In this document: in pieces, positions 1 through 64,000 of the stretch
How the letters are laid out: each line of letters starts with the position of its first letter
Numbering within the stretch: position 1 is the first letter of the stretch
Assembly: GCA_027491915.1 (NCBI GenBank)
Contig: JAOZGC010000002.1
Location: 288,001 to 352,000 of the forward strand
Length of the DNA: 64,000 nt
Direction of reading: 5' to 3'
Source: Thermoproteota archaeon
GTDB taxonomy: Archaea; Korarchaeota; Korarchaeia; Korarchaeales; Korarchaeaceae
Notes under the pieces: generated by a model
Databases searched by the model: none
The model's input: the letters and a program-made list of their open reading frames with translations, nothing else
What the model was told of the DNA's origin: nothing
Program-made: the position numbers and the translations under genes

Positions 1-1456
1 CTCCCCCCTGCTGATAGCCGCCGTCGTCCTCCTCCAGAGGAACGCCGTCTTGGGAATGATATCGATGAGCCTGGCCTACCTCGCCTACCTGGTCTACTTC
101 TCATACATGGAGTGGAGGTACGGATCTACCATCGGAAAGAGGGCCCTCGGCCTGGTGGTCCTGAGGGCGGACGATCTGGGTCCCATATCCATGGAGCAGG
201 CCGTCCTGAGGAACCTCTTCAGGCAGGCCGACGGGGCCCTCCTGGCCCTCCCCCTCCTGACCAGGGACGGGAGGAGGATCGGGGACGGGGCGGCCGGGAC
301 CTTCGTGGCCGACGCCTCAAAGGCCGAGCTGAGGGTCCCAACCCTCAGGGCGTACGAGGGCATGGTCGGCACCCCTCCCTTCCACCGCTCGGAGGACAAG
401 GCCGTGGTGAGGGCGCTCGCCGAGGAGCTCTCCGAGCACCCACCCGGGCTCGGCGACGAGGTCATCAGATCCCTGGCCGTGAGGCTGGCCCGGGGGGGAG
501 ACCCAGAGTCCGTCGTCCGCAGGGCGGTGGACCTCTTCGGCTGGCCCAGGGTCGACGAGAGGGCGGCCCTCCTCACGTACGCCGCCCTCTCCGGGGCCAT
601 AAGATTCAGGAGGGAGACCAGGTGGGAGAGGACTGAGAGGATCTACAGGAGGGCCGCCGAGCTGGCCTACGACCTGGACGCCAGGAGGTCCCTCTCGGCC
701 AGGGCCTCACTGGTCGGCGGGATGAGGGCCTACCGGGGAGATCGGCGCCTGTCCCTGGGAGGGGCGGCGCGGTACCTGAGGGGGGCGCCCCGGGCCTTCA
801 GGAGATTCTCAATCGACTTCGGGCTGGCGGCGCTTGTCCTCCTGATGTCCGCGGCCGCGGGAACCTCCGGATTGGGCGCCGGATTCGTAGACCTCCTGAG
901 GGATATACTCGGACCCCTAGGGGAGGTCGAAGCCCCCCCTCCGGTCCTGGCCTTCCTGATCTACCTGAACAACCTGAGGGTGTCTCTGACGTCCCTGTCC
1001 ATGGGTCCGGCGGTCTACCCCATCCTCCTGCTGCTCGGGGTGAACGGGTTCGTGATCGGGGCGTTCGCCGCCCACTTCGCCGTCGGCGGGGCGTCGGCCG
1101 TGCCCTACCTGGCTCCTCACGGGTTCTTGGAGGTTTCATCCATCCTCCTAGCCTCCGCGGGGTCGATCAGGATGGCCAGACATGCCCTAATGCCGCCGAG
1201 GGGTTCGTCTCGATACGAGGCCCTCAGGCGCGACGCCCCGGACGCCCTCAGCCTGGCCGTCGCCGCCGCCGCGTGGCTCGCGCCTGCCGCCCTAGTAGAG
1301 GCCTTCGTCACAGAGGGGCTGGCCTCGTCCAACCCGACGGCGGCGGTGACCCTCGGGCTCATTCTAACAATTCCATTCTACGCCTGGCTCGCGTTGGGCG
1401 GGAGGTCGAAGTCCGATGAGACCGTGGGAGAGGGTGCTCAGGGATCCCAGGTCTGA
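1..1456 (+). CDS. RDD domain + stage II sporulation protein M (SpoIIM)-like membrane protein fusion, probably 5'-truncated by the window edge
   Basis: N-terminal RDD signature (YF..MEWRYGSTIGKRALGLVV...A.LRNLFR..D...RRIGDGAAGTFV); C-terminal SpoIIM signature (IYLNNLRV...NGFVIG...PHGFLE...AALVEAFVT). The frame appears open upstream of 50. Confidence 0.75.
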   Translation, partial: SPLLIAAVVLLQRNAVLGMISMSLAYLAYLVYFSYMEWRYGSTIGKRALGLVVLRADDLGPISMEQAVLRNLFRQADGALLALPLLTRDGRRIGDGAAGTFVADASKAELRVPTLRAYEGMVGTPPFHRSEDKAVVRALAEELSEHPPGLGDEVIRSLAVRLARGGDPESVVRRAVDLFGWPRVDERAALLTYAALSGAIRFRRETRWERTERIYRRAAELAYDLDARRSLSARASLVGGMRAYRGDRRLSLGGAARYLRGAPRAFRRFSIDFGLAALVLLMSAAAGTSGLGAGFVDLLRDILGPLGEVEAPPPVLAFLIYLNNLRVSLTSLSMGPAVYPILLLLGVNGFVIGAFAAHFAVGGASAVPYLAPHGFLEVSSILLASAGSIRMARHALMPPRGSSRYEALRRDAPDALSLAVAAAAWLAPAALVEAFVTEGLASSNPTAAVTLGLILTIPFYAWLALGGRSKSDETVGEGAQGSQV

Positions 1457-2261
1457 GCTCTCTCCGGACGACGTGAGCTCCATACTGGATGAGGCGAGGG
1501 GCGTCCTGTCCGGGGATCCCGCGCACCTGGAGCTCGAATCTGAGATCCTCGTCGTGGGGGACACCCACGGGGACCTGGCGTCGTCCCTCTCGGCCGCGAG
1601 GGTGGCCGAGGAGAGGGGTCTTCCCCTGCTCTTCCTGGGAGACTACATCGACAGGGGTCCGGAGCAGCTCGAGAACCTCGTGTACGTACTGTCCCTCAAG
1701 TTGAGCCGCCCGGACGGGGTGTTCCTGCTCAGGGGGAACCACGAGGCAGCCGAGCCCAACGCCTGGTACGGGTTCCTTTCCGTCGTCGAGGCCCGTCTCG
1801 GGGTGGAGGCCTACCGGGACTTCCTGGGCCTGTACTCCGAGCTGCCCCTGACGGCTGTGCTGGGAGGGGAGATCCTGGCCGTCCATGGGGGGATACCCGC
1901 CGGAGTCGAGAGCTACAACCGAGTACGAAAGCTGGATAAATTCGGTCCCGATCCTGAGGATCCCATGGAAATCCAGCTGCTGTGGAACGATCCCTCGGAG
2001 TCGGTCGATTGGTTCGCCCCCAGCCCGAGGGGACCGGGGATCTTCCTGTTCGGTCGGGCGGCGGCGGAAGAGTTCCTGTCGTCGTCCGGGCTCAAGATGT
2101 TGATCAGGGGGCACGAGTTCGTTGATTCCGGGATGAGGCTCTCCCTGGGCGGGTTGGTCGCGACCGTTTTCAGCTGCAGGTACTACGGGGGCGAGCCGGC
2201 CGCCGCCGAGATGTCCGAGGGCGGCCGGATCAGGGTCATCCCCCTGAACCTGCCTCAGTAG
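1416..2261 (+). CDS. PPP-family serine/threonine protein phosphatase (calcineurin-like metallophosphoesterase)
   Basis: GDTHG, GDYIDRG, LRGNHE, HGG, LLWNDP, SPRGPG, IRGHE and TVFS motifs of PP1/PP2A-type phosphatases. Confidence 0.9.
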   Translation: MRPWERVLRDPRSELSPDDVSSILDEARGVLSGDPAHLELESEILVVGDTHGDLASSLSAARVAEERGLPLLFLGDYIDRGPEQLENLVYVLSLKLSRPDGVFLLRGNHEAAEPNAWYGFLSVVEARLGVEAYRDFLGLYSELPLTAVLGGEILAVHGGIPAGVESYNRVRKLDKFGPDPEDPMEIQLLWNDPSESVDWFAPSPRGPGIFLFGRAAAEEFLSSSGLKMLIRGHEFVDSGMRLSLGGLVATVFSCRYYGGEPAAAEMSEGGRIRVIPLNLPQ

Positions 2262-2941
2262 TAGTAGAAGTCATACAGCCACTCCACCCTCCGGCGCCTC
2301 CTGGCCCTCCACCTGTACCTCCTGGATATCACCGCCCCGGCGACGAACCCCCCGACGTGGGCCCAGTACGCCACCCCCCCGGCCCCGCCGGATATCAGGC
2401 CCACTATGACCTGCCAGACGAACCAGAATCCTATGTAGTAGAGGGCCGACACCTTGACCACCTGCCAGATGTATCCCATCAGCACGACGGTCTCTATTCT
2501 CGCCTCCGGGTAGAATATCATGTAGGCCGCCAGCACGCCGCTTATCGCCCCGGAGGCCCCTATGGCGGGCACGGTCGATCCCCAGGAGAACGCCAGGTGG
2601 GTTAGGGATGCCCCGATCCCGGACACCAGGTAGAACGTCAGGTATCTGAGCCTTCCGAGGGCGGCCTCCACGTTGTCCCCGAATATGTACAGGTAGAGCA
2701 TGTTTCCCATTATGTGGGCCCACCCTCCGTGCAGGAACATGGAGGTGAACATCCTCAGGAGTCCGTCCGCCGGGTCGCTCACGAGGATCGCCGGGATGAA
2801 ACCGTAGTTGAGGACTATCCTCTCGAACCTCCCCGGGCTGCCGGCTATCTGCCAGAAGAACACCAGGAAGTTGATTCCTATGAGGGAATAGGTGACGACC
2901 GGAGTGATGCCGCTCGGGTTCTCGTCTCTTATCGGGAGCAC
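2255..2941 (-). CDS. Rhomboid family intramembrane serine protease
   Basis: SMFLHGG..H..GNM, GASGA (catalytic Ser), AYWAHVGGF (catalytic His); multiple TM segments. Confidence 0.93.
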   Translation of the reverse strand: MLPIRDENPSGITPVVTYSLIGINFLVFFWQIAGSPGRFERIVLNYGFIPAILVSDPADGLLRMFTSMFLHGGWAHIMGNMLYLYIFGDNVEAALGRLRYLTFYLVSGIGASLTHLAFSWGSTVPAIGASGAISGVLAAYMIFYPEARIETVVLMGYIWQVVKVSALYYIGFWFVWQVIVGLISGGAGGVAYWAHVGGFVAGAVISRRYRWRARRRRRVEWLYDFYYY

Positions 2942-2945
2942 GCCG

Positions 2946-3446
2946 TCACCTCCCCCCTCTCCCCGTCAGGATCCTCCCCTCGGGGTCTATCTCCCCCATC
3001 CTTATCCTGGAGGAGGATATGGGCCTCCCGTCGTCGGCCAAGATCGTGGGGATGACCACTATCGGCAGCTGGGCCCTCCCGCTCTTCGCCCTCTCCTCGT
3101 TGACCAGCAGTGCCCCTGGGTACGTCTCCTCGGAGGCCACTATGGCCTCGGCCCGATCGTCCTCCGAGGCAGGACCTACCGGGTCGGTTATCCTCGCGAT
3201 CTCGAATCTCACCCCGAGCCCACTCAGGTAATCCCCCAGGATCTTCCTCCTCTCCTCGAAGGACGCGATCTTCTCCCTCCCCCTCTTACCCGCCAGCAGC
3301 GGACCGTCCGCCAGGCCGACGAATATCTCCTCTGATATGGCGGCGGCGGTCTTCAGCAGGATCTTGTGACCCTTGTGGAGCCTGTCGAAGGTCCCCCCAA
3401 CGATCACCCTCCTAAAAGGCTTAGAACAAGTTTTTTCAGTTCCCAC
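2946..3446 (-). CDS. coaD: Phosphopantetheine adenylyltransferase (archaeal/eukaryotic type)
   Basis: GGTFDRLHKGH (HxGH), SEET, ISSSRIR.GEID.EG. Confidence 0.9.
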   Translation of the reverse strand: MGTEKTCSKPFRRVIVGGTFDRLHKGHKILLKTAAAISEEIFVGLADGPLLAGKRGREKIASFEERRKILGDYLSGLGVRFEIARITDPVGPASEDDRAEAIVASEETYPGALLVNEERAKSGRAQLPIVVIPTILADDGRPISSSRIRMGEIDPEGRILTGRGGR

Positions 3447-4072
3447 GCGTTAGACACCTCCCCGTCTGGGGCAGACCTCGACTTCCTCGGGGCGTTCCTG
3501 CCGGAGAGAAACCTGATAGCCTTAATTCCGACCTCCTTTGCCCCATCCACTCCCTCCGGCCTCGCCGACACATATATAACCCTGTCCGCGGGGACCCCGA
3601 GCTCGTCCACGATCCGGGCCAACCTCTCCGAATCCCCCCCGCCGAACCAGGCCATCTCAAATAGGTGATGGAGGCCCAGCCTGATTATCTTCTCCCAGTC
3701 CTTTATTGGGAGACCCGGGGTGGAGACCGCGGTCCCAACCCCCCTCTCCCTGAGCGATAGGAGTAGATCGAATATTCCCGGTTTTGGCCTCAGGAAGGCC
3801 CTCTTCGTATCGTGGTAGGCCACCACGCCGGCTGCTATCACCCTAGGATCCTCCCTGAGTCCGAGCCTGCTCAGGGTCACGTCCAGGTGCCTGGGATAAT
3901 CCTCTCCAAATTCCGAGACCACCTCGGTGAGCTTCCCCATCACCGTGTCAAAGTCCAGGGGCAGGCCAGCCTCTATCATGGCTAGGACAGCGTTCTCCCT
4001 GGCCGTCTCCTTGAGAGAGGTCGCGTCGTACAGGACGTCGTCCACGTCAAATATCGTCCACCAGCTCCTCAT
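3404..4072 (-). CDS. HAD-superfamily hydrolase (archaeal TIGR02253-like)
   Basis: FDVDDVLYD motif I; A..AMIEAGL and AAGVVAYH.TK cap motifs; later motifs degenerate. Confidence 0.8.
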   Translation of the reverse strand: MRSWWTIFDVDDVLYDATSLKETARENAVLAMIEAGLPLDFDTVMGKLTEVVSEFGEDYPRHLDVTLSRLGLREDPRVIAAGVVAYHDTKRAFLRPKPGIFDLLLSLRERGVGTAVSTPGLPIKDWEKIIRLGLHHLFEMAWFGGGDSERLARIVDELGVPADRVIYVSARPEGVDGAKEVGIKAIRFLSGRNAPRKSRSAPDGEVSNAWELKKLVLSLLGG

Positions 4073-5084
4073 CCACCATCACCCTCAACCCCAGCGACGA
4101 GTCCGGATCGACTCCCCTCTCCAGCGCCAGGCGGATGGCGAGCTCCGCCAGGGGGATGTAGTGGACCACCCCGGCGATGAGGTCGTCCCCAACCCTGGGC
4201 GTCGGGATGTCTCCCCCGGGACCCACCCTGACCACCGGGGATCCGTACCTGTCGGCCGCCGACTGAACCTCCCCACCCACCTCTCCCACCAGTATCAAGG
4301 GGGTCTCGGGTCCGAGGAGCCTGTACGGGCCCGTCATGAACTCCCTCATCGAGTATCCCCTGAAGAAAACCCTCCCTGCCTGGGAGATGAGGTGGGACCC
4401 CTCCAGCGCGGCGGGGACGGTGGCCCCCCCTCCCACGACAAATCCCACGTGGTATGGCCTGAGCTCCCCGGCCCAATCCGCTGACGCGACCTCCGCCATG
4501 GAGACAGCCTCGTCCGCCGTCCGTGGAAACCTGGAGATCTCCCTCTCCAGACTCGGTATCGGGGGTTCTTCCCTGACCTCCCTCACCTTGTACGCGAGCA
4601 AGATGCCCACCAGAGACTCGGCCGGGAAATTGGAGGGGAAGCCGCCCCCGGGCGCGGCCGTGAGGAGCGCGGCGTCGGAGGACCTGTGCAGGGTGCTTCC
4701 CGGCGAGTCTATCACCGATATCACCGGAGACGAGGGCAGGCGCCTCCTGAACTCCATCACCGCGTCCATCTCATCCTCCCCGGTGGTGGAGAACACCACC
4801 AGCGCCGACGGCCTGGGCCTCTCCGGGAGCCAACCCGGGAGCTCCTCTATGGGGGAGGCCACCACCTCCCCCCCGGACAGCCTCACCATGCCCATCCTGA
4901 ACAGCAGGGAGGATCTGTACCCCGTCCCCATGCCGGCCGAGTAGACGAACCTCCCCACCAATCTCTCTGCGGCGTACCGGGCGGGCTCCTCCGCACCGCC
5001 GAGCGTCCTCTCGAGCGTCGACGGGAGGCGCCTCAGGTCCCTGACCGCCAGCTCGCCGGGCAACGAAAGATCCAGGCAGCCCAC
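4047..5084 (-). CDS. SIS-domain protein (GlmS C-terminal/FrlB-like sugar-phosphate isomerase or deglycase) without glutaminase domain
   Basis: Two SIS repeats: GMGTGY, STTGE, SPGSTL, A.EGS..., E.MTGP, LALERGVDPD. Confidence 0.7.
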   Translation of the reverse strand: MGCLDLSLPGELAVRDLRRLPSTLERTLGGAEEPARYAAERLVGRFVYSAGMGTGYRSSLLFRMGMVRLSGGEVVASPIEELPGWLPERPRPSALVVFSTTGEDEMDAVMEFRRRLPSSPVISVIDSPGSTLHRSSDAALLTAAPGGGFPSNFPAESLVGILLAYKVREVREEPPIPSLEREISRFPRTADEAVSMAEVASADWAGELRPYHVGFVVGGGATVPAALEGSHLISQAGRVFFRGYSMREFMTGPYRLLGPETPLILVGEVGGEVQSAADRYGSPVVRVGPGGDIPTPRVGDDLIAGVVHYIPLAELAIRLALERGVDPDSSLGLRVMVDEELVDDI

Positions 5085-5161
5085 CCGCCCACCTAATTAA
5101 TGTGCCGGAGCGACACCGATTATAACGACCCGCCGCCCGCCCCTCCCAGGAGGTTCGCCGC

Positions 5162-6364
5162 TTGTCTGATGAGGGCCGTCCGAGGACCGTCAGGGACATC
5201 CTCCTCGAGATGAAGGACGCCTCGGAGACGGCGGTCAGCCTATCCTACGCGGCCCTCATGTTCAGCGACGAGGAGATAGCAGAAGAGGTGCTCGAGCTGG
5301 AGAACAGACTCGACGAGCTCAGGTACGAACTATCCGTCAGGACCATCCTGGCCGGGAGGACCCTGGAAGACGCTAGGGAGCTGGCCGCCGTGCTGGAGAT
5401 AGGGAGCGCCGCGGACGAGATAAGCGACGCGGTCGGCGACCTGGCGAAGCTCGTGAAGAGGGGGTACCCCCTCCACCCCTCGCTGCTGGAGGCCTTCTGG
5501 GAATCAGACGAGGTTCAGGGGATAGTCAAGGTCGTGGACGGCTCTCCGCTGGCCGGGATGAGAATCTCCGACCTCAGGGATCCCAGCGCGCTGGCCGGGT
5601 GCGATCTCCTGGGGATCAAGAGGGGCGGGAGGTGGATCTTCAACCCCCCGGAGGACGGGAGCCTGAGGCCCGGTGACGTGCTCCTCTTGGAGGGAACCAG
5701 GGAGGGGCTGATGGCCGTCAAGGGACTCTCGGGTAGGTCCGGACCAGTCCAGACAGTCCCCCCCCAGCGGGGGGCCGGGGAGGCCGCGAGGTTGGTGGAA
5801 CTGATAAAGGCCCTCAAGTCCCTCTCCGAGCTCATGGTCTACCTGGCGTACGCGGCCATCCTGCTGAACAACCAGGGCATGGCCTACGAGATATCGAAGC
5901 TGGAGGACGAGGTGGACGACCTGCACGAGATCTTCCAGGGGGAGGTCCTCTCCAGCCTGGTCGGTAGGGCGGAGATAAGGGAGATAATAGGGCTGCTGAG
6001 GGCCGGATCTTCGGCGGAGAGGATCGGGGACGCGGCCAACAGGATGGCGTCCGTGGTAGAGAGGGGCATCCCCACCCACCCCGTGCTGGCGGACGTCGTA
6101 GAGAGGAGCGGGGAGACCATAGTCAGGCTGGAGATACCCGAGGGGAGTCCGGCCGCAGACCGGCCCATAGGAGAGCTCAACCTAGAGGAATCGACCGGCA
6201 TGGAGGTTCTGGCTATAAAGAGGGGGATCAGGTGGATATACGATCCCAAGGACTCCGTCAGGCTGAGGGCGGGAGACGTGGTCCTGTTGCTGGGGTCTCC
6301 CTATGGGGAGAGGGCGGCCGAGGAGGTCCTGGGTATCGGGAGGAGAGGAGGTCGATCCGATTGA
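5162..6364 (+). CDS. Duplicated PhoU + TrkA-C domain protein (putative ion-transport regulator)
   Basis: Two repeats of EMKD.SE....L.YAA..F...EIA.EV..LE followed by TrkA-C (GSP.A...LAIKRG.RWI..P....L..GDV). Confidence 0.85.
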   Translation: MSDEGRPRTVRDILLEMKDASETAVSLSYAALMFSDEEIAEEVLELENRLDELRYELSVRTILAGRTLEDARELAAVLEIGSAADEISDAVGDLAKLVKRGYPLHPSLLEAFWESDEVQGIVKVVDGSPLAGMRISDLRDPSALAGCDLLGIKRGGRWIFNPPEDGSLRPGDVLLLEGTREGLMAVKGLSGRSGPVQTVPPQRGAGEAARLVELIKALKSLSELMVYLAYAAILLNNQGMAYEISKLEDEVDDLHEIFQGEVLSSLVGRAEIREIIGLLRAGSSAERIGDAANRMASVVERGIPTHPVLADVVERSGETIVRLEIPEGSPAADRPIGELNLEESTGMEVLAIKRGIRWIYDPKDSVRLRAGDVVLLLGSPYGERAAEEVLGIGRRGGRSD

Positions 6365-7803
6365 CCGAGCTGAGGCTGACCGCCCCCCTGTCCTGGCTAG
6401 ACGGGGTGGACCCGAGGACCGGCAGGATAACCCAACCCGATCACCCCCAGAGGGGAGAGTCCATAGCCGGCCGGATCCTGAGGCTGCCCGGCTCCGTCGG
6501 GTCGACCGTGGGGGCCTACACCTTCTTCAAGCTGAGGAGGATGGGGACGGCCCCCTCGGCCATAGTGCTGGAGAGGCCGGACAGCATAACGGTGAGCGCC
6601 GAGATGGCCGGGATACCGGTCAAGGTGCTCGGAGCCCAGACCAATCCCGAACTGGACCTGGAGGGGGTCCCCGATCGTGTCAGGCGCTTCCTCGAGAGGG
6701 AGGCCTCCGCCTCCGGCGCGGAGGAATTCGCCCGGGTTCGCTCCGTCCACATATCCGGGATATCCTACTGGACAATAGGCGAGGCCGGACTGGACTTCCT
6801 GGAGGGGATGGCGCGGGAGGCCAGCTTCAGGGTCCCGGCCACCCTGAACCCAGCTGGCATGGACCTCTCCCGATGGGCGGACATGGGGGTTCCTGAGGGG
6901 TTCGCCGAGAGGCAGCTCAGGATAGTGGAGGCGCTGGTGAGGATGGGCGCGATACCGACGCTCACCTGCACCCCTTACCTGGCAGGGAACCTCCCTAGGT
7001 TCGGCGAGCACGTCTGCTGGGGCGAGTCCAGCGCGGTCGCCTTCGCCAACAGCGTCTTGGGCGCCCGGACCAACAGGGAGGGTGGGGTGAAGGCCGTGGC
7101 GGCCGCGGTGGCCGGGGTTACCCCCCTCTACGGCCTCCACCTGAGGGAGAACAGGTCGCCAGACCTCGAGGTGGAGGCGACTGCCCGGGTCTCCGGGAGA
7201 ACTAGGTTCTCAGAGCTGGGATACCTGGTGGGATCCCTTAGCCCCAGCGCCGTCCCGGTCTACAGGGGACTGGGATCTCCCTCCGCGGACGAGCTCAAGT
7301 CCCTCGGCGCCGGAGGGGCGGCCTCGGGGGGGATATCCATCTTCCACGTCCCGGGGGTGACGCCCGAGTCGCCTCGGCCCCGGGAGGGGGCGGACCGGGT
7401 GACGGTCGTTGACGACGATCTGGACGACGTCGAGGAGAGCCTGTCTACGACCGGATCTGAGCCGGACCTGGTCGCTATCGGCTGCCCCCACCTCTCGCCC
7501 CTGGAGATCCTCGAGGTGGCCACCCTCCTTGAGGGGAGGCGGGCGGCCGTCCCCTTCTGGCTGTTCACCTCCAGGGCCGCGCGGGCCCAGCTCCCTAATT
7601 GGGTGGAGCCCGCGCTCAGGAGGGCCGGGGCTGACCTGTTCGTGGACACCTGCATGGTGGTCGCCCCCCTGAGGGAGGCCGGCCACCGGGTCGTGGCCAC
7701 GGACTCGGCCAAGGCGGCCAAGTACCTGCGGACGCTCGGCGGACTGGAAGTCGTGCTGGCCCCCCTCGATAGGCTGATCTCCGAGTACACCTCACCCGCC
7801 TGA
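6361..7803 (+). CDS. Aconitase X, fused swivel (small) and catalytic (large) subunits; likely phosphomevalonate dehydratase
   Basis: N-terminal swivel motif (LSWLDGVDP.TG.I....HP..GESIAGRIL..PG..GSTVG); catalytic motifs H.SG.SY, TLNP, CTPY, WGESSA..FANSVLGARTNREG, GCPH, DTCMVV, TDSAKAA.Y. TTG start at 6361 overlaps the upstream stop and follows GGAGG. Confidence 0.85.
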   Translation: MTELRLTAPLSWLDGVDPRTGRITQPDHPQRGESIAGRILRLPGSVGSTVGAYTFFKLRRMGTAPSAIVLERPDSITVSAEMAGIPVKVLGAQTNPELDLEGVPDRVRRFLEREASASGAEEFARVRSVHISGISYWTIGEAGLDFLEGMAREASFRVPATLNPAGMDLSRWADMGVPEGFAERQLRIVEALVRMGAIPTLTCTPYLAGNLPRFGEHVCWGESSAVAFANSVLGARTNREGGVKAVAAAVAGVTPLYGLHLRENRSPDLEVEATARVSGRTRFSELGYLVGSLSPSAVPVYRGLGSPSADELKSLGAGGAASGGISIFHVPGVTPESPRPREGADRVTVVDDDLDDVEESLSTTGSEPDLVAIGCPHLSPLEILEVATLLEGRRAAVPFWLFTSRAARAQLPNWVEPALRRAGADLFVDTCMVVAPLREAGHRVVATDSAKAAKYLRTLGGLEVVLAPLDRLISEYTSPA

Positions 7804-7805
7804 TC

Positions 7806-9089
7806 TCAGATTCCGAGGACCTGGGCGTACCCCTCAAGGTCGAGCAGCCCGTGTCCAGAGTAGTTGAACACTATGACCCTCTCCTCACCCTCCTCTTTGG
7901 CCCTCAGGGCCTCGTCTATGGCCGCCTTAACGGCGTGCGACGTCTCGGGGGCCGGTATTAAGCCCTCAGTCTCGGCGAACAGCCTGGCCGCCCGGAACAC
8001 CTCGTCCTGCGGGTAGGCCACCGACTCCACCACCCCCTTGGCCTTCAGCAGGGAGACCGTCGGCGCAGCCCCGTGGTACCTCAGCCCCCCGGCGTGTATC
8101 GGGGGTGGGACGAAGTCCGATCCCAGGGTGAACATCTTCAACAGGGGGGTGGTCTTGGCCGAGTCCCCGAAGTCGTACCTGTACTCCCCCCCGGTCATGG
8201 ACGGACAGGCCTCGGGCTCCGCCGCCAAGAACCTGACCCCCCTCATCTCCCCCCTCAACACCTTCCCCACGGCCGGGAAGGTGAAACCGGCGAAGTTGCT
8301 CCCTCCCCCGACGCACCCTATCATGACGTCCGGCTTCTCGCCCACCTCCTCCAGCTGGGCCAGCACCTCCTGGCCTATGACCGTCTGGTGCAGGAGGACG
8401 TGGTTGAGCACGCTTCCCAGGGCATATTTCGTCGATTCCCTGGTCACCGCCGCCTCGACCGCCTCGCTTATCGCTATCCCCAGGGATCCGGGGTGGTTTG
8501 GGTCCTCCTCCAGGAATCTCCTCCCAACGCGAGTCAGTTCGCTCGGCGACGGGACGACCTCCGCCCCGTAGAGCCTCATGACGTACTTCCTGTAGGGCTT
8601 CTGCTGATAGGAGACCCTGACCATGAAAACCAGCACCCTCCTGTCCGTCATCGCCCCCGCGTAGGACAGGGCGGATCCCCACTGCCCGGCGCCCGTCTCC
8701 GTCGTCAGGGTCTCGGTCCCCTCCTCGGCCGCGTAGTAGGCCTGGGCCAGGGCGGTGTTGAGCTTGTGGCTCCCGGTCGGCGTCACGTCCTCCCTCTTGT
8801 AGTAGATCCTGGCGGGGGTCTTGAGGTACCTCTCGAGCCTCTCGGCGCGGTAGAGCGGGGTGGGCCTCCCTATCCTCTCGTACATCTCCCTGACCTCTTC
8901 CGGGATCTCCACCCACCTCTCCCTAGAGAACTCCTGCCTTACGCACTCCCTGGCGAAGAGGGGTTCGAGATCCACCTCCCTCACCGGCTCTCCGGTCTCG
9001 GGATTCTTCATGGGCGGGAGATCGGGCAGGTCGGCCAGGATGTTGTACCACCGCCTCGGGATGGCGCTCACGTCCAGATCGATCCTCAA
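7806..9089 (-). CDS. trpB2: Tryptophan synthase beta chain type 2 (TrpB2)
   Basis: WYNI.ADLP, GRPTPL.RA, SHKLNTA (PLP Lys), [43 protein letters not shown]. Confidence 0.95.
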
Positions 9090-9589
9090 TCCGACTCACC
9101 TCCTCCAACACCAACCAGATCCGATATGCGGACCCTCACGTCCGGGGGATCGAAGTCCAGCACGTGCCTGGTGGTCTTCGGGGGGAACAGCTCCCCCCTG
9201 GCGGACCTCCTCAGCACCTCCCCCCTCGACACCGGGATCTCGCTGCGTCTCGGGTACAGCTCCAGCCTCTCCGACTCGTAAGGTATGAGCACCGCCGGTA
9301 TGAGCCTGGCCCCCATGGATCTCAGCGCGGCCAGCCTGTGATGTCCGTCGAGGACGGTTCCGGTGCTCCTCTCAACCAGTATCGGCCTGAACAGAACCCC
9401 GTCCTCCGCTATGCTCTCCCTCAACTTCTCCAGCCTGTCGATCGAGATCATCTCGTGGGGCCGCAGGAGATCCGCGTCGACGAAGGAGACGGAGATCCCA
9501 TCTCCGAGGTCGATCCTCCGGGGGAGAGGGTACCCGGATCCCACCCTCCGGGGGAAGACCGCCTCACGGGGAGAACCAAAGTAAACCAC
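9086..9589 (-). CDS. ParB/Srx-fold protein, SerK-like free-serine kinase (short form); start uncertain (9544/9589/9646)
   Basis: LRPHE, PILV, LDGHHR.AAL..MGA...P and C-terminal [13 protein letters not shown], matching the SerK/SbnI motif set as I recall it. Confidence 0.75.
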
Positions 9590-9836
9590 CCATGCCTGAT
9601 CCCTCCCCCCTCCCGTGCGTCCGCGCTGGGCGGGGGGCCCGCCCACCCATATAATCTTATCGGCCCACGCCCCCAGATTCGGGCCCTAATTTTAACAGAT
9701 CGACCCGATCTCTCCTCTGGGATAGCAGGGACGCCCGGTCGGGGACGATCTGGGATAATCCACTCGATCCCTCTGATACCGACCGAAACCGGGGCCACCC
9801 ATCGACGCTTTTTATCGCCCCCCCCGAGGGATCGAG

Positions 9837-10529
9837 GTGCCCGCGCCCAAGAGGCTGCTCAGGGAGATGGAGGCTCACCTGGTCGAGCTGATGGTGGGTG
9901 ACCCGAGCGGGCTCCCAGGGGACCTCTCCGACTACCTGTCCTCGGTGGGGGCCCTGAGGGGGGGAAGGTTAGATCCGGTCAGAACCGCGCTGGCGTGCGT
10001 CGAGGTCGGGATGCCCCCCGAGAGGGCCGCCGCCATGCTGGATTGGAGGGGGTTCGAATCTTTCGTGGCCGAGACCATGGCCGAGATCGGGCTCGCATCC
10101 TTCAGGGGGGTCTCTTTCTCCCTCGGGGCGAGGAGGTGGCAGGTGGACGTGCTGGCCGGGAGGCCGGGGATGACCCTGTCCGTGGAGGTCAAGATGTGGT
10201 CCCGCCGGCCCGCGATGTCCGGTCTCAGGGCGGCCGTCAGGACCCACTCCGAGAGGACGAGGGAGCTGGCCCTGGCCATGCCCTCCCTCCGGACGAGGCT
10301 CCCCGTGGTGGAGAGGCCCTCTCACGTCGTGCCCGTGGTTGTCACCTGGTTCTCCCCGGAGGAGATCATCGACGGAGTCCCGCTGGTGCCGCTCCGCTCG
10401 CTGTCGTCGTTCCTCTCGGAGGTAGACTCCATGCCAGACTCGGTCGTCGGGTTCCCCTCCCAAGCCTCTCTGTCCCCCTCCCCCCTCCCCGACAGCAGCT
10501 CCCTGGCCCCCCTGGAGAAGGTCAGGTAG
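9837..10529 (+). CDS. PD-(D/E)XK restriction-endonuclease-like (Mrr/NERD-type) protein
   Basis: LDWRGFESFVA, QVDVLA, VEVKMW, PVVVT, DGVPLVP. Confidence 0.7.
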   Translation: MPAPKRLLREMEAHLVELMVGDPSGLPGDLSDYLSSVGALRGGRLDPVRTALACVEVGMPPERAAAMLDWRGFESFVAETMAEIGLASFRGVSFSLGARRWQVDVLAGRPGMTLSVEVKMWSRRPAMSGLRAAVRTHSERTRELALAMPSLRTRLPVVERPSHVVPVVVTWFSPEEIIDGVPLVPLRSLSSFLSEVDSMPDSVVGFPSQASLSPSPLPDSSSLAPLEKVR

Positions 10530-10843
10530 AGGCACACCGGAACGAATATCGCGGATACGGCCGCCAGTCCCTCCTCCACCCCAAGGTATCCCAGGGCGGC
10601 GACCGAGTACATTCCCGCGGCCACCGCGCCCGGCACCCTGGACCACGGTCTCCCGGACAGGAGGCCCAGCCCTATCGCGGCGTTAGCGGCGGCGGCCAAC
10701 ATCAAGAGCTGGGCCGCGACGGATCTGGTGACCGGGGGCATCGGGAAGTACAATCCGAGCCCGAAGGCCGCCAATTCCATGGCCAGCCCGAGAAAAGCCA
10801 CGCCAGACAGGACTAGGCCGAGCCTCGACGCGGATCCGGCCAC
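10322..10843 (-). CDS. Small hypothetical membrane protein (about 4 TM)
   Basis: Hydrophobic first ~110 aa; starts immediately after the prs stop; the C-terminal tail overlaps the convergent nuclease gene. Confidence 0.5.
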   Translation of the reverse strand: MAGSASRLGLVLSGVAFLGLAMELAAFGLGLYFPMPPVTRSVAAQLLMLAAAANAAIGLGLLSGRPWSRVPGAVAAGMYSVAALGYLGVEEGLAAVSAIFVPVCLYLTFSRGARELLSGRGEGDREAWEGNPTTESGMESTSERNDDSERSGTSGTPSMISSGENQVTTTGTT

Positions 10844-11755
10844 TCACATCACCCTGTCCACTGCGTCCGCCACCTCGGGGACCACGGTGGCCCTCGACCC
10901 AACCCACTCGATGGTGTCGGACGCCACAACGGCGTCGGCCCCGGCGCCTAATATCCTGTCCAGCGACCCGGGTACGAGTACCGGGTGGACGAACGCGGCC
11001 ACCACCGAGGAGGCCCCCATCCTCCTTGCCGCGGCGACGGCGTTGGCCATAGTCCCTCCGGTGGAGACTATGTCGTCCACCACGACAGCCGTCCTCCCCT
11101 CCAAGTCCAGGTCTACCTCCTCGGTGACTATCTCCCCGGTCTCCAGGTCTCGGGACTTCTTAAAGGACGCGTAATCCCGCCACCCGGCCTCGGATGCGAG
11201 CTCCTTGGCCCACTGGATCGCCTCGTCGTCCGGCCCCAGGGGGAAGGGGTCCCTCAACTCCATGGAGGAGAGGATCCTGGCCAGGCCGGCCACGCCCGAC
11301 ACGTTGATCCCCCTGATCTCCCCGAGCATCTCTCCCATACCCCCCATCCTGTGGAGGTGCACCGTGGCCGAGATGACCGCGTCCACGCCGGCGGCCTCCA
11401 TCATGCGCCCCAGGTACAGGGGGCTCAGGGGCTCTCCCGGTCTGAATATCGCATCCTGCCTGGCGTACGGGAGGTATGGCATGACGACCACCACCTCCTC
11501 GGCCCCCAGGTGGACCTTCAGGTTGAAAGCCGTGAAGAGCACCTCGGCCAGGTAGGCGTTCGGCCTCACCTCCCCCGCCCTCATCCTCATGGACAGGACG
11601 ACCTGCTCTCCCCTGAGATCCTCCTCCTCCCTGATCACGACCCTGGGGGAAACCTCCCCGTCCGGGAAGACTCTCCTATCCACCTCCACGAGCTCGGTCT
11701 CCAGCCTCTCTGCCAGGGCCATGTTGAATCCGTCCGCCGGACCCACCAGCTTCAT
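10844..11755 (-). CDS. prs: Ribose-phosphate pyrophosphokinase (PRPP synthase)
   Basis: FPDGE, PYLPYARQD..F.PGE, PD..A, VVVDDIVSTGGT, VHPVL. Confidence 0.93.
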   Translation of the reverse strand: MKLVGPADGFNMALAERLETELVEVDRRVFPDGEVSPRVVIREEEDLRGEQVVLSMRMRAGEVRPNAYLAEVLFTAFNLKVHLGAEEVVVVMPYLPYARQDAIFRPGEPLSPLYLGRMMEAAGVDAVISATVHLHRMGGMGEMLGEIRGINVSGVAGLARILSSMELRDPFPLGPDDEAIQWAKELASEAGWRDYASFKKSRDLETGEIVTEEVDLDLEGRTAVVVDDIVSTGGTMANAVAAARRMGASSVVAAFVHPVLVPGSLDRILGAGADAVVASDTIEWVGSRATVVPEVADAVDRVM

Positions 11756-11815
11756 GCTGCCTCCGGCCGGTCGCCGACTGTCACCATTATCTAGTTATCG
11801 CAGGTCGGACGCCGG

Positions 11816-12409
11816 ATGGGGCGCGGTCGCCTGATAGCCCTGGAGGGGATAGACGGCGCTGGTCTCTCGACCCAGTCCGCAGCGCTGGTCGACAGGCTGA
11901 AGTCCTCCGGCGTGGAGGCCGTCTTGACCAAGGAGCCGACTGAAGGGGCCGTGGGCAGGTTGATAAGGGACGTCCTCTCCGGGAGGGTCGCGATCCCCCC
12001 TCCCAGCCTGGCCCTCCTCTTCGCGGCCGACAGGATGGATCACGTCGAGTCGGTCATATCTCCGGCTCTCGACCGGGGGGAGGTGGTGGTGACGGACAGG
12101 TACCTGCTCTCCTCCCTGGCATATCAGGGGCTCGACCTGCCCACCGGGTGGGTCGAGGAGATAAACAGGTTCGCCCCCCGCCCGGACCTCTGGATCGTCT
12201 TGGACGCGGATCCGGAGGTCGCCCTCCGTAGGATAAGATCCAGGGGCGGGGACTTGGAGATGTACGAGAGCGCGAGGATCCTGGGGAGGATCAGGGAGAG
12301 GTTCCTCTCCCTGGCCGAGAGGTTCGGGGCCGTTGTGGTGGACGCCAACAGGCCCGTGGCCGAGGTGGCCCTGGACGTGTGGAGGTCGGTCTCCGGGATG
12401 CTGAGGTGA
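11816..12409 (+). CDS. tmk: Thymidylate kinase
   Basis: EGIDGAG..TQ (P-loop Lys replaced by Leu), TKEP, LFAADR..H, DRY..SS.AYQ. Confidence 0.9.
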   Translation: MGRGRLIALEGIDGAGLSTQSAALVDRLKSSGVEAVLTKEPTEGAVGRLIRDVLSGRVAIPPPSLALLFAADRMDHVESVISPALDRGEVVVTDRYLLSSLAYQGLDLPTGWVEEINRFAPRPDLWIVLDADPEVALRRIRSRGGDLEMYESARILGRIRERFLSLAERFGAVVVDANRPVAEVALDVWRSVSGMLR

Positions 12410-13326
12410 TCCCCTTGATAGCCTCTGTCGGCAACGCCAACGTCGACGTTACCCTCACCCTGGACTCGATCCCGGGGCCCGACGAGGAGGTCATCTCACG
12501 GGGGACCCTGGTGTCCGCGGGCGGGTCGGCCTCCAACTTCGCGATCGCGTGCTCCAGGTTGGGGTGGCCCGCGGCCGCGGCCGCTGTGGTGGGCCGGGAT
12601 CCCCTCGGCGATTTCTACCTCTCCGCTCTGAGGGAGGCCGGGGTGCTCACCAACCTGGTGTTCAGGGATCCGGACCTCCCGACCGGCCTGGTGATAGTCA
12701 TGAACGAGCCCGGCGAGCAGAGGAGGATGATACTATCCCCGGGAGCCAACCTCCGCCTCGGTAAGGATCTGATATCCTCCATCTCCCGGGAGCTGGGAAT
12801 GTCAGAGGTCGTCCACGTCGCCACGGGCAAATTCGAGAACGCCCTGGCCGTGGCCGAGTTGGTCGAGGGACCCGTCTCCTCCTGGGATCCGGGGTTCAGG
12901 GTACTATCTGAGGCCGGGAGGATGGCGCTGGATCTTCTCCCGGAGTACGACAGGATCTTCGTCAATCTCAAGGAGGCCAGGCTCCTGTCCGGGTGCTCCG
13001 GGCCGAGAGACTGTCTATCGTCTCTCGTCGGTCCGTCGGAGGTGATAATCAAGCTCGGGGAATTCGGGGCCATGGCGTCGATAGAGGGGGAGGTGTACGA
13101 GAGTCCCGGGTACGCCGTCGAGGTCGTCGACACCACCGGCGCGGGAGACGTGTTCGACGCCGCCTACACCGTGGCCAGGCTGCGGGGGGAGGATCCCGGC
13201 CCCGCCCTGGACTTGGCCAACGCCTGCGCCGCCCTGTCGATAGGGACGCCCGGGGCCTCCCGCGGCATACCGACCTGGGACGAGGCCGTCAGGTACGCTG
13301 AGACCGGGAGGAGAAATTCGCCGTGA
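12406..13326 (+). CDS. PfkB/ribokinase-family carbohydrate or nucleoside kinase
   Basis: GGSASNFA, VG.D..G, N..EA, VVDTTGAGDVF; GTG start overlaps the tmk stop. Confidence 0.9.
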   Translation: MIPLIASVGNANVDVTLTLDSIPGPDEEVISRGTLVSAGGSASNFAIACSRLGWPAAAAAVVGRDPLGDFYLSALREAGVLTNLVFRDPDLPTGLVIVMNEPGEQRRMILSPGANLRLGKDLISSISRELGMSEVVHVATGKFENALAVAELVEGPVSSWDPGFRVLSEAGRMALDLLPEYDRIFVNLKEARLLSGCSGPRDCLSSLVGPSEVIIKLGEFGAMASIEGEVYESPGYAVEVVDTTGAGDVFDAAYTVARLRGEDPGPALDLANACAALSIGTPGASRGIPTWDEAVRYAETGRRNSP

Positions 13327-13669
13327 TCCTCTCCCACCTCCTGACTGCCTCATCCTCGATCTCCCTCCTCAACCTCCTGTAGGCCCTCATCAGCCTTCTC
13401 CCCTCCCACGTCAGCGACGCGCCGCCGTGCTCCCTCCCACCCTTCCTTGCCTCGACCAACCTGAAGCCCAGCCTACCCTCCGCCCTCCTCAGCTTCCCCA
13501 GCAGCCAGGAGTAGGAGACCCCCAGCCTCCTGGCCGCGCCCTGCAGGGATCCCTCCCTCTCTATGGACTCCAGTATCTCGAGCAGCCCCAGGCCCATCAC
13601 GTAGGACCCGTCCACCTCCAGCCAGACCCTCACCTTGGGGGTCGGCCTCCCAGCCGCCCGGGGGGGCAC
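13289..13669 (-). CDS. ModE/LysR-type winged-helix transcriptional regulator
   Basis: KVWLE...G.G..E.LE.I...GSL..AA..LG.SY...KGG..HGGA.LT..G. Confidence 0.85.
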   Translation of the reverse strand: MPPRAAGRPTPKVRVWLEVDGSYVMGLGLLEILESIEREGSLQGAARRLGVSYSWLLGKLRRAEGRLGFRLVEARKGGREHGGASLTWEGRRLMRAYRRLRREIEDEAVRRWERITANFSSRSQRT

Positions 13670-13719
13670 ATCCCCCGGGGCCGGGGACGATTAAAAATTG
13701 GGACCATCCCGCCGGCGCG

Positions 13720-14736
13720 ATGTCCGAGGGCGGACTGGACGCTAAGAGGGCCGCCGCGCTGTTGGCCCTGGGGCTGGCCATGCTGATACCCCTCGCGGGC
13801 GCCGTGGACCTGGGCGCCGTCTCCGAGTATCTCTGGGAGATAGGCCCAGGTCCCATAGCAATCTCCATCCTCTGCGTTCACGTCGGCGTCTTCTTCTACG
13901 CCCTCGGGTGGTACTTTCTGCTGGGCGGGAGGCTCGACCTGCTGGACTCCTTCCTGATAAGCTGGGCGAGCCTGTTCGTCAACCTCCTGATACCGACCGG
14001 ATCCACGTCGGGGGAGGCCCTGAGGGTCTACCTGGCCTCCAAGAGGGGGGTTAACGGGGCGGCGGCCCTGTCCAGCGTGGTCACCCACAGGGTGATAATG
14101 ATAATCCCCTTCGTGGTGAGCGTGGTGCTCGGCCTGTCATTCTTCGCCTCCGGCGGGGGGGTGCACGGGTCGGTCTCCTGGACCACGATCTGGTTTCTGA
14201 TGGCAGCCCTGGCCCTGGTCGTGGTGGCCCTGTTCTACGTGAGCGGCTCCGAGGGGACCATGCTCCGGATCGTCGGCCTGGCCGAGAGGGTCCTGCGCAG
14301 GAGGCTTGAGGGGGTAAGGTCGGCCGCCAGGGAGTACGTGTCTGCCTTCAGGGAGGCCACGAGAGACGGTCGGAAGATGCTGATGGTACTCTCGACCTCC
14401 TTCGCCAACTGGCTCTTCGACATGGCCCCCATCTTCATATTCTTCTGGTCCCTGGGGGAGGACCTATCCCCCCTGTACGGGGCTTTCGTCTACTCGGTGT
14501 CGATAATGCTGGTGCTCATCCCCGTCGGGATCCCCGGCAACACGGGGGTCAGGGAGTGGGCCCTCATAGCCCTGCTCTCGGCGACCGGGGTCAGCAGGGA
14601 GGTGGCCACGGTGGTCACGCTGATGGCGTCCACCGTCTCCGTCTTCCTCAACGAGCTGATCTCCGGGATGGTGGCCTACCTGCTCGCGCTCAGGAGGCTC
14701 AGGCGCCCGGGAAGTTCTCCGACACCCACCCCCTGA
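13720..14736 (+). CDS. Flippase-like membrane protein (UPF0104 / lysylphosphatidylglycerol synthase TM family)
   Basis: FVNLLIPTG..SGE..R, P.GIPG..GVRE; about 8 TM segments. Confidence 0.8.
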   Translation: MSEGGLDAKRAAALLALGLAMLIPLAGAVDLGAVSEYLWEIGPGPIAISILCVHVGVFFYALGWYFLLGGRLDLLDSFLISWASLFVNLLIPTGSTSGEALRVYLASKRGVNGAAALSSVVTHRVIMIIPFVVSVVLGLSFFASGGGVHGSVSWTTIWFLMAALALVVVALFYVSGSEGTMLRIVGLAERVLRRRLEGVRSAAREYVSAFREATRDGRKMLMVLSTSFANWLFDMAPIFIFFWSLGEDLSPLYGAFVYSVSIMLVLIPVGIPGNTGVREWALIALLSATGVSREVATVVTLMASTVSVFLNELISGMVAYLLALRRLRRPGSSPTPTP

Positions 14737-15889
14737 TGGCCTCCATGGCTCCCCTTATCACCTCCTTGGAGGTCGCGAAGCTGAACCTCAGGTACCCCTC
14801 GCCCGGCTCGCCGAAGTCGGTCCCCGGCAGCACCGCCACCCCGGCCTCCTCCAGGATCCTCCTGGCCAGCTCCTTGGATCCGACCCCCAGCCTCTTGACG
14901 TTCGGCCAGGCGTAGAAGGTAGCCTTCGGCTTTATCATGCTGAAACCCGGTATTGAGTTTATCTCCCTGTGGATCAGATCCCTCCTCTCCTGGTATTCCC
15001 TTACCATTGCGTTCACCTCGTCCCTCGGCCCCTTAAGGGCCGCGACGGCCGCCTTCTGGACGAAGGAGACCGGGCACGACGTGGTGTTGAGCTGTATCTT
15101 CATCATCTTGTCGGCCATGTCCCTGGGGGCCACGGCGTACCCGAGCCTCCAGCCCGTCATGGCGAAGGTCTTACTGAAGCCGCTGATCATGACGGCCCTG
15201 TCCTCGGCTCCCGGTATCGAGAGCACGCTCTCGTGCCTCCTTCCATCGAACACTATGTCCTCATATATTTCATCGGAGAATATCCACAGGTCTTTCTCCC
15301 TGGCGACCTCAACGACGGCCTCCAGGTCCTCCCTCCTGTAGACCCCCCCGGTGGGGTTGCAGGGCGAGTTTATCACGATGGCCCTGGTCTTCGGGGTCAC
15401 GGCCTCCACTATCTCCTCCCCGCTCGGGGAGAACTCCCGCTCCTCCCTGAGGACCACCGGCTTGACCGCGCCGCCGACGAAGTTGACGACGCTCTCGTAG
15501 GCCGGGTACGCTGGCATCGGGATTATGACCTCGTCCCCCGGGTTTACCGTCGCCATCAGGGCCGCGAAGATGGCCAGCTTGGCCCCCACGAAGACGACCA
15601 CCTGATCGGGGGAGACGTCCACCCCCCTGGACTCGGACACGCTCTCCGCTATGGCCTCTCTGAGCTCCGGTATGCCGGAGGACGGGGTGTAACCCGTGTA
15701 TCCCTCATCCAGCGCCCTCTTGGCCGCCTCCTTTATGTGGGCCGGCGTGTCGAAATCCGGTTGGCCTATCTCCATGTGGTATATCCTGCGCCCTTGGGCC
15801 TCCAGCGCCTTGGCCCTGGCCAGGACCAGGAAGGCCCCCTCAACACCCAGTCGATCCATCCTGTCGGAGTATCGGGGCAATCTCCCCAC
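14699..15889 (-). CDS. PLP-dependent class I/II aminotransferase (aspartate aminotransferase-like); start uncertain (15880-15913)
   Basis: IGQPDFDTP, YTPSSG..ELR, NSPCNPTG, SDEIY, SGFSKTFAMTGWRLGY, LRFSFA. Confidence 0.93.
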   Translation of the reverse strand: MGRLPRYSDRMDRLGVEGAFLVLARAKALEAQGRRIYHMEIGQPDFDTPAHIKEAAKRALDEGYTGYTPSSGIPELREAIAESVSESRGVDVSPDQVVVFVGAKLAIFAALMATVNPGDEVIIPMPAYPAYESVVNFVGGAVKPVVLREEREFSPSGEEIVEAVTPKTRAIVINSPCNPTGGVYRREDLEAVVEVAREKDLWIFSDEIYEDIVFDGRRHESVLSIPGAEDRAVMISGFSKTFAMTGWRLGYAVAPRDMADKMMKIQLNTTSCPVSFVQKAAVAALKGPRDEVNAMVREYQERRDLIHREINSIPGFSMIKPKATFYAWPNVKRLGVGSKELARRILEEAGVAVLPGTDFGEPGEGYLRFSFATSKEVIRGAMEAIRGWVSENFPGA

Positions 15890-15937
15890 CTCCCTGCCCC
15901 CAAACTTCCTCAAAATCTTAAACTTTTGGAGGGGAGA

Positions 15938-16603
15938 TCACGGGGGCGACCTCTCCAGCAGGATCACCTCGCAGCAGTCGACCAGGGAGGCGAATCTCTC
16001 GGCGTCCTTTCTGCTCCCGACGATTTCCCCGTAATGCATGGGGATGACGATCCTGGGGGAGATCGCTCGGGCCGCTGCGGCCGCCTCCTCGGCGTCCATG
16101 ACGTAGGTCCCGCTGACGGGGAGGAGGGCCACGTCCACCTTCAATCCCTCCATCTCCGGTATAAGGTCCGTGTCCCCCGCGTGGTACACCCTCAATCCCC
16201 CCAGGGTCAGCACGTAGCCGACGTATCCCTTCTCCCTGGGGTGAAAACTCATCCTGTCCGGCCTCGTGTTGTACGCCGGAACCGCAACGACCTCTATTCC
16301 GGCCAGCCGGATCGAGTCCCCCGGCTTGACCTGGAAGAATTTGCCCCCGATCCCCCTGAGCTTCCTAGCGCAGGTCTTCGGCGCCACGATGGCGGTCTCC
16401 GGGCCAGATACCCATCTCACGTCCTCGGGGCTGCAGTGATCGTAGTGATCGTGGGTGATCAGGACCGCGTCGGCCGTCCTGCCCCGCCCCCCCAGCCTGA
16501 AGGGATCCACGTACACCACCGGCCTCCCCCCCGGGCCGATCAGCCTGAAGCAGTCGTGTCCCAGCCACTCCAGCTCTATCTCGCCCACCCTCAACTCCAT
16601 CAC
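15938..16603 (-). CDS. MBL-fold metallo-hydrolase (UPF0173-like)
   Basis: WLGH..F, DP, THDHYDH, YHAGDT, IPMHYG. Confidence 0.9.
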   Translation of the reverse strand: MMELRVGEIELEWLGHDCFRLIGPGGRPVVYVDPFRLGGRGRTADAVLITHDHYDHCSPEDVRWVSGPETAIVAPKTCARKLRGIGGKFFQVKPGDSIRLAGIEVVAVPAYNTRPDRMSFHPREKGYVGYVLTLGGLRVYHAGDTDLIPEMEGLKVDVALLPVSGTYVMDAEEAAAAARAISPRIVIPMHYGEIVGSRKDAERFASLVDCCEVILLERSPP

Positions 16604-16606
16604 CCC

Positions 16607-17494
16607 TCACGAGTACTTCGTCACCCTGGTCATGGATATCTCGCTCGTCACCACGTCCACGAAAGTCTCCACCCCGACCAGCTTGGGGAGCCTCCTGACC
16701 ACGTCCCTCTCGGTGACTATCCCCTTCAGCTTCCCGTCCTCCATCACTAGGAGGCTCCCGACCCCCCTGAACCTCATCTCACCCAGGGCCTCCGAGACGT
16801 CGGCGTCCGGGGAGACGGAGGCCACCTCTCTGGATCCAAGGTCCCCTATCCTGGTCGAGAAGGCCGCCTCCCCCCCGCCCGACTCCACGGCCGCCTTGAC
16901 CTTCTGAGAGGCCGCCGCGGCTATCAGGTCCTTCATCGAGAAAACGCCAGTTATCTCGCCCCCTTCCTCCAGGGGGAGTCTCCTGATCCCCCGGAACACC
17001 ATGGTCTTGGCCGCGTCCATCATAGTCGAATCAGGGTTGGCGGTAATCACCGGGGAGCTCATGATCTCCCTCACCTTAACGAAGGTCCTGTGGCCAGCCA
17101 GGGCGTCCGCTACGTGCCTCTCCGATATTATGCCTATGACGTGCCCGTACCTGTTCAGCACCGGGATCGCCCCGACGTTTTTCTCCATGAACTTCGAGAT
17201 CACCTTGGCAAATCCGCCGACCATCTGGACGGTCACCGGGTTCTCCGTCATCACGTCCCCGGCCGTCGTCTCGAACAGCGCCCTCCTCAGCCCCTCCGAG
17301 GAGGGGTCCTCCACGACCCTCCTGAACAGGTCCCTGGCCGAGACGATTCCCACGATCTTCCTCCCGTCCAGGACCGGGGCGTGCCTCACCCTCCTGTTGG
17401 CGAACCCCCTCAGGATGGCCCACAGGGGTGTATCTCGCCTGGCCACGACGGCCGGCGGATACCTCCCTATGACCGCGGTCACCGGGTCCCCCAC
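16607..17494 (-). CDS. CBS-domain protein (4 CBS repeats)
   Basis: Repeated RH.PV..G..VGIVS..D / GIVTERD motifs. Confidence 0.88.
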   Translation of the reverse strand: MGDPVTAVIGRYPPAVVARRDTPLWAILRGFANRRVRHAPVLDGRKIVGIVSARDLFRRVVEDPSSEGLRRALFETTAGDVMTENPVTVQMVGGFAKVISKFMEKNVGAIPVLNRYGHVIGIISERHVADALAGHRTFVKVREIMSSPVITANPDSTMMDAAKTMVFRGIRRLPLEEGGEITGVFSMKDLIAAAASQKVKAAVESGGGEAAFSTRIGDLGSREVASVSPDADVSEALGEMRFRGVGSLLVMEDGKLKGIVTERDVVRRLPKLVGVETFVDVVTSEISMTRVTKYS

Positions 17495-17562
17495 CTGAGA
17501 TCGACCCCGGTGGGAGGCCCGAGTTAAGATATAAGGAGAGGAGGGGAGGGGAAGAGGGGATG

Positions 17563-18171
17563 TCAGAGGATCCTGACGCCCATGGCCTCGGCCCCGTTAT
17601 CGTAGATTTCCCTTATCTTGAACAGGTAGGCGGGCGTCTTCTTCCAGTCCCTTGGTTTGGAAGGCCTGTGGAACAGGTCGTGGACGGAGTTGACGAACTC
17701 CCAGATCGGACCGGACTCGTGGATCTCCACATCGCACCTGAGCTCGTAGGACGTCTCGGGCGGCGTGAAGAACAGGATGGTGGCCCTCGCCGGCCCCCCG
17801 GAGGTCAAGTTCCTCCAGGTGTGCCCCTTCGCCAGCTCCAGGGTCGTCAGCTTCCCGAAATCTATTTTGTCCTCGACGTATATCTCCCCCAGGAGGAACT
17901 CGGCCGCCCTCCTTGGGTCGAACGGCCTGGCCAACTCCTCTCTCATCCTCTCCAGGGTCTCCTCCAGGACTTCCTCCCTGTGTATGAATCCTATCCCCTT
18001 TATGGACCCGTTGGGCCCGGCCGGGCCGCAGGTTATTATCGCCGGGTTGTGCCTGGTGAACCCCAGGAGGGTCCCGGGTCCCACGCGCCCCGAGGCCATC
18101 TCCCTGATGAGCCTCACCCTCTGCCTGAACGCGTACTCCACGAAGGCCTCCGGCATCTCCGGACCGCCCAC
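17563..18171 (-). CDS. Pyridoxamine 5'-phosphate oxidase-like (FMN-binding split barrel) protein
   Basis: NGSIKGIG, LELAK.HTW.NL, A.ILF..PP..SYE.R, VHD.FH pattern. Confidence 0.6.
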   Translation of the reverse strand: MGGPEMPEAFVEYAFRQRVRLIREMASGRVGPGTLLGFTRHNPAIITCGPAGPNGSIKGIGFIHREEVLEETLERMREELARPFDPRRAAEFLLGEIYVEDKIDFGKLTTLELAKGHTWRNLTSGGPARATILFFTPPETSYELRCDVEIHESGPIWEFVNSVHDLFHRPSKPRDWKKTPAYLFKIREIYDNGAEAMGVRIL

Positions 18172-18203
18172 GTCGAGTCACCGGCCCCCGGTCGTTCCGT
18201 TCC

Positions 18204-18842
18204 CTAATAACCGCGCCCTCCCAGACGCAGGGCCCGTGCGGCCTTCTTGAGGGTGGTCCTCAGCCTCAGGGACGCCCTCCTCAGGATTCCCGGGGGCCTC
18301 ACGTCTGGCGGGCTCAAGGCGATGCTCAGGGGTATCTCCCCCATGCCTACCATCATCATGAACGCGGAGAAGGTCCTGACCGCCTCCTCCTGTTCGTGGG
18401 TCTCCACGGCACCGGGCCTCAGCCTCCTGACCCTGTCTATGGCCGCCTGGGCGTTGAGCCCGTTGGAGTAAACCAGGTAGGCCGCCGCCAGGGTTCCGGA
18501 TCGGCCGACCCCGGCGAAGCAGTGGATCGCCACCGGTTTCCCGGACCTGGCCCTCCCGTCGATCCACCGGCAGGCCGCCAGCATGTCCCGCGGGTCGGGG
18601 GCCAGCCCCTTCTCCACGGGCATGAAGAGGATCTCCATTCCCTCCGCGAGGACGGCCGACTCGTAGAGGCCCTCGGACCCCCAGAATATGGACAGCTCGT
18701 GCTCGGTCGCCAGGCAGACTATGGCCCCTATCCCCAACCTACTGAGGGTCCTCAGGGTGTCCCTCCTGGTCGGGAGCCTGGACACCGCGATCTCGGACGG
18801 GACTATCCACGTCATCAGGGTCAAGGCGTCCCCTCCCCCCAC
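18204..18842 (-). CDS. Dual-specificity / protein-tyrosine phosphatase family protein
   Basis: HCFAGVGRSGT (CX5R), AI..VR.LRPGAVET.EQ. Confidence 0.9.
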   Translation of the reverse strand: MGGGDALTLMTWIVPSEIAVSRLPTRRDTLRTLSRLGIGAIVCLATEHELSIFWGSEGLYESAVLAEGMEILFMPVEKGLAPDPRDMLAACRWIDGRARSGKPVAIHCFAGVGRSGTLAAAYLVYSNGLNAQAAIDRVRRLRPGAVETHEQEEAVRTFSAFMMMVGMGEIPLSIALSPPDVRPPGILRRASLRLRTTLKKAARALRLGGRGY

Positions 18843-18902
18843 GCGCGGCCCGATCCGACGACCACCCCGGGCCCGGACGCCCCGCCCCGCGCCGCTCTGG
18901 GG

Positions 18903-19820
18903 TCAGCCTCCCCCGACCAGCACGCCCGCCTCCACCCCCCCGCCCGGCCTTATGTAGGCGTAGGCCATCCTCGCCGTGGTGTGGGCCAGCCCGATCTCTC
19001 CCTCCCTGTCGAGGACTATCAGGCCGCCCCTCCCGCCGGTCCTCCTGAGCAGGATATCGAGGGCCCCCTCGGCGGCCGCACCCGGGTCCGCCCCGGCCGC
19101 CAGGGCGTCCACCGCGGCCTTGGCCATTAAGACCCTCATTATCCCCTCTCCCCACCCGGTGGACACCGCCGCCCCAACCTCCCCGTCGGCGTAGAGGCCG
19201 GCCCCCACTATCGGGGAGTCTCCCACCCTGCCCACCATTTTGAAGGGGGTTCCCCCCGTGGAGACGGCGGCCGCCAGGTTCCCCGAGTCGTCCAGAGCGG
19301 CGGCCCCCACGGTCCCGCCGGAGAATATGTCGGGCGGACGTCCTCCCCCTCCCGCCCTCTCCCTCTCCCTCTCCCTCCTCCAGCGCTCCAGCTCCCTCTC
19401 GACTATGAGGTCCCCCGGCGCGCACATCTCCAACCCCAACCGCTCGGCGAGCCTCTCGGCCCCCTCGCCGACCAGCATGACGTGCTCCGTCCTCTCCATA
19501 ACGGCCCTGGCCAGGGTAACCGGGTGTCTGACCCTTCTCACCGCCCCGACCGCCCCGGCCTTGAGGTCTCGCCCGTCCATTATCGCGGCGTCCAGCTCCA
19601 CGAACCCCTCCTCGTTGAGGAAGGAACCCACCCCGGCGTCGAACGTCGGGTCATCCTCCATGACCCTGACGGCGGCCTCCACCGCGTCCAGGGCGCTCCC
19701 CCCTCTGGACAACACCTTCCAACCCTCCCTGGCCGCCCTGGAGGTTCCCCTGACGTGATCCTCTACTAGGTCGTCCGGTATGTTCCAGGCCCCACCGTGG
19801 ACTACTATGGCCGTCCTCAA
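18903..19820 (-). CDS. Isoaspartyl peptidase / L-asparaginase (Ntn hydrolase)
   Basis: VHGGAW, ALDAVE.AV..MEDDP.FDAG.GS, GTVGA (nucleophilic Thr), STGG, GRVGDSP, TGWGE. Confidence 0.93.
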   Translation of the reverse strand: MRTAIVVHGGAWNIPDDLVEDHVRGTSRAAREGWKVLSRGGSALDAVEAAVRVMEDDPTFDAGVGSFLNEEGFVELDAAIMDGRDLKAGAVGAVRRVRHPVTLARAVMERTEHVMLVGEGAERLAERLGLEMCAPGDLIVERELERWRRERERERAGGGGRPPDIFSGGTVGAAALDDSGNLAAAVSTGGTPFKMVGRVGDSPIVGAGLYADGEVGAAVSTGWGEGIMRVLMAKAAVDALAAGADPGAAAEGALDILLRRTGGRGGLIVLDREGEIGLAHTTARMAYAYIRPGGGVEAGVLVGGG

Positions 19821-19891
19821 GTCTCCCCCTCGGAGAGGGGGGCGGCCATCGTATAAATCTTTGAACGGATCCGGCCGGCGCGGGGGGGAAC

Positions 19892-20410
19892 TTGGGGCCG
19901 ACGGGCGCAGGGCCTGGATGTAGCGGCGGGCCTCCAGGTAGGTGGGACGCGGCCGTCGGGGTCCTGATCAGGACCGGAGGCCGAGGGAGGCAGATCCTCC
20001 TGGTCAGGAGGGCCGACAGGGAGGGAGACCCATGGTCCGGCCAGGTGGCCCTCCCAGGAGGGATGAGGATGGAGGGCGAGGCCCACCCGGCGGAGACGGC
20101 GGCGAGGGAGGTCCGGGAGGAAGTGGGGATAGATCCGGCCGGATCCGCCCGCCGGTGCGAGGTCCTCCCTCCGGTCAGGTCGAGGGCCGCCGGCCTGGTG
20201 GTGGTCCCGGTACTCATGGAGGGGGACTTCGGGGATCCCTCGCCGGATGGGCGGGAGATATCCGAGGCGGCGTGGATCTCCCTGGAGGACCTAGAACACT
20301 GCTTCGCGTCGATCGGCGGTGCCCAGGTCCCGGCCCTCCGCGCCGGGACCATGGTGGTCTGGGGGCTAACTTATAGGGTGATCCTCCGGGTCCTTGAGAA
20401 GGTCGGCTGA
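19892..20410 (+). CDS. Nudix hydrolase, CoA pyrophosphatase-like
   Basis: R...DPWSGQVALPGG, A.RE..EEVG Nudix box, VWGLTYR. Confidence 0.88.
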   Translation: MGPTGAGPGCSGGPPGRWDAAVGVLIRTGGRGRQILLVRRADREGDPWSGQVALPGGMRMEGEAHPAETAAREVREEVGIDPAGSARRCEVLPPVRSRAAGLVVVPVLMEGDFGDPSPDGREISEAAWISLEDLEHCFASIGGAQVPALRAGTMVVWGLTYRVILRVLEKVG

Positions 20411-22948
20411 TTGGGGGTAGACTCGATGTCAGGCCGCCGCCCGAGATCCGACGACCTGTGGGATGCGTCTTACGTCCTGCTGGTAATTCTGATATCCCTG
20501 CTGGAGTTCAGGGGGATGCTGCCCGACGGCTATCCCCCGGGGGTCGGCGGGGACTCGCTGGGTCACCTGTTCAAGATCTGGGTCGTCCGGGACTACCTCG
20601 GGCGCGGGGACCTCCCGCCGCCCTGGATCAGGTGGTGGGGGGCCGGCTTTCCATTCCTGAGGTTCTACCCCCCGCTGACCTACCTGCTGGCCGGGGCCGC
20701 CGCCCTGATCCTGGGGGGCCCCTCCAGGGGGTACAGGTTCGTCGCCCTGGCGGCCCTCGTGCTCGGCCCCCTGGCGATGGACAGGGCCGCCAGGCCCCTG
20801 CTCAGGTCGGCCGCCGCGTCCCGCGCAGCGGGTCTGATATACGGATTCAGCTCCTGGCACCTCAGGATGATCTCGGCGGAGGGGAACCTCCCCATGTTCC
20901 TAGGCTTCTCGGCCGCCCCGGTGACCCTCCTGGCCGCCGAGAGGATCTTGGAGCCGGGGGCTGATTGGAGGTCCGTGCTGCCCTCCGCGGCCGGGTTCGG
21001 CCTGCTCGTCCTGATTCACCACACCTCCGCCCTCTCAGCCGTCGTCGCCGTCCTCCCCCTGGCGGCCGCCGCGGCTCCGGGCGTCGTCAGGGACGAGGGT
21101 ATCTCGCCGGTCGCCAAGAGGGCCGCGGCCGCCTTGGCAATCGCCTTCGGCGTCTCATCCGTGTGGCTGATTCCCGCGGTCGCGGAGGCCGGCAGGGCCA
21201 GGTTCCTCTCAGTAAGACAGTTCCCCGGCCAGCTCGAGTTCTGGAGCGTCAATCCGGGGGACGTTCTGACCTGGCCCCCCCGGGGGTACAGCCAGCACCT
21301 GGGTGTCGTGCTCTTGGCGGCGCCGGCGGTCGCGGCGGCGGCCGCCAGGCGCAGGGAGGCCATCGTCCTGGCCGCCACCGGATACGCGGCGCTGATCGCA
21401 TCCTTCGGATCCCACGGTCCCCTCGGTTGGCTCTTCCTGGTGGACCCCATATCTTCCTTTCCTCCAATCAGGCTCGTGCCCACCTTCGTCTTCTGCGCCT
21501 CCTTGGCGGCGGTCTACTGGTTCCCGGCGACGGGCGGCGGGTCGCTTCGGCGCGCCAGGCTGGCGGCCCTGGGACTTGCCGCGCTGACCGTCCTCTCCAT
21601 CGCGGAAGCCTATCCCAGGACCGCCGACATGTCCGTCGGCTGGATGCCGCCGGAGGACTACCTCGAGGCCGTGGTGTGGGCGGCGTCCGAGATACCCCCC
21701 TACGCGCGCATATACCAGCCCGGCCTCCCGGCGGTGGAGGGGTCCCTTCCATCCCTCCTCCCCTCCATCGTTCGCAGGCCCATCTTGGGCTCCTGGTATG
21801 CGGAGGCGACCCAGATCAGGTGGGATCTCGTGCTCCTGGATGAGAGGATGAGGCTACCGTCGGAGTCGGCATGGGTCAGGCGGGCCCTCAAGTCCTACGA
21901 CGTCTGGGCGGTCATCCTGAGCGACAGGATACCCCTCCGGGACGAGGTGGCCGAGACCCTGTCCGGCGCCGGATTCTCCGCCGCCTGGAGATCCGGCGAG
22001 TACACGGCGTGGATCGGCAGAGGCCGCCCGGCGGAGGCCGTCAGGGGGAGGGTGCTGGCCATCGGGAAGTCAGCCTGGGTGGTCGATCGGATACTCCAGG
22101 ACGCCTCGGTGGACCGGGGCGGCAGCGACTACCTGGACGACTACGACCCCTCAGAGCTCTCAGGGTATGACCTGGTGGTGCTCTGCGGCTACGGGTACAG
22201 GAACCCGGGGAGGGCCAGGGAGGTGCTGACCTCCTACCTGACGTCCGGGGGGAGGGTGGCCGTGAGCACCTTCGGCAGCCCGGATCAGGACTCCCCGAAC
22301 GTGCTGGGACTGGGATTCAGGTCCAAGACCTTCTCCCTGAACGGGACTGTCGGCGTCTCCGGCACGCTGGCCGGGATCCTCTCCCCTTTCTCCTACGAGG
22401 GCGGCCCTTGGATGGGGCCCCTCTACTCCGGACCGGGGGTAGAGCCGAACTCGTCGATCGGCGGGTGGACCCTGCTCGGCAGGGCGAGGTTCGGCCCCGG
22501 GGAGGTCCTGCTGATAGGGGGGAACCTGCTCTACCACGCCGTCTACAGCGGGAACGGGGACGAGGCGGCGGCGCTGGCGAACTTCATGCTCCCGCCGCCC
22601 CCCGAAGTCGAGGTCTCCGTCTCGCGGTGGGGGGACGGAGAGATCTCCCTCAGGGTCTCCTCACCCCGGGAGACCGCGATCCTGATATCCGAGGCCTGGT
22701 ATCCCAGGTGGGAGGCCCAGGTCGACGGCTCCCCAGTCCCAACCTGGGAGGACGGCCGGACGGGGCTGACCTGCGTCAGGATCCCTCCCGGGGTCAGCGA
22801 GGTGAACCTATCTTTCGCCGAGCCCTGGAGGCCCCTGTACCCGGCCAGCGCGGCCTCCGCGGCGGCCGCCCTCCTGGCGCCGCTCACCGCCGGAGGGAGA
22901 GGAGGATCAGGAGGCGGGCGTAGGAGAGGACGGTCCGCCAGACCCTGA
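20411..22948 (+). CDS. Multi-pass membrane protein of the 6-pyruvoyl-tetrahydropterin-synthase-related / YfhO-like GT-C family
   Basis: D..GH..K, W..W..G.P...FYPPL.Y, many TM segments, C-terminal SEAWYPRW.A.VDG motif. Confidence 0.75.
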   Translation: MGVDSMSGRRPRSDDLWDASYVLLVILISLLEFRGMLPDGYPPGVGGDSLGHLFKIWVVRDYLGRGDLPPPWIRWWGAGFPFLRFYPPLTYLLAGAAALILGGPSRGYRFVALAALVLGPLAMDRAARPLLRSAAASRAAGLIYGFSSWHLRMISAEGNLPMFLGFSAAPVTLLAAERILEPGADWRSVLPSAAGFGLLVLIHHTSALSAVVAVLPLAAAAAPGVVRDEGISPVAKRAAAALAIAFGVSSVWLIPAVAEAGRARFLSVRQFPGQLEFWSVNPGDVLTWPPRGYSQHLGVVLLAAPAVAAAAARRREAIVLAATGYAALIASFGSHGPLGWLFLVDPISSFPPIRLVPTFVFCASLAAVYWFPATGGGSLRRARLAALGLAALTVLSIAEAYPRTADMSVGWMPPEDYLEAVVWAASEIPPYARIYQPGLPAVEGSLPSLLPSIVRRPILGSWYAEATQIRWDLVLLDERMRLPSESAWVRRALKSYDVWAVILSDRIPLRDEVAETLSGAGFSAAWRSGEYTAWIGRGRPAEAVRGRVLAIGKSAWVVDRILQDASVDRGGSDYLDDYDPSELSGYDLVVLCGYGYRNPGRAREVLTSYLTSGGRVAVSTFGSPDQDSPNVLGLGFRSKTFSLNGTVGVSGTLAGILSPFSYEGGPWMGPLYSGPGVEPNSSIGGWTLLGRARFGPGEVLLIGGNLLYHAVYSGNGDEAAALANFMLPPPPEVEVSVSRWGDGEISLRVSSPRETAILISEAWYPRWEAQVDGSPVPTWEDGRTGLTCVRIPPGVSEVNLSFAEPWRPLYPASAASAAAALLAPLTAGGRGGSGGGRRRGRSARP

Positions 22949-23597
22949 GCTTGCTCTTTCCCCTCTTCCTCTCGTAGTGCACCACCGCGGGGACCTCAAT
23001 CACCCTGCACCCGGCCCTGGAGAGCCTCGCCAGGATCTCAAGCTGGATCTCAAAGCCGCGCGACTCCGGGAAGTCTTCCTGGGACATCAGCAGCCTGACG
23101 CACCCGGCCCTGTAGCACCTGTACCCGCTCGACACGTCCCTGACCTCCAGCCCTAGGATCGCCCTGGCCAGGTGGGAGAGGCCCCGGCTGAGCGCCCTCC
23201 TGAGCGCCGGGACCCCCACCTGCCCTCCCCCCCGAACGTACCTGGACGCGATCGCCACGTCGGCCCCTCCCAGGCAGGCCTCGGCCAGCCCGGGGATCAG
23301 TCCCGGGTCGTGGGTTCCGTCGGCGTCCATGGTCACCAGCAGGTCGTCTTCCGCCGAGTTGTCCGCGGCCCACCCGAATAGCGTCAGGAGGGCGTCCCTC
23401 AGCCCGAGGTTCCTCGGGTGCCTGAGGACCACTATCCCCCACCGACGGGCGGCCTCCTCCAGTATGCCCGGGGTCCCGTCCTCGCTCCCGTCGTCGACCG
23501 CCACGACCGACACCCCCGGGCCGAGGGACCTTATCGCCCTCAGGAGGTCGGGTAGATTCTCCTCCTCATTGTAGCAGGGCAGCAGGACGAATATCAT
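22884..23597 (-). CDS. GT2 glycosyltransferase, polyprenol-phosphate sugar synthase-like
   Basis: LPCYNEEENL, VDDGS.DGT, H..NLG, MDADGTH.P, SRY..GG, D..SG.R.Y. The ATG at 23597 overlaps the upstream stop; the ORF-track N-terminal extension is spurious. Confidence 0.9.
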   Translation of the reverse strand: MIFVLLPCYNEEENLPDLLRAIRSLGPGVSVVAVDDGSEDGTPGILEEAARRWGIVVLRHPRNLGLRDALLTLFGWAADNSAEDDLLVTMDADGTHDPGLIPGLAEACLGGADVAIASRYVRGGGQVGVPALRRALSRGLSHLARAILGLEVRDVSSGYRCYRAGCVRLLMSQEDFPESRGFEIQLEILARLSRAGCRVIEVPAVVHYERKRGKSKLRVWRTVLSYARLLILLSLRR

Positions 23598-24535
23598 CTC
23601 CGGCGAACCTCCCTCCCCCGGCCGAGCAGAGCCCCCACGCCCACGGAGGAGCCGGCCAGCTCCGCCGCCCTGTCCAGGAGCAGGCTGCCCAGGGCCGCGT
23701 CCGGCGGGACCCCCAGCTCGGTCAGCAGGCCGACCCCGGCCGCCTCCACCACCCCCAGCCCGGCAGCCGACACCGGCAGGAAGGCGAAGGTGTAGACCAG
23801 GGGGTGGAGGAGGAAGAACGCCTCCGGCGGGGCGGAGGCCCCGGCCGCCAGGGCGGCGAAGAACCACCTGGTCGAGGTCAGCACCCAGGAGGCGGCCGTC
23901 AGGGCCGCCGCTGGCGGGAGGGCCCCGGCCGTCTCCCCCATGGCCTCTCCCACCCCCTCCAGCCACGCCCACAGGGACCTCGGCCTGCCGGAGGTGATCC
24001 TCCTGAGGGTCGACCTGATCCTACCGGAGGCCGCGGAGGCCAGGCCCGCCGCCATGGCGAAGGAGATCAGGGCCCCCACCACCGCCGACGAGGATCCCCT
24101 CCCCGCGAGGCCGAGGTACGCCGAGGCCGCCGCCAGGACGGCCGACCTCAGGGCGAAGTCCACAGACTGGGCCGCGAACACCGCCCCGGCCACGGCATCC
24201 CTGTCCGCCCCGTCGGCCGCGAGCGGTATGACCACCAGGTACCCGGCCCTCGCCGGGGTGACCGCCCCGGCCAGGTACCCGGCCAGGTGGGGGAGGAGCA
24301 CCGACCTGAATGGGGCCCTCCCGCCGGTCAGGATCGCCAGCCTGAGCCCGGTGACCGACGCGGCCGCCAGGTGGCAGATCACGGCCGCCAGGAAGGGGAG
24401 GGGGTCGGCCCCCTCGATCCTCCCCACAACGCGGCCGGCCCCGGCCCACCAGACCACTGCGGCCAGGGCGGACAGGCCCACCGCCAGCGAGGCGACCCTC
24501 CCGACGACGTCCGACCTCCCCCACCTCGGGGACAT
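23594..24535 (-). CDS. Flippase-like membrane protein (UPF0104 family)
   Basis: TPARAG motif, LP.S.AGLGVVEA, hydrophobic profile; start placed at MSPRW. Confidence 0.72.
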   Translation of the reverse strand: MSPRWGRSDVVGRVASLAVGLSALAAVVWWAGAGRVVGRIEGADPLPFLAAVICHLAAASVTGLRLAILTGGRAPFRSVLLPHLAGYLAGAVTPARAGYLVVIPLAADGADRDAVAGAVFAAQSVDFALRSAVLAAASAYLGLAGRGSSSAVVGALISFAMAAGLASAASGRIRSTLRRITSGRPRSLWAWLEGVGEAMGETAGALPPAAALTAASWVLTSTRWFFAALAAGASAPPEAFFLLHPLVYTFAFLPVSAAGLGVVEAAGVGLLTELGVPPDAALGSLLLDRAAELAGSSVGVGALLGRGREVRRR

Positions 24536-24588
24536 CCCGCCTCTCCCTCCCCCCACCCTTATTAACGTCCGCCGGGGATCCACATCAA

Positions 24589-25740
24589 TTGATGATATCC
24601 CACCAGCTGCTCCGGGTGGCCTTGCTGATATCCTCCAGGGACTTCAGGACCAGGAAGTTCAGGACAACCCTGACCCTGCTGGGGGTGGCCGTGGGCATAG
24701 GGACCATGGTGGCCCTGACCTCCGTGGCCATGGGGATAAGGGATCAGGCCGTCGGGATCCTGACCGAGACGACCGACTTCATGGTCACCCCAAAGGGGGC
24801 CTCGGAGTTCCAGGCCGAGATACCGGAGTCCCTGGCCACCCAGCTCAAGCTCTACCCCGAGGTGGAGGAGGTCGGCCCGGTCCTCTCCCAGATGGTCTTC
24901 ATAGAGGGCCAGCCCGGGTGGGCCATGGGGGTCACCGAGGAGACCGGCGGGGTGGTCGGGGTCACGCTGGAGGAGGGAAGGGACATAGAGAACCCGTCGG
25001 AGGAGGTCCTCGTCGGGCGCAGCATGGCCGACCAGCTGGGACTGAGCCTGGGGGACAACATAAGGATCAGCCCGTCGATGAACGAGCCCGGTAAGGTGTA
25101 CAGGGTCGTTGGGATCCTGCAGAACACGGGCAGCGTCGTCGACATGGGGTGCTACGTCGACTTGAGGGAGCTGCAGAGGATGATGGGAATGGAGGGGAGG
25201 CTATCCATGATATTCGTCAGGCTCACGGACCCCAGGCTCGGCGATAGGTTCAGGGAGCAGGTGGAATCCAGGTACCCGTGGCTGGAGGTCATAGAGCCCA
25301 AGCAGATAGCCAAGAACGTCGGCAGGGTGCTGGACATGATGAACAGCGTCCTGTTCTCGATAGGCTCTATATCCCTCCTGGTGGGAGCCCTGGGAGTCAT
25401 GAACACCACCATGGTCTCCGTCCTCGAGAAGACCAGGGAGATAGGGATCATGAAGGCCGTCGGCGCCAGGAGGTCCCACGTCCTCTTCATATTCCTGGTC
25501 GAGTCTGTCATGGTCGGGGCGGCCGGCGGCGCGGTGGGCGTGGTCCTTGGGGTCGGCCTGGCCAAGGCCGCCAGCGAGCTGATACCGAGGATGATAGGAA
25601 TACCGGCGCCGGTCAAGCTGACCCCCCTCCTGCTGGCCGGTCCCGTTGGCCTGGCGGCCCTCCTCGGCCTCGCGGCCGGCGCGTATCCCGCCTGGAAGGG
25701 GGCGAGCGTGAGGCCGCTGGAGGCGATAAGGTATGAGTGA
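24589..25740 (+). CDS. MacB/FtsX-like ABC transporter permease
   Basis: RT.LTLLGVA.G, large extracellular loop, SLLVGALGVMNT..VSV.E.TREIG.MKAVGA, YPA.K.A...P.EAIRYE. Confidence 0.92.
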   Translation: MMISHQLLRVALLISSRDFRTRKFRTTLTLLGVAVGIGTMVALTSVAMGIRDQAVGILTETTDFMVTPKGASEFQAEIPESLATQLKLYPEVEEVGPVLSQMVFIEGQPGWAMGVTEETGGVVGVTLEEGRDIENPSEEVLVGRSMADQLGLSLGDNIRISPSMNEPGKVYRVVGILQNTGSVVDMGCYVDLRELQRMMGMEGRLSMIFVRLTDPRLGDRFREQVESRYPWLEVIEPKQIAKNVGRVLDMMNSVLFSIGSISLLVGALGVMNTTMVSVLEKTREIGIMKAVGARRSHVLFIFLVESVMVGAAGGAVGVVLGVGLAKAASELIPRMIGIPAPVKLTPLLLAGPVGLAALLGLAAGAYPAWKGASVRPLEAIRYE

Positions 25741-26608
25741 TCCGCCGGCCATAGAGCTCAGGGACGTCCGCGTCGTCTACAGGATGGGCCAGACGGAGAT
25801 TCAAGCCCTGGGCGGCGTGTCGCTCGCGATTGACAGGGGGGAATTCGTATCCGTGGTCGGGCCCTCCGGCAGCGGGAAGAGCACCCTGCTGAGCGTCATG
25901 GGGTGCCTCATGAGGCCCACCTCGGGCAGGGTGATTATAGACGGGGAGGACGTGACCGACCTGCCGGAATCGAGGCTCGCCGTCGTCAGGGCCAGGAAGA
26001 TAGGGTTCATCTTCCAGTTCTTCAACCTGATCTCGACGTTGACCGCCCTGGAGAACGTAATGCTTCCGATGATATTCGCCGGGGAGACCGACGAGGTGGA
26101 GATGAGGCACCGCGCGCTGGAGCTGCTCGACCTGGTCGGGCTGGCTGACAGGGCCGATCACCGCCCGGCCGAGCTATCCGGCGGTCAGCAGCAGAGGGTG
26201 GCCATAGCCCGGGCCCTGGCCAACGACCCGGCCATAATCCTGGCGGACGAGCCCACGGGGAACCTCGACTCTAAGACGAGCGCCGAGGTCATGGACCTGG
26301 TGGAGGACCTCAACGAGAGGCTCGGAAAGACCTTCGTCATAGTGACCCACGATCCCAAGGTTGCCGAGAGGGCCAGGAGGAGGATCTACATGCTCGACGG
26401 CATGGTCTACGACAGCCCCCCGAATAGGCTATCCACGGCGAGGTCCAGCGGGAGCGGGGTGGATCTCCGCGCCATCCTGGCCGAGCTGGAGGAGACCAGG
26501 CTGGCCCTGGAATCAGTGAGCCCCGACGACCCGATCTCCGACCTCAGGGAAAAGGTAATTACGCTGAGGATGAGGCTCTCTAGGATAAGGAGGCGCCTAC
26601 ACAGTTGA
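25733..26608 (+). CDS. ABC ATP-binding protein (LolD/MacB type) with C-terminal helical extension
   Basis: GPSGSGKST, GFIFQFFNL, LSGGQQQRVAIARAL, LADEPTGNLD, VTHD. Confidence 0.95.
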   Translation: MSDPPAIELRDVRVVYRMGQTEIQALGGVSLAIDRGEFVSVVGPSGSGKSTLLSVMGCLMRPTSGRVIIDGEDVTDLPESRLAVVRARKIGFIFQFFNLISTLTALENVMLPMIFAGETDEVEMRHRALELLDLVGLADRADHRPAELSGGQQQRVAIARALANDPAIILADEPTGNLDSKTSAEVMDLVEDLNERLGKTFVIVTHDPKVAERARRRIYMLDGMVYDSPPNRLSTARSSGSGVDLRAILAELEETRLALESVSPDDPISDLREKVITLRMRLSRIRRRLHS

Positions 26609-28785
26609 CGCCCAGCAGGAGGGCGCTCGCCCTGGCCGCGGCCGTCCTGATCGTCGGGGTCCGGACCGCGGCGGCCCAGCCGACCGGGACCAAGGAGGAG
26701 ACCGTGTACTACGAGATCCTCTGGAACGGCTCGGTGTCCGGGGGAGACGCGGAGGTCTCCCTGAGGTTGAGCAACCCCGGGGAGTCGAACGAGACCGTCT
26801 CGGTGTGCGACCGGCTGTGGTTCGGAGACGCCCGGGACGTGAGGCCGCTGCTCGGCTCCCGACCTCCGGATCTGACATTCGAGATCCCCGGGGGGTACTC
26901 TCTGTGCTGGCGCTCGATCCCCGTGGGCGCCGGGGGCGAGGTGGAGATAAGGTACGGGGCGAGGACGAACCTCAGCCTGCCCGCCGAGGTGTCCATCTCC
27001 ATCCTGATCAACGGCGAGCCCGCCGACCCCGAGGTGGTCGAGGGCCGCCCCTACCTGCCCGTCAGCCCGGGGGACGAGATAGAGGTGAGCGTGACCCTCT
27101 TGAACACCCTGCCGCGGCGGACCACCGATCTGGGGGTCGGGCGCCCGCCCCTGGGGTACAACCTCCAGCTGTCCATAAAGAGGGACTCCTTCACCGAGCC
27201 GGACTCCGACCCGGCGCCGGCCATGGTCCTCCCGTCCGGAGACAGCTGGATACTGAGCTGGTTCGGGGTCCTATGGGACGATCCAGAGACGATCTCCATG
27301 AGGTTCAGACTGAGGCCCTCGGTTCCCCTCGGGGTGGAGGACTTCCCGGATCTGACGGTCCAGCTCTCCACGGACACGTCCTCCGTGGCCGACCAGCTCG
27401 AGGAGGCGGCGGAGAGGTACAACGAGTCCCTCCGACTCCTGCTGAACATGAGCGATAGGCTCCAAGAAATGAGGGATTCCCTCTTCTGGCTTGCCTCCGG
27501 TCTGGAAGGAGCCAGAAGGGCCTTGACGGACTCCCGAAGCGGGCTGAGGGAGCTGGCAGACGGGCTCAGGCGGGCCGCCGTCGGTGAGGAGAGGGCGGCC
27601 GACGAGGTGGGTCGGGTCCGGGGGTACCTGGCCGACGTGCTGGACAGGATGGACTCCCTGGGGTCGACGGTCGACAGGGTGATCGAGGCCAATCGAGACC
27701 TCCTCTCCAAGCTCAAGGACCTCCTCTCCCAGTTTAACCTGTCCATAACCCTGCCCGGCGGCGGGATATCCGACCTGATCTCGTCGATGCGCTCCCAGCT
27801 GTCCGCCGCCAGGGGGAGGGCTGCCGCCACCATCTCCACCCTGGCCCGGATGGAGTCAACTCTGAGGAACGCCTCCGTCTCCCTGTCCGAGGCCGCGGAG
27901 GCGGCGGAGGCCGCCTTAGACAATCTAACGATATTGGACTCATCCCTCGAGTCGGCGGCCTCCGCCGCGAGATACGGAGCCTCGATCTCGGACGAGGCGA
28001 TCTCCAACATGACCGAGAGGATGGAAGACCTGAACTCCACCCTGTCGGACCTGAGGCTCAGGTCAGAGCTGGCGAGGCTGGGCGTCCCGTTCCTCGGCCC
28101 GGCCGAGGTGGACCCCCCAGATCCCGGGGTGGTGGAGGTCGTCCCGCGGCTCTCCAGGGAGGGTGGGTCGTGGGTCGTGGCCGACCTGATTCTTCCCAAC
28201 TCCACCGTGCCCGGGGGGGTGCTCTCCTCCCTGTCCATCCTCTCCGGTGATGGTGGAGGGATGTACCTGCAGGCCAACTGCTCCGGCTCCTGGACCCTGG
28301 CCGAGTTCCCGCCGTGGTGGAGCTCCCCCGGCGAGCTGATAGTCATTCCCCTGTGGAACCTGAGCGGCGCGGGCGGGGGGCTGCTGGGGGCCAGGGGATA
28401 CAGGGTGCTGATCCCCTCTTCAACCAGACCCTCCGTCAGGATCGAGGCCGATCTCGTCCGAGGACGCCCCATGGAGGTCAGGACGAGGATGGTCGTGTCG
28501 GTGGATTCCCCGGACCTGGCGGTCGGCCTGAACCTGTCCGAGCCGAAGCCCCCCGCCGCGGCCGCGGCGGAGGGGGACCGCGATGGGGAGGTGGAGGGGG
28601 GCCCCTCGGCCCCGGTTCTCCTCCTGACCTCCCTGGCCGCGGCTGGGGTCGCCGCGCTGGGTTACCGGAGGATCAGGGCGGGCAGGGAGAGGGAGAGGAC
28701 GAGGCTCCTGTCGGAACTCGAGAGGCTCAGGGTGGAGGTTGACCTGTTGATTGAGGAGGTCAGGGAGAAGCTGGGCGAGGGGTGA
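26605..28785 (+). CDS. Large secreted, membrane-anchored hypothetical protein with a central coiled coil
   Basis: Signal peptide, beta-rich N- and C-domains with many NxS/T sequons, heptad region of about 220 aa, C-terminal TM followed by a charged helix. Confidence 0.7.
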   Translation: MTPSRRALALAAAVLIVGVRTAAAQPTGTKEETVYYEILWNGSVSGGDAEVSLRLSNPGESNETVSVCDRLWFGDARDVRPLLGSRPPDLTFEIPGGYSLCWRSIPVGAGGEVEIRYGARTNLSLPAEVSISILINGEPADPEVVEGRPYLPVSPGDEIEVSVTLLNTLPRRTTDLGVGRPPLGYNLQLSIKRDSFTEPDSDPAPAMVLPSGDSWILSWFGVLWDDPETISMRFRLRPSVPLGVEDFPDLTVQLSTDTSSVADQLEEAAERYNESLRLLLNMSDRLQEMRDSLFWLASGLEGARRALTDSRSGLRELADGLRRAAVGEERAADEVGRVRGYLADVLDRMDSLGSTVDRVIEANRDLLSKLKDLLSQFNLSITLPGGGISDLISSMRSQLSAARGRAAATISTLARMESTLRNASVSLSEAAEAAEAALDNLTILDSSLESAASAARYGASISDEAISNMTERMEDLNSTLSDLRLRSELARLGVPFLGPAEVDPPDPGVVEVVPRLSREGGSWVVADLILPNSTVPGGVLSSLSILSGDGGGMYLQANCSGSWTLAEFPPWWSSPGELIVIPLWNLSGAGGGLLGARGYRVLIPSSTRPSVRIEADLVRGRPMEVRTRMVVSVDSPDLAVGLNLSEPKPPAAAAAEGDRDGEVEGGPSAPVLLLTSLAAAGVAALGYRRIRAGRERERTRLLSELERLRVEVDLLIEEVREKLGEG

Positions 28786-28790
28786 GGGGA

Positions 28791-30053
28791 TCAGAGATAC
28801 CTCTCGAGCTCCCAGTCGGTTATCTTCCCTAGGGTCTCCTCCCACCCCCCGGCCGACTCCAGATAGGCCCTCCATTCGGCCTCCTGCCGCGCGGCCATCT
28901 CCTCCACCAGCCCCTCACCCAGTACCGACCTGGCCAGCTGGCTCGACCTGAGCTCCCGGGCGGCCTCCGCCAAGTTGGGCGGCAGGGTCTCCATTTCCCC
29001 GCCACCCTCGTACACGTTGAACCCGCTCTCCTCCGGCGGCTCCAGCCCGAGCTCTATCCCCTCGAGCCCGGCCGCCAGGGAGACTGCGGCGACCAGGTAA
29101 GGGTTGCAGGAAGCGTCTGGCGCCCTGAACTCGATTCTGCTGACCTTCCCCCCGTAGAAGGGCACCCTGACGAGGGCGGAGCGGTTCGACCTACCCCACG
29201 ACACGTAGACGGGGGCCTCGTGCCCGGGCACCAGCCTCTTGTAGGAGTTCACAGTAGGCGCGGCGACCGCCGTGATCTCCCTGGCCCTCCTCAGGAGCCC
29301 CGCCAGGAAGGCACTCCCGACCGGAGACAGTTCCCTGCCCCTCCCCATGACCGCCTCACCGCTAGAGGCGTCTCTCAGGCTCAGGTGCATGTGCATCCCA
29401 CTCCCGTTTATTCCCGAGAAGGGTTTGGGCATGAACGTGGCCCTCAACCCGAGGTCTGCCGCGGAGAGCCTCATCTCCTCCCTCATCAGGGAGACCAGAT
29501 CGCAGGTCCTCACCGGGTCGCCCCCCTCTATCACCAGCTCGTACTGTCCCGGGGCCACCTCGTGGTGGTACTTGACGGGCCTGCCCCCGGCCTCCTCAAT
29601 AGCGGCCGCGGCCCTCTCTATGACGGCCGAGGCCTCCCTGGGCGGGACCGAGAAGTACCCCCCGCGGTCAGCGGGCCTAATCCTCTTACCCTCACCGTCG
29701 TCCCTCACCAGGAAGAACTCCGGCTCCACCCCAAGTACAGGCTCAAACCCCATCTCCTTGGCTTTCTTGACGACCTTTCCCAGTATCAACCTGGGATCGC
29801 TCTCGAAGGGGCCTTCCGGCCCGGCCGAGTTGGCGAACACTATCCCCGGGGGGGATCTCAGGGTCTCGGGATCTGGGATCAGGGTCATGTCGCTCCTCTC
29901 TATCTTGGCGAACCAGGGTATCGAAGACCCGTCGAAGCCGGGGCTCGGGAGGTCGCCGCCGTCCCACCTGACCTGCAGTGATCTGAGGCGCCCCAAGTGG
30001 TCCGGGAAGAGCACCCTCAGGAAACTCGGACCGCTCTCCGCGCGCTCCGGCAT
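28791..30053 (-). CDS. glnA: Glutamine synthetase type I
   Basis: FDGSSI, EPEFFL, HHEVAPGQYE, ATFMPKP..G.NGSGMH.H.S, NSYKRLVPG.EAP, NRSALVRVP, RIEFR.PD.S.NPYL. Confidence 0.92.
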   Translation of the reverse strand: MPERAESGPSFLRVLFPDHLGRLRSLQVRWDGGDLPSPGFDGSSIPWFAKIERSDMTLIPDPETLRSPPGIVFANSAGPEGPFESDPRLILGKVVKKAKEMGFEPVLGVEPEFFLVRDDGEGKRIRPADRGGYFSVPPREASAVIERAAAAIEEAGGRPVKYHHEVAPGQYELVIEGGDPVRTCDLVSLMREEMRLSAADLGLRATFMPKPFSGINGSGMHMHLSLRDASSGEAVMGRGRELSPVGSAFLAGLLRRAREITAVAAPTVNSYKRLVPGHEAPVYVSWGRSNRSALVRVPFYGGKVSRIEFRAPDASCNPYLVAAVSLAAGLEGIELGLEPPEESGFNVYEGGGEMETLPPNLAEAARELRSSQLARSVLGEGLVEEMAARQEAEWRAYLESAGGWEETLGKITDWELERYL

Positions 30054-30107
30054 GTAGCCCCAGTTTTTGGGGTCAAATTTATCATTTTCCCTCCAGGTGA
30101 AGAACAT

Positions 30108-30635
30108 ATGTCTAATTTTAAGGTGAGAAACGATACGATCGACCCAACGGAGGCGGCCGTCCTCAGGGCGCTGGCCAGATCCCCCAGGGCTTCCCTGAGG
30201 TCCCTGGCGGCCGCCGCGGGGGTCGCCGTGTCCACGGCGTCCAGGAAGATGGAGTCCCTCTCCTCACGCGGGATACTCAGGGGCTTCAGGGCGGTGATCG
30301 ACTGGGACATGCTCGGGTACGACCTCTTCGCCCTCATAGAGGTCACGGCCTCTCAGGGAAGGCTGACCGATTTGGAGAGGGAGATAGGGGAGGACCCGAG
30401 GGTCGTGGCCGTCTACGACGTGACCGGCGCCACTGACGTGATCGTGCTGGCCAGGTTCCCCTCCAGATCCGAGCTCAGCGATTTCGTAAAGGGGCTCCTA
30501 TCCGATCCGAGGGTGGAGAGGACGAACACCAGGATCATCCTCAACGTGGTGAAGGAGGACGACCGCGGGCTGGTGGATCTGATAGCCGGCGCCCCCCGCC
30601 GCGGTCGTTATATAGGCGCTAACAACAACGGCTAG
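30108..30635 (+). CDS. Lrp/AsnC family transcriptional regulator, divergent from glnA
   Basis: N-terminal HTH (D..E..VL..L....R.S...LA...GV...T), VYDVTG..D, V..T.T.I.L. Confidence 0.9.
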   Translation: MSNFKVRNDTIDPTEAAVLRALARSPRASLRSLAAAAGVAVSTASRKMESLSSRGILRGFRAVIDWDMLGYDLFALIEVTASQGRLTDLEREIGEDPRVVAVYDVTGATDVIVLARFPSRSELSDFVKGLLSDPRVERTNTRIILNVVKEDDRGLVDLIAGAPRRGRYIGANNNG

Positions 30636-30647
30636 CCGCGACCGGAC

Positions 30648-31103
30648 ATGCTGAGGTCGATCGTCGAGGAGGCCAACCTGACCAGGGGGGAGGCCCGGTA
30701 CCTGAGGGCCCTGGCCGGGGAGTGCGCCAAGTCAGGCCGCCCGGTCGGCCCCCGGAGGCTCTCCTCTGTAGTGACCGTCAGCCCACCAACCGCCCTAAAC
30801 ATGCTCAGGCGGCTCGAGGAGAAGGATCTAGTGGAGTACAGACCGGGAGAGGGGGCCGTGCTCACCGACAGGGGTTGGGAGGCAGTCATGGAGCTGGACT
30901 GGAGGCACGGCGTGCTCGAGACCCTCCTGTACAGGTTGGGCGTTTCTCTGGAGGAGGCGTGCGACGCCGCGAGCTCGGGGGAGCTCTGCATACCGGCCCG
31001 AGCCCTGGCCAAGGTGTGCGAGTACCTCGGCCACCCTCCCCGATGCCCCCACGGGGATCCCATACCGCACCCGCCCTGGGCGCCGGGGGGTGACTCAAGG
31101 TGA
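30648..31103 (+). CDS. DtxR/MntR-family metal-dependent regulator
   Basis: YL, VSPPT...ML.RL....LV.Y....G..LT..G, RH..LE, LG.P..CPHG.PIP. Confidence 0.88.
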   Translation: MLRSIVEEANLTRGEARYLRALAGECAKSGRPVGPRRLSSVVTVSPPTALNMLRRLEEKDLVEYRPGEGAVLTDRGWEAVMELDWRHGVLETLLYRLGVSLEEACDAASSGELCIPARALAKVCEYLGHPPRCPHGDPIPHPPWAPGGDSR

Positions 31104-32104
31104 GGTCGAGGGAGACCGCGCTGCTCCTGGCCGCCCTCGCGCTCTCCTGTTTCCCGGCGGCTGGGTTGAGCGCCTCCCCGCAGAGGCCCCTGGTCCTGGT
31201 CAGCGTGGAGCCGCTGGCGGCCATAGTCAGGGACGTGGCCGGAGACTTGGTGGACGTGGAGGTGGCTGTGCCCCCGGGTCAGGAGCCCCACTCCTTCCAG
31301 GCCACCCCAGATCTCGTCGACCTGGCTGGCAGGGCGTCGCTCTTCGTCACCGTCGCCCACCTGCCCGTGGAGGAGCAGCTGGCCGAGGTGGCCGACTGCC
31401 CAGTGATCGGCCTGGAAGACTACCGGGCCGAGGGGTTGAGGCTCCTCCAGATGCCGGGCGGGGAAGGAGAGGATATACACGGGTTCTGGCTCCTGCCGGA
31501 TAACGCCGTCGCCGTGGCCGCCGCCGTCTCCCGCTCCCTCGCGGAGATAGACCCGGAACACGCCTCCGAGTACGCCGCCGGATTGGAGAGATTCGGGGCC
31601 GAGGTGGGTGAGCTGAAATCAGAGATGGCCGAGCTATCTGCCTCCCTGAACCTGAGGGGCCAGGGGGTCTTGGTGTCCACCCCGGCCGAGGTCTACCTGG
31701 CCGCGGCCCTGGGGATGGTCCCGGCGTCCTCCATAGTCAGGGGCCCCAACGCCCTGATAGGTCCGGCGGAGGCGGCGGAGATCGGGTCGGCGATGGACAG
31801 GGGGGAAATAAGGTTCGTGATGGTCTCGGACGCGGTCATGGGGACCAAGGCAGCCGACTACGCCCTCCAGCTCTCCTCCGAGCACGGCGCCGCCCTCCTC
31901 AGGTCCTCGATCTTGAACGTCCCGGCCGGCGGCTACCTGGGATACATGGAGAGAAATCTGGGGATGATCGAGGGAAGCCTACGCTCGGGCTCTCCCGCCG
32001 CCGGATCGCGCGGACCTGGACTCGGGTGGGAGTGCGCCGCCTGGGTGGTCGCGGCGTCCGCCCTGGCGGTGGCGGCCGCGGGGGTGGCGATATGGAGGGC
32101 CTGA
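31100..32104 (+). CDS. Metal (Zn/Mn/Fe) ABC transporter substrate-binding protein
   Basis: Signal peptide, PPG.EPH.F, HG.WL.P.NA, L...DP..A..Y, C-terminal TM anchor. Confidence 0.85.
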   Translation: MRSRETALLLAALALSCFPAAGLSASPQRPLVLVSVEPLAAIVRDVAGDLVDVEVAVPPGQEPHSFQATPDLVDLAGRASLFVTVAHLPVEEQLAEVADCPVIGLEDYRAEGLRLLQMPGGEGEDIHGFWLLPDNAVAVAAAVSRSLAEIDPEHASEYAAGLERFGAEVGELKSEMAELSASLNLRGQGVLVSTPAEVYLAAALGMVPASSIVRGPNALIGPAEAAEIGSAMDRGEIRFVMVSDAVMGTKAADYALQLSSEHGAALLRSSILNVPAGGYLGYMERNLGMIEGSLRSGSPAAGSRGPGLGWECAAWVVAASALAVAAAGVAIWRA

Positions 32105-32880
32105 GCGCGGTGGAGCTGGAGGGGGTGTCCGTCGGGTACGACTCGTTCCCCGTGCTCGAGGGGGTGAGCATGGCGGTGCCCCACCCGTCCGTGGCGGTCG
32201 TCATGGGGCCCAACGGCTCCGGGAAGACCACCCTGCTGAGGACCCTCCTGGGCCTGCTCAGGCCGATGGAGGGCAGAGTCAGGGTCCTGGGGTTGGATCC
32301 CTCGGAGGACAGGATCGAGGTCAGGAGGATGGTGGGGTACGTCCCCCAGAGGGAGTCCATATCCGCGGAGATCCCACTCAGGGTGATGGACGTGGTCCTC
32401 ATGGGGAGGCTGGCCAGGAGGCGCCCGCCCAGGAGGGTCACCCCCGAGGACGTGGAGGCCGCGGAGCGGGCTCTGGAGGAGGTGGGGCTCCCGGACCTCG
32501 GAGACGCCGTCTTCAACGAGCTGTCCGGGGGTCAGAGGCAGAGGGTGCTCCTGGCCAGGGCCCTGGCCTCGGACCCGAAGCTCCTCCTCCTGGACGAGCC
32601 CCTATCGGCTACGGACGCGGCCAGCAGGGACGTGATCGCCGGGACTATAGCTAGGAAGAGGGGGGAGGGGGTGTCCTCAATAATAGTGACCCACGACGTC
32701 AACCCCCTGGCCGAGGTCACGGACTACCTCGCCCTGCTGAGCGGAGGGAGGCTGGTGGCCTTCGGCAGGGTCGCCGAGGTGCTGACCCCTCCCAACCTCT
32801 CCACGGTCTACGGGGGGAGGGTCCGGATCTTCAGGGAGGGCGGGCTCTGCTTCGCCATCGTCGGCGACAGGCACGGGTGA
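32092..32880 (+). CDS. Metal ABC transporter ATP-binding protein (ZnuC/TroB-like)
   Basis: GPNGSGKTT, GYVPQ, LSGGQRQRVLLARAL, LLLDEP, VTHD. Confidence 0.93.
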   Translation: MEGLSAVELEGVSVGYDSFPVLEGVSMAVPHPSVAVVMGPNGSGKTTLLRTLLGLLRPMEGRVRVLGLDPSEDRIEVRRMVGYVPQRESISAEIPLRVMDVVLMGRLARRRPPRRVTPEDVEAAERALEEVGLPDLGDAVFNELSGGQRQRVLLARALASDPKLLLLDEPLSATDAASRDVIAGTIARKRGEGVSSIIVTHDVNPLAEVTDYLALLSGGRLVAFGRVAEVLTPPNLSTVYGGRVRIFREGGLCFAIVGDRHG

Positions 32881-32884
32881 GAGC

Positions 32885-33700
32885 ATGCTCGATCAGGTCG
32901 CGCGGGCGGCGCTGGCCGCCGCCATGGTGTCCGTCAGCTCCGCCTTCGTGGGGCCCGGGGTCGTCTACAGGGGCCTCAGCTTCATGGTCAGCGGGGTGGC
33001 CCACGCCGCCCTGGCCGGGGCCGCCCTGGCCATGCTCGCCTCAACCCTGACCCCTCTCAGCTTGGACCCGGCCGTCGGAGCCGTGGCCGCGGGGATCGCC
33101 GTGGCCGCCCTGGTGTCCTGGGCCGGGGGAGGGGAAGGCAGGGCCGAGGAGATGGAGACGGCGGTGGGCGTCACCTTCGCCGGGGCCATGAGCCTGGCCG
33201 TGCTCACCTTCTACGTGATACCGTCCGAGAGGATCCCCGAGGTCTGGGGATACCTCCTCGGAGACATACTCCTCCTCTCCCCTCTGGACCTGATCGTGCT
33301 CTCCCTCACGACCGCCGCCTGCGCCGTCGGGAGCGCGGCCTTCTACCGGGAGTTCCTCTACGTGACTTTCGATCCGGAGGGGGCGGAGGCCCACGGCATG
33401 AGGCCCAGGGTGTACCAGTGGGTCCATCTCTCCCTGACGGCGCTGGCGGTCGCCGGGATGACCAAGGCCGTCGGCGCCATAATGGTCTACGCCCTGGTGG
33501 TGGCCCCCGCGGCCGCCGCGGCCAGGCTGTCCCGGGGCGTGAAGGGGACCATCCTCCTGACTTTCGCCCTGGCCGCCCTCGCCTCGGCCGCCGGCATGTT
33601 GGTGGGGTTCTGGGCCGACGTCTCCCCCAGCGCGGCCGCCGGGCTTGCCGCCTCCCTAATGTACGTGGCCTCCGTCCGGGCGGCCGGGGGGAGGGGTTAA
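32885..33700 (+). CDS. Metal ABC transporter permease (ZnuB/TroC-like)
   Basis: AHAALAG, YLLGDIL, FD.E.A...G, VGA..V.AL...P. Confidence 0.9.
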   Translation: MLDQVARAALAAAMVSVSSAFVGPGVVYRGLSFMVSGVAHAALAGAALAMLASTLTPLSLDPAVGAVAAGIAVAALVSWAGGGEGRAEEMETAVGVTFAGAMSLAVLTFYVIPSERIPEVWGYLLGDILLLSPLDLIVLSLTTAACAVGSAAFYREFLYVTFDPEGAEAHGMRPRVYQWVHLSLTALAVAGMTKAVGAIMVYALVVAPAAAAARLSRGVKGTILLTFALAALASAAGMLVGFWADVSPSAAAGLAASLMYVASVRAAGGRG

Positions 33701-33725
33701 TTTCGCGTCCGGCGGTCCCGACCCT

Positions 33726-34160
33726 ATGGACCTGCTGAGGATGAACTCCGCCTCCAGGATCATCAGGGAGTCCCGCAGGCTCCTCGTATACTCCTCCTGC
33801 CTGGATCTGGAGGCGCCCTGGGTAGCCGGGGAAGCGGCGCCCGGCGCGCCGGCGGCGTCGGTCTGCATGGAGGCCGAGCACCTGAACGTGGTGGCCCTGA
33901 AGATAGCCTCGATAATGGCCAGGGTGGACCTCGAGGAACTCTCCATCCTCACCGTCGACGGGAGCCCCCACTGCCTCCAGCTCCACCACGCGGCCGAGGA
34001 GGCCGCCAGGATCTCCGGGTTCTCGGGGAGGCTGAGGCACATGATCTTCAGGCGCGGCAAGGTGGAGGAGGTGTCTCGAGAGGCGGTCAAGGCGGCCAGG
34101 TACCTGTCCAAGGTGCAGAGGATGATGCCCACCGGGGGGACGGGGCCGCTCGACTTATAA
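33726..34160 (+). CDS. Conserved archaeal hypothetical protein, putative metal/Fe-S binding
   Basis: Spaced Cys/His motifs (SSC, CMEAEH, TVDGSPHC.QLH). Confidence 0.6.
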   Translation: MDLLRMNSASRIIRESRRLLVYSSCLDLEAPWVAGEAAPGAPAASVCMEAEHLNVVALKIASIMARVDLEELSILTVDGSPHCLQLHHAAEEAARISGFSGRLRHMIFRRGKVEEVSREAVKAARYLSKVQRMMPTGGTGPLDL

Positions 34161-34190
34161 CCCGGTCGGAGGCCGGGGCGAGGTGCGTCG

Positions 34191-35276
34191 ATGGAAATCG
34201 AGATCCGCAGGAAGATGGAGGCGCTGGCGGCCGCCGTCCTGCTGGCGGGCCCGGCGGCCGCGGCCGCGCAGCCCCTCCTTTTCAACCTGCCCCAGGGGGC
34301 CCACCTGACCTACTCCGTCGGCGCCGCCGGGACCTACGAGGTTAGGGCCGAGGGCCCCTCCAGCCACGCGGGCGGGGCGTGCAGATCCATGTGGTTCTCC
34401 TATGATCCCAACTCCTCAGTCTCCGGGGACGAGATAGAGGGGAGGGGGTGCTACAGGCAGGAAGACGGTCGCCCACTATACATAGAGCTCACGATACCGG
34501 GCGGCGTCCCGTACAACTCCCTCAGGGTCGAGTACTCCTGGAGCGGCGAGGAGCTGACCTCCATGATATTGATGGTCAACAGGACCGAGAACTCTTCCCA
34601 GATAGCGGTCGACGTGTCCTCGGGGGTGGCCGTCTACAAGTCCTTCTCCGGGGGATCGGTCGTCGATCAGGAGAACATGACTTTCGAGCCGGGGAGCCTC
34701 CCCGTGGGTATGTCAATACCTCCACTTCCCGGAGACCTGCCCTGGGTCCCGCCCGGACTCCACCTGGAGGAGATAGACCCCGGGGAGTCCGGAGACGTGT
34801 CCCTGGAGAATCCGGGCCTGCCGGGTAGGCTGATGCCCATCCACGTGGAGGCGGGCTCCGTCGAGGAGGTGACCGTCCCGGCCGGGGAATTCACCTGCTT
34901 TAGGGTGTCCCTCTCTCCCCAGGGGGTCAGCGCCGAGGAGCTGGGAACCCTGATGTGGGTCACCGAGCAGTCTCCCAGGATACCGGTGGCCCTGGAGCTC
35001 AGGATCTGGAACCAGAGCACCAGAATAGAACTGTTGAGCTGGGAGGGTCCTGGCAGGCCGTCAACCTCTCGCCCCCCGTCTTGGGCCGTTCCTGCGGCCG
35101 CCCTGGCCGCCGCGGCCGTCGCCGCGGCCGCCTACTTGTTGAGGAGGAGCCGGGGGACCGCGGAGGGACTTGAGACCCTCCCACCGGCAGAGCCCGGGTC
35201 CGAGGGGGAGCCCCGGACAGCCCCGGGCGAGTCGCCGCCTGACGGGTCAGAGGCCCCGGGATCGGAGGGAGGGTGA
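34191..35276 (+). CDS. Secreted beta-rich hypothetical protein with C-terminal membrane anchor (DUF3108-like segment)
   Basis: Signal-like N-terminus, E.VTVPAG.F.C.RV motif, W......IPV, TM followed by RRSR. Confidence 0.6.
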   Translation: MEIEIRRKMEALAAAVLLAGPAAAAAQPLLFNLPQGAHLTYSVGAAGTYEVRAEGPSSHAGGACRSMWFSYDPNSSVSGDEIEGRGCYRQEDGRPLYIELTIPGGVPYNSLRVEYSWSGEELTSMILMVNRTENSSQIAVDVSSGVAVYKSFSGGSVVDQENMTFEPGSLPVGMSIPPLPGDLPWVPPGLHLEEIDPGESGDVSLENPGLPGRLMPIHVEAGSVEEVTVPAGEFTCFRVSLSPQGVSAEELGTLMWVTEQSPRIPVALELRIWNQSTRIELLSWEGPGRPSTSRPPSWAVPAAALAAAAVAAAAYLLRRSRGTAEGLETLPPAEPGSEGEPRTAPGESPPDGSEAPGSEGG

Positions 35277-35293
35277 ACCCGCGGGGACCGGGA

Positions 35294-36127
35294 TCACCCC
35301 CGCCCCCGGGATCCCCCCACCCGGTGAGGCGACAGGACGCCCCTGGCCTCCCTCAGAACCCCCTCCGGGTCCCCCACGCCCATCTCCCTGAGACCACCGA
35401 CCCCCAGGGACACCACATCCACCACCGTGACCGCCCCGGCCGCGGCCAGCTCCGCCGCCTCCCCCCTGTCCAGGGTCCTGAGGACCGTCACGGGATAGAG
35501 CCCCGTGCCCTCCACCATCTCCCTGAGGCTGGGTCCCCCGCGGGACCGGCCCCAGGACGTGAGCCTCATCCCGGTGCACCCCGCGTACCTCTCGGCGGCC
35601 GCGGTCACCTTCGTGTTGGTGGCGAGCCAGGGCTCGTCGAACCGCCCCTCCAGGTCCTCGAACCTGGCCCGCGTGTACATCGCCACCTTGAGGTCCGTCT
35701 TTATCCCCGGGCGCTCGTGGTGCTTGCACTCCACCATGTATCTGACCCCGCCCCTCTCGGCCGACACGTCGACCTCCTGATCGACGCACCTCCCGGGCAG
35801 GACCATCCCCACCCCGGATATCCTGTACCCCAGGGCCCCGAGGAGCCTGGCGAAGTACCTCTCGAAGGGATAGCCGGTCGGGCCCAGCCTCATCAGGGCG
35901 GACTTCAGGTCGTACCTGGCGGCCAGGCCCGGCCTCTCCCCCTCCAGCATCTCGAGGGCCATCTCCAGTATCTCCCTGGTCTCTATCCCTGGATGGGCCC
36001 TCCGCTCCACCTCTCCGGCTATCCTGAGCGCGGTCTCCCTGTCGGCGCCTGCCCTGATCAGGGTCCTGGCCAGCTTCCCCCGATCGAACCTCTCCACGCT
36101 GCCGTCAGATTTCCTCACAGTCAGCAG
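35294..36127 (-). CDS. ATP-cone domain + Mrr-type restriction endonuclease protein; start probably CTG 36127 or GTG 36118
   Basis: V.K.DG..E.FD..KL...L..AGA (ATP cone); Y.LK.ALM.LGPTGYPFE; EVDV, MVECKHH, Y..ARF.DL, TNTK (PD-(D/E)XK). Confidence 0.85.
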   Translation of the reverse strand: MLTVRKSDGSVERFDRGKLARTLIRAGADRETALRIAGEVERRAHPGIETREILEMALEMLEGERPGLAARYDLKSALMRLGPTGYPFERYFARLLGALGYRISGVGMVLPGRCVDQEVDVSAERGGVRYMVECKHHERPGIKTDLKVAMYTRARFEDLEGRFDEPWLATNTKVTAAAERYAGCTGMRLTSWGRSRGGPSLREMVEGTGLYPVTVLRTLDRGEAAELAAAGAVTVVDVVSLGVGGLREMGVGDPEGVLREARGVLSPHRVGGSRGRG

Positions 36128-36160
36128 GGGAGACCACCATCGACCCGCCGGGGCGCGACG

Positions 36161-36168
36161 GTTTAAAC
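36161..36168. promoter_or_regulatory. Palindromic TATA-like box GTTTAAAC between divergent genes
   Basis: Only AT-rich element in the ~60 bp gap; reads identically on both strands; 22 nt before the ATG at 36191. Confidence 0.55.
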
Positions 36169-36190
36169 GATCCGCCGCCCCCCTAAGGGG

Positions 36191-37663
36191 ATGGATCTCT
36201 CCGTGGAGCTGGGCGCCTACGTGGACACGGGGGAGCCCTGCCTCCTCGAGGTCTCCGAGCTCGTGACCGGAAGGACGGCGGTGGTGGCCAAGACGGGGTA
36301 CGGGAAGTCGTGGACCATGAGGAGGGTGGCGGAGGGCCTCTTGGAGCTGGGCCTCCCGGTGGGCGTCATAGACCCCGAGGGGGAGCACGTGAGCCTGGCC
36401 GACTCCTACGACATGCTGGTCATATCGCCCGAGGGCGACCTGGACCTGGCGAGGGGGGGATCCCCGGAGAGGCTGGCGAGGGCCGCCCTGAGCGGGGTCA
36501 GCTTCGTCCTGGACCTGTCCGGGTACTCGGCCGATCCGAAGACCGCGGCAGAGGTGACCTCCAGCTTGCTCAGGTCCCTAATGGACCAGAGGGGAGAGGG
36601 GTTCCTGGTCATGATAGACGAGGCCAGGGAGCTGGCCCCCGAGAGGAACGCCAGGAGCATCCTCGGGAAGTACGCGTCCGAGACCGCGGTCTGGGTCAAC
36701 TCCCTGGCCACCAGGGGTAGGAAGAGGGGCATAGGCCTGCTGTTCACTACCCAGCGGCCGCAGCTGGTCTCGAAGACCCTACTGAGTCAGGCGGAGAACA
36801 AGATCCTACTCAGGGTGGAGTACAACGCGGACCTGAGCGTGATGGCCAGGTTCCTCGGGCTCGACAGGGAGCTGATGGGGAGGATCAGGAGACTCGAGAG
36901 GGGGGAGGCATACGTCGAGGGGCCCTTCGTCGGTAGGCCGGGCCTCGTCAAGGTCGGGGGCGTGAAGACGGCTCACCTCGGTACGACCCCGAGCGTCAAG
37001 CCCAGGCCGCCCCCGAGCCTGGCGGACGTGGTTGCCTACGTGACGGCCGGGCCGCCATCCCTCCCCTCAGAGTCGGAGGGGAGGGAGGTGGGGAAGGGCG
37101 GGGATGGTGGTAAAGGCGTAGGAGGGAGACGGTCGGGGAGGGTGATTCGGGACCGCGAGGCCGTCGGAACCCTTGATCTGAGGCTGGAGTCGGCCTGGAG
37201 CATGCCCAGCGAGAGGCTGACCTCGGGGGACCTGGAAGATCTGGTGAGGGCGAGGGACGAGGTGGAGAGGATGCTGGGGATGCTCGAGGAGTCCAAGGGG
37301 GAGATGCGGGCCGAGGTCTACGAGTTCCTCAGGGGCGAGTACGAGAGGTCCCTCGAGGAGCTGGAGAGGGCCATATCCCCGTACAGGAGGGAGGCCATCG
37401 TCTCGGAGCTCGTGCTGGAGGCCGCCCTGAAGGACAGGGAGATGAGGATCAGGTACCTGAGGGAGACCAGGTCGGGGATCATCGGGAGGATCAGGGCCTG
37501 GAGGGAGATCCGCAGGATGGAGGCCGAGATGGGGGATCTGTCCGACAGGCTGGCCAGGGTGAGGGAGATCCTGGCCCGCGTCGGCCGGCTCCCGCGGGGG
37601 GCGGCCGGGATGGATGGCGCCGGCGCCCGGGAGGGGACCGGCGCGGCCCGGGGGGGTCATTAG
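36191..37663 (+). CDS. HerA/FtsK-superfamily (DUF87) ATPase with C-terminal coiled coil
   Basis: AKTGYGKS Walker A, IDPEGEH, IDEARELAP Walker B, RGRKRGIG...TQRP, SQ; helical C-terminus. Confidence 0.88.
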   Translation: MDLSVELGAYVDTGEPCLLEVSELVTGRTAVVAKTGYGKSWTMRRVAEGLLELGLPVGVIDPEGEHVSLADSYDMLVISPEGDLDLARGGSPERLARAALSGVSFVLDLSGYSADPKTAAEVTSSLLRSLMDQRGEGFLVMIDEARELAPERNARSILGKYASETAVWVNSLATRGRKRGIGLLFTTQRPQLVSKTLLSQAENKILLRVEYNADLSVMARFLGLDRELMGRIRRLERGEAYVEGPFVGRPGLVKVGGVKTAHLGTTPSVKPRPPPSLADVVAYVTAGPPSLPSESEGREVGKGGDGGKGVGGRRSGRVIRDREAVGTLDLRLESAWSMPSERLTSGDLEDLVRARDEVERMLGMLEESKGEMRAEVYEFLRGEYERSLEELERAISPYRREAIVSELVLEAALKDREMRIRYLRETRSGIIGRIRAWREIRRMEAEMGDLSDRLARVREILARVGRLPRGAAGMDGAGAREGTGAARGGH

Positions 37664-37695
37664 GGTGGGGGGTAGGCCAGCCGCCCGGTCCCCCG

Positions 37696-38328
37696 TCAGA
37701 CGCCGGACACCCAACCGAGCACGGCCGACCTCAGCATCTCAGCCGCCATTCCGGCTATTATCAGGGCCATGAACCTGCCCAGGGCCCTCGTCCCGTTCCT
37801 GCCGAGCAGCACCACCATCCTCGTGGAGTACCTCAGCAGGACGTACGTGGCGGCCGCGGCCGCGGCGACGGCCGAGAGGAGGGCCGCCTCTCCCTGAACC
37901 CTCCCGCCGAGCTGGGTCTCCAGCGAGGTCGAGAGGACCACCACCGTGGTGATCGTCCCGGGGCCGACCAGCAGCGGGGTGGCCAGGGGAACCACGGCTA
38001 TGTCCTCCCTCTCCACCTCCCTGGTCCTGGCCACCCCCTTGAGCATGTCCAGGGCGAGCACCGTGAGGAGGATCCCCCCTCCGAACTCCAGGTCGGCCAC
38101 GCTCACCCCAACCAGGCCGAGGAACTCCTCGCCCACGAGGGCGAAGGCGCAGCTTATCGCCAGCACCGACGCGGCCGCCCTCCTGACCACCCTGACCCTC
38201 TCCCCCTCGGACATCCCTTCCGTCAGCTCCAGGAACGTCGGGACGACGCTGATCGGGTTCAATATGGCGAACAGCTGCACGGTCGAGGTGACCACGGCCC
38301 AGGCGAAGTCGGCAGGGGGTGTAGGCAT
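37696..38328 (-). CDS. MarC family membrane protein
   Basis: LFAILNP...VP.F, GGILL, VPLA.PLL.GPG.I. Confidence 0.92.
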   Translation of the reverse strand: MPTPPADFAWAVVTSTVQLFAILNPISVVPTFLELTEGMSEGERVRVVRRAAASVLAISCAFALVGEEFLGLVGVSVADLEFGGGILLTVLALDMLKGVARTREVEREDIAVVPLATPLLVGPGTITTVVVLSTSLETQLGGRVQGEAALLSAVAAAAAATYVLLRYSTRMVVLLGRNGTRALGRFMALIIAGMAAEMLRSAVLGWVSGV

Positions 38329-38374
38329 GGGGCCGCCGGGTCGCGGACCCGATATTTAACGGAATCGCCGGGCG

Positions 38375-40288
38375 TCACATCCTCTCCAGCCTCGGTATCC
38401 CGATCAGGTCCATGGCCGAGCCCAGGGCCCCCCTGACCGCGTCTACCAGAGCGAGCCTGGCGGCCTCGACCCCGCCCCCGGAGCCGAGCACCCTGTGGGT
38501 CTCGTAGTACCTGTTGAAGGCGGCGGCCAGGTCGGACGCGTATTGGGCCAGCAGGTCGGGCCTCATCAGATCGGCGGACGACCTGACGACCGACGGGAAC
38601 TCGGCCACCCTCATCAGCAGGTCCTCCTCGGCCTCGGACTTCAGCTCTCCGGGGTCGAAGTCCCCGGGGACGCCGCCGGCCCTCCTCAGTATGCCGCCGG
38701 CCCTGGTGTAGGCGTACTGGATGAAGGGGCCCGAGTTGGCCTGGAGGTTGAGGACCCTGTCCCAGCTGAAAGTCACGTTCTTTGAGGGGTCCACGCTGAC
38801 GAGGGCGTACCTGACCGCCCCGACGGCGACGGCCTCGGCTATATCCTCGGCTTCGACCTCCCCCTTCCTCCCCCCGAGGATCTCCATGACCCTCTTCTTG
38901 GCCTCGTCAAGTATCTCGTCAACGGTCACGTATCTCCCGAGCCTGCCTGCCATCTTGGCCCCGACCAGCTCGACCATCTCGTAGCTGAAGTGGATGAGCC
39001 TGTCGGGATCGTGGCCGCAGAGGGCCAGCCCCGCCCTGACCTGCATCTGCTCCAGCCTCTGCTCGCTCCCTATCACGTTGTACACCACGTCGGCCCCGAC
39101 CGCCTCCAGCTTGTAGACCGAGTACCCCACGTCGGTCCCCGTGTAGAGCCACGTACCGTCGGACCTCTGGAGGTAGAACCTGGCCGGCACGACGTCGGCC
39201 AACTTCCCCTCCCTCTCCAGCCTCTCCAGGTCCCCCTCTCCAAGGTGGAACGCCCTCCTGACATCCTCCCTCTCCCTTATGGCCCTCCACATGTTCACGT
39301 ACGCGGCCTCCCCGTCCCTCTCCAGGTACCCGGCCTCTCCTATCCTCCTGGCCGCCTCCTCGACCCACCCGTTCCATATCAGGTCGCTCTCCCAGTCGTA
39401 GGCGTCGTGAGAGACGCCCAGCCTGGCCAGGGTCTCCACGAAACCCTCCATCACCGACTCGGAGACTTCGCGAAAGAGGGCTTTCGCGTCCGGGCGGCCC
39501 TCCTGGTACCCCCTCATGAGGGACGTCAGCTCCGACTCAGGGTCGTCGTCCCCCAGGATCGAGGAGTAGACCTCCTCCACGACCTCCCCTCCCCTCCTCC
39601 TCAGGTCCACGAGGGCCTCCTCCAGCTCCCTCCTCCTGTCCTCCGGGAGGTCTTCCCTCCTCATCTCGAAGGCTATGTTCGCGGCGGCGTAGATGAGGCC
39701 GTACCAGTGATCCGGCTTCCCCCTGGGACGAGCCCTCCTCACCTTGGATCTCCCGTACGCCAGCACGGCGGGCTGCCTCCCGGAGTCGTTCACCAGGTAC
39801 CTGGCGCTGACCTCGTGGCCGAGGAACCTCAGTATCCTCGCGTAGGAATCCCCGAGGATCGCGTTCCTGCCGCTGCCCACGTGGAGGGGGTGGACCGGGT
39901 TCACGCTGGTGTGCTCCACGACGACGGTCTTACCGGTCGGGTCCCCCCTCCCCAACTCCCCCGATCTGGCCGACCCTATCACCTCGGAGAAGAACTCCCT
40001 CAGGTCGAGCGTCAGGTTGACGAACCCGCCCGACGGGGTTACCTCGACGGCCATGGGTATCATGTCGACCTCGATCCTGGAGGCGAGGTCCGCCGCCACG
40101 GCGGGCGGGGGGGCGCCGACGGCCCCGGCCAGCTTGAACGGGAGCGGGCTCCCGAGGTGACCGGGTTTCCCCCTCGGGACCCTCTCAACTCTTATCCAAC
40201 CTGGGTCGACCTCGACCCCGGACGCCGAGGCCGCCGCGGCCAGCTGCTCGGAGAAGGCCCTCCTCACCTCCCCCAGCGGATCCCTCAT
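38375..40288 (-). CDS. argS: Arginine--tRNA ligase
   Basis: GFVN, EHTSVNP..PLHVGS.RNA..GD, VND.G.Q, RSDGT.LY...D, EQ, KM.GR.G, QYAY.RA..IL, C-terminal LERM. Confidence 0.95.
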   Translation of the reverse strand: MRDPLGEVRRAFSEQLAAAASASGVEVDPGWIRVERVPRGKPGHLGSPLPFKLAGAVGAPPPAVAADLASRIEVDMIPMAVEVTPSGGFVNLTLDLREFFSEVIGSARSGELGRGDPTGKTVVVEHTSVNPVHPLHVGSGRNAILGDSYARILRFLGHEVSARYLVNDSGRQPAVLAYGRSKVRRARPRGKPDHWYGLIYAAANIAFEMRREDLPEDRRRELEEALVDLRRRGGEVVEEVYSSILGDDDPESELTSLMRGYQEGRPDAKALFREVSESVMEGFVETLARLGVSHDAYDWESDLIWNGWVEEAARRIGEAGYLERDGEAAYVNMWRAIREREDVRRAFHLGEGDLERLEREGKLADVVPARFYLQRSDGTWLYTGTDVGYSVYKLEAVGADVVYNVIGSEQRLEQMQVRAGLALCGHDPDRLIHFSYEMVELVGAKMAGRLGRYVTVDEILDEAKKRVMEILGGRKGEVEAEDIAEAVAVGAVRYALVSVDPSKNVTFSWDRVLNLQANSGPFIQYAYTRAGGILRRAGGVPGDFDPGELKSEAEEDLLMRVAEFPSVVRSSADLMRPDLLAQYASDLAAAFNRYYETHRVLGSGGGVEAARLALVDAVRGALGSAMDLIGIPRLERM

Positions 40289-40309
40289 CTCGCGGCCCGA
40301 CCCCCTCCA

Positions 40310-40807
40310 TCAAGATAAAAGTCGGCGCCTCCCCCTTATCCCGTCGACCAGGACGGAGAAGGGGACGACGACGTTGATCCCCTCCTTGGCCGACGTCTCG
40401 ACGTAGCCCAGCATCCCCTCCCTCTCCGCGAATCCCTCGGCGGCCTCGCGATCCACCCTCCTCCCGAGGTCCACCTTGTTACCCACCAGGACCGCCGGAT
40501 GCCCGTCCCCAAGCTCCCTCCTGGCGATCCCCACCCAACCCTCGAGGGCGTCCAGGGTGGCTGGCCTGGTCAGATCGAACACGTACAGCACCCCGGACGC
40601 CCCCCTGAGGGCTATGGGGGCGAAGAACCTGAACCTCTCCTCTCCCCCCACGTCCCACACGATCACCCTCTCCCCTCCCAATTCCATCGCGTGGAAGTCG
40701 GCCCCGACGGTCATGCCAGCCCCTCCAGCCTTCCCGGCCGCAGCCCTGGCGAGGGCGGTCTTCCCCACCCCTCCCTCCCCGCAGAGGACCACCTTCAACC
40801 TGCCCAA
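40310..40807 (-). CDS. Rab-like small GTPase (Ras superfamily)
   Basis: G1 GEGGVGKT, G2 TVGADF, G3 WDVGGEERF, G4 GNKVD, G5 ETSAK; 165 aa. Confidence 0.92.
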   Translation of the reverse strand: MGRLKVVLCGEGGVGKTALARAAAGKAGGAGMTVGADFHAMELGGERVIVWDVGGEERFRFFAPIALRGASGVLYVFDLTRPATLDALEGWVGIARRELGDGHPAVLVGNKVDLGRRVDREAAEGFAEREGMLGYVETSAKEGINVVVPFSVLVDGIRGRRRLLS

Positions 40808-40810
40808 CGC

Positions 40811-41470
40811 TCAGTCCCCGAAGTACTTCTCGTGCAGCTCCCTGGACGCGTCCATGCTCACGTCCGCGAACAGCTCAGGGAAGTCCTCCACCACCCTCTC
40901 CCTCGGAGTCTGCTTCGGCACGGCCACCAGCGTCAGCTCGCAGTACTCGTCCCCGGCGGCCAGGCAGGCCGTCTCCCTGACCACCGTGTAGTACCTGGTC
41001 TCTCCGGGGGCCAGGCTCATGTAGGTGTTCGAGGCCCCCTCGTAGGCCCCGGTGGGGTAGTAACAGATCTTGTCCCCGGTCTCTATCTCGGAGGCCCATG
41101 GGGATCTCCTGTCCCTGAACCTCACTATTATGTAGTTCCCGCCGACCGCCCTCCTCTCCTCAGACTCCGCCTCCGGGTCCCTGCCGGAGAACATGTACCA
41201 GGCCGCCCTACCTATCACCCGTATGACCTTCTGGCTCGGGGGATAGCGGGCTATGTCCCTCCCCCCGAGCTTCAGCAGGTAGGCGTGCCCCATGGCATAA
41301 CCCCACTCGAATATCCTCAGGTTGGCCTTCTCCCGCCCCAGAAAGTCCCTCATCTCCGTCACGGTCATGAGGTACAGCCTGTTCAGCGTGAACGTGTCTA
41401 CGGTGGTTGCGCCGAACCTCTTCCTCATCTTGAGGACGAACATGCTCAGGCTCTCCGGAGGAGCCGACAA
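40811..41470 (-). CDS. V4R (4-vinyl reductase) domain protein
   Basis: GY.MG, CYY..G.YEG, VRETAC.A.GD.YCE; TTG start after a GGAGGTGG RBS. Confidence 0.8.
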   Translation of the reverse strand: MSAPPESLSMFVLKMRKRFGATTVDTFTLNRLYLMTVTEMRDFLGREKANLRIFEWGYAMGHAYLLKLGGRDIARYPPSQKVIRVIGRAAWYMFSGRDPEAESEERRAVGGNYIIVRFRDRRSPWASEIETGDKICYYPTGAYEGASNTYMSLAPGETRYYTVVRETACLAAGDEYCELTLVAVPKQTPRERVVEDFPELFADVSMDASRELHEKYFGD

Positions 41471-41539
41471 GACATGACCACCTCCCTCTCCTCGCCCACG
41501 CCGACACGCGGACATGTCCCGGAGTCGCCGGGACCTCCC

Positions 41540-41959
41540 TCAGACACCCACCCTCACCTCCTTCAGGTATCCCCCAGCCCTGAGCCTCTCGGCCATTATC
41601 CTGGCCCTCCCGACCGGAATCCCGAGCAGGGCTGCTATCTCCCTTATCGTCCTCTCTCCGTCGCACAGGGCCAGGAACCGCCACTCCTGCTCGCTCAGGG
41701 CCGATATGTCCGGGCGCCCCCCGCCGGGGACCGGCACCTCCCTTATCCTCGCCATCAGGTCTCCCCCGACCTCCGAAACGCGCGCCGACTCGACGGACCT
41801 GACCTTGCCGTCAGGATCTACGTAGGCTATCATGGCGTGGTCTCCGTGATTTATCACGACGGCCGTCACCCCGGACGGGGAGGAAGAAGCCCTCCTCACC
41901 GTCTCCTCGTCCGGCTTCAGGTCCTCCACCCTCCCGCAGACCGGGCACCTGACCCTCAA
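41540..41959 (-). CDS. Zn-ribbon-like + winged-helix hypothetical protein
   Basis: CPVC...HGDH..IAYVDPDG.VR N-domain; LCDG.RT..EIA..LG......A..L...G HTH. Confidence 0.72.
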   Translation of the reverse strand: MRVRCPVCGRVEDLKPDEETVRRASSSPSGVTAVVINHGDHAMIAYVDPDGKVRSVESARVSEVGGDLMARIREVPVPGGGRPDISALSEQEWRFLALCDGERTIREIAALLGIPVGRARIMAERLRAGGYLKEVRVGV

Positions 41960-43218
41960 GCTCTGAACCTCCCCCTGCTCGGATCGAAGTGGGGGTCCGA
42001 GATCCCGCCGACCAGCCGGATGGCCGGACCGGGGGCGACCCTGAGAGCCCTCAGGATCTTCCTCTTTGGGAGCACGCGGAACATCTCCCTGACCAACTCC
42101 GAGTAACCCCTCCTCGTGTATATCAGATCGAGCAGCAGCCTCCCCATGTCGTCATCCTCTGCGGCGAAACGGAGCAAGTCGTCCAGGAACCTCAGGTCGC
42201 TGAACAGGAGATCCCTCATCTCCCTGCCGACGGCGATGTTCACCCCGAGATCTTCCTCCCCCTCGCACCTCCTCTGGTACTCGGCCAGGCCCTCCTCGCT
42301 GGGCTCGCCCTCCTCCAGGACCTCCCTGAGGACGTCGGAGGCCAGCTCCGCCGATTTGATGGCCCCCCTCACCCCCTCCCCGGTCAGCGCGTTCACGAAC
42401 CCCCCGGCGTCCCCGACCAGTAGAGTCCTCTCGGAGTACAGCCTGCCCAGGATCCCGTTGTACGGAATGTACGATCCGAGGATCTCCCCGCCGCCGGTCC
42501 GCGCGGCCCGGGCGAGCAGGCCGGACCTCCCCTCCTCCAAGAACCTCCTGAGCTCCTCCGTCGGGAGCGAGCCGTAGTTCTCCACAAGCGCCCCTATCCC
42601 GACGTTCAGGTGGTCGGAGTGCCTGAACACCCAGGCGTACCCGGCCCCGGCCAGTCCCATGTGAAACTCGTGGGCGGCCGCGTCCCGGAGATCTCCCCCG
42701 AGGGGAACGTAGGCCACCGGGCAGAAGGCGTTGCCCCTGAACCACCCCCGCGGCCTCAGGCCCAGGGAGGCCGCCACCCTCGACCCGAATCCGTCGGCCC
42801 CCACCACGGCGCGGGCCTCGTACTCCCCCCTCCTGATGATCACCCTGGCCCTCCCCTCCCCCTCGATCACGGCCCTCACGAACTCCCCCTCCCTGAGCTC
42901 TGCCCCCGCCTCGACGGCCAACCTGGCGAGCCAAGAGTCGGTCTGCTCCCGGGGGAGATTGTAGGCCAGGACCGAGTCGGACTCGAGCTCCAGGGAGAAG
43001 CCGGAGGGGGAAACGAAGATGCTCTTCCTCACCTCAACCAGGTCGTCGCTCTCTATTCCGAGCCCCTCGACCACTGGAACGCTCAGCGCCCCCCCGCACA
43101 CCTTCCTTCTCGGGTGCCTCTTGGCCTCCAGGGCCAGGACGTCGAAGCCGTGTTCGCCCAAAATCCGGGCCGCCGTCGATCCAGCCGGTCCGGTGCCGAC
43201 CACAATGACGTCTCTCAT
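41956..43218 (-). CDS. Geranylgeranyl reductase family FAD oxidoreductase
   Basis: VG.GPAGS, PR.K.CGG, GADG..S, Y.WVF, NVGIG, VGDAGG.VN..TGEG. Confidence 0.9.
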   Translation of the reverse strand: MRDVIVVGTGPAGSTAARILGEHGFDVLALEAKRHPRRKVCGGALSVPVVEGLGIESDDLVEVRKSIFVSPSGFSLELESDSVLAYNLPREQTDSWLARLAVEAGAELREGEFVRAVIEGEGRARVIIRRGEYEARAVVGADGFGSRVAASLGLRPRGWFRGNAFCPVAYVPLGGDLRDAAAHEFHMGLAGAGYAWVFRHSDHLNVGIGALVENYGSLPTEELRRFLEEGRSGLLARAARTGGGEILGSYIPYNGILGRLYSERTLLVGDAGGFVNALTGEGVRGAIKSAELASDVLREVLEEGEPSEEGLAEYQRRCEGEEDLGVNIAVGREMRDLLFSDLRFLDDLLRFAAEDDDMGRLLLDLIYTRRGYSELVREMFRVLPKRKILRALRVAPGPAIRLVGGISDPHFDPSRGRFRA

Positions 43219-43330
43219 GGTCGGGGATCCCCCTGAGGATCCCGCCTTCTAGAAAAAACTTTCCTCGTCCGCGCGGGCGGCGTCCCTCCGGGGCCCCGAT
43301 AGCCCACCTCCGGTCTGGAGGCCCGCCGAC

Positions 43331-44962
43331 TCATCCCTCCCCGACGACCGCCCTGAGGAATGAGAGATAGGTCGGGCTCGGATCCCAAGGCCTGGACTTG
43401 TACTCAGGGTGGAACTGGACCCCGACCATGTAGGGATGATCTTCGACCTCGAAGGCGTTCACTATCCTTCCGCTCCCGTCCACGGCCGCCACCCTGTAGC
43501 CGGCCCCCTCCATCCTCTCGGCGTACTCCCTCACTATGTGGTACCTGTGCCTGAACCTCTCCCTCACGATCCTCCTCCCGTAGGCCTCCCTGAGCTTGGT
43601 CCCCTCGAGGAGCACCACCTCGTGGGCCCCGAGCCTCATGGTTCCGCCCTTGTCCCTTACCGCCCTCTGCTCCGGCAGGAGGTCGACCACCGGGTAGGGG
43701 GTCCCGGGATCAACCTCTGTGGAGTTCGCCCCGGCCCACCCCATCCTGGCCCTGGCGAAGGCCGCGGTGGCCAGCTGGGCCCCGAAGCATATCCCCAGGG
43801 TAGGCCTATCTCCCTCCAGCGCCCTCTCCGCCGCCGCTATTATCCCCTCGGTCCCCCTCGATCCGAACCCGGGGGTCAGCAGTATCCCCCCCGCCCCGTC
43901 GACAGACTCCCACCCGCGGCCGCCCTCCAAACCCTCCGAGTCGACGGCCTCGACCCTCACCCTAACGCCGAGCGCGGCGCCGGCGTGCCTGAGGGCCTCC
44001 ACGATGCTTATGTGGACGTCCCTCATCTTCCAGTACTTGCCCACCATGGCCACCGAGACCTCCCGGTCTGCGGAGGTCATCCTCTCCACGACCTCCCTCC
44101 AACCGTCGAGATCCGGACGCCTCGGCTCCAGCTCGAGCCTCTCCTCTAGGAAGCGGCCCATACCCTGCTCCTCCAGTATCAGGGGAAGCCTGTACACGAC
44201 GTCCAGGTAGGGGTCCTCGAATACCCGGTCCTCCGGCACGTTCGAGTAGAGGGCTATCTTCCTCCTGGCCTCCGGCGTCAGCGGGACGTCCGACCTGGCC
44301 ACTATCCCGTCGGGCTGCAGGCCGAGTCCCTGGAGTATCCTGACGCTCGTCTGGGTGGGTTTGGTCTTCAGCTCCCCAACCTGCCGCAGATAGGGGACGT
44401 AGGTCACGTGGACCAGGGCCGACCTCACCGAGAGCCTCATCTGCCTAATCGTCTCGAGGAAGGCCGACGCCTCGTAGTCCCCCACGGTGCCGCCCTGCTC
44501 CACCACCACCACGTCGCTGCCTCCCCTCTCTCCGGCCTCCTCTATCCTGCGTCTGACCTCCATCACCAGGTGCGGTATGAGCCTCAGGGTCTGCCCCAGG
44601 TACTCCCCCCTCCTCTCCCCGAGTATGAGGCTCAGCATCACCTGCCCGCTGGTCACGTTGTTGGATGGGTGCATGTTCACCCCGAGGAACCTCTCGTATG
44701 TGCCGAAGTCCTGGTCTATCTCGGCGATCCTGAAGGAGACCCCCCTCCCGGGGCTGAACTCCCAGACCTCCTCCGTGACGAAGATCTCCCCGTGCTCCAC
44801 AGGGTTCATGGTCCCCGGGTCCGGGTTGAAGTACCCGTCCAGCTTCACCATCGAGACGCTCCATCCCCGGGCCTGCAGGAGCTTCCCTATGGAGGCGGCG
44901 ACGGCTCCCTTCCCCAGCCCGCTGACCACCCCTCCCGTGACGAACACGTACCTGGGGGGCAC
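43331..44962 (-). CDS. pyrG: CTP synthase
   Basis: FVTGGVVSGLGKG, DPGTM.P.EHGE.F, KTKPTQ.SV, PGFG.RG.EG, GIC.G, GGTMRLG, QFHPE. Confidence 0.95.
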   Translation of the reverse strand: MPPRYVFVTGGVVSGLGKGAVAASIGKLLQARGWSVSMVKLDGYFNPDPGTMNPVEHGEIFVTEEVWEFSPGRGVSFRIAEIDQDFGTYERFLGVNMHPSNNVTSGQVMLSLILGERRGEYLGQTLRLIPHLVMEVRRRIEEAGERGGSDVVVVEQGGTVGDYEASAFLETIRQMRLSVRSALVHVTYVPYLRQVGELKTKPTQTSVRILQGLGLQPDGIVARSDVPLTPEARRKIALYSNVPEDRVFEDPYLDVVYRLPLILEEQGMGRFLEERLELEPRRPDLDGWREVVERMTSADREVSVAMVGKYWKMRDVHISIVEALRHAGAALGVRVRVEAVDSEGLEGGRGWESVDGAGGILLTPGFGSRGTEGIIAAAERALEGDRPTLGICFGAQLATAAFARARMGWAGANSTEVDPGTPYPVVDLLPEQRAVRDKGGTMRLGAHEVVLLEGTKLREAYGRRIVRERFRHRYHIVREYAERMEGAGYRVAAVDGSGRIVNAFEVEDHPYMVGVQFHPEYKSRPWDPSPTYLSFLRAVVGEG

Positions 44963-45006
44963 CGGCCTCCCCCAACCCGGGCCGTAAAAAGTTGACGAGG
45001 CCCGGT

Positions 45007-45789
45007 TCAGATCGGCAGTAGGGGCCCTCTCCTCCTTTTATCCCCCCTTTCTCCTCCGGAGAGCCCGTATCTGGGCTCCCTGGGGACGACCGCCAGCCTC
45101 ACCTCCCTCTCCCACTCTGACGTCACCACGGTCATGTAGGGGGTCGCCCCGAGGGATATCCCACCTCCGCTGGCCGAGAAGGTGTAGGGATAGAAGAAGA
45201 AGGTGTCTTTGGGCACGGTCGGATCGTAGGGCAGCTCCACCTCGACTACGACCCTGCCGGACTCCTCGAAGACCCTGCCGTCCCCTATCGGGTACCTGGT
45301 CGTCTTACGCCCGTCTCCGACGTCTATCCACTCCTCCACCCCAAGGCCGACCACCACGTCGCCCGCGTCGATCCCAGGATCCAGGATGTACCCCCTTATG
45401 ATCTCCCCGGGGCGCCAGGGACCGCCCTCCAGCCTTATCCACCCGCTCCTCTCCTGCCTCGGCGGCCTGGGGAGGACCTTGATCCTCACCCTTCCCTTGG
45501 GGGAGAACAGCCCCCTCAGGCCGCCGGCCGCCCTGAACGTCAGCGTCCACTTGACCTGACTCCCCCGGGTGTAGACCGTGGGCGGTAGGGTGTCGGGGTA
45601 GCCTATCTCGAAGGGGCCGGGGCCCACCCTCCCGCTCCACCTGTAGATGGATATGACCTTGGGGAGGGGGGCCGAGGGGTCCAGCAGCCTGGTGGCGAGC
45701 ATGACCGAGAGTGTGGCCTCCACCTCGCCGCCGGACACCTCGCCCCTTATGGGCTCCCCCACCCGGATGAGCCTCCTCTCCAAGGTCAC
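45007..45789 (-). CDS. Hypothetical protein with tandem arrestin/Spo0M-like beta-sandwich repeats
   Basis: Two repeats starting GEPIRGEV / PGEIIRGYI, each followed by F.I.YP..LPP / V.LP...P motifs. Confidence 0.5.
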   Translation of the reverse strand: MTLERRLIRVGEPIRGEVSGGEVEATLSVMLATRLLDPSAPLPKVISIYRWSGRVGPGPFEIGYPDTLPPTVYTRGSQVKWTLTFRAAGGLRGLFSPKGRVRIKVLPRPPRQERSGWIRLEGGPWRPGEIIRGYILDPGIDAGDVVVGLGVEEWIDVGDGRKTTRYPIGDGRVFEESGRVVVEVELPYDPTVPKDTFFFYPYTFSASGGGISLGATPYMTVVTSEWEREVRLAVVPREPRYGLSGGERGDKRRRGPLLPI

Positions 45790-45796
45790 CGAGTAC

Positions 45797-46435
45797 CTAC
45801 CCGTGGACCACCACCTCCGCCAGGTAGGTCTCCCTGAGGATGCCGGGCCCCTTCAGTATCCTGACGCCCTCGTAGTCGTCCTTGAAGAGGTGCAGCCTGT
45901 ACCTCTTGGGGGGCGTCCCCTCCCTCTCCAGCTCCCCGGCGAGCAGCCTGACGAGGGACTCCACGGCCGCCTTGAGGGTCCTGTCCTTGCCCGGCTGCTC
46001 CCTCGCCTTCGAGGTGTAAAACTCCTCCAACTTGACCAGGCTGTACCACCTGGCCACGAGCACGAAGTACAGCAGCACCGTGGCCGCTATCAGCGTCGCC
46101 TGGGCCATCGGATGGCCCCAGACCGAGAGACCCAGCGCGACCACGAACAGCATTATGGTCACCCTCAAGGTGAGCCTGACCACGAGGAACACCTTCGACC
46201 ACCTGGTGGCCGACGGGTCCCTGGCCGGCAGGTTCACCATGAACTCCAGGACCCTCTCCAGCTTCTTCCTCCCGCCGCTGCCCCCGAGAGCCCCCTTCAC
46301 CAGGTCCCACCGCTCGTCCAGCATGGCCCTTATCCTCTTTGGATCGACGTTCCTCCCTATCCTGTAACCGTCTATGGCCTCTATGAGGGCGGCAACGTCC
46401 TCCAGATCGCGTCTCTTCTTCCCAAACAACCCCAA
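45797..46435 (-). CDS. Hypothetical membrane protein (2 TM)
   Basis: Typical coding codon usage; two hydrophobic helices; 7 nt before the next gene. Confidence 0.65.
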   Translation of the reverse strand: MGLFGKKRRDLEDVAALIEAIDGYRIGRNVDPKRIRAMLDERWDLVKGALGGSGGRKKLERVLEFMVNLPARDPSATRWSKVFLVVRLTLRVTIMLFVVALGLSVWGHPMAQATLIAATVLLYFVLVARWYSLVKLEEFYTSKAREQPGKDRTLKAAVESLVRLLAGELEREGTPPKRYRLHLFKDDYEGVRILKGPGILRETYLAEVVVHG

Positions 46436-46504
46436 CCACGACGCCCCCCAGGCGGCGTCCGGCCGGCAAATAAGCTGCCCGGGCCTTCGACTTCGCGCTG
46501 ACAG

Positions 46505-46519
46505 AAAACTATATTAATT
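46505..46519 (+). promoter_or_regulatory. BRE/TATA-like promoter upstream of the APC permease
   Basis: AAAACTATATTAATT about 75 nt upstream of the ATG at 46594. Confidence 0.5.
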
Positions 46520-46593
46520 TACCAGATGACGAAGTTGGGACCGTCCGACGTGACGGTCGGACCGAAAATATGTGAGTGTCGGGGGGAATATGG

Positions 46594-48294
46594 ATGGCCT
46601 CCGAAGGGGCACCGACGCTCTTCGTGAGGAGGGCGTCAGGTCTCGTCAGGACGGTCGGGCCGACGACTGCCTTCATGATCGTCTTCACGCACACGGTCGG
46701 AGGCGGGATACACAAGCTGGCGGTCATAGCGGCCTACTCCTATCCGGGAGCCTTCGTGCCCTGGTCCTTCCTCATAACCGGGATATTCGCGGCCCTGCCG
46801 ACCGCCGTCATATACACCCTCATGGGAGCCATGATGCCCAGGACCGGCGGCGACTACGTCTTCATAACCAGGGGACTGAGCCCGGTCTGGGGATTCCTGG
46901 CTTCCTGGGGATTCTGGTTCACTGAGGTTCTCAGCTACGGCATAATAGCCTGGTACAGCATAGACTTCTTCACCGGGGCGGTGACCGCGGCGGGAATAGC
47001 CCTCAACGACGAGGGCCTGCTGGCGACCGCCCAGTGGATGAACACCATGGACGGCCACCTGATCCTGGGAGTCTCATTCGTCATAATATTCGGCGCGATC
47101 GCGTTCTTCGGAATGAAGATATATGGATATATCATCAACCTCCTGGGAATAATAGCCATATTAGGATGCCTTAGCAACATATTCATCCTCTCCGCCTGGG
47201 GGCTCTCGCCCGGGGCGGCCGTGGCCGGCTTCAACTCCATGTACGGCTCCGGGGCCTACGAGAAGATAGTCGCCAAGGCGTTCGAGCTGGGCAGCCCGCC
47301 CGCGAAGCCGTTCAGCTGGGCGGCCACCATAGACGCGGGAGTGGGCGCCATATGGGCCTACATAGGGATAGTCTCCGCCGTCTTCGTGGGCGGCGAGCTC
47401 AAGCAGCCCTCCACCTCCCTCATAGTGGCCCAGGTCCTTGGGACCATAGTGATAATGCTCTACTACATCACCCTCCCGTACCTCTTCTACGCCGCCTGGC
47501 AGGTCCCGGCCAGCGTCCTCCAGTCGACCCCGGGAGCCATGGAGTGGCTCTCCGCCAACGGCGTGCCGGCCGACAGGGTCTACTTCACCGCGCTCTACAA
47601 CTACGTCTACGAAGAGCTCGGGGCTGACGGGCTGGGGGCCCTCATAGGGGTGCCCGGGTCCCACATGCTGCCTCCAGGCGCCATAACCTCCTTCACAATA
47701 CCGCTCGTCCCCAGGGGTATGGAGTGGCTCCAGATTACCACCGGAACCATAGTGGGCATAATCCTGCTGAAGGACATCCCGGCCTTCTTCGTCGTGGCCA
47801 GCAGGATGGTCTTCGCCTGGGCCTTCGACAGGTTCTTCCCGGAGGTCTTCGCCTCCGTCAACGAGAAGTTCCACAGCCCGCACTGGGCCATAATCCTCAC
47901 CATGATAGGAGGCCTGGTGGGAGTCCTGATCCTCTACACCGCCGGGTACGACTGGGTCGCGGCCGCCGACACCTCCAACCTGTACCAGTTCGCCGTCATG
48001 TCCGCCAGCATAGCGGCCGCCGTGCTCCCGTACGTCAGGGCTGACCTGTACGAGAGGTCCACCCTCAAGTGGGAGATAGCCGGGATACCGCTGATCACCT
48101 TGCTCGGGGCCTACTCCTTCGCGGTGAACTTCTTCTTCTACTTCGTCACCAGCGCCCAGCTCGGGCTCAACATCTGGCTCCAGCAGTCCGTCTGGATGGG
48201 TCTCGGCGCCTTCATCTTCGTGGGCTACCTGATCTACAACCAGAAGCGCGGCATAGACGTGAAGACCATATACGCGGAGATACCGCCCGCGTGA
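46594..48294 (+). CDS. APC-family amino acid/polyamine permease
   Basis: FVR.ASGLVR, MPRTGGDYVF..R, GE.K.P, SR..FAWAFDR..P, IY.EIPP; about 14 TM. Confidence 0.9.
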   Translation: MASEGAPTLFVRRASGLVRTVGPTTAFMIVFTHTVGGGIHKLAVIAAYSYPGAFVPWSFLITGIFAALPTAVIYTLMGAMMPRTGGDYVFITRGLSPVWGFLASWGFWFTEVLSYGIIAWYSIDFFTGAVTAAGIALNDEGLLATAQWMNTMDGHLILGVSFVIIFGAIAFFGMKIYGYIINLLGIIAILGCLSNIFILSAWGLSPGAAVAGFNSMYGSGAYEKIVAKAFELGSPPAKPFSWAATIDAGVGAIWAYIGIVSAVFVGGELKQPSTSLIVAQVLGTIVIMLYYITLPYLFYAAWQVPASVLQSTPGAMEWLSANGVPADRVYFTALYNYVYEELGADGLGALIGVPGSHMLPPGAITSFTIPLVPRGMEWLQITTGTIVGIILLKDIPAFFVVASRMVFAWAFDRFFPEVFASVNEKFHSPHWAIILTMIGGLVGVLILYTAGYDWVAAADTSNLYQFAVMSASIAAAVLPYVRADLYERSTLKWEIAGIPLITLLGAYSFAVNFFFYFVTSAQLGLNIWLQQSVWMGLGAFIFVGYLIYNQKRGIDVKTIYAEIPPA

Positions 48295-48308
48295 TCGGGC
48301 GGCTCTCC

Positions 48309-48328
48309 TCTCCTCTTTTTCTTTTATT
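48309..48328 (+). terminator. Pyrimidine/T-rich archaeal terminator after the APC permease
   Basis: TCTCCTCTTTTTCTTTTATT about 15 nt after the stop codon. Confidence 0.55.
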
Positions 48329-48481
48329 CCACCTATCCGTCCGTCTCTCCTCGGTTGACCGTTCCGGTCGACCGGCTTGAACTTCCGGGCCGGGCCGCGC
48401 CTTCTCGGTAACCCCGGGGCTGGGGTACGCTTATATGATGCCCGCCCCGTCCGGCGCGGCGGAAGGCGAGAGGTGGTTCAT

Positions 48482-49441
48482 GTGGTCTTCAGGATGTTCT
48501 TCTCCGCCGACACCCACGGGAACACCGTGGTATGGAGGAAGTGGCTCAACGCGGTCAACGTGTACAAGGCGACCGTGATAATATTCGCCGGGGACCTGAC
48601 CGGGAAGGCCATAGTGCCCATATTCGACAAGGGCGGCAGGTACGAGGCGGAGGTCCTCGGGCAGAAGAGGGTGGCCAAGTCCGAGGAGGAGCTGAGGAAG
48701 CTCCAGGACTTCATAGAGGGGATAGGCTACTACTCCGTCGTCCTCACCCCAGAGGAGGTCCAGGAGATAGCCGCCAGCCCGAAGAAGCAGGAGGAGCTCT
48801 TCAGGGAGCTCATGACGGCCAGGATGAGGAAGTGGCTGGACCTGGTCCTGGAGAAGGTCAACGTCAAGGAGGTGATCCCCATAGTGATGCCCGGGAACGA
48901 CGACGAGCTCTACATAGACGACGTGATCAAGGAGTACGAGGACAGGGGCATAGTCTACCCCCTGGACAAGGTGGTGGAGATACCCTACGGCTATCAGATA
49001 GTCAGCCACGAGTACGTCAACCCCACCCCCTGGAACACCCCCAGGGAGGCCCCGGAGAAAAAGCTGGAGAAGATGCTGAGGGAGAGGATAGGGAGGCTGG
49101 AGACCTCCGACTTCAAGAAGGTGATATTCAACTTCCACCCGCCTCCCTACGACACGAAGCTGGACCTGGCCCCCAAGCTGGACAAGGACCTGAAGCCCGT
49201 CTACGTGGGGGGAAAGCCCCTGATGGTTCACGTCGGCTCAACCGCCGTCAGGAAGATGGAGGAGGAGTACCAGCCGCTGCTGGGCCTCCACGGCCACATA
49301 CACGAGAGCTACGCCAGCGACAGGATAGGGGAAACCGTGGTCCTGAATCCCGGGAGCGAGTACACCGAGGGGATCCTCAGGGGGTTCATAGTGGAGTTCA
49401 TGGAGGACGGGCTGAAGAACTGGTGGAAGATAGAGGGGTGA
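48482..49441 (+). CDS. Calcineurin-like metallophosphoesterase (Icc-related)
   Basis: ADTHG, GDLTGK, PGNDD, FHPPP, HVGS.AVR, HGHIHE, NPGSEY; GTG start after GAGGTGG. Confidence 0.88.
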   Translation: MVFRMFFSADTHGNTVVWRKWLNAVNVYKATVIIFAGDLTGKAIVPIFDKGGRYEAEVLGQKRVAKSEEELRKLQDFIEGIGYYSVVLTPEEVQEIAASPKKQEELFRELMTARMRKWLDLVLEKVNVKEVIPIVMPGNDDELYIDDVIKEYEDRGIVYPLDKVVEIPYGYQIVSHEYVNPTPWNTPREAPEKKLEKMLRERIGRLETSDFKKVIFNFHPPPYDTKLDLAPKLDKDLKPVYVGGKPLMVHVGSTAVRKMEEEYQPLLGLHGHIHESYASDRIGETVVLNPGSEYTEGILRGFIVEFMEDGLKNWWKIEG

Positions 49442-49442
49442 G

Positions 49443-50303
49443 GTGCGCTCCTTGACCGGAGGGGAGAGAGGAGGCGGGGACATACACTTCGTCGAGATGC
49501 GGCCGGAGGACTTCGTGGCCGAGTGCGTCGACATAGTGAGGAGGGCCCAGGACAAGGGGGTGGTGATAAGGATACTCGGGGCTATGGCCGTCTACCTGCA
49601 CACCGAAGGGTGCGAGAGGTGCAGGGAGATCCACAGGACCAGGTTCGGCGAGGGGACCCCCATGTTCACGGACCTGGACGTCATGGCCTACAAGAAGCAG
49701 AAGAAGAAGATAAAAGAGTTCTTCGAGAAGGATCTGAAATTCCTGCCCGACAGGATGGTCAACGTCCTGTTCGGGGACAAGAGGCTCATCTACTACCACC
49801 CCGAGGGGAAGTACCACGTGGACGTCTTCTTCGACAAGCTAGAGTTCAGCCACGACGTTCCCTTCGGGAGCAAGCCCGGCGAGGGGAGGCTGGACTTGTC
49901 TTTCCCCGCCATAACCCCGACCGACGTGGTGCTGGAGAAGCTCCAGATCCACGACATAAATCCGAAGGATCTGGTCGACCTGATAGTGCTCTTCATGAGC
50001 CACGATCTGGCCGAGGAGGACGGGGAGGGCAAGATAAACGCGGCCTACATAGCCGGACTCCTGGCGGACGACTGGGGCTTCTGGTACGACGCCACCCGCA
50101 ACCTGGAGCTGGTCAAGAGCTACGCCGACCAGATGGTGGGCGAGGGGAGGCTGAACCCTGAGGAGGCGGAGAGGGTGAAATCCCAGGTGGATCTCCTCCT
50201 CAGGAGGATAGAGGAGGAGCCGAAGACCAAGAGGTGGAGGAAGAGGGCCAAGACCGGGACCAAGAAGAAGTGGTACAGGGAGGTGGAGGAGGTAGTCAGA
50301 TGA
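49443..50303 (+). CDS. Uncharacterised nucleotidyltransferase-fold protein
   Basis: LGAMAV..H...TDLD (Pol-beta-like G..A/DxD), VDVF.D, KLQI...N.KD..D. Confidence 0.65.
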   Translation: MRSLTGGERGGGDIHFVEMRPEDFVAECVDIVRRAQDKGVVIRILGAMAVYLHTEGCERCREIHRTRFGEGTPMFTDLDVMAYKKQKKKIKEFFEKDLKFLPDRMVNVLFGDKRLIYYHPEGKYHVDVFFDKLEFSHDVPFGSKPGEGRLDLSFPAITPTDVVLEKLQIHDINPKDLVDLIVLFMSHDLAEEDGEGKINAAYIAGLLADDWGFWYDATRNLELVKSYADQMVGEGRLNPEEAERVKSQVDLLLRRIEEEPKTKRWRKRAKTGTKKKWYREVEEVVR

Positions 50304-50851
50304 CGAAGAGGGGCGCCGCCGCGGCCCTCGCCCTCCTCCTGCCGACCTCCGCCCCGGCGGGGGCGGCGGCCCAGCCCACCCCGCAGTCTCTATCTCTCGT
50401 CGCGCCCTCGGAGGTCGACCTGGAGATGAACTCCGACCTCGCCCCCCAGTTCGCGTCGGTCCTGTCCCACCCTCAGCCGGGGATGGACCAGGTCATACTC
50501 GGCGGCCCGGCCGTGAACCCCGGTCCCCAGTGGGAGGGGGCCGGCCTGGTCTCCTTCTACTCCAGGGGAGGGTACTACGTCGGGCTGACCTTCAGGTTCA
50601 CCACCTACTTCGTCGTCTTCGGGGACTCGGACTACGCGGCCGTGTTCGCCGTCAGGATGCCGGACGGCTCCGTCAGGGTCTACGTGGGTGGGATATCCAG
50701 GTTCGGCACCAGGGCCGGCCTCGTCTGGCTCCTGTCAGGCTCCAACCTCCGGCGGGTCCTGTCGGGGGGGACATACATAGTTCACTGGTTTGACTCTGAC
50801 GCCGACGACGAGGTGGACCTCGGGGAGATCTCGCTGGTCGCGTCGGGCTGA
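50300..50851 (+). CDS. Secreted hypothetical protein, S-layer-associated-like domain
   Basis: Signal peptide; ILGGPAVNP and V.G....GT.A motifs; C-terminal DSDADDEVDLGE (Ca-loop-like). Confidence 0.55.
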   Translation: MTKRGAAAALALLLPTSAPAGAAAQPTPQSLSLVAPSEVDLEMNSDLAPQFASVLSHPQPGMDQVILGGPAVNPGPQWEGAGLVSFYSRGGYYVGLTFRFTTYFVVFGDSDYAAVFAVRMPDGSVRVYVGGISRFGTRAGLVWLLSGSNLRRVLSGGTYIVHWFDSDADDEVDLGEISLVASG

Positions 50852-50889
50852 TTTTTATCGTCCCCGGGAACGCCTCCCCGGGGATCTCT

Positions 50890-52176
50890 CTGTCATACCT
50901 GGACTTCGTCGACAGGAACTACGTCCCGGGAGGGGACGATCTGGTTGCCCTGTTCTACGTAGAGCCGGCTGAGGGTATAAGCCTAGAGGAGGCCGCCGGG
51001 AGGGTGGCCAGCGAGAGCTCCAACGGGACCTGGACCGAGGTCGTCACCATGAGCGACAGGATTAGGGCGCTGAGCGCCAGGGCCTATCGGTTCGAGGGCG
51101 GGTGGGTGAGGGTGGCCTACCCGAGGGACCTCTTCGAGCCGGGGAGCCTGCCGCAGGTGTGGAGCTCCATAGCCGGGAACGTGTTCGGCATGAAGGCCCT
51201 CAGGGGGCTCAGGCTGGAGGACGTCTACTGGCCCAGGTGGCTGGTGGACAGCTTCCCCGGCCCGGGGCGCGGGATCTCCGGTCTGAGGGAGATCATGAAG
51301 GTCGAGGGGAGGCCCCTCCTCGCCACGGTGCCGAAGCCGAAGGTCGGCATGACCACGGAGGAGCACGTCAGGGCCGCCGTGGAGGTCTGGTCCGGGGGGG
51401 TTGACCTCCTGAAGGACGACGAGAACCTGACGGATCAACCATTCAACAGGTTCGAGGAGAGGGTCAGGGAGACCCTGAGGGCACGCGACGCTGTCGAGGC
51501 GGAGACCGGCGAGAGGAAGTCCTACCTGGTGAACATCACAGCCCCCTACAGGGAGATGGAGAGGAGGGCCAGGTTGGTCTCTGACCTGGGCGGGGAGTTC
51601 GTCATGGTGGACATACTGACCTCGGGGTGGTCGGCGCTCCAGTCCATAAGAGAGCTCTGCGCGGATCTGGGACTGGCTATACACGCCCACAGGGCCTTCC
51701 ACGCGGCCTTCACCAGGAACCCGAGGCACGGGGTGTCCATGAAGGTCGTAGCCGAGTCGGCCAGGCTGGCCGGGGTCGACACCCTGCACGTTGGGACGGT
51801 GGTCGGGAAGCTGGTGTCCCCCGTCGAGGAGGTCAGGGCGCTGGCGAGGATCCTCAGGGACCCCAAGTCGGACGAGGATCCGGATCTAAGACTGCTGAGG
51901 AAGGACTGGGGCTCCCTGAAGCCGGCCCTCCCGGTCAGCTCCGGGGGGCTTCACCCGGGGCTGATGCCGGACGTTATAAGGATACTCGGCCGCGACATAA
52001 TGATACAGGCAGGCGGCGGGGTCATGGGGCACCCGGACGGGCCCAGGGCCGGGGCGGCCGCGGTCAGGAGGGCCGTCGAGGCTGTCGTCGCCGGGGAAAC
52101 CTTGGAGGACGCGGCCAGGGACAGCCCGGAGCTGAGGAGGGCCCTGGAGCACTGGGGCAGGCTCAGGCCGGTCTGA
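50890..52176 (+). CDS. rbcL: Form III ribulose-1,5-bisphosphate carboxylase (RuBisCO) large chain; probable CTG start
   Basis: A.ESS.GTW, AGNVFGMK, KPKVG, GGVDLLKDDE, HAHRA.H, GT.VGKL, SGGLHPG, QAGGG..GHP; homology extends in frame upstream of 51004 to CTG at 50890. Confidence 0.93.
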   Translation: MSYLDFVDRNYVPGGDDLVALFYVEPAEGISLEEAAGRVASESSNGTWTEVVTMSDRIRALSARAYRFEGGWVRVAYPRDLFEPGSLPQVWSSIAGNVFGMKALRGLRLEDVYWPRWLVDSFPGPGRGISGLREIMKVEGRPLLATVPKPKVGMTTEEHVRAAVEVWSGGVDLLKDDENLTDQPFNRFEERVRETLRARDAVEAETGERKSYLVNITAPYREMERRARLVSDLGGEFVMVDILTSGWSALQSIRELCADLGLAIHAHRAFHAAFTRNPRHGVSMKVVAESARLAGVDTLHVGTVVGKLVSPVEEVRALARILRDPKSDEDPDLRLLRKDWGSLKPALPVSSGGLHPGLMPDVIRILGRDIMIQAGGGVMGHPDGPRAGAAAVRRAVEAVVAGETLEDAARDSPELRRALEHWGRLRPV

Positions 52177-53194
52177 TCCCGGGGCCAGCCAGGAAGAGGC
52201 CCCCGCCGGGTCCCCTCTCCCCCTTGCCGGCTCCCACATGCTTCCAGTCAGAGGTCACGGCGACCTCCTTCCCCCTCTTCCTCAGCAGGAAGTTGTACGC
52301 CGAGAGGGCCGCCGTGGCCCCCATGCCGGCCGATATTACCGCCTGCTTGTAGGGCAGATCTGTCACGTCCCCCGCGGCGAACACCCCCGGTCTGGAGGTG
52401 GCGCACAGCTTGTCGACCACCACCTCTCCCCTCTCGGTCAGGTCCACGAAGCCCCTCAGGAACTCCGTCCTGGCGGTGTAGCCCATCTCGACGAACAGAC
52501 CGTCGGTCTCTATCTCCCTCCTCCCCCCGGGGCCCTCAACCACGACGGATCCTATCCTCTCTCCCCCCCTTATCTCCAGGACCTTGGAGTTCGGGAGGAC
52601 CTCGACGTTAGGCCTCCCGGCCAGGGACCTGTAGACCTCCGGGTCGCCGCCGGGCGTCCTCCCCGGGAACACCCAGATCACGGAGGCCGCCACGTCCGCC
52701 AGCAGCCCCGCCGCCTCGACCGCGTGCTCCCCGACCCCGACCAGGATGGTCCTCTTCCCCCTGTACAGGGGCCCGTCGCATATCGTGCAGTAGGAGACCC
52801 CTTTACCCTTGAACTCCTCCTCTCCGGGGACTCCCAACTCCCTCGGGGTCTTGCCGAACGCCAGCACCAGGACCTCGGCCGAGAACTCCCTTCCGGAGGC
52901 GGTCCTCACCTCGAAGGATCCACCCTCCCCCTCCCCCACGTCGACCACCTGGTCGTAGAGTATGGAGGCCCCGAACTCCCTGGCCTGGGACTCGACCCTC
53001 CTTATCAGGCTCATGCCGTCCGTCGATGGGATTCCAGGGTAGTTCTCTATCTCGGTGGCCAGCAGGAGCTGGCCGCCCAGGTCCATGCCTATCACCAGGG
53101 TGTCGACCCCCTGCCTCGCCAGGTAGATGGCGGCCGAGAGGCCGGCTATGCCGGCGCCTATGACTATGGCCTCCCTCTCCTCCAAGGCGATCAC
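52163..53194 (-). CDS. trxB: Thioredoxin-disulfide reductase (TrxB family)
   Basis: IGAG.AG, GGQ, IENYPG, GKGVSYCTICDG, GVFAAGD, QA..SAG.G. Confidence 0.88.
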   Translation of the reverse strand: MIALEEREAIVIGAGIAGLSAAIYLARQGVDTLVIGMDLGGQLLLATEIENYPGIPSTDGMSLIRRVESQAREFGASILYDQVVDVGEGEGGSFEVRTASGREFSAEVLVLAFGKTPRELGVPGEEEFKGKGVSYCTICDGPLYRGKRTILVGVGEHAVEAAGLLADVAASVIWVFPGRTPGGDPEVYRSLAGRPNVEVLPNSKVLEIRGGERIGSVVVEGPGGRREIETDGLFVEMGYTARTEFLRGFVDLTERGEVVVDKLCATSRPGVFAAGDVTDLPYKQAVISAGMGATAALSAYNFLLRKRGKEVAVTSDWKHVGAGKGERGPGGGLFLAGPGIRPA

Positions 53195-53224
53195 CGGGGG
53201 CCCCGCCGATCCCCCCCTATAATC

Positions 53225-54103
53225 TCAACCCCTGACGCGCCTCCTGAGCCAGGGCCTCTCGTCCGACTTCTCGAACCCGGCCGCCTGGAAGGCGAAGTCG
53301 AACCTCTCCCAGTGCTGGGAGGAAACGGACTCGAAACCAGCCTCGCTGGCCAGTCTGAGGGCTATCTCCAGGGCGTCGAACACCTGGCCCGGGCTGGCCT
53401 CGGGCTCCCCCCACAGGACGAGGTTGGCCTGGGATCTCCTCCTCCTGTAGAGTAGGACGGCGAAGTTCCAGGATCCCACCCTTATGGCGAAGGCCTTGGG
53501 GGGATCCAGCCCGAGTTCGGCCGACTCTGGCCCCCACAGGAGCCTCCAGCTCAGCCTACCCGGCCTGAAGTCGCCGGATATCAGGGCCAGCCTGCTCGGA
53601 TAGTCCGAGGGCCCCATCCTCACGAGGCCGGCCAGCTCCGGGGCGGGCCTCGCCGGGGCGACGGACAGCAGGTGCCTGTCCAGCAGCATGAACCCCCTCC
53701 TCTCGAAGTACCCCTCGGCGCCGGGGATGGGTACCGTGTCTACAGACCTGAACCCCCAGGACTCGGCCTCCTCCTCACACCTCTCCACCAGGGACCTCCC
53801 TATCCCCATCCCCCTCGCCCTCGGGTGAACCCACAGCGACGCCAGGAAGGCGTGGGGACCCACCAGGGAGGGCCCCTCGTCCGGGATCACCTCGGCCTCC
53901 CCCAGGATCCTCCCCCCCTCCTCAGCCACGAAGGCGACCCCGCCCACCTCCCTCAGCGCCCTGAGGTACGCAGAGAACGCCGCCGGATCCCCCCACCACC
54001 CGAACCTCTCAATCCTGGCCTCCCTGCTGGCAGGCCCGGACCCGGCCACGTAGACCTCCACCACGCCGGGGGCGTCCTCCTCCCCGGCCTCCCGCACCCT
54101 CAT
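53225..54103 (-). CDS. GNAT-family N-acetyltransferase
   Basis: LWVHP.ARG.GIG..L, YF...GF; real start at MRVREA (54103). Confidence 0.82.
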   Translation of the reverse strand: MRVREAGEEDAPGVVEVYVAGSGPASREARIERFGWWGDPAAFSAYLRALREVGGVAFVAEEGGRILGEAEVIPDEGPSLVGPHAFLASLWVHPRARGMGIGRSLVERCEEEAESWGFRSVDTVPIPGAEGYFERRGFMLLDRHLLSVAPARPAPELAGLVRMGPSDYPSRLALISGDFRPGRLSWRLLWGPESAELGLDPPKAFAIRVGSWNFAVLLYRRRRSQANLVLWGEPEASPGQVFDALEIALRLASEAGFESVSSQHWERFDFAFQAAGFEKSDERPWLRRRVRG

Positions 54104-54154
54104 CGGGCGCCGCCTCGGGGGGAAATACAATAAATTTCCCGTGGCTCCCCCTAT

Positions 54155-55063
54155 ATGCCAGGATCGACTCCCGGACCCGGACCCGGGAGGGTCACCATGA
54201 TCCCCCTGAGGCTCCCCCTGGTGTCGCCCGGGGACGACCTGGTCTCCCTCCTCCTCTCCTCCCTGGCCGAGGCGGGGGAAGACCTGGAGGACGGTGACAT
54301 ACTGGTGGTGACCTCGAAGGTCGTCTCCAAGGCCAAGGGATACGTCACCAGGCTCAAGGACGTGAGGCCGGGTCTGAGGTCCAGGATAGCCTCCCTGCTC
54401 ATAGGGAGGGACGCCCGGGAGATAGAGCTGGTCAGGAGGAACTCCGCCAGGATACTCTTCTACGCCAGGATAGACAAGTTTGCGGGACAGCCCTTCCTGG
54501 CGGAGAGGTCGGTCGACCCTAGGGCCGCGGCGGAGATGTTCAGGGCGGCCAGGTCCCTGATCGCGGCGGAGCATCCGAGCCTGGGGATCCTCTCGGACGC
54601 CGGCGCCGACTGGTCCAACTGCCCGGACGACCTGATATGCCTCCTCCCCCCGGATCCAGACGCGGAGGCCGAGGAGATCAGGGAGAGAATAGGGAGGGAG
54701 ACCGGCAGGTCGGTGGGGGTCGTCCTGACCGACACGGAGTGGAAGTTCATGGGGAGGGGGCACGTGGACGTGGCGGTCGGGGTGAGCGGGGTTCCGGCCG
54801 TCTCCTCCGGGTTCGCCGCCCCGGACCTGTACGGGAGGCCGAAGTTCGGCGGAATGGAGGCGTGGGGAGACGAGCTCGCCTCCGCGGCCGCCCTCCTCAT
54901 GGGCCAGGCCGGGGAGGGGGTTGCCGCCGTTCTGATCAGGGGGCTGAGGCTGGAGGGGCCAGCCGTCGGGGCCCGGGAGGCCTACCTCTCCAGGGAGATC
55001 AGGCGGAGACTCCTATCGGTCGCCGCCAGGAGGTTCATCCTCCTGAGGATCTTGGGGCTATGA
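54155..55063 (+). CDS. cofE: Coenzyme F420-0:L-glutamate ligase (CofE)-like protein
   Basis: PLV.PGDDL, DGD..VVTSKVVS, AG.D.SN, LP.DPD..A..IR, VV.TDT, D.YGR, DELA.AA.L.MGQ..EG. Confidence 0.75.
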   Translation: MPGSTPGPGPGRVTMIPLRLPLVSPGDDLVSLLLSSLAEAGEDLEDGDILVVTSKVVSKAKGYVTRLKDVRPGLRSRIASLLIGRDAREIELVRRNSARILFYARIDKFAGQPFLAERSVDPRAAAEMFRAARSLIAAEHPSLGILSDAGADWSNCPDDLICLLPPDPDAEAEEIRERIGRETGRSVGVVLTDTEWKFMGRGHVDVAVGVSGVPAVSSGFAAPDLYGRPKFGGMEAWGDELASAAALLMGQAGEGVAAVLIRGLRLEGPAVGAREAYLSREIRRRLLSVAARRFILLRILGL

Positions 55064-55071
55064 CCCGTCCC

Positions 55072-56478
55072 TCATAGGGACGTCCTCTCCACCTCGGTCG
55101 CCAGGGTTCTCAGGACGTTGTTGTCCCTCTCCTCCAGGGCCTCCGGGAAGTTGAGTATCAGGACGAAGTCCCCGTGGGCCGCCGCGTCGTCCACCACGGT
55201 CCTGATGAGCGTGTAGGCATTCCTTATCCCCACGAGCATTATCAGGTCCGGCGCGCTGTCCATCACGATGAGCATCCTGGGACCCAGGTGGGCCTTCCTC
55301 AGCCTGTCTATCAGGTTCAGGATGGACTCGGTGTCCGGGTTGAGCTCGAACTCCCTCTCGCTCTCCCCAACCAGCCTCGGGTATGGGATGTGCTTGGTGG
55401 ACAGATAACCGACGAAGAGGTTCGGCAGTTCCAGGGCCGCGGGGGGGAGCCTGGAGCCGGGCCTCGACAGCAGGAGTATTAGGTCGGCCGGGTGGGACCT
55501 GAGCAGGGACAGCACGAATTCCTCGTAGCCCGACACCGGGAGCTCCAGCAGGGTGGCCCTCCCCTCTATCCCCGGCGGCCCGCGGCTCGGGGCCTCCTCC
55601 GCCGGGAAGATCTTGGGGGAGTATCTGGGCGACGCCCACCTCCTGGTCGCCAGCACCCCCATGGCCCTGCCCACCACCGTGAGGATCACTCCGGGGAGGA
55701 TGAAGAGATCCCTGCAGCAGGGCGTCAGGTGTCCCACCCCCATCTGGACGTAGCCCGCCGCTATCAGCATCGTCATGGCCGAGATAGCCGTCCAGTTGTC
55801 CCCGGTGAACATGGGGGTCTTCCCCCTGACCGAGATCGACCATCCCATGGTCGGGAGGGTTACCACCGCCGAGGCCAAGAAGCCGGCCGCCCAGATCCTG
55901 TCACCAGCGCCGGGAGGCCCCGCCGATCCGCCGGATCCGCCTAGGACCAGTCCCACGATCGAGACCGCCGCGGCCAGGGCCACGGCGACGAAGCCGGCCC
56001 CCATGGGATCCAGGGGCCAATCCACCCTCTGTATCTTCCCAGCGAACCTCCTCCCCATGTCCCCCACGACGGCTATCATGAAGATGGTGAGGTTGAGGTA
56101 GCTGAGGACGAGCGTCGCGGCCGCGGCGGCCGAGACCCACTCAGGCACGGAGTATAGGGCGGAGGCGGCATAGACCCCCAGGGCGATCGCCCTCCCCAGG
56201 GATCCGTAGGTGACCCTCTCATACTTCAGGTATCTCCTCAGCCTGAGGAGCTGCCTCCTCCTGAGGACGGCCGCCACCGAGGTGTATATCCCCCCGGCGG
56301 CCAGAAGCCCAACGCTGGCGGCGAGGATCGGATCCGGGGACTCCAGGGGGGGCCAGGTCCAGGGACCGGCGACCAGCACCGCCGCCAGGAGGGCGGCGGT
56401 CGCGCCCTCGGATACCAGGGTCCAGACCCTGACCGCTAGCCCCGCGCCCTCCGCCCTCCCTCCCTCGGCCATCCACAC
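55072..56478 (-). CDS. Membrane protein with C-terminal DUF835 (inactive KaiC/RecA-like) domain
   Basis: About 7 TM segments, then LLLSR, YLS, LIVMDS..DL....G, L.E.....L..L. Confidence 0.62.
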   Translation of the reverse strand: MWMAEGGRAEGAGLAVRVWTLVSEGATAALLAAVLVAGPWTWPPLESPDPILAASVGLLAAGGIYTSVAAVLRRRQLLRLRRYLKYERVTYGSLGRAIALGVYAASALYSVPEWVSAAAAATLVLSYLNLTIFMIAVVGDMGRRFAGKIQRVDWPLDPMGAGFVAVALAAAVSIVGLVLGGSGGSAGPPGAGDRIWAAGFLASAVVTLPTMGWSISVRGKTPMFTGDNWTAISAMTMLIAAGYVQMGVGHLTPCCRDLFILPGVILTVVGRAMGVLATRRWASPRYSPKIFPAEEAPSRGPPGIEGRATLLELPVSGYEEFVLSLLRSHPADLILLLSRPGSRLPPAALELPNLFVGYLSTKHIPYPRLVGESEREFELNPDTESILNLIDRLRKAHLGPRMLIVMDSAPDLIMLVGIRNAYTLIRTVVDDAAAHGDFVLILNFPEALEERDNNVLRTLATEVERTSL

Positions 56479-56510
56479 ACGCCTGCCTCATATATTAATA
56501 AGCGCTCTGT

Positions 56511-57398
56511 TTGACCGAGGTGCCGCGCCGGGTCGATCCCAGGATGGCCCTCCTCGCCGGGGTCTCGGCCGTCTCTTCGGCGAGCGTGCTGATCAGGCTG
56601 AGTTCCGCCGGACCCCTGGCGATCGCCGCCTGGAGGATGCTGCTATCCGGTGCGATGATGGCCGCCGCATCCTTCAGATCCGTCGGGGCGATCTTGGGCC
56701 TCTCCGGGAGGGAGAGGCTGATCCTACTCATCTCTGGCGTCTCGCTGGCCGCCCACTTCTCCGCCTGGGTTACCTCCCTCTTCCTGACGACCGTGGCCGC
56801 CAGCGTCGTCCTGGTGGACTCCTCCCCGGTGTTCTCGGCCCTCATATCGTGGGCCCTCCTGGGGGAGAGACCCTCCCGGAGGGACTGGGTCGGGGTGTGC
56901 CTGGCGCTGATGGGCGCCGCGGCCATGGGGTGGGGTGAGTCCCCCGGGAACCTGGTCGGGGACCTGCTCGCCCTGGCGGGGGCGATCTTCCTGGCCTCCT
57001 ACCTGGTGGCCGGGCGTAGGCTCAGGCCCGTCCTGCCGACCGGGGCCTACTCGGCGGCCGTGTACTCGATCTCGGGGGTCCTCATGACCCCGCTCGCGGC
57101 GGCCGCGGGACAGCCGATGCTGGGCCTGCCCCCCAGGGACTACGTGATATTCCTGGCCCTGGCGGCCGGCCCCTCCTGCCTCGGGCACACCAGCTACAAC
57201 TACGCCCTCAGGTACCTGCCGGCCCACGCCGTTGGTGTCGCCATCCTGGGAGAGCCCATAGGGGCGTCGCTGCTGGCCTGGGCCGTCTTGGGCGAGGTTC
57301 CCCCAGCGGGGGTCCTTCTGGGATCTCCCCTGATAGCCGCGGGCGTCCTGACGGTCACCCTCGATCGCTTCCCTCCCCCAGGCCGTAGGCCTTCCTGA
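56511..57398 (+). CDS. DMT/EamA family transporter
   Basis: A.WR, LA.HF..W..SL, A.SVVL, GD.LAL, GH...N.ALR, LGEP.GA. Confidence 0.9.
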   Translation: MTEVPRRVDPRMALLAGVSAVSSASVLIRLSSAGPLAIAAWRMLLSGAMMAAASFRSVGAILGLSGRERLILLISGVSLAAHFSAWVTSLFLTTVAASVVLVDSSPVFSALISWALLGERPSRRDWVGVCLALMGAAAMGWGESPGNLVGDLLALAGAIFLASYLVAGRRLRPVLPTGAYSAAVYSISGVLMTPLAAAAGQPMLGLPPRDYVIFLALAAGPSCLGHTSYNYALRYLPAHAVGVAILGEPIGASLLAWAVLGEVPPAGVLLGSPLIAAGVLTVTLDRFPPPGRRPS

Positions 57399-57798
57399 CG
57401 GCCTCAACGTAGGCCTCCACGCTCCCGTACCTCTTGACGAAGGCCTCAAGCAGGTCGTAGCCGAACCTCTCCCTGAACTGCTTTCTCCCCTCCTCCGTCA
57501 TCTCGACGGGGGTCCACGGCGGGAAGGTCTCCAGCTCGGCCTCCACCTCGTACCCCAGCCCGGCGGCCTCCCTGGCCGCGCCCACTATCATGGCGGAGAT
57601 CGCGGCCGCCAGCGGGCAGCCCGGGGCGGTGAGGGTGTACCTTATCCTGAGCCTCCTCCTGCCATCCTCCCCCTCCTCCAACTTTATCTCCCTTATCAGA
57701 CCGAGGTCAACCACGTTTATCGGTATCTCCGGGTCGTAGATCTTCTTGAGGGACTCCCTGACCCTCCTCTCCACCTCATCCGACTCCAAACCGCGCAC
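57355..57798 (-). CDS. DUF59 / SufT-like Fe-S cluster assembly factor
   Basis: DPEIP.NVVDLGLI, TLT.PGCP, PPWTP..MT. Confidence 0.9.
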   Translation of the reverse strand: MRGLESDEVERRVRESLKKIYDPEIPINVVDLGLIREIKLEEGEDGRRRLRIRYTLTAPGCPLAAAISAMIVGAAREAAGLGYEVEAELETFPPWTPVEMTEEGRKQFRERFGYDLLEAFVKRYGSVEAYVEAVRKAYGLGEGSDRG

Positions 57799-58090
57799 CT
57801 CCTTCTCCCTCCCCCCGGGGCGATTTATCCCTTTCCCCCGGGGGGGAGAGGAACAGGCCGCAGTGGCACGACCCGGTGGCCCTTATCTCCTCGTGCCTCT
57901 GGGGGCACGGGCAGATCCTGGCCCCGTCCCTGCCGGGGAGGTCGCACGGGCAGTAGGGCGCGCCGTACTCCTCGATGTTCCTGGCCAGGATCTCCACTAT
58001 CGAGGCCAGCTCCTCGCGATCCCGGTTGAGCTCGTAGCCGTCACCCCTGGCCACGACCTCCAGCCACCTCAGGACCTCCTCCCTGTTCAA
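57776..58090 (-). CDS. Ferredoxin:thioredoxin reductase catalytic-subunit-like protein
   Basis: YG.PYCPC, ICPC, G.CHCGLF. Confidence 0.9.
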   Translation of the reverse strand: MNREEVLRWLEVVARGDGYELNRDREELASIVEILARNIEEYGAPYCPCDLPGRDGARICPCPQRHEEIRATGSCHCGLFLSPPGERDKSPRGEGEGGARFGVG

Positions 58091-58325
58091 CGAGCTCCCT
58101 CAGCCTACCCTCGTCCAGCCCCACTATAACCTCATCGCCGGCCACGACCACGGGGAAGGCGGCCGCCCCGGCGACCCTCTCAACGTAGTCCAGGGCCGCC
58201 AGGGCCTCTTCCCTGGGGGCCTTGTCGACGTCCAGCCACTCGTACTCGATCCCCAGATCGTTCAAGACCCCCCTGAGCCTCCTGCACACCGGACACGTGC
58301 TGACGGCGTAGACCCTAACCTTCAT
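58041..58325 (-). CDS. Glutaredoxin/NrdH-like redoxin
   Basis: STCPVC, FP.VV, I.G.DE..L. Confidence 0.85.
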   Translation of the reverse strand: MKVRVYAVSTCPVCRRLRGVLNDLGIEYEWLDVDKAPREEALAALDYVERVAGAAAFPVVVAGDEVIVGLDEGRLRELVEQGGGPEVAGGRGQG

Positions 58326-58343
58326 TTCTATCGTTATTGCCGG

Positions 58344-59312
58344 TCACAGCTCACTGATATGAGTTACTGTTGAAACGACCTCGCCGGTCCCGCAGCCCGG
58401 ACACGAGACCAGCGCGCCCCCGTCGTCGTAGACGTAGACCCTCGCCCTCCCCTTGGAGAGCAGGGCGTACCTGCCCTCCTCTCCCCCCACCTCCTCCCAC
58501 CCGTCCCGGACGAGATCTCCGACCCCGACCTCCAGGAAGAGGTACGCCCTGTCTCCCCTGACGAACGCCCTCTCCGGCCCAGCGCCCAGCCTCTCGAACT
58601 CCCCCCTCCCGCAGACTGGGCAGTTCGGATTCCTCGCTATGGATATCTCGTCGAACTCCATGCCGGAGAGGTCGAAGGAGATCAACCTCCCCCTCGAGGT
58701 CGAGCCGATACCGGTCAGGTGCTTGATCGCCTCGGCGGCTGACAGCGTCCCGGCGACCCCGGGGGTCGGCCCCAGGACCGGGGGGCCCGACTCCTCCGGC
58801 GGAGGTTCTGGGAAGATGCACCTCAGGCAGGGCGTCTCACCCGGGATCACGAAGGTGTAGAGCCCGTAGGTCCCTCTCACGGCGGAGAAGGTGTGGGGCA
58901 GGCCGAGCCTCACGCACGCCTCCCCCAGGACGTACCTGGCCTGGAAGTTGTCCGTGGCGTCCACCACCAGGTCTGCCCCGGAGAGGACCCTCAGGGCGTT
59001 CCACCCGACCAGGGGCTCGTGGACCACCTCCAACTCTATCTCCCCGTTCAAACCGGACAGCCTGTCCGCGGCGGCCAGGGCCTTGGGCCTCCCGAGGTCG
59101 CCCTCCCCGTACAGTATCTGCCTGTTCAGGTTTCCCTCCTCCACGACGTCCCAGTCTATCAACCTCAGGTTCGCCCCCGCGGCTGCCAGGTAGATCGAGG
59201 CGGCGGATCCGGTTCCCCCGAGACCGACCACGGCCACCAGGGATCCGGAGAGCCTCGACTGCCCCTCCTCACCTATGACGGGGACCTGCCTCTCGTACCT
59301 GGCGTCGGCCAT
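58344..59312 (-). CDS. ThiF/MoeB/E1-like adenylyltransferase
   Basis: RY.RQ...IG..GQ, G.GG.GS, D.V...NLNRQ, D.TDN, PCLRC, NCPVC. Confidence 0.9.
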   Translation of the reverse strand: MADARYERQVPVIGEEGQSRLSGSLVAVVGLGGTGSAASIYLAAAGANLRLIDWDVVEEGNLNRQILYGEGDLGRPKALAAADRLSGLNGEIELEVVHEPLVGWNALRVLSGADLVVDATDNFQARYVLGEACVRLGLPHTFSAVRGTYGLYTFVIPGETPCLRCIFPEPPPEESGPPVLGPTPGVAGTLSAAEAIKHLTGIGSTSRGRLISFDLSGMEFDEISIARNPNCPVCGRGEFERLGAGPERAFVRGDRAYLFLEVGVGDLVRDGWEEVGGEEGRYALLSKGRARVYVYDDGGALVSCPGCGTGEVVSTVTHISEL

Positions 59313-59361
59313 CCGGCCAAAACCAGCCAACCGTTAATTATACCTCCGGTTCCGGGCCGCG

Positions 59362-60207
59362 ATGCCGGAGATCAAGGTCAGGCCCGCCCGGAACTCCGAC
59401 AGGAGGCCTGTGGCCGAGTTCACCGCCAGGACCTGGGTGTGGGGGGACTACATCTCCTCGGTCTGGAGGAGGTGGATGGACGCCGGAGGGCTGTTCGTCG
59501 CCGAGATCGGCGGGAAGGTGGTGGGGGTCGTCAGGGTCTCCCTTAGGGCCGGCGGCGAGGCGTACATCCAGGGGGCCCGCGTCGCGCCGGGATTCAGGGG
59601 GGCGGGAGTCGGGAGGGCCATGACCTCGGAGGCCCTCAGGTGGGCTTCCTCCATGGGGGCTGGCTTCGCCACCCTCGCCACCTCCGAGGACAACCTGCCG
59701 GCCAGGAGGGTGGCCGAGGCCCTGGGGTTCAGGGTGGAGCAGCGGGTGGTCAGGGTCTCCGCCCCGAGGAAGAGGTGCCGGGCCCCGGGAGTCCGTCCCC
59801 TCTCCCCGGGGGAGGCCGCCTCCCTCATCTCCTCCCCGTCAGGAGTCAGGCCGGTGAAGTTCGACGAGTACTCCTGGTCCACCATGACCCCCGAGGACGC
59901 CGCCCGCTACGCGGAGGAGGGTTTCGCCGCCGGGGTTGGGGACCCACCCCGGGCGGCCGCCTTCTACCAGCCCTGGGAGGGACCCACCGTGATGGTCGAC
60001 TTCGTCTCGGGGGACCGGGCCGACTCCGAGGTCCTGGGCCTGCACCTGAGATCGGAGGCGATCTCCCTGTCCGCCGGCAGGGTCTGGGGGTACCTGAGGG
60101 ACGACGATGGGGTGATCTCCGGGCTGAGGCGGGCGGGATTCAGGGTCAGGAGCAGGGGGTACCTCATCTACAGGAGGGACCTCCGGACCGTGGCATCACC
60201 CGCCTAG
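59362..60207 (+). CDS. GNAT-family N-acetyltransferase
   Basis: W..GDY, G.RV.P..RG.GVG, N.PA.R....LGF. Confidence 0.85.
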   Translation: MPEIKVRPARNSDRRPVAEFTARTWVWGDYISSVWRRWMDAGGLFVAEIGGKVVGVVRVSLRAGGEAYIQGARVAPGFRGAGVGRAMTSEALRWASSMGAGFATLATSEDNLPARRVAEALGFRVEQRVVRVSAPRKRCRAPGVRPLSPGEAASLISSPSGVRPVKFDEYSWSTMTPEDAARYAEEGFAAGVGDPPRAAAFYQPWEGPTVMVDFVSGDRADSEVLGLHLRSEAISLSAGRVWGYLRDDDGVISGLRRAGFRVRSRGYLIYRRDLRTVASPA

Positions 60208-60582
60208 GGTGCCGAGCAGCCGGTTGACCTGCTCGCATATGGCCTCCAGCTCCTCCCCGACCACGGAGTAGAACTTGAACCTGCCGGACTGCCTCTCCCT
60301 GACCAGCCCGAGCGCCCTGAGGTCCGACAGGTGGTGAGATATGAGGGACTGGCCCTTACCAAGCAGCCTGGAGAGCATGCACACCGGCATCTCCCCCTGC
60401 CTCAGAAGGGACAGTATCTGCAGCTTCGTGAGGGAAGAGATGTTCCTCATCCTCTCGACCAGCCGCCTGACGTCCGGGTCGTCCGGGATCTCTATCACAT
60501 CCGGCAGGTTAGCCGCCGCGCCGGCGGCCTCCGGGCACTCCTCAGCCGCCGCGGCCGCTACCTCCTCCCGCTTCACCTTCAT
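60196..60582 (-). CDS. ArsR/SmtB-family transcriptional regulator
   Basis: L.IL..L....PVC.L......QS.ISHHL..L...GLV....G....Y. Confidence 0.88.
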   Translation of the reverse strand: MKVKREEVAAAAAEECPEAAGAAANLPDVIEIPDDPDVRRLVERMRNISSLTKLQILSLLRQGEMPVCMLSRLLGKGQSLISHHLSDLRALGLVRERQSGRFKFYSVVGEELEAICEQVNRLLGTLGG

Positions 60583-60631
60583 ATGTGTTCAAGCCTTTCT
60601 TACCTACTAAATGAACTTTCCCACAGTCGGG

Positions 60632-60862
60632 TCACAGCTCTCCCACGTATACGGGACCGGGGAAGATCCCCCTAGACCAGAGCCTGGCCATCAGGACGTG
60701 GTAGTCCGTGTCGTGATCTACGACCCTCCGGTTGGCGATCGCCACGTACCCCGACCCAAAGATCTCCCTCAACCTGTCCCTGTTCCTCAAGAACCACCAG
60801 TGAGAGTCGTCTATAGATTTGATCTCTTTGGTCAGATCGGAGATCTGGTAGACGGCGCCCAT
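60632..60862 (-). CDS. Small DUF5678-like protein
   Basis: WF..NR..L...FG..YVAI....VVDHD.D motif; ATG preceded by GGAGG; it is the C-terminal part of the 60632..61663 ORF. Confidence 0.6.
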   Translation of the reverse strand: MGAVYQISDLTKEIKSIDDSHWWFLRNRDRLREIFGSGYVAIANRRVVDHDTDYHVLMARLWSRGIFPGPVYVGEL

Positions 60863-60952
60863 CTTCCCTCCTCCCCCAGGAGCGCCGATCCTCTCCGGAT
60901 ATAACGGGATCCGGTCGCACTTAATACCCGGTGAATACTCGGTGGCGGCGGG

Positions 60953-61639
60953 ATGGGGAGTTTGGGAGTCCCGATCAGGGTGGATGAGCCGGTCAGGCGA
61001 CTCGGCGCCTTCTTGGCGGTGGGCGAGGTGAGGGGGGTCGAGGTTGGTCCCTCCGGATCGGAGTTTGACGCCCGGGAGAGGGAGGTGGTCGAGAGGGTCT
61101 CCTCGACCTTCGCCTTGGAGACGGTGAGGGAGAACCCGAAGATAGCGGCCCTGAGGTCCTTCTACTGGAGGATCGGCGTGGATCCCACGAAGACCAGGCC
61201 GAGCTCGGAGGCCCTCCTCAGGAGGGTCCTCAGGGGAGGGAGGCTCCCGAGGATAAACAACGTGGTCGACGCCGGGAACCTGGCCAGCCTTTCGACCCTG
61301 ATCCCCATAGGGCTCTACGACGAGTCCAGGTTGGAGCCGCCTCTCGAGCTGAGGCTCGCGTCTCCCGGCGAGGAGTTCTTCCCCATAGGGGGGAGGCGCT
61401 CCGGGCTCAGGGGAGGGGAGGTAGTCCTGGCGGACGCCGAGAAAGTAATTCACCTCTTCCCCCACAGGGACTCGGCCCTGACCTCCATGGGTCAAGACAC
61501 GAGGGACGTGCTGGTCGTGGCCTGCGGGGTCCCAGGGATCGACCCGGTGGAGGTATCTCGGGCGGCCGACCTGGCCGCTGGCCTCATATCCGACCTGGCC
61601 GGCGGGTCCCCGGGTTCCGGGGTTAGGGTGATCGGGTGA
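60953..61639 (+). CDS. Stand-alone B3/B4 domain protein (PheRS-beta editing-like)
   Basis: R.FYW..G.DPTK.RPSSEAL.RR, IN.VVD..N..S, IG.YD, R....GE.F. Confidence 0.9.
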   Translation: MGSLGVPIRVDEPVRRLGAFLAVGEVRGVEVGPSGSEFDAREREVVERVSSTFALETVRENPKIAALRSFYWRIGVDPTKTRPSSEALLRRVLRGGRLPRINNVVDAGNLASLSTLIPIGLYDESRLEPPLELRLASPGEEFFPIGGRRSGLRGGEVVLADAEKVIHLFPHRDSALTSMGQDTRDVLVVACGVPGIDPVEVSRAADLAAGLISDLAGGSPGSGVRVIG

Positions 61640-61704
61640 CCCACCGGTCCCGGGGCCGGTCAAGGTTAAATTGTTCCCCCCCTCCCCCGCCGCCGGGGGG
61701 AACT

Positions 61705-62070
61705 TTGGCGGTCTACGAACAGTTGACCTCGCTGGTCAAGGAGGCCAGGAGGAGGCTGCCAGAGCTGACCGCCGCGGCCGTGGTCAGCTCAGACGGCTTG
61801 ATAATGGCCGCCGACCTGCCGGCTGACACCGACGAGGATCTCTTCGCCGCCACGCACGCCGCCCTCCTCAGCGTGGGGGAGAGGGTGAGCGTGGAGAGCG
61901 GCGTCGGCCCTCTAGAGGAGATAGTGGTCTCCGGGAAGGACGGCAAGGTCGTCCTTATGAGCGCCGGGCCCAACGCGATACTGGTCGGCGTCGTCCCCAA
62001 CACGGTGAAGCTGGGGCTCCTCCTGGTCGAGCTCAGGAGGACCGCCAGCCAGATAGCGAGGGTGGTGTAG
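61705..62070 (+). CDS. Roadblock/LC7 (MglB-like) domain protein
   Basis: AAVVSSDGL..A..LP, AA..A......R, G.L....V.G..G, LG; TTG start. Confidence 0.9.
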   Translation: MAVYEQLTSLVKEARRRLPELTAAAVVSSDGLIMAADLPADTDEDLFAATHAALLSVGERVSVESGVGPLEEIVVSGKDGKVVLMSAGPNAILVGVVPNTVKLGLLLVELRRTASQIARVV

Positions 62071-62080
62071 GGGAGGATCC

Positions 62081-62593
62081 TTGGCAGGGGAGCCCCGAGA
62101 AGAATTCCCCCCCGGGGCGCTCGCCTACGACTCCGAGGGCAGGTTGAACCTCTTCGGCAGGACTGTCATCCTCCTATCCAGGTCGGCCCTGGCCACTCTC
62201 CAGGCTGATCTGGAGCAGGTCTTGGGGGAGAGGAGCGTCCGCCTGGCGATGGCCAGGGGCGGCCGGGAGATGGGGAGGCAGGCGGCCGAGAGGTACTCCG
62301 ACATAGGGGACGACAGGGCAGCCCTCTCCGAGCTCCTGGCCATGGCCTCGATGGCCGGGTGGATGTCGGGGGTTGAGATCCTGGAGTTCTCCGGGGACTC
62401 CTTCAGGGTCAGGGCGGCCCACACCTACGGGGAGGAGTTCCCCGGCAGGTCGGGGTCCCCGGTGTGCCACCTGATATCCGGCCTACTCTCGGGCTTCATG
62501 TCCGCCCGCCTCGGGAGGAGGGTCGTCGTCCTGGAGACCTCCTGCGTGGCCCGAGGTGATCCCTACTGCGAGTTCTCCGGGAGGGTCACGTGA
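62081..62593 (+). CDS. V4R domain protein
   Basis: G...G, AGW, PVCH...G.L.G, ETSC.A.GD.YCEF. Confidence 0.88.
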   Translation: MAGEPREEFPPGALAYDSEGRLNLFGRTVILLSRSALATLQADLEQVLGERSVRLAMARGGREMGRQAAERYSDIGDDRAALSELLAMASMAGWMSGVEILEFSGDSFRVRAAHTYGEEFPGRSGSPVCHLISGLLSGFMSARLGRRVVVLETSCVARGDPYCEFSGRVT

Positions 62594-62609
62594 GCGGTTG
62601 GGTGGGAGA

Positions 62610-63956
62610 TTACCCGTAGATCCTCCCACCCGGCGGCCGGGCTATGACCCCCGAGTCGAGGAGCGCCCTCATCTGCTCCCTGGCCCTCCTTATTATCCGG
62701 TCGGCCCTCTCCAGGAGCTGAGACCTTGTCAGGTTCTCCCTGGCCACGCCCTGCTCCACGGCCTTGCTGCCCGTGGCCGCCGCCACCCTCGGGTAGACCT
62801 CCCACTCCTCCATGGTGGGGATTATGTTGTCCTCGCTTATCCCCCTCTCCTCGGCGAACCTGGCCAGCTCCTCCGCCGCCGCCGCGGCCATCTCGTCCGT
62901 TATGGTCCTGGCCTTGACGTCCAGTGCCCCCCTGAACACCGCCGGGAAGACCAGGCTGTTGTTCACCTGATTCGGGAAGTCGCTCCTCCCGGTGGCCACT
63001 ATCCTGGCGCCGGCCTCCTTGGCCTCCCACGGCCAGATCTCCGGGACGGGATTGGCCTCGGCGAAGACTATGGGATCGTCGGCCATCCTCCCAATCCACT
63101 CCTTCTTTATCACCCCGGGCCCCGGCCTTGAGGCCGCTATCACCACGTCCGCTCCCTCCAAGGCCTCCGGGATCCCGCCCTCTCTCCCCTCCGGGTTGGT
63201 CTTCATCGCCCACTCGTACTTCCAGGGGTTCTTCTCCCTGATCTCCTCCATGTCGGGTCTGTCCGACCTGAGTATCCCCCTGGAGTCCACCATTATCCAG
63301 TTCTCCGGCCTCCCGCCGGCCACCTCTATGACCCTCGCGCTGGCTATGTTGGCGGCCCCGCAGCCCACGAAGGCGATCCTGACGTCCTCCAGCCTCTTGC
63401 CGACCACTTTGAGTGCGTTTATCAGTCCGGCCAGGGTCGCGCCGGCCGTTCCCTGCTGGTCGTCGTGCCAGACGCATATCTCCGTCTCCCTGCGCAGCCT
63501 CTCCAGCACGTGGAAGCACTTCGGCGAGGATATGTCCTCAAGGTTGACGCCGCCCACGGCCGGCTCCATGGCCTTGACGACCTCCACCAACCTGTCGGGG
63601 TCCCTCTCCCTCACCGGGAGGGGGAAGGCGTCCACTCCCCCCAGGAACTTGAATATGAGCGCCTTCCCCTCCATGACGGGCAGAGACGCCTCCGGGCCTA
63701 TGTCTCCCAGCCCCAAGACCCTGGTCCCGTCGGAGACCACCACTATGGTGTTCCACCGGTTGGTGTACCTGAAGCTGAGCTCCGGGTCGTTGGATATGGC
63801 CCTGCTGACCTCGGCGACCCCCGGGGTGTACCAGACGGCGAAGTCCCTCAGGTTGTACACTGGGACCCTGGGCGCCACCTCCACCTTTCCCCCGTAGAAG
63901 TCGGCGAACTTCAAGGCGAGCTCGTACGGCACGCTCGCCTCCTCCTCCCTGCCCAT
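62610..63956 (-). CDS. NAD(P)-dependent malic enzyme
   Basis: YTPGVA, SDGTRVLGLGDIG, PVMEGKA..FK, NLEDI..PKCF, HDDQQGTA, G.GAA, ANP.PEI, ATGRSD.PNQ.NN. Confidence 0.95.
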   Translation of the reverse strand: MGREEEASVPYELALKFADFYGGKVEVAPRVPVYNLRDFAVWYTPGVAEVSRAISNDPELSFRYTNRWNTIVVVSDGTRVLGLGDIGPEASLPVMEGKALIFKFLGGVDAFPLPVRERDPDRLVEVVKAMEPAVGGVNLEDISSPKCFHVLERLRRETEICVWHDDQQGTAGATLAGLINALKVVGKRLEDVRIAFVGCGAANIASARVIEVAGGRPENWIMVDSRGILRSDRPDMEEIREKNPWKYEWAMKTNPEGREGGIPEALEGADVVIAASRPGPGVIKKEWIGRMADDPIVFAEANPVPEIWPWEAKEAGARIVATGRSDFPNQVNNSLVFPAVFRGALDVKARTITDEMAAAAAEELARFAEERGISEDNIIPTMEEWEVYPRVAAATGSKAVEQGVARENLTRSQLLERADRIIRRAREQMRALLDSGVIARPPGGRIYG

Positions 63957-64000
63957 CCGACCGGACCTCCGGGCGACCCCCCGGACCGTCTGTAAAAAGG

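Follow-up and report, generated by a model that had tools for sequence, protein, structure and literature searches.

A minimal SerK-like protein encoded in overlap with TrpB2: a candidate phosphoserine-fed route of tryptophan salvage in an archaeon

In the stretch of 64,000 nucleotides analysed here (the window), a short gene for a SerK-like protein was found to overlap the start of a stand-alone trpB2 gene. We consider it probable, at roughly 0.62, that the short protein makes phosphoserine which TrpB2 would join to scavenged indole, the two being produced from a translationally coupled operon. A phosphoserine-fed salvage of this kind had been put forward in the first-pass annotation of the window, and homology, fold, retained residues, recurrent adjacency and the genome inventory all support it.

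TrpB2 enzymes are widespread, often encoded outside trp operons and tight binders of indole; they reportedly use or prefer O-phosphoserine, and have been a puzzle for two decades. To our knowledge, no dedicated source of O-phosphoserine for TrpB2 has been described so far. According to the available part of Merkl 2007, trpB2 lacks a conserved neighbourhood outside trp operons. No published account of a pairing between a serine kinase and TrpB2 was found in the literature, supplements aside.

Results

Both genes are located on the minus strand. The mini SerK-like gene (9086..9589), encoding 167 aa from a GTG at 9589 with a ParB/Srx-fold core, is followed by the trpB2 gene (7806..9089; 427 aa, TTG start). 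The TTG of trpB2 is at 9089-9087 and the TGA of the mini SerK-like gene at 9088-9086, and the four nucleotides TTGA (9086..9089, minus strand) are thus common to both, confirming the 4-nt stop/start overlap described at first pass. A Shine-Dalgarno-like sequence, GGAGGAGGTGA (9096..9106, minus strand), is found 6 nt upstream of the TTG within the mini SerK-like gene, and may function as such. A single, probably translationally coupled operon is the best explanation of this arrangement.

The longest reading frame of the mini SerK-like gene in the ORF listing was 9086..9646, giving 186 aa from the first GTG. The GTG at 9589 is in frame and is preceded, 11-25 nt upstream, by a G-rich, GGAGG-like run, GGGAGGGGGGAGGG (9601-9614, minus strand). 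Possible start sites are 9646, 9589 and a GTG at 9544; homologues begin near residue 24-30 of the 167-aa protein, and it is also from there that the structure model is confident. The run belongs to a putative 5′ control region (9601..9660, minus strand), where it comes after the AT-rich ATAAGATTATAT (9649-9660, minus strand), in a genome of 66% G+C; promoter and ribosome-binding roles are predicted for this region.

The three motifs named in the first-pass annotation, PHE, DGHHR and PKTTRHVL, were all read directly in the sequence (minus strand). PHE is encoded at 9452..9460, and its glutamate, E46, aligns with E30 of SerK, for which the E30A and E30Q mutants are present in the PDB as 5x0e and 5x0j. 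DGHHR (9335..9349) occupies the place taken in the ParB/Srx fold by the nucleotide-phosphate loop and presumably has that role, and PPKTTRHVL (9158..9184) lies in a C-terminal strand packing on the core. Of the family members, 90% or more retained H45 and E46. DGHHR, which is identical in SerK, was invariant in an alignment of 20 sequences, and GHHR in one of 62 sequences. The PPKTTRH segment is likewise identical in SerK and was invariant or nearly so in both alignments, with P136, K138, T140 and H142 invariant among the 62 family sequences.

Among NCBIfam families, SerK ranked best for the mini SerK-like protein and SbnI next, both below their cut-offs: the SerK family (NF053625, ADP-dependent L-serine kinase) matched in two stretches with 74.7 bits (cut-off 380), and the SbnI family (NF033589) in the N-terminal core only with 31.8 bits (cut-off 350). 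A phmmer search of the PDB aligned the protein in two pieces to the SerK chains 1vk1 and 5x0b (E 4e-20 to 1e-19), while ParB chains had E values above 1e-3. In this alignment residues 33-122 corresponded to SerK 17-107 and residues 121-158 to SerK 204-241, and the family profile gave the same two-piece alignment. The approximately 95 central residues of SerK (about 108-203, PF18231/DUF5603) are consequently absent, as had been suggested from inspection of the sequence; nothing was aligned between SerK 107 and 204, and the Pfam search returned no PF18231 match and only ParB_N. Full-length relatives (P0058, P0064 and P0076) carry PF18231, unlike the mini SerK-like protein.

The ParB_N (PF02195) match reached 24 bits, below the cut-off of 26.3, and that to TIGR00180 was 17.7 bits against a cut-off of 58.45. 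No HTH, dimerisation or other further domain was found by Pfam in the 167 aa. Identity as a canonical ParB, Spo0J or Noc protein was rejected on these sub-cut-off matches, the lacking HTH and dimerisation domains and a fold nearer to SerK. The public names of the family are 'ParB N-terminal domain-containing protein' and 'transcriptional regulator', the kind of generic label that had been anticipated. Protein Atlas gave only clusters with generic names for the family.

The AF2 model of the mini SerK-like protein had a pLDDT of 87.6. In VIA-align, it was superposed on 1vk1 with a Z of 18.2 (rmsd 2.0 over 133 residues, 33% identity), on SerK with phosphoserine and AMP with a Z of 17.1, and on SbnI with a Z of 13-16 (best 15.9), whereas the next matches, sulfiredoxin, Noc and ParB, were near 7. 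SerK and SbnI were therefore nearest by both sequence and predicted fold, ahead of ParB, in the comparison that the first-pass annotation had suggested. Co-folding of residues 22-162 (62-row alignment) with TrpB2 (12-row alignment) scored 0.00 against a mark of 0.32, a result that carries no weight either way.

The TrpB2 of the window scored 697 bits with NF009057 and 684 bits with TIGR01415, above the respective cut-offs of 366 and 518.85, with a family match covering residues 2-425, and was aligned end to end with chain 6hul_B (526 bits). H108, K109 and N111 were invariant in 12 TrpB2 sequences linked to the mini SerK-like gene, and the stretch is identical in 6hul_B; we take its lysine to be the PLP-binding lysine of TrpB.

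The genome searched is 1.117 Mb long and 91% complete, and gene absences are for that reason provisional. In the genome profile search, the window's TrpB2 was the sole TrpB-like gene. The first-pass annotation had noted no other trp gene in the window, and for the families searched, trpA, IGPS/trpC, trpD and trpB1, this was found to hold throughout the 1.117 Mb. Neither CysK/M nor SepRS was found in the genome, and no tryptophanase or SerC was seen, the only Aminotran_5 matches being SufS and GcvPB. The PGDH-like match is a glyoxylate reductase (560 bits, cut-off 455), and SHMT was found. A HAD-IB phosphoserine-phosphatase-like gene was detected below its cut-off (126 bits against 151.9), and its product could work against a phosphoserine pool. 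No other consumer of O-phosphoserine, and no source of it, was visible in the genome.

A search seeded with a 10-row alignment gave 262 confirmed relatives in species-representative genomes, and the best 80 loci of these were examined. In 13 of the 80, TrpB2 was the immediate same-strand neighbour, with either gene coming first, the hosts being Korarchaeia-like archaea, Micrarchaeota, Bathyarchaeia, Nitrososphaeria, Beckwithbacteria and Bacillota. The pairing is thus found in archaea as well as bacteria and recurs in many lineages, rather than being unique to one genome. Where the mini SerK-like gene came first, the junction to trpB2 was −4, −1 or +11 nt; the −4 overlap was repeated at three loci (L002, L004 and L013) and the −1 overlap seen at one (L005). 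On the tree of the family, the TrpB2-linked rows require 4 state changes, and the well-supported branches force at least 2.

Another 13 of the 80 loci had a CysK/CysM/CysO-like neighbour (11 adjacent and 2 at 0.4-0.8 kb). Two such neighbours were checked and matched the O-phosphoserine sulfhydrylase of Aeropyrum pernix (181 and 244 bits); one of the two retained Arg297, which is cited for phosphoserine recognition in the available text of Makino 2016. At a further 13 loci gcvH-gcvP was instead found downstream, and at the remaining 41, mostly from Thermoplasmata, the flanks contained neither TrpB2 nor CysK/M/O nor gcv genes. The mini SerK-like gene hence recurrently adjoins genes for PLP β-replacement enzymes.

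In 43 genomes of the phylum to which the window belongs, each of the 21 strong copies of the mini SerK-like gene adjoined a gene for a PALP enzyme, TrpB2 in 13 and a CysK/M-like protein in 8. TrpB2 was over the cut-off in 34 of the 43 genomes, whereas a TrpA match at E ≤ 1e-10 was present in 3 and exceeded the family cut-off in 2. The mini SerK-like protein is not a universal partner of TrpB2. Members of one genus (g4) had TrpB2 in 21 of 21 genomes and the mini SerK-like gene in only 4, adjacent in none, from which it follows that TrpB2 can do without it. In two genomes (G011 and G024), trpB2 adjoins an unrelated carbamate-kinase-like gene in opposite orientation. PGDH was over the cut-off in none of the 43 genomes, and some of those with the TrpB2 pair also contained SerA-like genes paired with a class-V aminotransferase gene. 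A pattern of the mini SerK-like gene being present where SerA/SerC is absent was not clean across the 43 genomes, and nothing was drawn from it.

Discussion

The proposed pathway may be depicted as follows: The short protein would be a minimal free L-serine kinase of the SerK/SbnI type, reduced to the ParB/Srx core and a short C-terminal strand/helix bearing PPKTTRH. With E46 as the catalytic base, it would transfer phosphate from a nucleotide, which may be ATP, ADP or another, to free L-serine, yielding O-phospho-L-serine. TrpB2 would then combine O-phosphoserine with indole from outside to give L-tryptophan, the phosphate leaving. The analysis establishes the gene anatomy, the homology, the fold, the conserved residues and the recurring place beside PLP β-replacement enzymes; the kinase activity, the phosphate donor, the consumption of O-phosphoserine by the TrpB2 of the window and an outside origin of the indole are what we infer. 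Since no other tryptophan-pathway gene was found, this would be the only route to tryptophan besides import.

The closest known system is SerK of Thermococcus kodakarensis (TK0378) and Pyrococcus furiosus (PF0380), represented by structures 5x0b-5x0k and 1vk1. The same core, the Glu of PHE, DGHHR and the PKTTRH strand are found in both; the 130-136 residues that align in structure are 32-33% identical, with a Z of 17-18. The reaction proposed here is also the same, serine being converted to O-phosphoserine for a PLP β-replacement enzyme. The mini SerK-like protein differs in being without the middle domain of about 95 residues and in having TrpB2 as its partner, not CysK or SerA/SerC. It also belongs to a family much more widespread than the Thermococcales and Desulfurococcales, the only groups in which clear SerK homologues are placed in the available text of Makino 2016.

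SbnI of Staphylococcus (5uje, 5ujd and 6nr6) has the same fold, and its Glu and the Asp of D-G-x-H-R, both reportedly required for its activity, align with those of the mini SerK-like protein. There too a serine kinase gene is paired with that of an O-phosphoserine-using PALP enzyme, which is SbnA in place of TrpB2. SbnI serves siderophore synthesis and also regulates transcription. With about 254 aa it is longer, having an added C-terminal part, and the C-terminal motif is poorly conserved between the two. In comparison with the TrpB2 enzymes of Sulfolobus solfataricus (6hul, 6hte and 4qys), with which it aligns over its whole length, the TrpB2 of the window is distinct as the sole tryptophan-pathway gene found and in its apparent operon with the mini SerK-like gene. 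The DUF1015 'SerBK' proteins are described in the available part of GapMind 2026 (PMC13759103) as remote SbnI-like proteins, connected by gene context to phosphoserine metabolism. They are a separate and larger family, linked to serA/serC, and were matched by the mini SerK-like protein in no search.

An alternative is that the protein has no catalytic function and serves fold-type II PLP enzymes (TrpB2 and CysK/M) as a nucleotide-sensing accessory or regulator, a ParB-fold switch binding either the enzyme or its gene. Such a role is unlikely in our judgement, even though the ParB fold is often a nucleotide switch, one SerK-like protein bound CTP, and SbnI is named 'bifunctional transcriptional regulator/O-phospho-L-serine synthase' by NCBI. 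A common regulator would also fit the association of all 21 phylum copies with one or the other of two different PLP enzymes. A mere binder, however, would not need the equivalent of the SerK glutamate and both active-site motifs, which are near-universal in the 62 sequences; no HTH or other DNA-binding domain is contained in the 167 aa, and among the neighbours are established phosphoserine-using enzymes. More remote still is a ParB-like DNA-binding protein or nuclease whose place beside trpB2 is without metabolic meaning. ParB_N is the sole Pfam match, and the close SerK relative PF0380 was once named a nuclease, as stated in the available text of Makino 2016. We nevertheless regard this as very improbable in view of Z values of 13-18 to SerK and SbnI against about 7 to ParB, the recurrence of the adjacency in different phyla, with stop and start codons that overlap, and the PALP enzyme beside every strong copy in the phylum.

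The protein might also be a phosphotransferase with another substrate or direction, and the loss of the middle domain could alter the choice of substrate. Another hydroxy-amino acid might be phosphorylated, giving a different TrpB2 product, or O-phosphoserine and ADP might be converted to serine and ATP, a direction proposed for DUF1015 SerBK. That SbnI-like DUF1015 proteins may run both ways is argued in the part of GapMind 2026 available, and the gcvH-gcvP context points to general serine/glycine turnover, not to tryptophan. Against these variants, the genome is without a visible SerA/SerC route by which O-phosphoserine could be supplied for a reverse reaction, and the use of O-phosphoserine is what the TrpB2 and CysO-type neighbours have in common. 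Either variant appears improbable to us, and the phosphorylation of free serine for TrpB2 is the preferred reading.

A broader and more tentative proposal, which we hold to be possible but somewhat short of even odds, is that the short family consists of widespread, so far unrecognised minimal free-serine kinases, portable generators of O-phosphoserine beside whichever fold-type II PLP enzyme requires activated serine (TrpB2, CysM/CysK or a CysO-type sulfhydrylase), and that O-phosphoserine is the true physiological substrate of stand-alone TrpB2. A gene of this family overlapping trpB2 across archaeal and bacterial phyla offers a direct and cheap test of where the substrate of TrpB2 comes from. 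If the proposal is true, free-serine kinases would no longer be confined to staphylococci and a few hyperthermophiles but would take in a large family now labelled 'ParB-like' or 'transcriptional regulator', their minimal catalytic core would be defined, and SerK and SbnI would represent longer forms elaborated from that core. The prediction of amino-acid auxotrophy in small-genome archaea would be altered as well. Given how common TrpB2 and how rare TrpA is in its genomes, the window's phylum would then be auxotrophic for tryptophan, subsisting on indole from the environment together with kinase-activated serine.

Organization of the gene pair

Two ORFs occupy positions 7806–9646 of the minus strand in the ORF listing of the window. 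The downstream one (7806–9089, −) has a TTG start and encodes a TrpB2 of 427 aa. The upstream one, encoding the small SerK-like ParB-fold protein here called the mini kinase, extends in its longest form up to 9646 (−). A GTG at 9589 (−), the start chosen in the first-pass annotation, yields 167 aa and is preceded by an AT-rich ATAAGATTATAT element and a G-rich GGAGG-like run. It is only a candidate start, since residues 1–23 were poorly predicted in the structural model and are absent from the aligned homologues. The kinase stop TGA (9088–9086, −) and the trpB2 start TTG (9089–9087, −) share the four bases TTGA, so the 4-nt overlap reported earlier can be read directly from the sequence, and the PHE, DGHHR and PPKTTRHVL motifs were found at the positions then named. 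A Shine-Dalgarno-like GGAGGAGGTGA on the same strand, internal to the kinase gene, lies 6 nt upstream of the trpB2 TTG. The TrpB2 scored 697 bits against NF009057 (cut-off 366) and 684 bits against TIGR01415 (cut-off 518.85), and aligned end to end with the solved TrpB2 chains 6hul_B (526 bits), 6hte_B and 4qys_B (both 478 bits).

On the plus strand, an Aconitase X gene (6232–7803; 523 aa), convergent with trpB2, comes to within 3 nt of the trpB2 stop. In its product the small 'swivel' domain PF01989 (residues 53–130) is fused N-terminally to the catalytic PF04412 (157–516), and the top NCBIfam match was cis-3-hydroxy-L-proline dehydratase (290 bits, cut-off 700). Upstream of the kinase, an ORF of 230 aa in divergent orientation (9837–10529, +) gave a weak, sub-threshold match to the Holliday junction resolvase Hjc (19.6 bits) and none in the NCBIfam scan.

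A shortened relative of SerK

The Pfam scan of the mini kinase returned ParB_N alone, at 24 bits and below the cut-off of 26.3, and the NCBIfam scan ranked SerK first (74.7 bits, cut-off 380) and SbnI second (31.8 bits, cut-off 350), with Noc and ParB far lower. In the PDB sequence search PF0380 (1vk1, E 3.7e-20) was at the top and Tk-SerK (5x0b) had E 1.2e-19. Each SerK match fell into two pieces, query 33–122 on SerK 17–107 and query 121–158 on SerK 204–241, in the phmmer alignments as well as with a 62-sequence family profile. Approximately 95 SerK residues (Pfam PF18231) are thus missing from the mini kinase with both flanks kept, as the first-pass annotation had suspected for the central domain.

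The AlphaFold2 model, based on the 62-row alignment, was confident (pLDDT 87.6, pTM 0.82). Foldseek placed SerK and then SbnI closest (E 1e-10 to 3e-7), and ParB-type chains later (E ~1e-3 or worse). By VIA-align the model matched 1vk1 with Z 18.2 (rmsd 2.0, 133 residues, 33% identity), SerK with phosphoserine and AMP with Z 17.1 and SbnI with Z 15.9, while sulfiredoxin, Noc and ParB reached only Z ~7. The HMM and structure comparisons proposed earlier therefore agree on SerK and then SbnI as nearest, well ahead of ParB.

In the alignment E46 corresponds to SerK E30, which is mutated in the PDB entries for the E30A and E30Q variants, and in the profile alignment E46 and D81 match the Glu and Asp of SbnI, residues reported to be essential there. 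G82, H83, H84, R85, Y104, P136, K138, T140 and H142 were invariant in the 62 family members, and H45, E46, D81, P137 and T139 were kept in at least 90% of them, a pattern that one expects of an enzyme and not of a decayed ParB.

The N-terminal extension (2–76) of Aeropyrum pernix CysO (6l0p_A, 3vsc_B) aligned to residues 35–162 of the model with Z 6.0–6.1 (rmsd 2.4, 73 residues, 12–14% identity). This middling likeness, curious given the CysO-type enzymes adjoining mini kinases, may reflect a common fold only.

Distribution and neighbouring genes

A protein search with the mini kinase found 80 relatives at E ≤ 1e-3, mostly of 110–190 aa, in archaea and some bacteria. Their names are as generic as predicted ('ParB N-terminal domain-containing protein', 'transcriptional regulator', 'hypothetical'), one JGI entry reading 'L-serine kinase (ADP)'. 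The closest named loci were from Korarchaeota-type MAGs.

Neighbouring genes were recorded for the best 80 loci of 262 confirmed relatives in species-representative genomes. TrpB2 adjoined the kinase on the same strand in 13, with the kinase first in 7 and TrpB2 first in 6. The junction, measured in the six kinase-first loci with a complete TrpB2 (L011 ends at a contig edge), was −4 nt in L002, L004 and L013, −1 in L005 and +11 in L001 and L003. Another 13 loci had a CysK/CysM/CysO-like fold-type II PLP (PALP) enzyme, adjoining in 11 and within 0.4–0.8 kb in 2. In Acidilobaceae and Pyrodictiaceae this neighbour matched A. pernix CysO, an O-phosphoserine sulfhydrylase (181 and 244 bits). Arg297, cited as a phosphoserine recognition residue in Makino 2016, is retained in one of these two CysO-matching neighbours. 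In 13 further loci, from Thermodesulfobacteriota-type bacteria, gcvH-gcvP lay downstream, and 41, for the most part Thermoplasmata, had none of these neighbours.

The gcvH-gcvP loci (L021, L022, L027, L031, L036, L040, L053, L055, L056, L060, L061, L073, L074) have the mini kinase directly upstream of gcvH, with an ACT-domain gene upstream of the kinase in 6 of 13, and their kinases form one well-supported clade (98% SH-aLRT). The TrpB2 gene adjoining the mini kinase in a Candidatus Beckwithbacteria locus (L046:3670-4983) contains one in-frame stop codon, which may stem from a sequencing error, mark a pseudogene or be recoded; its row was excluded from the alignment of kinase-linked TrpB2 sequences.

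In a quick maximum-likelihood tree of the kinases (84 rows, 137 columns), with many forks unresolved, the TrpB2-linked members occupied about four places: a Korarchaeia-like group with members from Micrarchaeota and Nitrososphaerota as well, a pair from Bacillota, a pair made up of Bathyarchaeia and Beckwithbacteria, and a single Nitrososphaeria row. Four changes of state were required and the starred branches forced at least 2, against a mean of 13.2 for shuffled labels. With this recurrence the adjacency is neither unique to the genome of the window, a possibility left standing by the first-pass annotation, nor confined to one clade.

Within the phylum of the window, represented by 43 species genomes, the mini kinase is present in 21 strong copies (E ≤ 1e-37) spread over 18 genomes; weaker, longer forms alone in 2 more bring the number of genomes to 20 at E ≤ 1e-10. 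By coordinates compared with the TrpB2 search, TrpB2 directly adjoins 13 of the 21 (in G000, the genome of the window, and G001, G002, G005, G008, G009, G010, G012, G013, G016, G017, G025 and G027). The remaining 8 (L106, L107, L110, L119, L120, L121, L125, L126) adjoin a co-directional or divergent CysK/CysM-like PALP gene, three of these genes being apparently in two pieces. Every one of the 21 thus adjoins a PLP beta-replacement enzyme of fold type II, which is beyond chance given the few such genes per genome, although the genomes are related and not independent samples.

Against a strict dependency of TrpB2 on the kinase we count genus g4, with TrpB2 in 21 of 21 genomes, the mini kinase in only 4 and adjoining TrpB2 in none, and genomes G011 and G024, where the genes on either side of TrpB2, in opposite orientation, are carbamate-kinase-like and ornithine carbamoyltransferase.

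In L107 (G024:C1, 365–2876) the mini kinase lies between a ThiF-family gene and a divergent 318-aa CysM-like PALP gene, an arrangement reminiscent of sulfur-carrier-dependent cysteine synthesis from O-phosphoserine. Two more distant genomes of the phylum carry a longer ParB/SerK-like ORF of 373–401 aa that matches in the N-terminal core only (G029:C16, 1579–4875; G030:C3, 21374–24704), in a cluster that also encodes a PGDH-like dehydrogenase and an aminotransferase of class V. These clusters resemble the Desulfurococcales serK-serA-aminotransferase clusters reported in Makino 2016.

TrpB2 was above cut-off in 34 of the 43 genomes. TrpA matched at E ≤ 1e-10 in 3 (2 above cut-off), always beside a TrpB1-like gene. 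Of the tryptophan pathway, the phylum as sampled has thus retained the final enzyme and not the preceding steps.

Tryptophan and serine genes of the genome

In the G000 assembly (1.117 Mb, 4 contigs, 91% complete) no IGPS, second TrpB, SepRS or tryptophanase was found. Nor were trpA (sole match a triose-phosphate isomerase), trpD (two AMP phosphorylases), CysK/M (other PALP genes being two threonine-synthase-like proteins) or SerC (Aminotran_5 matches being SufS and GcvPB). The lack of other trp genes noted earlier for the window thus extends, for trpA, IGPS, trpD and a second TrpB, across this assembly. The NCBIfam scan identified the PGDH-like gene as a glyoxylate reductase (560 bits against a cut-off of 455), and a HAD-IB phosphoserine-phosphatase-like gene scored below its cut-off. 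Free serine can come from glycine, since SHMT and the glycine-cleavage P subunit are both encoded.

A proposed phosphoserine-fed TrpB2

The mini kinase would phosphorylate serine with a nucleotide to O-phosphoserine, with E46 as base and DGHHR and PPKTTRH holding phosphates and substrate, and TrpB2 would then convert O-phosphoserine and indole to tryptophan and phosphate. The one phosphoanhydride bond spent would buy a better leaving group and a pull on scarce indole, and the overlapping stop and start with the internal Shine-Dalgarno-like run may keep both proteins in step. As to the nucleotide, a 2021 paper by Mori is said, by its title, to concern an ATP-dependent enzyme. CTP is bound by one SerK-like protein, and ADP is the phosphate donor of Tk-SerK according to Makino 2016.

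A protein that senses nucleotides and assists PLP enzymes without catalysis of its own would be compatible with the gene context, but is at odds with the near-perfect conservation of catalytic-type residues and seems unlikely to us. We give no better odds to an enzyme with a different substrate or running in the reverse direction, for which the missing middle domain and the 13 of the best 80 loci in glycine-cleavage operons speak. That the protein is a plain ParB-like DNA protein is highly improbable in view of score, fold and context. The phosphoserine-fed TrpB2 reading, with a predicted kinase activity, is supported as far as computation reaches.

According to Makino 2016, clear SerK homologues are limited to Thermococcus, Pyrococcus, Desulfurococcus and Staphylothermus, and according to Merkl 2007 trpB2 has no conserved neighbourhood beyond trp operons. 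The sections consulted of a 2025 ParB-fold survey and GapMind 2026 (PMC13759103) treat SerK, SbnI and DUF1015, and not the short family or TrpB2. No description of the kinase-TrpB2 pairing was found in the literature searched, that outside subscription journals and supplements. The mini kinase is supported as a new, truncated form of predicted free-serine kinase, and the kinase-trpB2 operon is conserved and previously undescribed in that literature. In the G000 assembly the predicted kinase is the sole visible source of O-phosphoserine and TrpB2 its sole visible consumer. Judged by gene content, the picture is of a phylum whose organisms would be unable to make indole, yet have kept the enzyme for the final step to tryptophan.
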